A stretch of 52,725 nucleotides of DNA, filler included, from Sphacelaria rigidula (taxonomy: Eukaryota), in the NCBI GenBank assembly GCA_964200075.2. It is 4 parts of 4 records of this genome, joined end to end, with 100 filler letters (N's around TTAATTAATTAA, not from the genome) between each part and the next. Parts side by side here need not be neighbours in the genome. Positions count along the whole stretch, not along the records: positions 13,208 to 26,314 come from CAXNAA020003149.1; 3 more parts are not named here. One strand, 5' to 3'. The notes below the pieces were generated by a model. That model had not been told where the DNA came from and did no database searches. It saw only the letters and a list, made by a program, of their open reading frames with translations. Shown here piece after piece: positions 1-52,725 of this stretch. Numbering within the stretch: the stretch's first letter is position 1; each line of letters opens with the position of its first letter. Both the position numbers and the translations under genes were made by a program.

Positions 1-1171
1 ATGAGTTGCTTTATTTTTTGGTATCGCCACTTCCCGAGACAGCCACAGCTTACACACTGCCTCATGGGGAGGGGCGGGGACGCCGTGTCATTAAAAGCAG
101 AAGACCTGAAGAGGAAAATGTACAAAAAGAGCACGTCGTGCTGTATTGATTGGCTGACCTTTCTCATCGACATCAAACAAAAAAAGTCATGCGCGCACAT
201 GTTGTTCAGCAGTACTTTGAGCGGTATCACTCATACATATTGATTCCAGAGTGCAGCGCCTCAAATACATATATATATATAGTCCTTGATACGATGCGGT
301 CTTATATTGTATGATCATCACAAGACAAGACGTTATATGCAATAGCCACAGCTGGTGAGATAAAAAAAAAACAAAAAACAGACGCTTTACAATACTGTAC
401 TACCAAAACATACGGTCCAGTTTCTGCTACATCCGTACTAGAGTAACACATCATCGCAACAGACACACAGGCCAGACACCCGTATTTGTACATCCTTTCT
501 CACTCTTTTGTCGGCCCAAAAGCCCCTACCTCTCGTCTACCGTAGGTGACGATTTACATGACCGGCAACGCAGTATACTAGCCAGACCCACAAAATAGAA
601 CCCTACGGTAAGTGACGAAGTTTCGGCCTCTCTTGGCACCATACCGATATCTACAGTACTGTAATAGGCGTACGACGGGAATTCCAAACACAGTGTGGTA
701 GATAGACACTTGCCGCAAGTCCAACCGGCTGCAAAAAATATGGAGTAACTGCACTATAACAGCATAGCAAAAATGTTTTGCTTGGCGAAAGTTGACTCCG
801 TGTTAGTCATGATCCAATCCGCGAGACCAAAATGCAAGGTGTGGACAGGAAGAGTGAGAAGTTGACCCCTCGAGATCACGGGTTAGTTCCGAGGAAGTGG
901 AAAGGGTGAAAAGTGCGACACAAACAAGAAGGAGACGAGTCACGCCGGGCTGACGATCCACCGCACAGTACTGGGACCCACACTATACGTAGTATATTAT
1001 CTCGTTTCCCGCAAATTACCTTCCCCCGGATGATGAGTAACAGGGTCCTCTAAACTTTCATTGCCCCCCCCCGGAAGTCGTCCAAACATGTCTACAAAAG
1101 CAATTCATTTTTTTCCTTCCCCCCATTTCCGTATCGTTCATGTCCATTTCCTCTGCATCTGTGCGGCTTGC

Positions 1172-4100
1172 CTGTAAGTAGCGCCCGTCCTTCCCGTACA
1201 AGAAGGTCCTGAGCATCTTACGCATCTTGGCCGAGTCCTCCGTCAACAGACGCCGCGCGAGGTAGGGGAAACACTCGTTGACGATCGAGTACTGCGGGTC
1301 GAGCTGCAACCCGAGCCCTTCCAAAGCAGAGAACGCCCTTCGTCACGAGAAACGGGGAGCAAGGAAATGCAGCGGGGAAGGACAGGGGGAGAGTCAGTGG
1401 TACCGCAACGTATGGAGCGCCTCTTCCGACAGCTCTTCTAAGCAAACGCCTGTTGTCTTCTGTGGACGCCGACATTCTTCAACAAGGGGCCTGGTTGACT
1501 TCATGACGAGTAGCAGCTAGCGATAGCCCTAGGACAGCAGAATCATGCGCGAACAGCGATTGACAGGAAGAAAAAAAAAACAGGAACGCTTCCAGAGAGG
1601 GGACTGCCGCCCTATGATTCATGACTCCCGTACGTGCCGGCGGACTGCCGAAAAATACGGCAAGTCCTGGTGGTACACCAACATAGGTACTCTGTACTAT
1701 GACCACTGACGGTTTTGGATAACGGCCGGCCGTACTTGTTTTTTTGCGCCAATTTGTTGCTTCCTTCATTCTTTTTCTTTATACACACTTGTGCTGCGTA
1801 ACAGTGAAGTCTCCATCTCTCTGTCTGTCTCTCCCATCTCTACAACAAGAAGTGGTGCTGTCCCACAAGTATTGATCGTACATCGGGTGATGGATATAGA
1901 GATTTTCGGGGGACGCTTTTTCGAAACGAATCCACCCTTTTTATATCTTGTCACCAACGGTACGAGATGCTTTCATTCACCAGTGCAGGAGTTCTTCGTT
2001 TTTTCGACAAGCATCCTCTCTTCAGGAATGGATACTCCGAGGTGTAATGGAATCCCAATATTGCTGCATCCACTTCATCTACAGTAAGAGGACCAGAAAA
2101 ATATACTCAATATATATAAACATTTACACAATACAAAACAGAAAATGCAAGAGACTGATGTTTTTTTTTTTCATTTCTTTCTTCTCCATTCATTCATACA
2201 GTACCAGTTTGGTGCCTTGCTTCCGTAGGTTTCGACACTGACGAAAGGTGGCGAGAAAACCATCTCACAAGAATTACCTTATGATTAATCCGAAGTAGGC
2301 CGGGATGACAATAGGGTACTGCTTGCCCAACTCTTCCACTTCCTCTCCTACGGATTCCACCGTCACGGCCTTGGCTCCGCCGCCATTGGAGAGCTGCTCC
2401 AGCACTGTCGCCAGCAGAGGGGCTACAATGGACGCCTGCGAACAAGATCATCATTATCAGCAGCAGCAGAAGCAGCAACGACAGGAGCAGCTGGCGACAA
2501 TGAGCGGCAATAGTTTACAAGAAAAATGATGAAACTGGTGCGCATCACCGGCCGGTGTATGCGGCTTGATAGTTGTTTGGAATTCCGACAGTAGTGCTGG
2601 TAGATTCAACGCTCGAGACAGAGATGAATAGATCCTCTCGGGCTATGGACTCCTCTTCCCCTCTCAACGAACGTGTCAAGAAGTAAGAAGAAGCAGCAGC
2701 AGCAGCAATAATAATAACAAGAACAGAAATAGCGACGATGTGGTCATCAGTGCACCGACGATCGGCCAGCCAGCGACACCACTCGAAAACAAAAACAGGT
2801 AAATGCAAACATCAAGCGTACTGTACTTGTTCATGTGTTTCGTTAGCTTTACGTGACCGTGAGTTGTTCCGAGTTCATTCAGTAATATTTATTTTCGATT
2901 TCAGGTCGGATGACGGCAAAATAAATAAAAGTAGAAAAGTAGTTTGGTTGGTTGCTTGCTTTTATACTGTTGGAATGAATATTTCGTACACATCTCTCTT
3001 TCGAACGGGGGGGAGGTAGGGGGAGGGGGGGGGGCATGGAAGAACCATAAGACACAGCCCCCATTCATCATCATCTGTTTACATTGCGAAAACCGCACAT
3101 GATGCCATCATCATCATCATCACCATCATCACCACCATTGCTTCCATGTACATGGGGAAAAAATCATAGATCAAGATACCATCGCCGACCCCCACCTTCT
3201 CCGGGTCTTCCCCGATCTCCTTGGGGATGAAGCCCAGCACAATAAGATCATTCAGCGTGGCCTCGTAGTCCTTGGCCGTAAGGTGCGACACATATTCCAA
3301 CAACGCGTAACGCTGGTCTTCGGCCACCTGATGCATCCGTCGGAAACACATGTGTGCACGGGGCAAGAGCGTGGTAAGTGGGGAAGGGAGGTAACTTGAA
3401 TCCTCCTTCGTCTTCACTACTCTCACATCTACTCACCATCCTGTGCATGTGTGTGACTGTGGGAACAGTGAACTCAGGATCTTGCATGCCGTTTTTACAG
3501 GACCATTGACTTCTCATCCCTGCAAAGCCGGGACGGAGCACGCCGGGTTTTCGCCGGGCCAGGCCCGCAGTCAATCACCAAGCGCGAAGCACCGTGATGT
3601 GCTCGGCGAGTCGCATGAAGGGTGAGCTGCATCCTACCAAGATTGTTTGGCCCGAAGGGTACTAATTATCTTGCATGTGTGTGACAGACTTCAATGAGCT
3701 ACTTCATTTTCCGGCATCGCCACTTCCACAGACAGCCACGGCTTACACCCTGCCTCCTGGGTGCCTCACCATATAGACACTACGTAGTACGATCATCCCC
3801 TTTCGGTGGAGTTGAGGTTATCCACCCCGCGCCAGATGATATACCTCGACCACCACCATGGTTACCGCAAAAAAAACGCGAGGGGAAAATACGTGGTAAC
3901 CTCGTTCCCTAGCTTATGTGGTGAGTGGCGTGTTTTACAGCGTCGTTGCCAACCGACGCCAACCCGTAAAAGGGGGCCCTATCCTGTGTGTGTGTGTGTG
4001 TGTCGGGGGGGGGGGGGCAGGGGATGAGTATTATTCATCACTACAGGAGAATATCAAGCGATACCAAGATTAATATCGAAGACCCCAATTTGCCGATCAC

Positions 4101-7100
4101 AGCGACAACGCACCCCGGGGAAACCAAGGGCATTCATTGAACACACACGAGGAGCAATCGCACTTCCTCGACAATGCTCAAGTGAGGTATGCAACATGGT
4201 AAAAATGCCATCAGTACAGAGAGGGAAAGTACGTCCAGTACGAGTAATCGAGGCATGAAAAATTGAAAACACGTACAGTATAGGTATGTGTGCTCAGGCG
4301 GCATATGATCTTTGCATTCCTGACCGACTTGAGTTGACAACGATATCTCTTCTGCGGATGAAACGGGGCGGGGGATGACACCACGGGAACACGTGTTTTT
4401 CTTCGAAGACTATCAATCTATGAGCTCTCCACCCTACATTCAAAAATGCAGACTCCCCAACTAGAGCAGCTGAACAACGTCCGCAGTAGCCCACTTTTGT
4501 GGGATCATGCCCGCTAGCGTCCTCGTTAGGCGCTGATAATACAAAAACACAAAGAAACCCAGTCACACAATATTCGCTCCCCACTTCTTTGCTTCTAGAA
4601 AACACTCTTGCATTCGAATCCATAGTATTTACAAGGGGGGGGTGTCGGCGACGACAAAAAATCGAGATGTCATCATCATCATCATCACACCTCGGTCATG
4701 AGTCCCATGTCCAGCACACACAGTCTGCCGTCGGGCGTGCACAAGAAATTTCCGGGGTGCGGATCAGCATGGAGAAAGCCAGACTCCAACAGCTGCGCCA
4801 AGTACGAGTTGAGCAAGGTAGCCACGATCTTCTTCAGCCGCTCTCGCCCTCCCGGGGTCGTCGCGTCGATCGCGTCCACCTGAACGTACCCAACAGGACA
4901 TCAGACACATTGCGGTTAGAGCGGGGGGGGGGGGGGGAAGGGGGGAACTAATAATCTTGCATCATTTCTTTTTTTGTTATTTTGCTCTTTTTTTACTTTT
5001 CCTTCCCGCGGGCTGNNNNNNNNNNCATCGTCACCCGCGTCCACTACACCGTACCCAACAGAACATCCTCCCCATGGTGGTTAGTCCGGGGGGGGGGGGG
5101 AAGGGGTGTACTCATGATCTTGCATCCTTTCCTTCTTTCTCATTTTGCTCTTTTTTTACTGCTCCTGACCGCGGGCTGGATTGTTGCAATCAGTTAACGT
5201 GACGTAATCAATTAATCACAATCAAAACGCCGTAGTCAGCCGACCGTCGACCTCGCATCCCTACAAAGCCGGGACGGAGCACGCCGGGTTCTTGCCGTAC
5301 CAGGCTCGCAATCAATCACCAAGTGCGAAGCGCCGTGATGTATTCGGCGAGTCGCGTGGAGGTGAAGCTGCACCCCACTGAGAGTTAGGAGGGGGGGGGG
5401 GCGGGGGGGGGGGCACAGACCCCTCCTTCACGAGACTGAATTTGAGTCCATCTCGCGACGGCCGCCAATGGGATCCATGGTGGGTCAGTCAACGTGAGAA
5501 GTCAATCGATCAATAAATTGTTCACTCGCTCCATATACAGAGTACACTCGCCTTGACCCCTTCGATCCACTCCGTGACCAGGACGTATCGCGTTGTGTAG
5601 GGCTTGAATACCTTGGGAACGACGATAGCTTCCCCCAAAGTTTTGCTCGCGGCCATTTCGGAGCGGAACCTGTTCTCAAGATCGCAGGCAGGTAGACAGG
5701 TGGAAGCAGCAGCAGCAGCCGGACGATGATGGATACATGAGGGAAAACAAGAGAGAGAAAAAGCGAAATTTCTTCACGAACCAGCTGGCAATACAGCCAA
5801 TATTTATTCTGAATGTAGGGTACATCACTAGTATTAGACGACATTGATATCTTGTACATGTTTTGTGTGCAACGAAACATACATACGAAAAAGGTGAGAC
5901 AACGATGATACGACGCAAACGCTGGGGGAAAATCGCAGATAACCAGACAGAATATACCGTTGGTGATCAAACGACGGCGAGGAATGAATTTACAATCATC
6001 ACAGTGACTCCATCCACTATCTCCTCTGCTACGATCATAGTTGTGGTCACAACAGAGACGTATGCGAGGCAGGATATTCGGAGAACACTTGCCGAAAAGT
6101 GAAAACTCGAGAGCAGGAGCAACAAGAAAAAATACGCAGGAAGAGGCACGATACCGAGATGTACGTGGAGAACATCCTCCCAAACTAACCGTACATGCCT
6201 CACCTGTCCCCGTTCGCGGCCTCCTGCAAATAGTCCAGCTCCTGCAAGAACCTGTCCGCCCAGTTGTCGATAACTCCCAGAATGCTGAGCGAGCTCTCCC
6301 TCAGGTTGTCCCATTTAGACAGAAATAGCAGCATCAACCGAATCACGTACAGGTCGAGGGTCACCGACTCCAGGACGTCTGGTCGCTGAACCTTCACGGC
6401 CACTTGTTCCCCGCTCCGAAGAGTGGCGCGGTAGACCTGGAAAGGGTGCAAGTGTGCGCGCGTGCGTGCGTGTGCGTGTGCGTGTGCGTGTGCCCAGATT
6501 CGGGAAGTGGGGAGGGGGTCAGGAGAGGTACGCGGTACCGATTTTCACCGCGTCAGTCGACACCGCGAGAAGTATTACACTCATCCTGACCCCTTTGCGG
6601 ACCACAGTGCTGCAACCTCGTTGCGCCGGCCGGGGATTTTCAAACACAGGGAGTGAGTTCAGTCATCCTACGATAGGGGGGGGGGTATTTTGGGCCATTT
6701 GTTGCTCGAAATTTCGAGTCAGATAGTCGTTGACACTTATGAGCCTCTTTTTTCGTGCAACCAAATACCCCCCCCCCTATCGTGGGATGACTCAGCACCC
6801 TTTTTTTTCAGCAGACCCTGGATAACAAATTACATTGTGAAAAAATATACTGCGTAAAGTATGGAATATTTTGTCTCTTGCAACAGTCGACACTGTAAGC
6901 ATTGTACTTTCTGACGATGTGACATGTACTCCAGGGTGTGGTTTCTAGTTGATTGATAGGAGTAATAAGTGACTAGTGTTTACGTTGTGCATGACACAGT
7001 GCCAACCGAGGCTACATTAGGAAGGAGATTGAAAGAGTGTGAATTCCCGGCCAGGGGGTCTGCTCCGCTGAACCCCACCCGATAACGTACCGACGGGCAG

Positions 7101-10100
7101 AATTTAGATGATCAAGTGATTTTTTGTCTGGTCACTGCGGAAAATCCCAACTGAAGCACAGAATATAATGATATCTGTTTCGAGAAAAAAATGACCCGCA
7201 CGAACACGCACCTGTCCCAGCGAGGCTGCCGCCACCGGCACTTCGAACGCTGTGTCCGCATCCGCAAACACTTCGGCAAGAGGCCTGCCCAGTTGCTGGG
7301 TCAGGATGTCGCGGGCGTCACCCGAGTTGAACGGCTTCACCTGCGAGGTCAGTGCACATCAAGATCATCATCAAGGTCAACACACAGGCGGGAGTCATAT
7401 ATTGATGGCCTCCGAGCGCATGAAAAATTTGAAGAAAAGACGTACAAGAGAACAAACGCTCTCTGCCCCCTCAGTGACGCGCCCAGTAGCCACAACGATC
7501 ATCATTTCACCTCAACTATCGAGTGCGTGCCACGGCCCGGCGCTGCCCGGCACTGTTCGAAAGGTCTGAAGGGTGCGTGCAAGTAGGTGTTGCGTTTTTT
7601 GCGCGTGTGCTAGAGGTGTTGAACACCGGTTCGCGAGTTTACAGCATATATAGCATGCGACGCTCCGGCTGCTTTAGGGTCGCTGTAAACGAAGCGATTT
7701 TTCCTTGTTGTATAAAGCCACTGCAGCGTGGAAAGTTCCAGAGCATAAATGGGAAAGCTGCACAATAGATCCCCCACGACGTGCATCAAAAGAGAAGAGA
7801 AAAAATAAAACGTTTTGGATGGCTCTTCCAATGCGCAGAGTCAGCGCGCAGCCAACCTCTACATGACGCAGTATCACTCCACACAGAAGAGTGAAATACT
7901 CTGGGGCTCAAGATTGCGTCCACAATGGGGGTAAGGGTTTCTTGCATTCGGTTCCTCATGCTTCACACTAGTTTAGATGGAGGTAGAAGCTTGTCCTCTT
8001 CCCAAATTAGAACACGAGGGGGTGAAGCTACGTCTGTCCCCCGGAGGGACGTACGTCGGAACTTATATCGCATGCTTTTCGATAGAGTACGACTGTACGC
8101 CTGTTACTCCTTGTCTTTCTCGGCACCGCAGGCCCCTTTCAACGGATAGGATTCAAGTTTTGATTTCTCCCATCACTCTCAATTCCCGCCGCGAATGAAG
8201 GGGAAAGCGGCAGTTGAATGATTCACAGAATTGAACTAGGTGCTCTGTTCCACATCCCATCTCCATGTGTCATGACAGCATCGCCACTCCTCCGCCACCA
8301 TCACCGTCACTCCCCAGAGCAGCAAGAGTACATCTACAGTGCAGCGCACTTCTGGTGTGTGCGGGATCAGGGGTGTGCGCGTGCTCAACTGCCTGAAACA
8401 GGCAGCAGTGCTGACACTTTGGGGTGCACATTTTTACAGTTCCGAAACGGGAGCTTGTTTTATCAACCAACCTATTCTGGACGCCGGTCCACACCTTCCG
8501 GTGCATGTGAGCGCATCAGCCGGGGTCACACAGGAGGACGGTCAACACGGGAGCTTTTCATTGTTGGTTTGTTTTGTAAGTCCACCTTCCTCCTGAGGTG
8601 CTTGCCTTACTTTTTACCGAGAGAAGGGTTCAGTCGTTCCCTTCCCTCATCGACCATGAACTCGAACTTTGTACTTGCGACATAGCCGCACTCCTCTGTT
8701 GAGCATGATGCGAGAAAAATGCCGGATAGCGTGAGATCACCGAGGTTTAGAACCCAAGTCCCAGCCGTCAAAAACTTTCGAGGTAACCAACCGAACCACG
8801 GGGGCGACCGGCCGCATGGCCTTGGAAAATGACTCGTGCAAGTTCAACAAAAACAAATGACAATATGACACTGACGGAAACCGCTCAAAAACGGGGAAAA
8901 GCAGGAAAAAAAAACTCTTTCTGCCATCGTTTAGAATGGCCCGTGTTGAAGAATCATTCCTGCCGACGGTGCATATACGGACACCACGGGTACCGAAAAC
9001 GCTCAAAACAGGCAAACACTGTACTTGAATCCACATTTGCACACGTCGGACAGATCAGCTCCCTAGTAAGCTATGAGAGCTACATGAGCTACGCATGTTT
9101 CTTCTGGGGTGAGCTATGAGAGCTGTATGAGCTACGCTTGTTTACCGTACGTGAGCTACCAACCCGTAGCTCATCAGTTCATATTCGTCCTGAATGAGCT
9201 ATGGGAACTGTATGAGCTACGCATGTTTGCCCTGGATGAGCTACCAACCCGTAGCTCATCAGCTCGTATTCGCTCTGGGTGAGCTATGAGAGCCGCATGA
9301 GCTACACATGTTTGCCCCGGATGAGCTATGGGAGCTGCATGAGCTGGACATGTTTGCCCTGGATGAGCTATAAGAGATGCATGAGCTAGACATGTTTGTC
9401 CTGGATGAGCTATGGGAGCTATGAGAGCTACGATTGCCTATCCCTTTGACCGCGAGGGTAGGAGGTCTCTGAATCGGCATCATTCACACCCGAAAAATCA
9501 AGTGAATTATGCTGACTTATGAGATCGCCAACCCTCGCGGTCAAAGAGCTAAACCCTTGACGGCGAGCATAAGTCATCTATCTGTTGAATCGGCTCCACT
9601 TTCACTTGAAAAACGTATGCATAACCAGATGGCCTCGTACCCTCGCGGTCAACCGATCAAAATATTTGAATCAGTCGATTACTGTAGACACTGAATACTA
9701 ATACTTTTTTTAACCACCCGACCAAGCGAACGAGGATCTGTTGGGTTATTTTCTTCCTATCGCGACGAGTGAGGTCAAATATCACAACAACCTAATGATA
9801 TGTGGCACCATCCGTTCGAACAAATATGTTGCATCATAAGCGACACGGGGTTGGCCAACGACGAGCTAGCCATATGACGTGAGTGAGCCACGACCATGTG
9901 TCCCTGGGGTGAGCTACCGGGCATAGCTCATCCGCTCATGTTTTCCCCGGGTGAGCTACAAGAAGAGCTGCGTGAGCTACACATGTTTGCCTTGGGTGAG
10001 CTATCGAGCGTAGCTCATCCGCATATGGTTTCCCTGGGTGAGCTGTGAGAGCTACATGAGCTGCACATTTGTGCCCTGAGTGAGCTACCAACCCGTAGCT

Positions 10101-11920
10101 CATCAGCTCATATTCGCCCTGAATGAGCTATGGGAGCTGTATGAGCTACGCACGTTTGCGATACGTGAGCTACCAACCCGTAGCTCATCAGCTCAGATTC
10201 TTCCTGGGTGAGCTATGAGAGCTGAATGAGCTACGCATGTTTGCCCTGGGTGAGCTACCAACCCGTAGCTCATCAGCTCGTATTCGCTCTGGGTGAGCTA
10301 TGAGAGCTGCATGAGCTACACATGTTTTTCCTCGGTGAGCTACCAACTCGTGGCTCACCAGCGCACGTTTACCTCATGTTGAGCTATCGGACGTAGCTCA
10401 CATGTACATGTTCGACTACAAGTGATCTACCGCCCGCAGATGAGCTAGCTCATGAGCTGCCCTACGTGTGCACACTTGCTTGAATAGTGTTCGAAGAATG
10501 ATTACGGATTACGGAGCACCGAAAGGCTTCAGCGCTGGTGGGCATGGTTTATTGAGGACATGCGCTTGACAATTTCCGCGACTTGCAGAAGAACGGAAGA
10601 CATGAGTGCAGACATCAATGCAACGATGATATCACTTGTAAAATAAAAAATTCCCACATTTCTGCTACCGACATGAAGAATGAATACGAGCAACTATTGT
10701 GGTTTTTCAATAAAAGGAGAATGTTGGAGGGAAAACAAAAACATTCTCTGTTCAAATGTGCACGTCCGCATACATCTTCCCACCTTATCCTGTAGTTTTA
10801 CAAGCTCGCGAAGATAAGGCTCAGGCAAAATATCCGGGCGAATCGAAACTCCTTGACCTATCTTGATGAACGCCGGCCCAGCACCCTGCACAAACTCGAG
10901 AAATTCTTCCGCCCTGGCCTGCATGTTTCTCTCCCACGCGCTCCCGTCACCAACATTCCTGTCCACCCACAGCTTAGCCGCCAGCGATCCTAGCCGATAC
11001 GACACCTTAGACAATCTGCCGAGCAACGTAGCCGGCCGCCGATTATAGTAGTTCATGATCGCCGGAAGATCATAGCTTCGGGGTAAGAGAAAGTCGTCCT
11101 CCGTCGGGGACAAAGAGGATTTTTCTGCCTTAGCGGCCTCCGCTGCCGCCGCCAGAGACATTCCCAGGGCGGTGGACGCAGTCCCAACCGCGAATATCGT
11201 CACTGCCGCATGATACTGTTCTGGAATAAGGGTGGCGCCTGCAGCGTAGGCTTGCTCCAGCGCGGCCATGCTGTGCACTAGAGAAGACTGGAGGTGTGCC
11301 ACTGGGGTGGCTAGTGATGGGTATGCCGTGAGGAGAGTGTCGAGGGTGTCTGATGCTGATGCGGCTAGAGGCCGGAGGACATCGGCCGAGAAAGCTGCCT
11401 GTGAACTGGGTACACTTTGCAGTAGGTCAAGCGGTTGATGCAGCAGCCGGTTCGGCAGCTCACTAGTACTCGGCAGGGAGCTCAACAGCTCACTTAATAA
11501 GCTGCCGGCATCGGTTAGATCGGGCAATGACAATGATGATGGCAAATGAAGCTCTGGCAGATGAACGTCCGGCAGCGATAACCCACCCTCAATACCACCG
11601 TCGCTGCTGGTGCGGCTGCTGCCGCTTATCAAGGCGCTGAGCTGGCTCTCCAAGTCTGACTGTACACCCCGAGCGTTTTCCCGCAAAGCAGCCAAACCTG
11701 TTGTTGCCGCCGCAGCAAACCCGTCCAGCGACGAATCCATGCGCGTAACTCTGCTGTATTTTGACACTCTTCGTTGATTTGCCGTGGCGGAAAACAGATT
11801 ACCGCCGAGCCGAGAAGCGGTCATCGGCCTTGTAAGAGCAGTGAAGCCATGACACTCTCTGACCAAGAGCACAAGCAGTATGCACGAGCCAAGGCACGTG
11901 CTTGTTGGTGATGAAACCAT
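1172..11920 (-). CDS. ABC1/UbiB (ADCK)-family atypical protein kinase, probably plastid-targeted; multi-exon, 3' end not located (probably beyond window start)
   Basis: Exons assembled by eye with consistent phases: 11920-10784, 7340-7212, 6436-6204, 5669-5552, 4879-4691, 3327-3196, 2435-2278, 1337-1172. They give the ABC1 motifs GPAFIKIGQ, LQDKV, AAASLGQVY, VAVKVQRP, ELDY, LVTEWI, GFLHADPHPGN, LDMGLM and LEGLGLQLDP. The N-terminus MVSS..CILLVLLVRECHG/FTAL resembles a signal peptide followed by a Phe-starting transit peptide. Confidence 0.93.
3515..3765 (+). repeat. Dispersed intronic repeats (SINE-like families)
   Basis: CATCCCT(A/G)CAAAGCCGGGACGGAGCACGCCGGGTT..GCGAAGC(A/G)CCGTGATGT recurs at ~5255-5380 and partly at 26293-26314. 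The block 3694-3765 (ATCGCCACTTCC..GACAGCCAC.GCTTACAC) recurs at 1-70. Confidence 0.7.
6660..6793. mobile_element. Small MITE (TIR [C/G]AGTCATCCYACGATAGGGGG..TATTT)
   Basis: ~30-bp terminal inverted repeats at 6660-6690 and 6763-6793; non-coding interior. Confidence 0.7.
8440..8813 (-). mobile_element. tRNA-derived SINE-like repeat
   Basis: Minus-strand head GCCGGTCGCCCC.GTGGTTCGGTTGG...GGGTTCTAAACC carries degenerate A/B boxes. The body (CGCATCAGCCGGGGTCACACAGGAGG) recurs at ~31760-31945 and the head at 39621-39687. Confidence 0.65.
9042..10468. mobile_element. Non-autonomous TIR element carrying two GAGCT-rich minisatellite arms
   Basis: Ends CACGTCGGACAG / (rc) CACGTAGGGCAG are flanked on both sides by TGCA. 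Tandem ~40/80-bp units (GAGCTATGAGAGCTGCATGAGCTACACATGTTTGCCCTGGGT) lie at ~9070-9430 and ~9900-10460 around a unique core. Confidence 0.65.
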
Positions 11921-13107
11921 GTTGTTTAACGAATAGCCAAAATTATTCGTGCCGACGGCCGAACTACTCGTTAAATTACGAGTGTACACCGGCACAACAG
12001 AGATGTGATGTGGTGAGCCACACACTGTATGCCCTGTCAGTTCGTTTGCTGTCTGCCCTCCTCGCTCTCTCCTTGATGGGAGTACGTGTTGCCAAATACG
12101 TCAATTGTGCGGCATCAATTTGATTGGCTGGAGTTGTACCGCGCTTGACAGTTTCAGAGAAAAGTTTCGTTTCGACCAAAAACAGCGGCGCAAATTGTCG
12201 CCTTCAGTTGAAGAGTGTACTTACAGACTCATTTCACAGCTCAGAAATGCAGCAACACAACGGCACAGCGGGTTACAGTATTTTTCATGCAAACAAGCGG
12301 TGCTAAACACTCCCACCCAAACTCATATGCACACGCACAAGCACGCACACACCTGAAGGGAAATTACGGGCGGAAACCACAAGAGAAATGAGCGAAAAAT
12401 AGGAGCTTTCAGTGAAACCCATGGCTCAGGGAGTACAGCATGTACTTGTGACAACTTGTATTTTTGCAAAGTAGTAACAGGGTAGCAGCCCCCTGGCGGC
12501 GACCGAACCCGTGTGCGGTGGTGGGCTGACCGCACTGCCACTGCAAGGTACAAATGGAAGAAGTTCGGAGAAGATCTACAGGACCGAATGTGGCGTGGGC
12601 AGCGACCGGTGCTGCAATAGACGGGAAAAATGTTCATGGTAACGATGGACTCCATGCAGCAACAAACCGGACGCTATCATCCGTACCAAAGGTAAGGAAG
12701 CTTCTTCATTTATCACAATTGTGTGAACCAAGGTGACATCTATTGATCTATTGATCACCGCACGGGTCATATCTGAGCTTGCAGGCTTTCTTGGGATGTC
12801 GCACAATAGTCCCGGCGGGCGTGCTTGAATAGGGAGGTCAGCTAAGTAGCGATAACCGCCGACAAAATACAAGAGGTTGCTATTTTTGGTGGTTGCATTG
12901 ACGCTTTCCGACATCCCACACCCTAAGATTTCATCCGTTATTTGCACGGTTAGGATAAATTAAACTATACTCAAAATCACCAAATTCACGATTTCTTCGG
13001 CCTGATTGCCCTGAAGGGAAAAAAAATTGATAGCTGATCCAAGGGGTGTCCACGCAACTTTTGAGCCATTCCACGTGTCTAGGCTGCGTGCACCTGGGTT
13101 GCAACGC

Positions 13108-13207
13108 NNNNNNNNNNNNNNNNNNNNNNNNNNNNNNNNNNNNNNNNNNNNTTAATTAATTAANNNNNNNNNNNNNNNNNNNNNNNNNNNNNNNNNNNNN
13201 NNNNNNN
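13108..13207. other. Artificial contig spacer (N44-TTAATTAATTAA-N44)
   Basis: Identical 100-nt linker with stops in all six frames; also at 26315-26414 and 39521-39620. Confidence 0.97.
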
Positions 13208-13244
<37 letters not shown>

Positions 13245-13575
13245 AAGGAAAAAGAAGAAAAAAAGGAAAAAAAAAAACAGGGGGGGGAAAACAAGCAATA
13301 ATAAGAGCAGATGGGGTCAAAGCGTAGGAGGGGGCATGTATGGGATAGAAATCGATTTGTACTGTTACATGCCTAAAATAAGTGGGACCCGATGTCTCAC
13401 GCTCCAAGTACGGGGTGTTGGGGATAGAATTTGGCATAGACTATCCAGGCAATGCTCAGTGACAGCGCAGGTAGCATGTGTTGTTTGGTGTTCATGCGGA
13501 GCAACCGCTGTCGGTCGGAACGTCGAATATAAGAACTTCCTAGAATACGTCTAGAACAAGTACAGTACACTGTCG

Positions 13576-13830
13576 GGCACTTCCTACGATAGCTCCCCCC
13601 CCAAAACCAGCTCAAAAGTGTCACGAAAAAAAAAGGTCATACAGCGCATGATGTTTGGGTTCAAGCTGCATGAAGTGCCTCATATTGGCGACATTGTCTA
13701 GAATGAACCCAAGCGCGGGAATTCCCAGTATCTCGTTGTGCTCGGCTTTTCCCATTTTGATTCACGCGAAGATTTTGCCTCCCAAAACCATGCACTTTTT
13801 TTTTTGGGGGGGGCTATCGTAGAAAGTGTC
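13576..13830. mobile_element. MITE (TIR G[G/A]CACTT[C/T]CTACGATAGC..CCCCCCCCAAAA)
   Basis: Inverted ends at 13576-13606 and 13800-13830; shares the CTACGATAG core with the 6660 MITE. Confidence 0.65.
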
Positions 13831-16800
13831 GTCTGTAGATCGATCTGAGTAACGGTCCAGTACGATCGAGAATCTTTGATAGGATTAAGATACGAACTCT
13901 AGAGAAGAGGAGCACAAGAGAACTCACGAGCACGTCGCGAGCCCTACTCTTCCACTCTTCACTTCTCCAACTTCTCAACTGGAGTTCGACAGCCCATTGT
14001 ACTCTACAAGTCTGTGGTGACCATGAGCACCCATTCAACATAAAATCTTTCTTCTTGCACAGTTGAGCCACAGCTCGCTCTGCAGCTTAACATCTGCTAA
14101 GGTCAGCCTATTGCAGTCACTTGTGGGTGTACAGCAACACATCCGTGACAGGTTTTGAGCCATCGTTTCAGCGCGGCGCTAGTGCGGGGTATATCGGGGA
14201 GCGACGTCTTCGAGCATCCAGCACAAGCAAGCTTCAAAGACCTGTGTCGATAATTCTATAGACTGTGAGAAATTGTGAGTCAACCCTTCTGCGTCTGGAT
14301 ACTGGTCTGATCAGCTAGGATCCAAGATACTGCACAACAAGTGGGACGAACAAACTGGTTAGTGCATCGTATTCGGGGGCATTTCATGTAGGCCTTTTGT
14401 CGAGGAATAGAGTCCTGCGTCTGCATTTTCTGCGTGGCGATCATTACAACCGTTGGGGCGTTAGAATTTGTGGCATACAGTCGGATATTGCCCATTTTAG
14501 CCTGCACGTAAGGACGTACAGCGACGAGATCTGGACAGCACCTTCAATTGTGCCTAGGATCTAGATCGTTTAACAGAGTTTGCGTCGAGCAGGGAGACGA
14601 CTGCAGAGTAGCTAGCTGCAGCCGTGAGCACCTACACGCACAGCGTGTAGCAACGAAATCCGGACAGCACCACATTCGCGCGTCGAGCATTTTCACAATC
14701 TCGGGGCGTTGGAATCGTGCCTAGGATTTTGTCTCTAGCAGCGTTTGCGTAGACCTAGACACGGCTGCACCAGCTAGAGTAGCTACGGTACAGCCGTTTG
14801 AACCCTGCACGCACGACGTGCAGCAACGAGATCCGGACAGCACTACATTCGCGCGTCGAGCATTTTCACAATCTCGGGGCGTTGGAATCGTACCTGGGAT
14901 TTTGTCTCTAGCAGCGTTTGCTTAGACCTAGACACGACTGCACCAGCTGGAGTAGCTACGGCACAGCCGCTTGAACCCTGCACGCACGACGTGCAGCAAC
15001 GAGATCCGGACAGCACCACATTCGCGCGTCGATTTCTTACGGTCTTGGGGCGTTGGAATCGCGTAGAGTCTGGCCTGATACTTCGAGAGTTCTACAGTTG
15101 AAGCAGCTGCGACATTACGGAACAACCATTCAACGTACAAACAACTCTGAAGTCAGTCTCCAAGTTCGACGGAACGAGAACAATGTTCTGCGAATGGCGG
15201 TCAAAAGTTCGGGTATTAATCACTATTCAAACGAGTTTCTCTTCGATATTTTGGAGGGGAAGAAACGCCCTGAGCCAGCAGAAGGGCAGCTGCTGGCCGA
15301 CACTGCAGGAGCGCCTCCACCGATCGCGCAAGCCATTGAAAAATGGCAACGCGGTAATCAAGATATTTTCCCCATTTTGTACCTCGCCACCACAGGGTCA
15401 GCAAATATCCACGTGCGACAGTACAAGGGCCGGAGGCAGGGGGGGGGACTTGGCGATGGGATTGCTGCCTGGAAAGCCCTTGCGGGCGAATATGACAGCT
15501 ACATGAAAGAGACGCGACGAGCATACTACGACGAGCTGTGCAACACAAAGACAGGATCCAGAGGACTTCTTTGACAAAATGGACGACCTTCGGGTTCGGT
15601 TGCATGACATGGGAGAGGTGGTCTCTGACGAGCGTTACGAGGACATCATTCTGCACTCCATCACGAACGACTACGACTTTGTAAGACAGACCAGCTTCCG
15701 CGACCGTAACTGCGGCTTGGAGGAGATAGCGTCCACCATACGGAACATGTTTATCGACAACCTTTCTCGCGTATTCACAAAATCTGTTGTGGGTCGCGGC
15801 ATGGCCATGTAGGCGGCGCACGGCAACCTCAGTAGCATCCAGTGCTTTAACTGCGACGAATACGGGCACCGTCGCAATACATGCCCTGAATGTCTGCGAT
15901 AGAGATCACAAGAGCACCAACAACAGCAGAGGCAAAAGAAGAAGCACTGGGAGAATGAAGGGGGCGGAAATCCCAAGTGGTGTTCTTTACACAAGACAAA
16001 AAGTCACAGCGACGAGCAGTGCTGCAAGCAGAAGGCTACAAAGAAGGATCAAGCTAGCAGCATCAACTTTGCCAACATTGGCAGCGCGCGAATTGCCCAG
16101 ACAGCAGAACCCGAACAGTCAAGGTTTGGGTTTTCCTTCACATCTGTTGGGACTACGCTCGCGAACGTGGCGGACGAATCCAAGAAGTTGGAAGAGCCCG
16201 ACAAGTCAGTCTTGGTTCTTGGACCGACGCCGGGGAAAACACTTGAACAACGGACTGCAGATATTCGGGGATTATTTGGGGCGTTAGGCGAAGTTCCGAA
16301 TGGGGAGCCATATATTGCTACGCCAACGGCCTTGGGCTCGGTGGGGCACAATGGGGATGGCATCAACGGCACATCCCTGATCATGCTGGTGGATAGCGGT
16401 GTATGTTGACACTACCTGGACAGCGACCTCGCTCCCAGAATTCAACGTCGGATGACAAACCTAGCGAAGCCGAAGCCGAAGCAGCCTCACAGGGTTGTTA
16501 CCGCTGGTAAACACATCGCGGAAGGCGTTGCGACGGACACCATTTCTGGTACTGTCACCGACAGAGACGGCGAGAAGCATCCAGTTTTACTCTCGGTCAT
16601 CATCGTGCCTGGTCTGGGACTGCACCTCTTTTCAGTAACTGCGGCATCAAACATGAGAGCTGTTACCATTTTCGACTCTGTTCAATCGCGCGTGAAGATG
16701 GGAAACATCACTCCGCCGTCGAAACGGCTTCGTGGCGACGAATTGTTGTACTTCTTTTCGTTGGATCTGAGGGGTGTAATAAGGGGAACGGCCATACGAA

Positions 16801-16965
16801 CAGAGTCGGCGAGCGTGTGGCAACGGCGTTTGGGACACGTCAACCATTCTAAAACGTAGCCCACCGCGGTGCGGGTAGTCCATTTGGATCACGCATACTT
16901 TTGCAAGTGAAAATTGATGCCGATTCAGCAGGTGATCTACGCTCGCGGTCTGAGGGAGGGGACCT
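13831..16965 (+). mobile_element. Ty1/Copia LTR retrotransposon, internally deleted and decayed
   Basis: A putative LTR ending ..GTGACA is followed by the Copia-type primer site GGTTTTGAGCC (14151). Gag ORFs 15053-15574 and 15579-15812, zinc knuckle CFNCDEYGHRRNTC (~15843-15884), second WCSLHKTKSHSDEQC motif, protease LVDSG (~16386), GAG-pre-integrase WQRRLGH (~16818) and purine tract GAGGGAGGGGA (~16952). Stops and frameshifts throughout; no integrase core or RT. Confidence 0.85.
14520..15062 (+). repeat. 173-bp tandem repeat in the Copia 5' leader
   Basis: GCAACGAGATCCGGACAGCACCACATTCGCGCGTCG starts at ~14650, ~14823 and ~14996, with a more diverged copy at ~14521. Confidence 0.85.
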
Positions 16966-18994
16966 GAAAAAATGTTCGTAGATAATAGTTGATGGGGAAC
17001 ATCATGGAATGTTACAAACTAACACTGAAGTCGTGGTCTGATCACGAGGTGATACTGGTTTCACTCTCGTAGAACACACCCGGCCAGGAGTGACACGAGG
17101 TCAGCGGCTGGCCACATCGAACAATCCCAGTCGAGAGGAATGACCCTTGAGCTCGTGAGTAACAGACCATCGGGTCCGATAAGCACTGCATCGCAAGGCC
17201 AAGCAGGGACTCACTTTCACGTGCAGAAGAGGTGCTCTTGACTTACTATCAAGCGAGATGTCTCCAAGTGGTGGCTGATAGCTTCGTCATTAGGCTTAGC
17301 TACTAGTTAGCTACAACTGAGGTTACTGGGTGATGGAAGTTGTGAGGGCGGTGGGCTCCGGTCAAGGACGCCCGATTGGAATACAACACCAACATGCGAA
17401 TGGAATAAGACCTACTGCACTTGCCACGCATACTGCAAAACGCCTACTACACATACAGTCGATATCCGCCGTAACACTAACACTAACAACGCTAACCCTA
17501 AACCCGACCCAAGGTGCACGAGACCCTCGGGCAAGGAGGGTGCATAGATTCCCCTAGGAAAAGTATGCGTTGGAAGACTTCGAATCGTCGCGGCAGGCGC
17601 CGATTTCGACAAAAACACGTTCTGGACGAGCTGGGTCCACTGCTCACCTGCCCCAAACCATATTTTTTTCAGAACTTTATCAAGTCTAAAATCGAGTAGT
17701 CACCCCTGCCAACCTTTGTGTACGAACATTTGTTTAGGTCTACTGCTCTAAGAGTCATCAACTAGCCTCTTATTATGCTACAAGCCAATGTGTCGTGTAG
17801 CAATTCGAAAGGTGCACGTGACCGCCGTTCCCAAAGCGGCCACTTTCCCTCAGGTAACAAGAGTCCTTTCAATCATGTGGATGTAGTTAGGAAAATCGAA
17901 CTGTTTTGTTTTTACAGCTGTTGCGATATTCCGTACATGTTGTTACGGCGGGTGACCTCTGTGTAGACACCAGCCAAAACAGTAAAGCGACGAAAGCTAG
18001 CCTCAAGACCTTTGCGGACGGCGGTTGATGGCGTGGGTGTCTTATGAAACGACAGGGAGTTGATCATAGAGCATTTTTGTTCCTTGTGGGGTCATATCTC
18101 GCCCCAGGTTGTAATGCATGACCTCCTCACATTGGAATCAATTCTGGAAAGCTACTGGACCGAGGTGTTCAAGCAGCCAGTGTGTGTTCCAGATCGCAGC
18201 ATGGACCCACCCTTCTGCACCACACTAGCAACGGTTAGGTCACCACCATAGGTATATTTTTTCACTCCGCATGTCAAGAAGGTCTCCACGATTGTTTGAT
18301 CTCTCATACACGCCCCCAACCGGGGTGTGGCACGCTCTTGTGGTCGGGCATCCAGAGGGTCACATGCCGGGTAAAATCAACGATGAATAACACCCCCCAA
18401 GTTCAAATTGTATATGTTACTATGGCCGCAGCGCACCGTCCTTGCTGGCATGTGTGTGACAGAGAACAGTAGTAGCGGTGACGGGAACATTGCCCTATTT
18501 TTCAACGACATCTTTTTCAGCACACAGAGGCGCGTCCTGTCCAAAAAGAGAGGCAGAGAGAAATCGATGTTCGCATTGATGAGCTCGACAGGCAAGAAGA
18601 GAAGAGGTCCCTTCGCAGCTCGATGATTTTGGGGGGGCTGTGCGCAGCAACACAATAAAATGCCTACCGACACATGAGAAAGTGGGTACATGCTGGTAAA
18701 TATGCATGATGCCGGTCTCCCGAGCGATTGGTAATCGCCGAGCGAAGACACACAAAGGACACGGGCGAGGAGCTTCCTCTCTGTCGTTGCTTCTCTATGG
18801 TGATATCGTCATGGACATGCGTGTACGCCGCATTCGTTTGGTGCACCTAGCCACAAGTGATTCACTGCTGCTGAGTTTCGGGGGGAAATATGGTTTCGCT
18901 CTGTGTAACTGTGTCACATCGTCCCTGCAAAAAAGATATGCTACTTGAAGCTCGCTTTACAGATCAACCCCAAAAACTAGGATCCGCTGTTAAC

Positions 18995-19338
18995 AGGGAA
19001 TTATATAAAATGAGGTTGATCAATGAAATTAGGTTTGAGGAGGCTAGCCAGTATGCGACAAAAACCCGAGGAAAGTACCGTCCGCAAATGCCTTCGATCA
19101 TTACCGGAGGGGGGGGCGTACTCATTTGTTACTTGCCTTAGTCGTTTGACCATTGACCACCCCCCGTCTCGAAAGATCACTGGTCAAACGACTAAGGCAA
19201 GCAAAAAGTGAGTACGCCCCCCCCCCGGTAATGATCGAAGGCACTTGCGGACGATACTTCCCTCGGGCTTTTGTCGCATACTAGCTAGCCTCCTCAAACC
19301 TCATTTCACTGATCAACCTCATTTTATAGAATCCCCTC
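18995..19338. mobile_element. Foldback MITE with ~135-bp inverted arms
   Basis: 18995-19128 (AGGGAATTATATAAAATGAGGTTGATC...GGGCGTACTCA) is the reverse complement of 19206-19338. Confidence 0.8.
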
Positions 19339-20456
19339 TTTGTTATATTATGTGACTATACAAGGAGAGGTAATTGTGTGAATATACCCCTATCTCACGC
19401 CAGCTACTGCTAATATTCTACTGTACTGTCGTCCTCACAGTGTCTTGAAATGAATAGTTCCGAGGGCACGATCAACAGGACGCACCACCTTGGATCGTGC
19501 GCGTCTCGCGGAATAGTGGCTTTGTACGGGCTAGCCATTTAGATCGATCGAAGAGTACGGCGTGACGGTGACTGCAAGCGTTAGATCCCCAATACTGCCC
19601 CCAACAGACATAGTCGTGTCTGGAAGGCAGACAAGCGATGCCAAGCCGCAAAAACAGGACATGCTCCCACGGTGGATGCGGGAAGCAGTCATTGCACAAC
19701 TTAGACGGCACTCGGACTACGGTATTCTGCTCACAGCACGCCGCGGAGAGTGTGGTAGATGTAACGATCAGTAGGCGCTCCGGCGAGGGCTGCTCGAAGA
19801 GGCCGTCGATCGGGTCGGAGCGAAGCATAAAGGAGGAAGTCTATTTACAGCACGCCGAGGAGGAGACGGTGAATGTTATCAATAGGAGATGCTTCGACGA
19901 GGACTGCTCGAAGAGGCCGTCGTCCGATTCGGAGGGTAGGAGGACGGCGACGTTCGGCTTATATCACGCCGAGAAGCGGATGGTAGATGTTGGGAGCAAG
20001 AGGTACCGCGAGGGCTGCTCCAGGGCACCGTCGTTCGAGTTGGAGAGAAGCAGAAAAGTGGAGTTCTGCTCACAACCCGCCATGGATTGGATAGTGTATG
20101 TTACCAATATGAGGTGCTCCGGCGAGGGTTGCTTCAAGACGCCGTCGTTCGGGTTGGAAGGAAGCACGAAGATGGAGTTCTGCGGATAGCACGCCGAGGA
20201 GGGGATGGTCGATCTATGGGAAAGTTGCTCCCTTGAGGGCTGCTCTAAGAGGTCATCATTCGGGTCGGAGGGCACCCGGACTCCCGTGTTCTGCTCACTA
20301 CACGCCGAGAGAGGAAATGAAGATAGAATGATCAAGAAATGCTCCCTTGAGGGCTGCTCTAAGGCACCGTCGTTCGGGTTGGAGAGCCCTCGGACTGCGG
20401 TGTTCTACTCATAGCGCGCCGTGAAGGGCATGGTGCATGTAAAGGGCAAGAGGTGC

Positions 20457-20733
20457 TATAAAGCCCTCCTGGACTCAAAACAAGGTCACAAGACTGCTCC
20501 AAGGGCTTCCTTCCTCACTAGGGCTTGGACATTTCAAGACCGTGGTTGTTCGCAAACACACAGTCTTCGATATGGGAAGTAAGCTTGCACCTCCTTGAAT
20601 ACATATACTGTCAAGGAGTCATGGTCATACTCCAGAGAATATATCATGATGTAAAGGTCATATTCGAACTTCCATGGATCAACCTGCAGCTCCTCCTGCA
20701 TCTGTACGTGTACTAGAGGTGAACTACGCTACA
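20457..20733 (-). repeat. 3' LTR of Gypsy element
   Basis: Direct repeat of 24817-25106 (about 19 substitutions by eye and one 13-bp indel). Confidence 0.92.
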
Positions 20734-23700
20734 GCACCCCCAAAACTCCGCACTACTCGAAGTAGAAAGCGAGAGTGACAAACAGAAGACACCGAGAATC
20801 ACGTTCATGCTACCTTTGTCCGCCTGTTCGTGACACATGACCATGCAATGTCATGTTCACAAAGGAAATGACCATTTGCAAAACGCTGAACAACGACACT
20901 TGAACATAGCGTCTCAATCGAATTCAGTGAATTCAATTATTCAGTCAATGGCAATTTCCAGTCGTGGCATACTCACACAAAGCAAACGCGCCAAGGATAA
21001 TACCATTTCGAACCGTAGCATTCGATCATATCACACACTCAAAGCTTGATACCGTGCTATGCCTACAAACGTGCCCGCACCTTTTGACTCAGTTCCAACT
21101 GACGCAGCTCAGAACAAATATGCGGCGCTCCTTCCAGACAAATGGGCACACCATCCACATTCTCCGTTTTTCAGATGCGAAACACCACCCGTGCGCTTAT
21201 CCAAACACATGGCAAGCCATCAAAAGACGTGCCACAGTAAAAGATCACTGTATTCGCGACTGCTGCCGAGATAGCCCCCCCCCGAACAAGTGCACGGAGG
21301 CGAAGATCATAAATGCCGTAGAGACCTGATTTCGTGCTGCACGTCGCGACTCATTTGGGCGTGATAGCTGATTTCGGACTGCTACACGCCTCTTATGTGG
21401 GTGAAATTGCTGCAAACGAGCCCAATAGTGGGATTGCAGCCGATTTGTCGGACGGTCTCCGGTGCACTTTCTGTGGGGGGGTTATCTCGGCATTAGTCTC
21501 GCGCATGATTTATTTCATCGTCAACCTCTGGAAATACTCACATTATACTTGTTCACGTACAAGCCTACGCATTTCGTACTTTCCGCTCATTTTCACGCCA
21601 ACAGCAGCATACACCATCTCCTACAGTCACTTTCTGCAAACTGCACAAAGATGATCCCACTTTTCTCCGCGAACAAGAATATACGAGCTTTATTCCATTC
21701 AGCACACAGCAGTGTATTGAAAACTGCCTAACTCTGACTCTTCATCAGACACCATGCACATCAGTCACATATGCATGCTAATATTTCACTCAGCCGCTTC
21801 TTTGCAGAAACCACCATGATGTATCGTGCGTGCCAACCAGAGCAACATAACACACAGATCCAGGAGCCACACCACAACCACCTACAATCGTCCACAACAC
21901 GACTCAGGTGTACAAGTCATGATGTGCTTCCACATTATCAACGAGCAACTACATCAGTACTTGCTCCTTAAAATCACCCAACCCGGCGCTCACAACATCA
22001 AGCACCTCAGGTAATGCCTTCCTTGTAGTTCTCCTGCGCTCCTCCTGAGAAACAGCAGCTCTCCGGCTACAATCTCGTCCATACCGTAGAGTGGCATTTA
22101 CACTCGACCAGTCGCTCCTCGCATCACAGATACAGCTACAGCTCTCACAGCGGTCCCGAAAATCAGTGTGTACTGCCGACTGCACGGCAGGGACCAAACC
22201 CACCCAGGCATCAGCATCGCGTCTTCCTGACTTATTACCTTCAAGGTACGAACAATGTCGCGCATCATTTGCTCACGTTCACGATGTGATAACCGCGAGT
22301 TGGCCACCACTACGAGTACTTAAACGAATCTCCTTCGTCCAAGCCATTTTCTCCCAGCGGACCACCCTCGCCAACACCGAGAAAATTGAAATGAAGAACC
22401 TTTCCTGGGCAAGCACCATGCACCACCTCCTTGTGGGGACGGCGAACTTCCTCCCCCGCTTTGTATGCACTCATCCAGCGAAAACAGGACTTCTCGGGTG
22501 TTGCAATCGCCGCTCTCGCCCACTCTACCTGCGAACTGCAGTACACGAGCCCGAGCGCCACCAATGTTGCGATGCAGCGTGCCAACCACGCCATCCTGAC
22601 CGGAACGTACGCCCTCGGCCGAGCCTTCGCCTCCACACCAACAGGTTTAAATTTCACCTTCAAGGGCTCGACGCGAGTAGGCGGATAGCCATGCAGCACT
22701 TGCCTAAAAATGCTCGCTCTGTTCCGTACAGGCTCACGAATCTGGCTCACGTCGCTCTCCGATATGCCGTTATCCGCGGCGCCTTGTACTCCCTCATCCG
22801 GCGCAACATCAAGCTCAGCAAACTCTTGCTCCGGGAATATGCTCATTGCCGGACTCCTCGACAACAACCGCTCGACTGAGGAATTAACGGGCTCCGCCTG
22901 ACCTCCTGCTTGCTGTAAAGCGTCTACCGCGTTACTGACACGCCGATAGTTCATCAAATGAGGCGTGTTTACACCTCGCACCGAAGTGTTTCGTGCACGT
23001 GCACGGGCACCTAAGCTACTGTACACGCCAATGCCCAGCGCCTCCAGCGTAGGGCTCCCCGTGATGATCACATCATCTGTCCCCGGCAGGACGGGATATG
23101 AACATGGGTCCAGCACAACCGGTCCCCAGCTGGTGTGTGAAGCGGTCCGGACAGGGCAAGTTTTCTACTTCACGCGCTAAACATTGCCGTGAGCCAGTTT
23201 CACCAGCTGTTCACCAACCATCGGTGTGACCACTCAAACCTCTGGAACCGTAGCTTGTAGTTTCGCTGCTACACCCACTGACATGGTCGTGATTCTAGAT
23301 CCCGAGTCTAAAATGGCCTTGACCGTACAAGCACTCTGTGCCCCTGTACTCGGTACAGACACGTCGGCGAGACACCATCGTTCCTCTTTTTCTACGCGTA
23401 TACCCTCAGATTGAAAGCCTGATATCTCACCCTGCTTAAGCGATCTCCACGACGACATCGCCCAAGATGTCCAGCGCGGAACTGTTTCCCCTGTTTCCCC
23501 CGATACGGTCTGCTGTATGCCATCAGTAGGAATGACCGGTTCTGGTCGTAGCATCGCTCCACTGCTGGGAGCACCCCCTCCATCGGTTGAAAATACAGCC
23601 CATGTAGCGGCAGGACTCTTGGCCCCTCCTCGAGGCACCTATCCAGGGCTCTGCGACAGCTGCTGCTGTTGTTGCTGCGTGTCGCCGGCCTTCGACTGCC

Positions 23701-24816
23701 CACCTGGAGTATGTTGTGGAGCAGCAGCTTGGCGTTGCTGCTTACAATCCTTCACGAAGTGGCCCTTGTCTTCACATGAGAAACAACCTGCATAGCTTGG
23801 GCCCGGTTCCCGAGATTTCCCGGAACTAGCAGTCTCACTGCCAGTGGTTGCCGTTTTTTCTCCATTCGGTTGGCGCTTGGACCCGGAGGTCCCGCTGCCG
23901 CTCTTCTGTTTCAGCTGCGGCTGGTGACGGCGCTGTTTATCAGCTGCTTCTACCGTCTTCCATGCCTCTGCTGCTTCCCGAGCCGTATCATACACGAGCC
24001 CAGGGTCCTCTCTCCCCCCCCCCCCTTCATGTGAAGCATGTTGAGTACTTTTGTCTTGAATTCAGGGGGTGACATGCCGGCGAGCAATTCCCGCGAAATG
24101 ATTTTTGCGGGTCCTGCTTTGAAAGTCTCGTCCTCGCGGAACGCGCGCTCGATACTCGCGTTTTCGGCAAAAACCTCCTCGAGGGCACCCCACTGTCCCT
24201 CGATTCTACCCATGGCAGTCAGCTCGTTGCCAGCGGCCAACGCCTTCCGCACACCCGCTGCAGCAACTGAAGGATCGATCTCTGTATCAATCCAACATTT
24301 TGCATGTCGGCCCAGTGCCTCCTTCAGATGTTCATCATCGAGTACCGATCCATCAAATATTGTACGTTATAAACACGCGCGAATATGCTTGGGCACGAGT
24401 TCTGTCACGGTCAATAAAGCGGCCTGTACTGTCCTCCCCTTATTGCTTAGTTGTACGGTCTCTTCGTAATCCCTATATTTTTGAAAAAACCATCCGGAGG
24501 CATCTTCTGAAATGCCGCCCGTACCCCGGTGCTTTTAGCGATCCACCTGGCATAAGCTCAGTAAATTTAAATGTCACCTCACCTCTCACCTGCATCGCTC
24601 CCACCTCCTTTCCTGCGTGCTGCCATTCTTCCTTAGCCGCCCGCAATGCTTTCAGCCAACGTAGCCGCCCCTCTGTTCAACGAGCTACAACGAGCTGCCT
24701 CGCGTTACAGACTGCACACCTGTCTGTCTACAGTACAAAGATGTTTTTGCAGAGACTGTCCGCAGCTGAAAAACAACTTTGCTAGAAACCAGTGGTTTCC
24801 CTAAATACAAGTTTAT

Positions 24817-25106
24817 TATAGAGCCCTCCTGGACTCAAAACAAGGTCACAAGACTGCTCCAAGGGCTTCCTCCCTCACTAGGGCTTGGAGACTTCAAGAC
24901 AGTTGTTGATCACAAACACACAGTCTTCGTTATCGGAAGTAACCTTGCACCTCCTTGAGTACATATTCTATCAAGCAGTCATGGTCATACTCCAGAGAAT
25001 ATATCATGACCTAATATCATGATGCAAAGGTCATATTCGAACCTCCATGGATCAACCTGCAGCTCCTCATGCATCTGTACGTGTACTAGAGGTGGACTAC
25101 GCTACA
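24817..25106 (-). repeat. 5' LTR of Gypsy element
   Basis: Direct repeat of 20457-20733; begins TGTAGCG on the minus strand. Confidence 0.92.
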
Positions 25107-26314
25107 GTGCTCACGCAAGGGCTGCTCCGAGACGCCGTCCTTCGGGTTGCAGGGAAGCAGAAAGGTGGAGTTCTGCTTTTAACACGCCGAGGAGGTAGTG
25201 GTAGATGTAAGGAGAAAGAGATGCTCCCGTGAGGGCCGCTCCAAAGTACTGTTATTCGGGCTGGAGGGCACTCGGACTGCGGTGTTCTGTTCATCAAACG
25301 CCAAGGAGGGGATGATAAATGTAAGGAACAGGAACTACCCTGACGAGAGCTGCTTCAAGGTACCGTCGCTCGGGCTGGAGGGCACTCGCACTGCGGTGTT
25401 TTGCTCACAGCACGCCGAGGAGGATATGGTATATATAAGGCGCAAGAGGTACTCCCGCGAGGGCTGCTCCAAGGTACCACCGTTCGGGCTGGAGGGCGCT
25501 CGAGCTCCGATGTTCTGCTCTCAAGACGCCGAGGGGAGAATGGTGAATGTAGAGGCCAAAAGGTGGTCCGGTGAGAGCTGCTCCACAAGGTCGTCATTCG
25601 GACTGGAGGGCACTCCAACTCCGGTGTTCTGTTCTCAAGATGCCGAGGAAGGGATGATGAATGTAGAGGGCAAGAGGTGCTCCCGCGAGGGCTGCTCCGA
25701 GAGACTATCGTTCGGGTGGGAGGAAAGCAGTAAAGTGGAGTTCTACTCTTTACAACACGCCGAAGACGGGATGGTACATAAGGGCAAAGAGGTGCTCCCG
25801 CGCGGGCTGCTCCAAAGGGCTGTCGTTCGGGCTGGATGGCACTCAGACTGCGGTGTTTTGCTCACTATACGCCGAGGAAGGGATGGTAGATGTAAAGAAC
25901 AAAAGTTGCTCAGGGGAGGGCTGCTCCAAGGCACCGTCGTCCGGGTTGGAGGGCACTCGGACTGCGGTGTTCTACTCACAGCACGCCGAGGAGGGGATGG
26001 TAAATGTAAAGCGCAAGAGGTGCCTCCCCGAGGGCTGCTCCAAGATACCATCGTTGGGGTTGGAGGACACTCGGACTCCGGCGTTGTGTTTAGCGCACGC
26101 CGAGGACCACACGCCGAGGACCACATGCCGAGGAGGGGATGGTAAATGTCAAGAACAAGAGATGCTCCGATGAGGGCTGCTGGAAGATATTATTCGGGCT
26201 AGAGTGCACTCGAACTCCGGTATTCTGCTCTCAAGACGCCGAGGAGGGTGAGGGTGTACTCATGACCATGCATGCCATAGTCATCAGACAATCGACCTCG
26301 CATCCCTACAAAGC

Positions 26315-26414
26315 NNNNNNNNNNNNNNNNNNNNNNNNNNNNNNNNNNNNNNNNNNNNTTAATTAATTAANNNNNNNNNNNNNNNNNNNNNNNNNNNNNN
26401 NNNNNNNNNNNNNN
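26315..26414. other. Artificial contig spacer
   Basis: N44-TTAATTAATTAA-N44. Confidence 0.97.
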
Positions 26415-27342
26415 GGTGTGGGGCGGCGTGAGGGAGGCGTATACACCGTTTTCCAGTCTGTAGGGCCCCTTGGACACCTGCGAAAAGATCACCTTCGGTA
26501 CCACCCCCCGATGGAGCAAGACGCGGTAGAGTCAACGAAATTAATCACGCACTCCAGCACCGATACAGGAAAACGTACGTCAGTGACTTGTCAAGGTGCA
26601 CCCTCGAAGAACTCCGACTCAATTCCACACACTTATTATTATTATTTCCGCACATTAGTCCAATCTCGCGAACCCGTGGTCACTACTCCCGTGGTCACAC
26701 TACAGCGCACAAATTGCCCATGGATGTTTGCCCTGAAAAAATGAGGTTCAGGTGTGCAGCGTAAACACACGCGATATTTGCCATCGCCTACGAAACTATG
26801 GAGAGATTCAAACTGGTGCCGAAAAAATGGGCGGTGTACCAATCACCACATTTACCACAGACTAGTGACTACACAGGGTCATGGAGAAGGAGGGAAGGTG
26901 TGTTGAGACTGACATTGTCACTTCACTGCCTGCTGGGGATAAACCAGGCGTGAATCGGACTCATCAACAGTCATTGAGAGACCTATGTGATGTCAGAGGC
27001 CATGAGCTATTGCTAGTCAACACCGACCACATGAGCAAGCGGGGTTCTGCCGGAGCTACAAAGAACGACATGAACGGACGGAATGAGCGAAGAGTCAAGT
27101 GCAACAAATAGCGAACAAGTCCAAGCTGCTCGAAGCTAAAAGTGCAAAGTTGCAAGCTGTAACGCCGTTGGTTCCTTCTGCGTTTCACCAGTCTTCACCC
27201 CGAGGCACGTCGAGGTATATCTGCAACTGGGCGCGCTGGGCACGCGAATGTAGCGCTTGTCAGGTAGGCGGTCGTCTAGATCTGGCGCATGACTGTGACT
27301 TGCGCTTGATACTCAGAGCCCTGGTGGGTGGCAATAGCTTAC

Positions 27343-28908
27343 CGGTGGCAGGTGCTTGATTTGTTCAATGCAGTTGTAGTCTCCCCCCGCGTGCTCTAGG
27401 ATGAGCGTCAGGAAAGAATAAACAACGAATGCTTCGTAGCAGTCACGCACCGTCAGCGCTACTACCACAACCTTGCCGCTGCCAGGCGCAAAAAAATACA
27501 AAGATCGAAAATGGAACGTGACACATGCAAAGGACAAGCGAACAACGAGAAAATTCTCCATGAGGCCGAGACAGGAACAGTAAGCAACCTGGGAATAAAG
27601 CACACTTTGACACGTAATACGTGGTCCTTCATCCTCCAAAAACACATGGAGGTTCTTGCCCCTTGTGTAGTGTACAGTAGTGCAACATGACTGCCTAGCA
27701 AAACTCCAGCTTAAACACGTGCGACATGTTGACCTGCAGGGACTCTACCTGAAAGGTCGGGTGGTTTGTGGTTCACAACTCGTTGCACGTGGAGTTTATT
27801 TGTATCTGTGTCTACGTTTGGCTACTTGATTTCTATGACCGTCAAGGCGGCTTTTTGTTGAACGGAAGACAAATCTCCCCAAAAAATACCCCTTCAGCAA
27901 TTCAGCGCCGATTTTTGCCGAGATATATACGCCTCGGCAAATTGTGTCACCTCGAAAATATTTGCTTCACTTTCCAAGTGTACTCTAGCATCCTTTCCCG
28001 ATCTTCCTTTCGGGCCCCCAGTTTTACCTCTGGCCGAACTAACAACTTCTTAAACAAGCCACGAAATATTCGAGGTATCCCTAAAAGAAAAAAAATCGAA
28101 GAAATAAGGTATCTTGGATTATCTTGGAGAAATCGATAATCGGGCCGAAATTAAAACTGGCCACACCAAATATCGGGAAGTGCGCAAGAATCTTCATAGA
28201 GAGCACATCAATTATTTTGGAGAAAACACAATGCGCCAAGGCCCGTAGTCCGGCAAAAATCGGCGCTAAGTCGTTACAAAGAGCGTTTCTTGGCGAGATT
28301 TGTTTTTGTGCCACAAGACGCGGTCCGAAACTCCCGCATACTTCGCACGAAGTTAGCGAAGCTACGGCGTTCGTTCTTAGATGCAAGGATACAAAGCAGC
28401 ATCATATTCAACCTTGCTTCCTGTTGACGGCACGCAATACAAGTGAAGCTTCCAGGCATGCGTCGGTCAGTGTGCAGGAGGCCACAGGAGGCGTGTGGGT
28501 GCTTTCATCTCCTCCACATTTTGCGGCGCAGTGCTTCAAGACTAGATGTGAACGTCTTGGATAACAAGAGACATGAGAGAAGCAGTCAGCACAACCTTCA
28601 GTCACACCGGAAAAAAAAATACCACCAGAGTCCACAGCAAACAAGCATTAACCCGCGCAACACGACTGCACTACGACAGCAATTCAACACGCACGCAGGA
28701 CTGACGGCAAGGGACACTTCACTAGCCATATCCAATGACCGGAACATGCGGGGCACACTTACGTTGAGGCGATGATGGCAATCCCGGAGCAGATGGCATA
28801 CACAGGGACGACGAACAGGATCCGAAAGATATACTTCTGTGTTCGGGGGAAATTGTAGTGCCGGGCGTGTAGGAGCATGTTCCTGCAAGATAGTCCCAGA
28901 GCAAGCAC
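27343..28908 (-). CDS. TMEM184/OSTalpha (organic solute transporter) family protein, two internal exons
   Basis: Exon 28908-28763 (VLALGLSCRNMLLHARHYNFPRTQKYIFRILFVVPVYAICS) and exon 27478-27343 (ALTVRDCYEAFVVYSFLTLILEHAGG). Canonical AG/GT sites with a matching phase-2 join. The QKYIxRIL..VPVYA and RDCYEAF motifs are typical of the family. Other exons were not located. Confidence 0.85.
27866..28305. mobile_element. Diverged foldback/MITE in TMEM184 intron
   Basis: ACAAATCTC.CCAA..CAGCGCCGATTTTTGCCG (27866-27960) is inverted at 28213-28305. Confidence 0.6.
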
Positions 28909-30519
28909 CTGCTCGATGTCGACCGGAGAAAAACATTTGATGGCCACCGCAATCGTCACCGTTGGCGTGCTCATGGGAGTGACTGTAAATCATATTTATG
29001 CACTCAAGGTTCCGTCTCAAAACTACCAAGCGGATGAATGCACCACGTGTAAAAGTAATAACACATGAAACGTAGCACAGAGATCAGGTCAGCGGCGCGG
29101 ACGCAACTCCTGCAACGCACTATATGGCACAGTTTTGAGATACAGCTCGTGTACACTGCCAGTGCCAGTTGCAGTATGTGATACTCGGCCTCCCAAATTC
29201 TGCGATCCTGTGCAACGACGTTAACGCGTTCACTCAACACCCCGCCCTGGAAAAAAACAAGTTCATCACAAGTGGTGGTTGATTGTCGTCGATCGCGGGG
29301 ATGTAACTTTGAGGTGGATAGGCGGCCCGAACGCCTGCCGCTGAGGCCTTTTGTACTCTTTCCAGTTTATATCACGGGCTTATACAAGGTTTGCGTCCGT
29401 CATGCTCCGCTCTGCCAGGAACAAGGGTAGGATCAACCCTTGGAGCGCGACACCGACTTCCGAAGCCATATCATCCGCTGACAGTTCCGCACATACATCG
29501 TAGATCGTCGATCGTAGATTGGGGTGGGAGATGCACTCATTATTTATTGCTTGTCTGAGTCGTTTGACCATTGACCACGCATCCCTTGCGACACGGAAAC
29601 TGAGGGGGGAAGATGAGCACCCTCATACCTATCCCTTGTCCTGTAGCCCAGAGGCTTCTCATTGGGAAATGAGATGAGTGACGTGAACAAACAAATCACG
29701 AATTTAAAGTGTAACCACACAAAAATCCACCCTGTAGTACGTGACTTCTATATTGGACACAGGAAGGCCTTTCTTTACTCGTAGCGGTGCAGCGAGAAGC
29801 AGCAAAATGAAAAAAATGTGACTTCACCACGCCATTCGCGGTGTTTGGTGTGCCAGTGTCGTGTACCGGTGCAGTCATCATCTTTGCGTCTGCGGCACGT
29901 TCTTGTGCCTCGTGCCTACACTACACTGGAGCGCCGCGAAGAACCACCGCGGGTTTGCGCGAGTCTGTGGGTAATGAGCCTCGTGACCAAGAATCGTTGT
30001 CGCCGCTTCACCTACATGTCGACACAGGTCGCCTTGGAAATACATGCAAGTGGTGTTGAAGCACAACTTCTGTAACGAGTCCCTTTTGTAGGTCGAAGTA
30101 CCACGGCCCTGCTGGTGCTATAACGCTGCGGCCTTCAGCACAGCATCCAGACTCATGGTCAGAAAACAAAGGAACGAAAAATCCGAAATTCGGAGGTCAT
30201 TTGCTTCCTCTTGAGCTAAAAATAATTGAGCGGAATTTCATCTCAACATGCAACGGTGAACAATCTACCCAAAATATTTTTCACATTCACGGCTCACATT
30301 TGATGATGGAGCAAGGTATCTTCGCTGAACTCAGCGCACGCCTATCGGTACGCCCCTCCCCAGTCACCACGAAATCACAGCTGCTTTTATTTTGTTAGGT
30401 TTTATTCATCACGTAGATAACAATCAAATACGATGCGTGGCCTTAATTCCGTTCAACACTGTGTATTCCATCCATTTCTGTGCTTTGCTTTTGTGGAAAA
30501 AAAAATCACGTCTTAGTCT

Positions 30520-30670
30520 ACTATGTCGTTCTGTTCGACTTTTTTCTGCTCCTTCGTTTTCTTGAACGAGCATTTCACTTTTTATTCTCTTGGGTACGTC
30601 TGTCATGCGACCACGGCTGGACCCGTGGGTAGTGAGTCAGTTGAAGTGCAACAACCAATCAATCAACATC
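30520..30670 (+). repeat. SINE/LINE-like 3' end with (AATC)n tail
   Basis: TTGGGTACGTCT.TCATGCGACCACGGCTGGACCC...CAATCAATCAA recurs on the minus strand at ~43038-43180. Confidence 0.6.
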
Positions 30671-33600
30671 GACAACAGACTTCACCCTGTGGGTCTGAAG
30701 CCCAACTGAGGTGCCCAGACAGAGCATCTGACAAAATGCACCCGTAGCAACAAGCGATACCCCCAGTAGATTGGCCATGCACATTGCCGTCACTACCAGC
30801 AGCGGGCCCTTCCCTCGCGCCTTCAAGCTGGAGGACGGACTACGGCTACTCTACCTTTCGATGTGCCAGGTGTCGAGCCTGAGTGTCTGTTCGCACCGGA
30901 GCATGTATGCGTTAATGTCCAGCACACGTTTCCAACAGTGGCACATGACAACCATTGAACTTTCATCAGATTGGCGTGACAGTTTTTTTAGACAGATTCT
31001 CGCTCAAAAAAAGCCATGATCATCGTTTTCCCATCCTTTCGGTGGCGAGCGAAGAGACCGTAGGAAAACAAGATTTGAGCCATCAGAAACTTTAATTATG
31101 TAGACCTATCGACTCGAATTTCGCGATTCAATTCCACCGCTTTTTATCACTGGTCATAAAAATAATAAAACTCACCCTCAACTATTGACGTGCAACAAAT
31201 ACGAGGTGGTTTTACCTCTGTGCGTAGTCTTCGGCACCTGTCTGGTCCCTAATGTGCTGTCGAGATGACTGCACACTACGCTACGGTCATTGTGAGACGC
31301 CAAGCGAAGGTAAAAGCAGCGTACAGTAGACTGTGTGCAGTGGAGAGCGATGACATGTTGATTCCTTTATACAACTGTCTTTAGTCGCTCATGAAGAACG
31401 TTCGTACGGCACAACAGCAACATCGGCAATAAAACATGATGGTCCAGTTGATAAGGTATAGTCCGCATGGGTGCAGCGCCCGAACACGCTCGAAGTGCGG
31501 CACCACCGCCCCCAACGGTGCAGAGACAGCGAAAGCACAGAAATGGAGTATGTCTGAGTATACCTCAGCAGTACTCGCAGTGGCCACCAGCGGGCGTCAC
31601 TCGCAAGACAGTCACCCACGTAGTATACCCCACCAAAAGGGTTGAGGCAAGACAATGCACTTGACTCATCGCTCAAAGCCGCTCCCGGGTTATACAGCAC
31701 CAATTTCTACACAGGTTGGCCAACATCCACCTGTGTGTGTTGTTGGTGTTGCCATCCCATCTATTCTGAACGCCAGCCTGCACCTTTGGATAAATGTAGG
31801 CGCATCAGCCGGGGTCACACAGGAGGAAGGCTAGCAGAAATGTTTTTATTTCTATCTTGTTTTCGTACTCCACCTTCCTTGTGCGGTGCTTGCATTGCTT
31901 TTCCATCGCGAGAAGGGTTCAGCGGTCCCTTTCCCTCGTCTAAGCCTCGTCTTAAGGACCGTCTACATGAAAATAGGCGTCATGTATCACAGGAAGTACA
32001 GCAGTTCCGAAGCGAAATTGACCATGGGCAACATTGGGCAATCTCAGTGGGGGGTCGAGATCAAAGAGATAACTCACTGTTGCTTCTTGTCCGCACTCGG
32101 AACAATTTGTGGGCGTTTGATCCCTCAAACACCCGGGCCCCTACAAGTAGTTGGACACTAAGAGGGCAGCCTTCTCCGAGGGGTTTGGAAGGGTAGGGTA
32201 GTGGGCGGTCTAAGTATTCAGGGATGTTTTGGGATTTTCCTCGCGTACTACTCTTCGATAAAACTCGAAATTGCTATTATAGCGTCGATATATTTTGGTA
32301 CAATAAATACATCACTCTCGAAACACACTGCCCAAGCCTGTTAATTGGTGTTATCGGGCGATACTAGTGAATACTTATCAGGAGGGTGGTATTGACCGTG
32401 AAACACAGTTTTTCGGCTCTAGTGTAATGAGTAGGTTGAAAAAACTGAATATTTTTTCATGAATATGATCAGGACATGCTCGATCAACCGAAAATACCGA
32501 AGAGTGAGAATCTAGGCTGACACGTGGCAGGACCCCCGATGACCGGTCAGCCCGTAAATCACTCAATACTGAGTATAAATGATTTTTTTCGTGGAATGTG
32601 AAGGGGATACAAATATCTCCAGATCACCAATGTGATAAGCGGTGGCAAGCGAAAAGAGCCCAAGAAAATCGCCAGTTACGAAAAATTCACAAAATGCCAC
32701 AAAATGAATATTTAGACCGCCCGCTACTGTAGTTTCTGGTCGAGAGAAAACGCCTACATGGAGGAGAATGTTGCCACGCACATGTCCCCCGTCATGGGTT
32801 ATTCGTGTACAAGCCACAATCGGAAAAATCATCCACCAAACAGTACTTATTGTTATTATTATTATTATTTCCGCACAATAGTCCGATCTCGCGAACCCGC
32901 GGTCACAGACGTAGGTTCGCCTTTCCAATACCGTCCTTGCTATTCCTCACCAGACACATTACCAAGATAAATAAAAAATAAAAAAGAAGAGAGACGCCAC
33001 GAAACCCGGTGAGAAGTACCTCCCCCGAGTTCAACGGGGAGAGAAAAGAAAGGAAGAAAAACAAACAAACAACAAACGCCAGATCTGTCAAAAATGTACA
33101 CTGAAAGAAAGGAAGAGAGGAGATAATAAAGGACAAAACAGGAAAAGACAGGCGACACAAGGAGAGTAGTATGGCCACCATGTCAGGGGTTCAACTCAAA
33201 AACAAAAAAACAACCCCAAACCGTACGTAATTTTCCACCTGCGCGATTACCACTGCTCATCAATGCTTGAACAGTTTCGAAAAGACAGAACACGTACACC
33301 GATAGCAGCCACCCCAAATATAGCACGAACCCACGAGCCGGACCCCGAGCATTGGCAGTGGCCCGAACAGTCATCTCCCGGGGTGGGTGCGGAGGAACTT
33401 GCACACTAAAATTAGCATCGCATCTCGTGGATGCCTCGTTACAAACTATGCTTCACGCTCGTGCGTTCGAAATATTATATATACTATATATACATATACC
33501 AAGGGGTAGTATACACCATATTATATATCAAAAGGATCGGACGCGCCGCCTATCGGCGGCCCCGTCCTCCATGATAAACGCGGAAAGGAATGAATTTAAT

Positions 33601-33739
33601 TTGAAAGATGGTGAAGGTAATGAGTCCCACCAAGAGGTTGAGCCAGAGATTCGATGAGTGTATGGGTTATAAAACTGTGTTATATATATATGATGAGTAG
33701 AAGAAGGGCGATCTGGCATGGGTGTGGCATGACAGACAG

Positions 33740-34025
33740 GTATTAAGGAACGCAAAGGTTGAGAGCGCGGAATGGTGGATGAAAAGCACTTAGTTTTGTC
33801 CCACGTTCTAAAAGTGTGAAGAACGCGGAAGACCCGAATGTGTCCAAGTGCTCCTCTGTCGAAGGTAGAGTCAAGTCGCGCGGAGGGCATCCGCACAAGT
33901 TAGGTCCAAGGGATGCATTTTTAGGTAATTTCAGGAACAATATCAAAAGCACCATCCTCAACATAGATGATTGGCTGTTAATAGCTGTGGGCTTGAGGAT
34001 AAACGTGCACACCGTTTAGAAAACC
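33740..34025 (+). mobile_element. Degenerate RTE-like LINE C-terminal fragment
   Basis: The translation ..SHVLKV..EDPNVSKC..EGRVKSRGGHPHK..RD..NIKSTILNIDDWLLIA resembles the RTE ORF tail (GHVLR..R.PK..G.R.RG..K..D..IDxW..A). Recognised by eye only. Confidence 0.45.
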
Positions 34026-34076
34026 GAACAACATGGTATACTGTTATTTGTGGCCCACACCGTCGAGCGCTGCTCG

Positions 34077-34480
34077 GCCAGGACAGAGGCAATAAAGTTC
34101 GGCTCCAATATTTACCGAACCGCGGGAAATCGGCTGTTTAATTCACCGAACCCCGAACCCCGGGAAATCGAATATAAGGGACACAGAAAGGGAAAAAGAA
34201 ACGAAAAATTTACGTGTTCTACAATTTACCCAAGCCAGAGACGGCCTGGCGGAAAGAGACAAAAAAAAATGCCGTGCAGAAATTTACCGAACCTTGCAAA
34301 TAACTCAAGCATAGACTGCAATGTACCAGAAAATAGACGGCCAGGACAGAGACAATAAAATTCGGCTCCAAAATTCATCAAACCGCGGGAAATCGGCGTT
34401 CGAATTCACCGAACCCCGAACCCCAGGAAATCGAAACGAAGGAACACAGAAAGGCCGACGAAAAAAGCGCCTGGCGGAAG
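34077..34480 (+). repeat. ~263-bp-period tandem duplication
   Basis: GCCAGGACAGAG.CAATAAA.TTCGGCTCCAA...AATTCACCGAACCCCGAACCC at 34077 and 34340. Confidence 0.75.
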
Positions 34481-34764
34481 GCTGCAAGCTGGCAACAACA
34501 ATCACAGCGTCTACGATTGTTGCTAATTGAAATCAGATTGATATTGCACACGCATATGTCGCGCTTACACGATTCAGACGCCTATGATGTCAGGAAATAT
34601 AATCCTGTCGCCGTTTGAACGTCCTTTGTTGCACATATACAATAAAGGATGCGATTGCCAAAATAGACAGCCCAGGAAAGGACAAAAAAACAATGAAACT
34701 GCAAGTCAAAGATTCACCGAATTCCGAGAGATCTGTGGCGAAATCATGCCGTCACGGTTGAGTA

Positions 34765-37700
34765 TATAGTGGATCCTGGATGATGACCAGGGGACAAGGG
34801 CATCCTGTGTATGATGACCCTTGCTGTGTAGCACAGGCCTGATGGTACGGAGTTGTAGGTGTTCACTCCGATCATGATAAGGTATTGTGAAGGCTGACAA
34901 CTAAAACCTTGAGGCCAGTGGAGCTGGGGAGTCCCTCAACAGCACTTAGACGCTGCAGTACTAGCAACCTGCTAGCGTCACAATATCGACATTAGTGCTA
35001 GTGCAAGCGTGCTGAATTTTTCAGCAGGGAGACGTCTGGACAGCTTGTGATTAGCTTCGGGCATAGAGCTTCACGAATGCGTGACGAGGCTTCAAGCTGA
35101 GGTAGCTGCAAAGGCGGCTGGCCCGTGATTGATCCAGACTGGAGACTTGCTGGAGCTGCGTACAGCGATGTTTATAGGACCCCAGGGCTGTGTGGAGCGG
35201 CGAAGAAAGCAGGTGTGATCTGAAGTTCGAGAAGGTTTCACAAGTCTTCGATTTTCCGCTCGAGAATGTCGACTACGAAAACGACCGTAACTCCTCTCGT
35301 TCTAAGGGAAGAGTTGCGGCCGCCCAGTTACGGGAGTCTGTATTCTGAGGGCGCCTCTCGATCATTTTACACGAAACACATGGAATACAAAAGGAGGGTG
35401 GAGCATGCGAATGCAGGAGGTGCGGTGAGGCATCAGGTAGTTTCTATGGAGCAACTGATGCCTACCCCCTTGCAAAGCGTCTTCGCGAGAAGGTTCCACG
35501 AAAAACATACCATAACGCCGCTGCAGTTGGCCGCAGCGATGAAGAAGCACGCAGGGCATACGGCAGGAGCGGAGGTAGAGCTTACTCAGGCGTCCGCGGC
35601 CGTGGCGAAGGCTGTCGCAATGAACCACAAGGGGAGCACCATGCGTGAGAGGGTGGAGCCCATAATGGGTAAGTTGGAGACGTCTTTTTTGGAAAATCTC
35701 AACGTAGAGATGATTTATCGTTTTTCCGATGGGAAATTTCGCCCAGGGCCCCCTGTGGTGGTCACCAAAGCGATGGTGGAGGGTCTGGCACCGGCGGAAT
35801 TTAAGCAGGCAGTGCTTGTACAGTTACAGCACGAAACAAATTGGAAGTCGGACCCGTATTAAGTCATGGACACCGTGGTGGCTGAAGCTCAGGCATGGCG
35901 GCGTGTCGAAGTATTCGGAAAATCATCCACTTCGTCGCCGCAGTCTTCGAGCTCGCGTAACCGCGGACCAAAATCCGCAGGCAGTGCCGCCTCCAATTTC
36001 ACTTGCTTTCAGTGTGGCCAGGTCGGTCACATCGCACGATAGTGCCCAACGCCTTCTGAGGGGGAGTCTGGGCAAACGAGTGCTGCAAGCCCTCGCAATC
36101 ACAAAAGACGAGATAGCCGTGGTGGCGGCAGCAGCGGGTTCTCCAGCGGTGGAGGTGAACAGTCGAGTTGCCAGCAGCAGCAGCAGTAGCAGCAGCAGGG
36201 GCAGCGGCGTCAGCAGGGGTCCGGTTCTGGGTTCGGTTCAGCCGCAGGGGCTGCTGCCCCGCAACGGGCGGTGCAGGTGGGACCGACCTCTCTTGTGTCG
36301 GGCTCGGTGCCGGCGCCGCCGGCAGCAGAGCAAGGCGAGACGCCGGCTGCGGAGCCGGCCGGTTTTCAGCTGAAATTTGAATCCACTGCTGCGCCGGCCG
36401 GGGTACCGCTGCAATTTGGCTCTGCGGGCGGGGCTTCGTACCCGCCGGGGGTGCCGATGAACCCAGCGGGGGTGTCTCTGCCTGCGCCGCGCGCGCAGCC
36501 GTGGCGCCAAGTGGGGATTACGACCCATCAGTCGGCGGAGCAGGTGCCGGTCGAGGACCAAGACAATTATGTCCCTGCCGAGTTATATCTGCCCGATCAA
36601 CGGGCGCGGGGAGCTATATCGGTCAAAGCGGTGTTGGATTCAGGCGCCCACTCCACGAGCATGTCGGTGCTAATTGTGGAGATGCTGGAGCGTTTACCCC
36701 CCGGTGAGAAAATCCGAATTCTGTTCTCGCTCGGAGCGCGGCAGGCCATCCCTGCATTGAGGCAAGGTATAAATGTGACGGAGCGTACGATTCCCCTTCA
36801 GTTGACGTTCCTGACTACTTGGAGGCCTGCTAAGTTACCCCCAATATCGTTTGCGATCATGCCGGGGACGGATGGTGTCGTTCTGTTGGGCTTACCGACG
36901 CTTCGGGGACTCGGAGTCGATCCGTATGATCGGTTGTTGGAGTCCCTAAACAAGAAAATACCGTCGCCCGGTTCGAGTGTCGAGACGCCTGCTTTTTTGG
37001 CCAGTCGCAGAGTGATCTTGTCGGTGTATGCTCTCCAGGAGGCGGGGGGGCAAGTGTCCGAGGAGCGTGATGAGGCGGTGGAGCGTGGCCCGGAGATATT
37101 TATTGATCCAGCGGATGAGGAGTCCGCTCGGAAAGTCGCGCTGGAGGAGAGCGTGACGGATGCTGGTGCGCAAAGCCTCGGCGTCTCAAAAGCGGAGCGC
37201 CTGCGCGGTGTATTGCATTGCCGCGTCAACGCGTTTCGCCGTGCGCTGCGGGGTGATCTCCCTGCGCGCGTGGAGCCCATGCGTGTTGAGCCAAAACCTG
37301 GGGCGTCCGCGGTGAAGACAAAGCCGCGGCGGTACGATGCAGTGAAGCCGAGTTGGTTGGCATTGTGCATGGCGGCTTTTTTGGCGCTCGGGTTGGTGTT
37401 ACGGAATTTGCAGGCGGGGGGGTCCAGTCCGGATAATGCGTTTCCGAAGAAGGCTGCATCGTGCACGGAGGACAGGCTGCAGGCGTGGGCGGCAGCGAAG
37501 GATCTGGTGACTGATGCAGTAACGCCGCTCCATCCTCGTCCAGATTGTTAGGTGTTAATGTTTCCGGATGCATTTAATTGCCATTGGGGTAATTTTGTAA
37601 CGCAGGTGCCTGATGCAGAAATGCAACAACGATCGCCGGTTGAAGACATGACGCATGAACCGCTGGCTTTTCTGAGTGTTAATTTCAAGGGTTCACAGCT

Positions 37701-39520
37701 GCGTTGGGCAATAATTGACAAGGAGGGTTTTGCCATCGTGAGCACTTTTCGTCGTCTTGAGCATTTAACACGGGATCTTTCAAATTGGGGATGAATCTTT
37801 TATTGGGGATGGGAAACCCGGAAAACTAAAATCTTCGTATCCACACCAAATCTTCGAAATATGGTTGTACTTTTTCACCTTCTGATAGCTATTGACAACT
37901 GCTACACGCCATACAAATTTGGATCTCGATCACCGAAATGTTGGGGTCCTAGGGGAAAAAACAATTTTGGGGAATTCCGGGTGTCCGAACGGACGCTAAA
38001 ATGGTTCTGAAGTTGGTTTTTCACCTAGGACCCCAACATTTTGGTGATCGAAATCCAAATTTGTATGGCGTGTAGCAGTTGTCAATAGCTATCAGTGGGT
38101 GAAAAAGTGGAACCATATTTCGAAAAAATGGTGTGGATAAGAATATTTTAATTCTCCGGGTTTCCCATCCCCAATAAAAGATCCATCCCCAATTTGTAAG
38201 ATCCCGTGTTATTTATTGCGGAATGGCGTACACGTTTACACGGATCACCGAAATCTAGCGTACATTTCCAACCCGGAGGCATGCGTGACGTCTGTATCGA
38301 AGGCGTCGGCACAGCGATTGGAGGGATGGAAAGGTGTATTAGGACAGTATCGGTACACGATTTGTCATATTTCGGGTGAGCGTAACGCGTGGGGTGACTT
38401 GCTGTCGCGCTGGGTATATATTCCCACTTTGCCTGCGCGCGCTGTGGCTGTGTATGGCCCGTGCGAACCTGATTACTCGATGCCGCCCAAATCTGTTGTC
38501 CGCCATGCGAAACGAAAAGACCTTGGGGCCGAAGATGCGGATGTGCAATCCTTCGAGTCGGACGTTGGTACTGCTATCGTGGAAAATGAAGGTCTGTCTC
38601 GTGTGCATGTGCGTGGCCGAAACGTTTTGTGGATTTCGAGTTCTGACAAGCAGTTGCACGTACGTCTGATGATTTGCGCGCACATGCGCGACGCCGGGCA
38701 TCGTGGTGTGGCTGCGACGCTCGTGCGCTTACAAGAGTTTTGTGTCTGGAAGGGGATAGAAACTAATGTGCGCGAATTTGTCCGCCAGTGTCTTCACTGT
38801 GCTGACTCGAGGGCGGGCGATGTTGTTCCCCGCCCGCTCGGTGAAACGGTTCATGGGACCACGCCGAATGAAGTGGTTCATTTTGACTTCTTGCACGTAG
38901 GCGAGAGTGGCCCGCTAGCTTCCCAAGGTTTGTCGGAGGATGCTGGATTCCGATACATTTTGGTCATCATGGATGATTTGAGCAATTTCGTGGCTCTGGA
39001 ACCAGTAGCCGTGTGTACTGCTGAATCGACTGCTGCGTCTTTGCTGAACTGGTGCAAAACTTTGGGGGTGCCCCGTGTGTGGGTAAGTGATACCGCCACG
39101 CATTTGAAAAATGCGATCTTGGCTAGGTTGCGAGAAGCTTTGCGCGTTGATCACCGGTTTGCGGTAGCGTGTTTTCTGTGGTCTAACGGTACGTGCGAAC
39201 GCATGGTCAAGGAAGTAGTTCGTGCTCTTCGATCTATTCTTCTCCAGCAGCGTCGAGAGGTGACCGAGTGGGTGGACGTGTTGCCCGCTGTACAATGGGC
39301 GCTAAATATAGCATATCGTCGTCGGTACGATAGTACGCCGTATCACGTGATGTTTGGCCGTGCCCCTCGGACGTCTTTCTCGGTGCTGGCGTACTCGTCG
39401 GCCGGGGAATGGAAGTGTGATGTTTCGGACGATGTTCAAATTAAGAGTGCATTGAAATGAGTCTTGGACTTGCAAGAACGTTTCCAAGTTCAAGTGCAGG
39501 AGCGTGTTGCAGCTGAACGT
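34765..39520 (+). mobile_element. Ty3/Gypsy LTR retrotransposon, RT core deleted, truncated by contig end
   Basis: Gag 35266-~36050 with CFQCGQVGHIAR*C knuckle; protease AVLDSGA (~36630); RT N-terminus (PARVEPMRV..KPRRY); RNase H (FPDA..W..EPLAFLS..RWAIIDKEGFAI..VYTDHRNL); integrase with HHCC (H..AGH..CLHC) and D,D,E (HFDF, VSDTATH, ERMVKE). The 5' LTR boundary (~34765-34957) is tentative. Confidence 0.9.
37767..38210. mobile_element. 444-bp foldback MITE with 4-bp TSD inserted in Gypsy RNase H
   Basis: Perfect ends AACACGGGATC...GATCCCGTGTT, ~190-bp inverted arms, TSD ATTT at 37763-37766 and 38211-38214. Removing it restores RRLEHLLRNGVHVYTDH in frame. Confidence 0.93.
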
Positions 39521-39620
39521 NNNNNNNNNNNNNNNNNNNNNNNNNNNNNNNNNNNNNNNNNNNNTTAATTAATTAANNNNNNNNNNNNNNNNNNNNNNNN
39601 NNNNNNNNNNNNNNNNNNNN
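39521..39620. other. Artificial contig spacer
   Basis: N44-TTAATTAATTAA-N44. Confidence 0.97.
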
Positions 39621-39687
39621 AATCGAACCCTCCTACTCAACCATCAGAAGGTTATGAGGTTACCAACTGAGCCACCGGGGCGACCGG
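39621..39687 (-). mobile_element. tRNA-derived SINE head
   Basis: rc CCGGTCGCCCCGGTGGCTCAGTTGGTAACC...GGGTTCGATT contains pol III A and B boxes; same family as 8440-8813. Confidence 0.65.
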
Positions 39688-40334
39688 AAAGTAAGTAATT
39701 TCAGACGAATTAATACTCGTCCAACCCTTGAAAATGATTCTTCTGTGAGCCCTCTTGCGATCAGGGTTGCATAGCAAACAGAGCGCACGCGTTATTACTG
39801 GAGTAGTCCGCGCGACTATGACAGGATAGTGGCTTTCGCGCTCAGCTGTCGAACACTTCTTCTGTAAACCGCAGCAGGTGCTACGCAGCTTTTGGCCTCA
39901 CCCTTGTAGGCCAGACAGTGTACGTTAGCTTACTTTGAGAACGGCGTGCTGTAGTATGCACGACAGACTGCAATGGAGTCGGCTCAGTATACGTATCATT
40001 ACAGCGCTTGCAGTACAGTGCCGCACCGACATGTCGTCGAATGTTTTCATGCCATTCTCGTCATACGTGTAAAATGCAAACGATGTACCGAGTATGGGTG
40101 ATTGAAACTTATATTAACACGAAGATTGAAAATAGATTTCGAGCGGGCTGTAACCGTGAAAACCCCAGCGGATGCACGACGTCGATTAATTTATGTTTGC
40201 CCTTGTATTGAGTCATAAAACACGGTACAAGTCCACCAGCTCCTCAAGTGAAGGCACTTCTATTTCATAGCGCAGGCTTCGAGACCTCTGACGCTATGGC
40301 AGCGTTTGACTTCCTTCACTCGTCAAATTATTCT

Positions 40335-40620
40335 CTATGACTGCTTGAGCGATACCAGTAGGTGAACGTTGCCCGGGTCCAGGCTGTTGCGTGTCTTGGT
40401 AAGTATATGTCCAGCGATTGAGAGCGTGCGTCCAGATCGTGCCTGTGTTGCCGGGGTGGCGAGCAAGCGCCGGGCAAGGAGCCTAGAGAAGAGGAAAGTC
40501 GGTGGAATTATCCATTCCACCACTCGAGGCGGTTCGGGTGGACTGTCTCACCCCCGCCCTGCTCTTAGAGAGCCACGCCCGCGGACTTCCGGTACGCCTC
40601 GACCTCTGGTGCAGCTCGGC
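40335..40620 (-). mobile_element. hAT transposase C-terminal dimerisation-domain fragment (decayed)
   Basis: Translation across frameshifts: EVEAYRK..LEWW..NSTDFP..LARRLLATPATQARSGRTLSIAGHILTKTRNSLDPGNVHLLVSLK. This matches the hAT WW..FP.L..LAR..L..PATS..SER.FS.AG..L...RNxL motif. Confidence 0.8.
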
Positions 40621-40716
40621 GTCGATAAGGATTCGGGTTCACCGGCAAAACAGCGGTTGTTGACGAAGCAAGCAATCGGTGCTGCTTGCGCTTGAAGAGC
40701 TGCCTCATGTGAACCC

Positions 40717-41510
40717 GTGGCGGATACGATGCCGGCAGCGATAGTGTTGGTGGTGGACAACGATTGTTGGGAGGTGCAGACCACTCCGCAAATAGCGGCC
40801 GGTGAGAGGTCGAGTGGTTGGCAAGCGCGGCTCTGGAAAATGGCCGTGCGGAAAAGTAACGCGGACACTGGGAGAAGTCAGCGATTCGAGACCGAGGTTA
40901 GGCAGACAAGCTAGAAGAAAATGCACCCGCCATCGCCATGGAAGTTCTTCCGAGTATATCTCTGCCAATATTTTGGAGAAGACTGCGGTCTGCAAGCTAC
41001 GCACACCCCAGACAGTTTATAACATTGTAAAATAATGTGCTGCGAACAGTATGGAATCTGTTGTCTATTGCAATGGCCGCAATAGTCAATATTGTACGTA
41101 GTACACTTTTTGCCAATGTAATCTATTTTCCAGGGTGTGAAGCTACGCGATCCAGCCGAACATAACTGTCATGGTGGCAATAGTGTTCGGCCGCAACGCA
41201 TAGCTAGCAGCTCGTGATGATCATGTTTGAGCCCTGGTGGGGACATGCTTGGAAGAGCTTCCGTGGCGGGTGCATCTTTTCCGGCTAGTCTGCCAAATCT
41301 CGGTCTCGAGTCATGGACTTCTCTCAGTTTCCGCGTTACTTTTCCGCACGGTCATTTTCCAGAGCCACGCTCGCAAACTGCTTGACCTCACCGGTACTGT
41401 TGAAGTTATCCGGCCGCCGTTTATGGCGTGGTCTGCACCTCTCAACTTTTTGTTGTCCCATCACTGTCGCTGTCTTTGTCTCTCGCGTTACCTTATCCGT
41501 CATGGTCATC
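40717..41510. repeat. Long inverted repeat (~230-bp arms, ~300-bp spacer)
   Basis: 40795-40945 (CCGGTGAG..GGCTCTGGAAAATGGCCGTGCGGAAAAGTAACGCGGA..) is the reverse complement of ~41255-41395; weaker similarity extends outward. Confidence 0.75.
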
Positions 41511-42554
41511 GAAGGACATGGTGGTGCCTGGGTATCTCCTTGTGGTACACAGTGGGGTATGGTCACTCCCGTTATCTTCTCAATACAAATGATGGCGCTA
41601 TACGCTGGGGTACGTGATGGGCCAGCCTAGACACGGGTTCAAGCTCTCACAGCCATGTTTCGTCGACACAGACGAATTGAGCCGCGATCCGCATATATCT
41701 CATCAATCGTGCAATCAAGGGGAAGATACCCATCTGCCCAAAAGCCTGGGCCAATTTTCTCTCGCTCATTGAGCGCCGTGTCGAGTAATTTCTATACCAT
41801 ACGGAGATAGGTCCCATGCTAAAGTCTATGTGAAACCCTGAACCATATGTTCAGCGGATTATGACGATTTTTGTTGTGAACATTAGAACATTCCCTGGAG
41901 CACGGGGAAACGATGGATACCCTTACCTTCACCTAATTCGTCATCTATCTAGAGATACGGTGCACCACAAGATTCCGTAGTAAACTCAATATACTTACGA
42001 GCAGACGAGTCTCATTTTTTGAGAGTGGTACTTTGGAATTTGGTATGGAGAATCGCGAAAGCATGATGAAAAAATATTTCAGCTCTTTACGATTTTGTAT
42101 TTTATTTTTTCATTTCTTGGGGGCGTTTTAGTCAAAAATGGACATTGTTTTTGGCCCTTATTTGTCTCCTAGCTCAATTTCTAGAATTATGATTTGAAAG
42201 TGAGTATGGAGAATCGCAAGAGCTTACCGAAAACAAGAAAGAAGCGGGCGTTCGTTTTTTTTATTGGTGAGTTGGAAACATTCTCGTGAAAAATGGTCTT
42301 GACTATCCTTTTATAAAACGCCCTCGATACTTGAAAAAAATGAAGGGCTCGTTTTATTTTCATTATGCCCCAGCGATTTGCCACATAAAATTCCAAAGCA
42401 CAAGTGCCCAAACTGGGGTGGAGAATGACCTGCAAAATGCAGTTTCAATTTTTGACCGGCCGATATTCTAAATCGACTGTTCGTACCGCAATTTGTGAGT
42501 GTCAGCTTCCAAATTTTGAATGGTGAATGACTAGGGCATAATAAAGAAAAATAT

Positions 42555-42757
42555 CAAGGGTAGGTCGAGTAGAGTACACTCAATTGCGGGTGTTTTGAAA
42601 GTCCTACTTAAAGAACACAAATTGGGGGTAGGGTTTCAGGAATCGCTTCCCAGCTATTTTTGGGTACCACTCCCAACACTCTACCCTAACTTGAGCACCC
42701 CAAGCACGTCTTCCAAAATACCCCGCAATTGAGCATACTCTACTCGACCTGCCCTTG
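42555..42757. mobile_element. hAT-type MITE (203 bp, 8-bp TSD)
   Basis: TIR CAAGGG[T/C]AGGTCGAGTAGAGTA..CTCAATTGCGGG; identical flanking 8-mer AAAAATAT at 42547-42554 and 42758-42765. Confidence 0.9.
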
Positions 42758-44083
42758 AAAAATATGCAGAGACCAAGGGAAAATGTTTTCATTTCATCAT
42801 GAGTTGCCAATATTTTACTGAAAATTGGATCTTTGTAGTTGTCCTCATCTCATGAATATATATATATATATATATATATTATTTTTTTCTTCCCATCATT
42901 TTTTTCATCACGCTCTTTTCATTTTTCCGTACCAAATTCAAAAGTCTCACTTCAATATCGAGGTAAGAACGGGCCTTTAACCTCCAGATCCGCTTCTAGG
43001 CTGGCGTAGGCCGTGTGCTTACTTACTCCTGCTCAATTTTGATTAATTGAATGATTGATTGTCGCACTTTAACTGACCACTCATGGGTCCAGCCGTGGTC
43101 GCATGATAGACGTACCCAAGAAAAGCAAAACTGACACACTCGCTCACGAAACGAAGGAACAGAAATAAAGTCGACTTCTGTACGGTGTACCGACTGAAAT
43201 TCGGGTATTTGCACAAGTACAAAAATATATAAATATTTTCGGTGAATGGCCTCCCGAACCGTAACGAGGTGTTCGGAGCAGGGCTCGATACCCTGCCGGA
43301 CCGAACCGGAATGTTCGATACACAGTTTGGCATGACTGAGCATTCCAACCAAAAAAATCTCCCCTTTCGGGTATACCATATCCATTCACAACCTCGTAAC
43401 ACATGATATACACATGACTACATGGCGCTCACTACGTGACACTTACACCCGCGATGTATGCGCCGTCCACGCACGATGTGATATATCGACGATGTGTGAT
43501 TGTATCGCCCCCGTCGAAAAAAGATAGATGAACTGCTACATCGTACATGTATCGTGACGATACACGATCCTACTAGTGTACATCCCGACTACATGATGGT
43601 TTCGCAGCCGCCAATTGATACGGTTAGCAACTTGCACTCGAGATGCGCACAGCCTTTCCCTGCACGCCATGTGACTTCTGCCGTCCGCGAGGCAACAAGA
43701 CACACCGACTCGTATAATCTGTCGTTCAATTGATTAAGTACTGCGTCCTTTTTGGGGATTGCACCCAACCGAGATTGACAGAGAATCGATGCTTCGCGTG
43801 ATAGACCGTACATGGCGCAGTCGGGATGGCGAAGAATAGCACCCACCCGTTCACGTCTTGGGTTTTTGCGCATTTTACTGATGCCCATCCACGACTGAAT
43901 GGATCTCCATGGACTACAAACCTTCTGTGTGGGTGACAAGTAGCTGTCGTCAAATCCAATGCTCCTGCACCTGGGTGCTCAATGGGTGTTATCATGCGCC
44001 GCTGCACGACGAAAACATCTCCACAGTTATCTCCACAGTTCGAGAAAGCACAGAAAAATGGGCCCATGGTCCTGTACGGTATA

Positions 44084-44678
44084 CGAGCTGGGCCCGCTGA
44101 CAACAGTGCTTTTTTTATGTTTCCGGGCCCGGCTGTGGGTAATTCGAGAAGTAGGGCGCTGAAATATTGACACGATTTTTGTTCGTCAATACGCACAACC
44201 TTCCGGGGGATGCAGCGGAAAAAAACCCAGAAAGTTTAGAGCGAATATGAAGTTTCTGCAAAAAGTTGAAAAATGCTATTACTCCGTGAAAATAAAGAAA
44301 TACGTCGGCATCCCTCGGGTTGTTATGCGTACTTGTGTGCAGGAGATCATGGTGCAGGTTCGGCCAAAACTACCTCATTTTGGGAGCAGCAGGGCACTTT
44401 TTGTGTGACACCGCTGCGCCCCTTAAATCTAAGTGGTGTAGGAGACTCCAGTTATGGAAGTCACGGGTTCGAATCCCGAGGGATTCCTTTTTTTTATTCC
44501 GTCGGCAAGGTCATACATTATGTGGTACATTTTTTTAAATTATTCATTCAGCGGCGGTGCCGTGCGTTACCAGGTTGGTCTGCAGGTCACACCGATATAC
44601 TCGAGTCTGGCTGATTTGGTAAACTTGAAATGTTATGGTGTGACATGCAAATGCGGGATTTACTGCTGGCCCAGCTCG
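44084..44678. mobile_element. Tc1/mariner-type MITE (TA TSD)
   Basis: TA|CGAGCTGGGCC ... GGCCCAGCTCG|TA; non-coding interior. Confidence 0.6.
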
Positions 44679-45866
44679 TATGCAGTACAGCCGTGCGGAG
44701 TATAGTGCAAGGGGTCGCTGTTTCGTACAAGTGAATCATGACAGTGTCACGCGGGCGGGCGGCCCCACGCCCCCCGTCTCGGTGTAAAAATCAGTCAAGC
44801 ATTTTTCAGAGCTGTGAGACACGGTTGGGAAAAGTTTTCTCGCCGCAATGAGGAGGTCCGGAAAAGCTAGCCCCTTGATTTTTTTTCCCCACAATAAATG
44901 TTGTCCCGGGCAAATGAATGACAGGCGCGCCTTACTGGGCTTGCAAGGTTCGCTGTCAGCTTTATTTTGCGCGTGCGCCCGTTGAAACGATGACGAGAAA
45001 TCACCTTGGAGAATGACCCAAGCGCTGTTATTTCGCGCTTGATTTTTTTGCATACGAACCTTGCTGTGACGAAGGAGTCTGGTACCCTCCGGAGTTGATT
45101 TGCGCCACCGCATCAATACCCGCAGCGGAATAGCAGTAAACGCTGGTTTCGAAAAATAAATAAATCTACCAAGCTGTCGCTCCGCCCAGTTTCGGATGCA
45201 TGAGGTGGAATTTTATACACGTGGTGGTACTCGCATCACGACAACCGCGCCGCGTCACCTTTGTGATAGTGTCCCCTCACGCGTTGAGTCGATCGTTGAT
45301 TACAGCGATTTTGTTAGCAACAGTCATGCTCCAAAAAAAAAGTTCATGTTGGCAAAAAATCTCGACCCCAGAGGACAAGATTAAAAGAGTGTGACGACAG
45401 AGGTCATCCGTAGGTAACCCGCGTGCAAATATGTTGGTGAAGGCTTCATTCAGCCCCACGGATATCATACTGGACGCGACAGGAGCGATTTAGCTTCACA
45501 TCGGAATAGTCTTTGACATTACCCGCAGTGGATCTATCGGAAAATATCCCAAGGGACAGCGTAGCTCGAGTCGAGACTGGGGACAAAAAATAGATGCCCA
45601 AACCGGTTTTTACGGCTATGTGTTGTCTTCGGTGCGCAAAACTCTCATCAACATTCGGAGCCTCCAGTGTGTTGCCCCAAATATCCCACAAAATACCTCA
45701 CATGGTGAAGAGACATGGCACGCTTCATTTTTTTTTCATGAGTACCGTAGCCATGGCGAAATATGGGTACAAAATCCTTTTTTATTGTTCACAGAGATCG
45801 ACGCACCAGTCAGACCACAGTGTTGGGTTTGTTCGCCTTGACCCCAGCTTTTCACGGTAAGTATAT

Positions 45867-46143
45867 GAGCCATGCTACGGTAGGGGTCGCACTTTTTGCT
45901 TCTGGGTCTCTTTTTTTGTAGGAGCCCAAATATATGAGGCTTACTGTGCAACCCAAATCTCAAGGGACTGACGTCCCAGAAATATGGCGTGTGCATGCAA
46001 GGACCTTTTCGCGAAGCGCCATCATTTTCAGTATTTTTCGAGTAAAAATGATGCCGATTCTCGAAATGATCCGTCCAACACCCCGAGCTTCCCTGATGAA
46101 ACGTTTTCGCTAAAAAATTGCCACCCCTACCGTAGCATTGCTC
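45867..46143. mobile_element. MITE (TIR GAGC[C/A]ATGCTACGGTAGGGGT)
   Basis: ~30-bp inverted ends; related to the 6660 MITE. Confidence 0.75.
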
Positions 46144-46289
46144 GTGTGATGATGCTGCATCTGACGTACTCGTTGTACATTCCGAGAATACGCGGCGTTG
46201 AAGGAATATTGCGAAGTTGTATTCTGTTGGGTATGGGCGGCATGTTCGGTAGGGTGCGAGATTTGTCTTACATAATTTATAAAACCGTT

Positions 46290-46635
46290 GGGTGACGGTA
46301 TAGAAGTGTTACAGAACTTACAGAATCTGTCGGGAACTGTATGGAGGTTGTATGGACACCCTAACCCGCAACCGGGTATTTCTACAGGGGTATACCCGTA
46401 TCCCGGGTAACGACACCCGGGTATCACTACAAGGGTATACCCGTATCCCGGGAAAGGGTAGACAATTCGCACAGGTCGTACAGAGCTGTCGGGTACCGGT
46501 ATTGGAGGCTTGAAATACGCACAGAACTGTCGTGCACGGGTGTGGGAAGCTTGCAGAACTCACAGAACCTGTCGGGTATGGGTAATACCCGGGTGAATAC
46601 CTCGGATATACAATAATTCGTACCCTGCAGAACAA
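46290..46635. repeat. Repeat with CAGAACT[T/C]ACAGAA.CTGTCGGG and TACCCGTATCCCGGG subunits
   Basis: Internally repeated motifs at 46311-46335, 46385-46452 and 46555-46580. Confidence 0.55.
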
Positions 46636-47124
46636 GCTGACCTTGAGATATTTCGAAAGCAAGCTTCCATACAATATGGTGTTCGCGCATAGTCAGGTTT
46701 GTGTCTGTTCTTGGAATTGTTTTTTTACCCCTGTGATAAGATTCCCCCCGACGACGCTTAAAAGGGGAAGCATTTACAATATTTTGCTTCTGGTGCGAGA
46801 CTAGCTTTCAAGGAGTGAGGTCGTCGACCATGGATACAATGGACGATCAATTTTAGTGTGAGGATGAATCGTGAACATAATAGTTACACGGTGGGCCGAC
46901 GGAAAAACAGCATGGGGGACGATTTTCACATGCTATAAGCGTGTACCTGATGATCTTGCATGCGATAGCCACATGACCATTGACCTTGCATCTTGTTGGG
47001 AGGGGGCTCGGAGGGGAGGGGAACGCGACGAAATAGAAACCAACCCATCTCAGCCACCGCCCAAGTGACAACCGCCCGTTCAATTTCAATTTTTCGTTCT
47101 TGCCCGTCCTTCCTCCACAACCAG

Positions 47125-48512
47125 CCGTCTTACCGGCGCAGGCGCCGCGGAAAAGGCGTTTGGGGGGCCCAGTGGCCATGCGTTCTATGGACTTTCCCGA
47201 TGTGGGCATGGGTGAGCCCAGTCGGCCGGCGGTAGATATGAGTGACCTTAAGGGATCGCCGGGCGACACTTATCTCAAGTGCGGGAAGTGCCAGGCGTGC
47301 TACGCCGTAGATATCGAGGTAAAAGAATATACGAGAGCTGCTCATACTTTGGTATATGGTATACACTAGTAGTAATCTATTGTTTTGTTGGAGTTGGGAG
47401 CGTTTTTCGTCATCAGACACATGTGATGGTTGAAACAAAACCTTGTCGGGGAAAAAAATGGTTTGACTGATTGTCGGGTGCATTCACTGCCCCCCCCCCC
47501 CCCCCAAGGGATTCAGCTGCAGTCTCAAGAGAAGAGTCGTTTTCTTCACATCAAATACATGGGATGGTGGTTGAAACAAACCTTGTACACGTCGGACAGA
47601 TCATGATCCGTCTGAAACAACCAATCAGAGAAGACTCTCGAATCTGTTGGTCCAGAAACACAAAATATGAAATGTGACTGCGGAATCACTACATCCTCAG
47701 CGCAACCTTTCCGCTACTCGGTGTACTCGGCTTCCGGCGCTGTTGGAAACAAACATGGAAAAGAGGGGTCAAATGATCCGAATCAGTATGCTGAGATAAT
47801 TTTTTTTCAGACGGATCATGATCTGTCCGACGCGTGAAATCTTGTCGGAAAGAAAATGAGTTGACAGATAGTCGTGTGCATTAACTGCCGCCCCCCGAGG
47901 GATGCAGCTGTAGTCACAAGAGAAGGCGTACCCAAGGTATAACGAGAAAAAACGGTGAGGGAAAACCAAACACGAGAAAGGGGGGAAAGGAAAAAAAGAA
48001 AGACGCGGGAAAGCAAGCAGAAATGCTTGAAATAATCTGGGACGGACCCCGATGAACATTGCTTCATGTTTCTTTTTTCATGTTGACCGTGTCCCGCCCG
48101 CGGTATCATACCTGCGGTACTCGTAAGTGAAAGCCACAAGGTTTGGCCACGGTATCAACACCGAGGGGAGGGATACCGCAAGCTTCATGGCATTGTTGCC
48201 AATTTTGACCTTTTTTTTGTCAACACACGCATACTTTACTGTTGGGTTCAAAATGGCTGCTATTCTAAATTCCCGAGGGGTTTCCGTGTTGGGGAGGCGG
48301 GCGGCCATTTTTTTTTTCGCTTTCATTTTTCAGACTAGTGTTTGTTATACCTTTCTGTTTTCTTCACTTCTTCTCAGCGTGTCTTTCTTGTGGGGAGGGG
48401 GGAGGGGGGGCGTATTTCCGGAGTTTTTTTTTATCTCGGGCACGTCTCTCTTGTGACCACGCGTGGATCCCTCAGGCGATCAGTTAATATTCGACAATGA
48501 ATGGCTGAATAT

Positions 48513-48547
<35 letters not shown>

Positions 48548-50811
48548 TGCCAGTAAATGTCGCCCGTATCGGACGAGCCATGATGTCCGTCTGGCTAAAT
48601 ATTGAGTTCAGTACACGCGATTGGTGCGCGTCGCACCAAAGCTTCGTCCCCGGCTTTACCCCCCCACAGCGCTAGACGCGAGGCATGCAGAGTGACGCAA
48701 TTTTTCGCTCTTGGATTCCTCCGAGACGCCACATATATATTTATTTATTTTTTCAAAGTATGGATGTGTGAGATATATATATATATATATTCCAGTTCAG
48801 TAATCTGAATAAATCGTTCCATGTATAGGAAAATATTGGACAGCTCGATCACAGCCGGTCGTGTCCATTTTATTCTGTTATGCCGCTTACTGTCTGACAC
48901 CGACACCTGCATCGAACGATTTTTTCGCTCTCCCTTTACAACGTGCATTTGTTTTACCCTTTCCATTCGCCACCGCCTGTACACGCAGGTGCTGCAGCCG
49001 AGGGGGCGTACAACAGAATGCTCAGTCTGCGGGCATACATGGTTTCAGACGGCACAGCGCTCGCTTACACTCACGAACAACTTTCTCATGAGGGTGAGGG
49101 GGCGAGTAGATGTACGCTCTGTGTCGAAATTCTCATCGCCCATTGTGGGGTGAACATGGGAGTTTCTGCTACCTTTGTTTCTCGTTTTGGTAGTTCTTCT
49201 TCGTTGTTTGTTTCGTAGTCCTTTTTTTTTTTTTGTACTCTGCTGCTTCTCCATTTCACGCGGTGTGTTCTTTTCAACTTGAACAGTCGACGTCTTGCAC
49301 AATGCCTGTGAAAATATTGTTTCGAACTGCGACGAGAAATGGTTCGGGCCGAAACCGTCGGACTGTGTTCGGCAATGGTGCGTGCCGTCTTCCTATTTGT
49401 CTCATCAGTCTGTGCAGTAAAGGGGCTAATATATATATATATATACATTTTTAGTATATTTTCTGCTGTGGCCATTAGACTATTGTTGTTGACCGATTGT
49501 CTTCCTTTCGTGCACGCGTTGCCCCCGCGCGTTCACTCCTCTATTTCTTTTTTCACGTCCTCGCCCCCTCCGTCCCGTTTCTGTTCATCGAATGTCGGTC
49601 AGGAGTGGTCGGATCAGCGGAGAAAGGAAGCTTTGGAGAAGGCAGCTAACCCGATACTGGCAGCCAAGGAGCAGGGCTTCAATCTCTTCGTCGGCAACAT
49701 TCCATTCAGTGTCAGCGAGAAGGTAACTTACGCGTATCCAGAGTTCCGTCCGCATTTCGCAGTTCGCAGTCAATCAGGGACCCATGGTCCGTCCGACAGT
49801 TGAGATGTGATGGGTGAGGTAATTCTTTTCTGGTGGGTTGATTGCCCGGTATGTCCTCACATCCTAGTTTCGTCCAATTTCTTCGTTTTTTTTCAGAGGA
49901 TTAACTGCAGAGGTTGATTTCTAAATTTTGCTGTTGCTTTTTCTTTCCTCCAATTGTCTTGTCTTCTCAGGACCTTGGTGCGATCTTCGGAAACTTTGGA
50001 AAGGTTCTGAAAGCTACTCTCGTCACGGACGAGAACCAGGAATCGAAGGGCTACGGCTTCCTTACCGTGAGATTTGGATCTACGCGAGGATCTTTGTACG
50101 ACCCAATCAGGGCTCCTCGCAGAGCGGCCACGATTCGAAGCCTTTTTGCACTTCACTTGGCTCCCTTTTAACGCTCAATAGGCCAACGCAGGTTGTGCGC
50201 TAGGATCACAGTTTTTTTCCCCCTGATCGTGCTCGGCTTAACGTGGGCAAAGACAAAGCTTTGACAGGCCGAAGGCAAATGTTACTCGCGGATAACTTGA
50301 TCGCTGATTTTGAGCAAAACCGTATCGACGTGATTCACTGCTATGACGTTATTGTTGGTACTTTTTTTTTTTCTTGCTGCGTGCGTGTAGTTTATACGTT
50401 CATGTGCATATATATCCTCCTGCATTGACGCGTATACAGATGGAGAATGAAGAGGAAGGGCAGAAGGCCATCAACGCTCTGAATGGCATGGAAATCCAAG
50501 GACGTCGCATGCTCGTGAGAGTGGGTGCGAGCAGCGCCCGCAGCGCCGGCGGTGGCAGAGGCAGGGGGGGCGCCGGCGGTGGAAGAGCGGGAGGAGGATA
50601 TTCGGGTGGCGGAGGCGGCTTCTCGGGAGGAGGAGGTGGTGGATACTCGGGCGGAGGTGGTGGCGGATATTCGGGTGGAGGGGGGAATGGATATTCGGGC
50701 GGCAGAGGGGGTGGTGGCTATTCCGACGGAGGGAGTAGGGGTGGGGGAGGAGGCCGGAGGGGACCTGCGGGGGGATATTACGGCAATGATGGGGGTGGCG
50801 GTGGGTACTAG
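47125..50811 (+). CDS. Zinc-ribbon + RRM + glycine-rich RNA-binding protein (5' exon uncertain)
   Basis: Phase-consistent exons 47125-47318, 48989-49093, 49603-49722, 49971-50066, 50440-50811 (TAG). They encode CGKCQACY..ECSVCGHTWF (zinc ribbon), RNP2 LFVGNI, RNP1 KGYGFL, AINALNGMEIQGR and a GGGYSGG/RGG tail. Candidate first exon 45763-45856 (phase-1 GTAAGT donor) is unproven. Confidence 0.88.
47588..47834. mobile_element. MITE (TIR C[A/G]CGTCGGACAGATCATGATCCGTCTGAAA) in RRM gene intron
   Basis: ~30-bp TIRs with flanks TGTA/TGAA. It interrupts the second copy of a ~140-bp local tandem duplication (47425-47540 vs 47565-47925). Confidence 0.85.
48518..48547 (+). repeat. (CAAT)n microsatellite / retroelement tail
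   Basis: CCAATCAATCAATCAATCAATCAATCAATC. Confidence 0.7.
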
Positions 50812-52725
50812 TATGGTTTGCCTTGATTCGTCCCGCTGGTCGTGCCACTGAGCGCGGTGGTACCTATAGAAAAGTCGGTGAGAAGAGTCCCGTCCTGGTT
50901 GTGTGCGAAAGCGGTGATGTATTGCCCCCTACGTGCGAGATTGTTCTTCTCTGCAGCTCTGGAAGGCCGTTTTCGAGAGCGCTGTTATCGTTTTTTTTCG
51001 GGAGGGGAAGGGGGGACGGTGGGGTAGGGTAGGGGCAGAAGTCGCCTTGCTGAAATTATGTACGGTCGTGGCGGGCAGCGTGCGTGCACGCGTGGCTGTT
51101 TATTTGTTATCCGCTCATTATCTGCTCGTGCAATAGAGGATATGTTTGTTACGATCGTTGACATGAGACACGGGGGTACATATCGAGGGCTTGGCTGTGG
51201 CAGCGCTCCAATCTGCCAGAATTTCATGTATATCACTTGCCTAGTCAGAAAGTCGAGGAGGGGAAATAGATGGTCGTCCACTCAGTCATTTTTCATAAAC
51301 CAGGTTCCCTGTTATTTGTTCTTCAACGGTGTGAAGAAATACTCTGTAAAGCTAGTGGTGCGAACCAACGGTGCTAGAGTTGAGAGAGGAGCCTGATGAA
51401 TACTCTGATGTTGTACGTACTCCAACAGCAAACAACGCACCACTGTGCTTGCTTCCACTGACGAAGCACAACGGGCGCCTCAAAATCGATATGCATAAAG
51501 AGAGAGAAGACCGACGAGTCAGAAGACTCGTGTCGGCGGAATCGAAGTCGTTTTCCTCACCGAATCTCTGTGGCTGCTCGATGCATTGGTCGGTTGATCG
51601 ACTGCCTCACGTCAAGCGATCCGCTATGAATCCAGCCGTGAGGATGATATGAAAGGGCCAGTAGGTGATCGAATGGATGAACACAAACACTGGTAGCAAA
51701 CTCGAGTAGGACAAGGTCACAGGAACAAGAAGGCAACCAAGAACCAGGAACAGGTCAACAAGATGGACTGCCGACGGAGACGCCGAACTATGAGAGAGGT
51801 ACCGAGAAGAACTCCCGCCAGGGCTTAGAACAGGAGAACGTGCAGTGCAAGGAACAAGGCCGTTGGTAGCACGACCTTTGAATTTGGTCGATCCGAATTC
51901 TTGACCCTCGGACCCCGACGATAGTCCACCTGGATCATGCGTAGTGTTTTAAAGTGAAATTTATACCGATTCAACAGATGACTCAATTTCGCCGTCTAGG
52001 GGTTAATACCTTCTTCAGATGAAGTGAAACAGCTGCTCGCGAGAAATGCGTAATAACAAAAACATGAAAGCCCCGTGAACTCTAGCAATGCGCCCTCACA
52101 TTCCTAGTATCAGTGTCATCGCCGCGACGTCGGTGTCGCAGATGCACCCCCAGACGGTGAAACCGTTAAAAGCTGATCGAAGCGATGACTCGGCTATCGG
52201 TGGTGGTGGTCGACGGCGCGTGCGGCGAGCGATGGACAAGAGAAACTGGCAATCGATGCGTCTAATTAGAGGTGTTTGAAGCTCGAGGTTCCCGGTGTAT
52301 TTTAACAGTCATTTACTGATGGAATATACGGGGGGAACTTCGAGTTTGACCCACGAGTACGTACTGTTTTACCTCTATGATTGTCCCATCGCGCGTACTT
52401 CGTATTTTCAACGACATGGTCCATTATTATCAACATTGTTCACTCGGAGATCTCCGAATTTTTCGAGACTGGCAAGGTGCCTGATGACTCTCGAGCGCTT
52501 ACGAGCGCCACGGCGTACATACAGGGCAGCAGCTCTCCCAAGTGCTGCGGTGCAGCCCGAATTTTTCAGTCCCCTCCAAAATGAGGCTTGGAGGAAAAAT
52601 CAAGCCGCTTCGTTTTCGGAGAACTCTGAACGCAAAGTCCGAAAATTACCGAGGTCTCCGAAAAACACTGTCGATAATAATAGGGTAATATACAAAAAAG
52701 GGTAGACCCTTATGTTTTTAGAGCA

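Follow-up and report, generated by a model that had tools for sequence, protein, structure and literature searches.

A pseudogene of the EsV-1-7 repeat family in the brown alga Sphacelaria rigidula and its intact, modular paralogues

The window analyzed here, a stretch of 52,725 nucleotides from the Sphacelaria rigidula assembly GCA_964200075.2 (G000), consists of about four unrelated contigs of ~13.1 kb joined by N44-TTAATTAATTAA-N44 spacers, and the contig at 13208-26314 (G000:C3149) bears an array of EsV-1-7 repeats (Table 1). Besides the array, Pfam matched only weak retroelement domains on this contig; the intron-dense host genes described as its neighbours in the original prediction sit on other contigs of the window. 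The family profile PF19114 (cut-off 25 bits) matched both halves of the array, at 19614-20186 (E 7.6e-40) and 25183-26142 (E 2.2e-43), with scores of 135 and 146 bits, and other frames scored 66 and 110 bits. A nucleotide HMM recovered 17 units with a 114-nt period and C-x4-C-x16-C-x2-H-x12 spacing, so the predicted family identity, unit number and Cys/His spacing all hold. Neither half contains an intron, again as proposed, and the frame starts with an ATG at 19638. However, the units do not form the single tandem run that had been described, but are divided 7+10 by an LTR element, which makes up ~70% of the span first reported.

Table 1 Features of the contig bearing the EsV-1-7 array, in window positions.
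Feature	Position	Strand	Basis
Decayed copia-like gag / pre-integrase fragment	15102..16856	+	PF14223 E 3.6e-4, PF13976 E 2.1e-3, both under cut-off
MITE-like inverted repeat immediately 5' of the paralogue-homologous flank	18992..19340	.	Repeat search
5' flank homologous to flanks of intact paralogues, including their acceptor-like site	19366..19637	+	Alignments to L102, L096, L094
Start codon and 8-residue leader	19638..19661	+	Homologous to starts of L096 and L102
EsV-1-7 units 1-7; codon-25 stops in unit 5 (TAG, 20187) and unit 7 (TAG, 20412)	19662..20453	+	PF19114, nucleotide HMM
Target-site duplication GTGC, left copy	20453..20456	+	LTR-end analysis
LTR, 277 bp (3' LTR, assuming a minus-strand element)	20457..20733	-	Direct-repeat pair
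Internal part of decayed or non-autonomous LTR retroelement	20734..24816	-	Weak zinc-knuckle match 23642-24061 (PF00098 E 5.9e-4, just under cut-off)
LTR, 290 bp	24817..25106	-	Direct-repeat pair; K2P distance 0.072 to other LTR
Target-site duplication GTGC, right copy	25107..25110	+	LTR-end analysis
EsV-1-7 units 8-17; codon-25 stop in unit 8 (TAA, 25180)	25108..26249	+	PF19114, nucleotide HMM
High-copy dispersed repeat truncating the array	26252..26314	.	Repeat search; loose contig ends at 26252

The interrupting sequence (20457-25106, 4.65 kb) is assigned to the LTR elements by its two direct LTRs and 4-bp duplication, which falls on the codon for the first Cys of unit 8. Its family, with ends TGTAG or TATAG..CTACA, has 461 candidates in the genome, 40 of which were scored. 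Pfam gave no reverse transcriptase or integrase match in the scanned ORFs of the insert, which is therefore classed as an LTR retroelement without assignment to Ty3/gypsy or another superfamily. In a single RNA run, chosen by guess, long pieces lay on the LTR element only, which has no bearing on expression of the array. A contig of another sample (X5) spans the right LTR junction, and no joint across the element, as in an empty-site allele, was present among the contig matches listed. Assembly error as the source of the lesions was ruled out by identical lesions on contigs of other samples, one of which (X3) has 0 differences to the locus over 19584-20333 and 25312-26279.

The LTR insertion, three in-frame stops, two frameshifts and 3' truncation bear out the suspected pseudogenization. 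The frameshifts (+1 in unit 13, +28 in unit 16) and the truncation of unit 17 at ~26252 had escaped the original prediction; unit 16 contains a 14-bp x2.8 duplication at 26096-26134. Only 5/17 units keep all four Cys/His ligands, the other 12 having decayed, and the intact reading frame, tested as a family trait, is absent from the locus. The contig ends at 26314, which places the C-terminal tail of the array outside the window. Two types of unit can be told apart in this copy by TRTA/TRTP/SRKV at positions 17-20, and its units are near neutral, compared with a mean charge of +2.5 for intact-family units. With high confidence, the locus belongs as a pseudogene to a large host family whose EsV-1-7 array genes have a single coding exon, and this copy yields no useful protein.

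All three stops replace the Gln that precedes the His, at codon 25 of the unit, just as the original prediction had noticed. Recoding, in which these stops are read through or edited and the array is a live gene, would fit the low probability of 3/3 stops on codon 25 under independent mutation (P about 0.003-0.005) and the 3/8 stops that this codon holds in 39 paralogue regions. Nevertheless, it is extremely improbable, since the gene is broken regardless by the LTR insertion, the two frameshifts and ligand loss in 12/17 units. Moreover, with C>T 4-5 times as frequent as each transversion, codon 25 is the codon of the unit most prone to become a stop (15%), and units 5 and 8 are mutually close (79%), so that two events may suffice (P 0.057). 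Three tight stop-pattern searches, with patterns too narrow for a hot-spot test, gave 0, 2 and 0 matches, the first of them being the genome-wide pattern for a codon-25 stop.

The genome contains 4575 PF19114 candidates, the best 150 of which fall on 93 contigs. Intact paralogues are many: 86/93 of these contigs have frames of 400 aa or more (median 791). Intact members have 10-40 small Cys/His modules in line in a single exon, and each of two annotated public proteins agrees in every letter with one uninterrupted genomic frame. The absence of introns had suggested a viral-derived or retroposed copy, an idea said at the outset to fail if host genes normally carry such arrays in one exon and the locus has spliced flanking exons. 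In this genome the intronless layout is indeed usual, host genes as a rule having their arrays in one open frame (the same 86/93 contigs), and a viral or retrocopy origin is not supported; spliced flanking exons at the locus are putative. Nor have introns been lost relative to a parent, as in a processed retrocopy, since the paralogue arrays are themselves uninterrupted.

The relationships of the units also point to the host. With equal-size pools, window units best match their own paralogues (57% identity), followed by other brown algae (50%) and nuclease-fused proteins (39%; best identity per unit about 39-42%), the viral label of which is inferred. Five window units that are not 114 nt long were excluded from the identity and omega counts, and ten homologues sharing the species label of the two letter-for-letter matches were dropped from the pool of other brown algae as non-independent. 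In a quick unit tree the nearest rows to the window units were likewise their own paralogues, contrary to the viral closeness envisaged, although the tree is mostly unresolved and places four nuclease-fused rows among algal rows. The 5' flank aligned with those of L102, L096 and L094 with scores of 79, 67 and 49 (best of 100 shuffles 32, 34 and 38), and this homology extends upstream past the acceptor-like site, which in the paralogues is probably the end of a 5'-UTR intron, to judge from sequence. At this locus the site is degenerate, with an alternative CAG at 19438-19440; a generic splice-acceptor filter, which this locus failed, was weak (15/38 sense vs 8/38 antisense).

A giant-virus insertion or processed retrocopy could still draw on the intronless coding part, the presence of the repeat in EsV-1 and other giant viruses, the deep viral origin argued for the domain in published work, and at least one NCLDV capsid gene in the genome. 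However, the capsid match lies on C185, outside the set of 93 contigs with arrays, and the expected viral core genes were absent from the scanned ORFs of the 13-kb contig. One query of the genome with a nuclease tail, run with no positive control, returned no match, and the queries used found no relative in phage records or IMG/VR. No poly(A) was seen, and A12 runs were absent from the 2 kb next to the stop in the paralogue regions, ~7/40 of which lack downstream DNA; a poly(A) or nuclease tail of this copy may be lost, since its 3' end is missing beyond 26252 and the contig end. Taken with the host-like units and flank, this origin is largely refuted and very unlikely. The locus arose by ordinary DNA-level duplication, its units kept exchanging within their own array before the gene died, and its death involved the LTR insertion, three nonsense changes, two frameshifts, Cys/His loss and the 3' repeat insertion, in whatever order.

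Among the 39 paralogue regions, 29 share an adjoining 5' flank of at least 300 nt with another region, some over more than 3 kb at ~85%. The nearest neighbour of 366/513 units lies in the same gene, and sister genes are unequal in unit number. The predicted modular array diversifying by recombination thus describes the intact paralogues and not this copy, and the locus is best read as a discarded member of a birth-and-death family. The 33-gene set is made up of the 40 regions minus seven, namely one duplicate contig and six whose frames are short or broken or that have fewer than five strict units.

The analysis of per-position variability and dN/dS singled out positions 9, 35 and 36 of the unit, which outpace silent sites in intact genes. 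Omega at these positions was 1.6, 2.0 and 1.6 in pairwise comparisons and 1.9, 1.8 and 1.7 on trees, compared with 0.29-0.39 for scaffold blocks, and conversion between units can inflate the counts at all three. Relative to the silent rate of each site itself, the values were 1.25 for position 9 (p 0.046), 1.63 for position 35 (p 3e-4) and 1.45 for position 36 (p 0.009), and position 35 alone stays significant after correction for 34 sites. Of the residues originally thought variable, the one after GCS (position 9) is indeed hypervariable, whereas TRTA/TRTP/SRKV are not in intact genes, where positions 17-20 measure 0.7-1.2 bits and positions 16-22 have an omega of 0.37. Overall constraint is weak, with omega 0.56-0.78 outside the ligands, which are fixed by the selection filter.

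Intact tails combine a basic, NLS-like K/R patch with psi-K-x-E SUMO-consensus motifs. Fifty-three such motifs were observed vs 3.2 expected, in counts to which related tails do not contribute independently, and 25/30 tails have two. The pairs are spread over several tail types and also occur in P0009 of another brown alga, while the motif is missing from 7/8 proteins of other brown algae. A hydropathy window above 1.5 occurs in only 2/40 frames, the tails are otherwise near neutral (omega 0.85), and the ESM Atlas returned nothing for them. From their motifs, the tails look nuclear and SUMO-tagged.

A link to nucleic acids comes from fold matches to viral 'endonuclease' entries and from a nuclease-like motif that ends 71/120 homologues, a call based on the motif and weak Hjc matches (E 0.09 and 1.2). 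In addition, the Ectocarpus Mariner transposase TcMar-2_Ec32 carries an N-terminal EsV-1-7 domain (PMC12477816); Pfam matched no transposase family in the ORFs scanned beside the present array or the 39 paralogue regions. The ESM Atlas gave EsV-1-7 clusters only, with a minor Zf_WRKY19 co-annotation (12%). The model of the unit has strands and no helix (pTM 0.40), and no solved structure in PDB was matched by sequence profile, Foldseek or VIA-align; positions 9/35/36 are therefore not placeable on a DNA-facing surface.

The living family would consist of nuclear, modular regulators that probably bind DNA and resemble KRAB zinc-finger proteins without belonging to them. We consider a dead host paralogue of such a living, KRAB-like family, taken as a whole, the reading with the better chance of being right. 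How the family might work can be outlined with slightly less than even confidence. Each 38-residue unit would bind one zinc via C-x4-C-x16-C-x2-H, and along a chain of 10-40 units positions 9, 35 and 36 would serve as changeable recognition residues, the order of units being rewritten by unequal crossing-over and conversion. The disordered tail would take the protein to the nucleus and be SUMO-modified at two psi-K-x-E sites, and this modification would bring a repressive complex to the DNA that the array binds, the likeliest targets being transposons or viral DNA. The logic of KRAB zinc fingers would then have been reached with another fold. The full proposition, that brown algae independently built hundreds of recombining single-exon arrays with a three-position code and a SUMO-coupled repressor tail against transposons or viral DNA, out of a repeat common to giant-virus nucleases, is rather unlikely in all its parts together.

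Equally doubtful is an account in which the same dead paralogue belongs to a family of variable sensors or scaffolds with proteins or RNA, not DNA, as binding partners, either resembling immune receptors or, as with IMMEDIATE UPRIGHT (IMM), developmental. Variable surface positions and array turnover suit any diversifying binder, the units of this subfamily are not basic, IMM has a developmental role, and a developmental co-expression module is enriched in EsV-1-7 genes (10.64898/2026.04.27.720984). In contrast, the fusions to nuclease-like and transposase domains indicate DNA, and the NLS-like, SUMO-consensus tails indicate chromatin. Still less probable is the view of the family as a coding minisatellite, for the most part selfish or under weak constraint, that spread through segmental duplication or was carried by an unrecognized large transposon, and most copies of which do little. 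The omega values (arrays 0.78, tails 0.85), the hundreds of loci amid repeats with kilobases of common flank, and the EsV-1-7 domain of TcMar-2_Ec32 would agree with it. However, frames of 800-1470 aa are still open on 43/93 contigs despite ~30% silent divergence between units, two short motifs are kept in otherwise drifting tails, and 139/165 flanking ORFs scanned include no transposase, helicase or polymerase family, with one copia RT and one weak unrelated match.

KRAB zinc-finger genes have a one-exon 3' array, variable fingerprint residues, segmental duplication, many pseudogenes and LTR-rich surroundings (PMC11952569), and are reportedly linked to transposon repression (PMC10547256). The EsV-1-7 family resembles them in its single-exon arrays, fast fingerprint positions (with the caveats on omega) and birth-and-death. 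Unlike them, it has CCCH units of a 38-residue period, for which strands but no recognition helix are predicted, a disordered tail at the C terminus as candidate effector, and putative DNA binding; Pfam and PDB searches matched no C2H2 finger, and Pfam no KRAB domain in P0008, P0040 or the window frames. Within the family (PF19114 / IPR043822), IMM has an IMM-specific amino-terminal domain followed by five repeats. The present copy is dead and has 17 or more units vs five, with a leader of 8 residues. By layout alone it would be no IMM orthologue, and an upstream coding exon may yet exist.

By itself the locus is an ordinary pseudogene, and the interest lies in the intact family, the largest orthogroup in brown algae and one without known molecular function. 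The accessible brown-algal EsV-1-7 literature makes no mention of long single-frame arrays, three fast sites or paired SUMO-consensus tails. With many intact long arrays, candidate specificity positions 9/35/36, a nuclease-fused counterpart and a pair of candidate SUMO lysines in each tail, the question of a novel zinc finger is now open to direct experiment. A KRAB-like system, if true, would be a striking convergence and a possible new engineering scaffold, as a new programmable DNA-binding module. It would also help explain how brown algae, in which 5mC is negligible and H3K9me and H3K27me3 are absent, silence transposons, a process described as largely unknown in PMC12477816. The intact arrays share the unit, the predicted fold (E 1.8e-12 and 3.8e-13) and the intronless layout with the giant-virus EsV-1-7 protein Q8QNQ2 and the faunusvirus 'Endonuclease' A0A3G4ZWE6. 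Unlike giant-virus repeat-nuclease fusions, the host tails listed include no nuclease-like tail and end in NLS-like and psi-K-x-E motifs.

This locus holds a new but no longer intact gene of the known EsV-1-7 family, distinct from IMMEDIATE UPRIGHT (IMM): a dead copy within a family of single-exon arrays that evolves by duplication, unit turnover and loss. A nucleotide profile made from paralogue units detected 17 units, and PF19114 matched each array half far over the Pfam cut-off (E 7.6e-40 and 2.2e-43), in agreement with the original prediction of about 17 repeats. Twelve units are 114 nt long, two 111 nt, one 115 nt, one 142 nt and the last 87 nt, with a ligand spacing of C-x4-C-x16-C-x2-H-x12. 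The array had been described as one continuous tandem series, but a 4.65-kb LTR element separates units 1-7 from units 8-17. Because the cut in unit 17 lies at ~26252 and the contig stops at 26314, the tail of the gene lies out of view.

Features of the array-bearing contig (window coordinates)
Feature	Position
MITE-like repeat	18992-19340
EsV-1-7 units 1-7	19662-20453
4.65-kb inserted element	direct LTRs 20457-20733 and 24817-25106
EsV-1-7 units 8-17	25108-26249
High-copy repeat truncating unit 17	from ~26252

Along with the LTR insertion and the truncation, the array carries stops in units 5, 7 and 8, a +1 frameshift in unit 13 and a 28-nt duplication in unit 16, and 5 of the 17 units retain all four ligands. 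This damage bears out the predicted pseudogenisation, and the locus is very probably a pseudogene. Assembly error as the source of these lesions was ruled out by contigs of another sample (X3), identical to the window over 19584-20333 and 25312-26279 (0 differences), together with a contig from another study (X5) spanning the right LTR junction. As also predicted, the in-frame stops share one codon: all three fall on unit codon 25, which has the unit's top stop risk (15%) because C>T is 4-5 times as frequent as each transversion, as measured in LTR copies, and which carries 3 of the 8 stops across 39 paralogue regions. P is 0.003-0.005 for three independent codon-25 stops and 0.057 if copying between units 5 and 8 (79% alike) reduces the events to two. 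We attribute this clustering to mutation bias combined with chance or conversion, apart from a small residual excess.

The inserted element is flanked by a 4-bp GTGC target duplication sited in unit 8 at its first Cys codon, and the K2P between its LTRs is 0.072. Its LTR family is abundant in the contig set of this genome (461 candidates, 40 of them scored). Among the family copies L077-L086, the majority start with TATAG rather than TGTAG, and L084 resembles a solo LTR with a 4-bp TGCA duplication. Within the element, 21280-21500 is an inverted, very high-copy segment with a depth 50-100x that of the remainder, probably a nested MITE. Besides the array, a Pfam scan of the contig (58 of 78 ORFs of at least 70 aa, and eight more in a separate scan) gave weak copia gag, pre-integrase and zinc-knuckle matches and two weak unrelated ones. 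A tandem repeat (14605-15061, 173 bp x2.7) lies immediately upstream of the copia-like gag fragment.

A viral or retroposed origin had been proposed from the lack of introns beside intron-dense host genes. The genes compared, however, lie on other contigs: N44-TTAATTAATTAA-N44 spacers recur every ~13.2 kb (13108-13207, 26315-26414 and 39521-39620), so the window comprises about four unrelated contigs placed in order of length, with the array on C3149 (13208-26314), and neighbourhood arguments across spacers are void. PF19114 gave 4575 first-look candidates in this genome, of which the best 150, a set biased toward intact copies, sit on 93 contigs; open frames reach 400 aa or more on 86 of these and 800 aa or more on 43. 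The 40 paralogue regions examined carry arrays of 6-38 units, mostly in a single frame, and each of two annotated public proteins shows an exact match to one contiguous frame; intronless arrays are therefore the family norm. Moreover, paralogue flanks are collinear: in 29 of 39 regions, homology to another paralogue extends over at least 300 nt of the adjoining 5' sequence, in some cases >3 kb at ~85%. The paralogue regions showed no poly(A) run within 2 kb of the stop. Correspondingly, the 5' flank of the locus itself (19366-19660) gives alignments with L102, L096 and L094 that clearly exceed those of shuffled sequence. This alignment crosses the place of a pyrimidine-rich CAG site common to L037, L091, L093, L096, L098, L101, L103 and L106, which, judged from sequence, probably marks a 5'-UTR intron. 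In equal-sized pools, window units were 57% identical to their own paralogues, 50% to eight other brown-algal proteins and 39% to nuclease-fused proteins; a quick, poorly resolved tree agrees in placing them nearest their own paralogues. A search of 139 of the 165 ORFs flanking paralogue arrays yielded no viral or transposase family. Taken together, these results identify the locus as a host duplicate rather than a viral insert or, as far as testable, a retrocopy. Whether the EsV-1-7 domain ultimately came from viruses, as argued in 10.64898/2026.04.27.720984, is a separate matter. The sole NCLDV major-capsid match in this genome (C185:22782-23342) marks a candidate endogenous giant-virus region.

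Of 513 strict units from 33 genes of the intact family, 366 most closely resemble another unit of the same gene; among 12 sister pairs, the best within-gene match exceeds the best sister-gene match in 10. The dead array has two unit types and an 81% self-match at a five-unit offset, indicating the same unit-turnover history as living genes. Within genes, positions 9, 35 and 36 are most variable, whereas the TRTA/TRTP/SRKV residues (positions 17-20), predicted to vary, are conserved in intact genes. Pairwise omega (dN/dS) at 9/35/36 was 1.62, 2.00 and 1.58 against all silent sites (gene bootstrap >1) and 1.91, 1.81 and 1.74 on trees, counts that conversion may inflate, vs 0.29-0.39 for scaffold blocks; against local silent rates the values were lower (1.25, 1.63 and 1.45) and only position 35 survived correction. 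The longest array seen, L096 on contig C5360, is uninterrupted and comprises at least 37-38 units; its 1474-aa frame runs past the contig end, and it is among those closest to the window locus. The public protein P0040 (435 aa) covers only the final part of the 908-aa open frame of paralogue L107, so annotations may begin at an internal Met and understate array length.

Paralogue tails, 70-300 residues long, evolve nearly neutrally (omega 0.85), yet 25 of 30, across several tail types, keep two psi-K-x-E motifs, which we take to be the SUMO consensus (53 observed vs 3.2 expected from shuffles). Most tails with the pair also carry a K/R patch, presumably an NLS. Of the proteins from other brown algae, P0009 has two psi-K-x-E motifs and seven have none. 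Modelled with AlphaFold, three units (pLDDT 74, pTM 0.40) form short strands and no helix; the model had no match in the PDB but matched EsV-1-7 and several giant-virus 'endonuclease' entries. A nuclease-like motif ends 71 of the 120 homologues listed (268 found), with weak Hjc support for one of them.

In the mechanism we propose, the units would bind zinc, the variable positions would set specificity and the tail would act as a nuclear, SUMO-modified effector. DNA would be the likely ligand, given that fusions of this repeat to nuclease-like and transposase domains occur elsewhere. The living family is quite possibly a DNA-binding regulator; repression of transposons or virus in the KRAB manner is less likely. 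The family is organised like KRAB zinc-finger genes as described in PMC11952569, although the window gene is not one of them. The EsV-1-7 passages of 10.1101/2024.02.19.579948, 10.64898/2026.04.27.720984, PMC12477816, PMC12993054 and PMC7457493 do not mention fast sites, SUMO motifs or the KRAB analogy; gene structure could already be covered in the 2017 IMM paper or in the bioRxiv supplements (including Table S17 of the 2024 paper). The family anatomy found via this locus opens EsV-1-7 function to direct testing.

Elsewhere in the window, the first contig carries satellite-like 85/42-bp arrays rich in GAGCT (9025-10427). On the third contig (36190-39460), long ORFs encoding integrase zinc-finger and core domains represent another LTR retroelement, which contains an inverted repeat of 202 bp (37766-38211).
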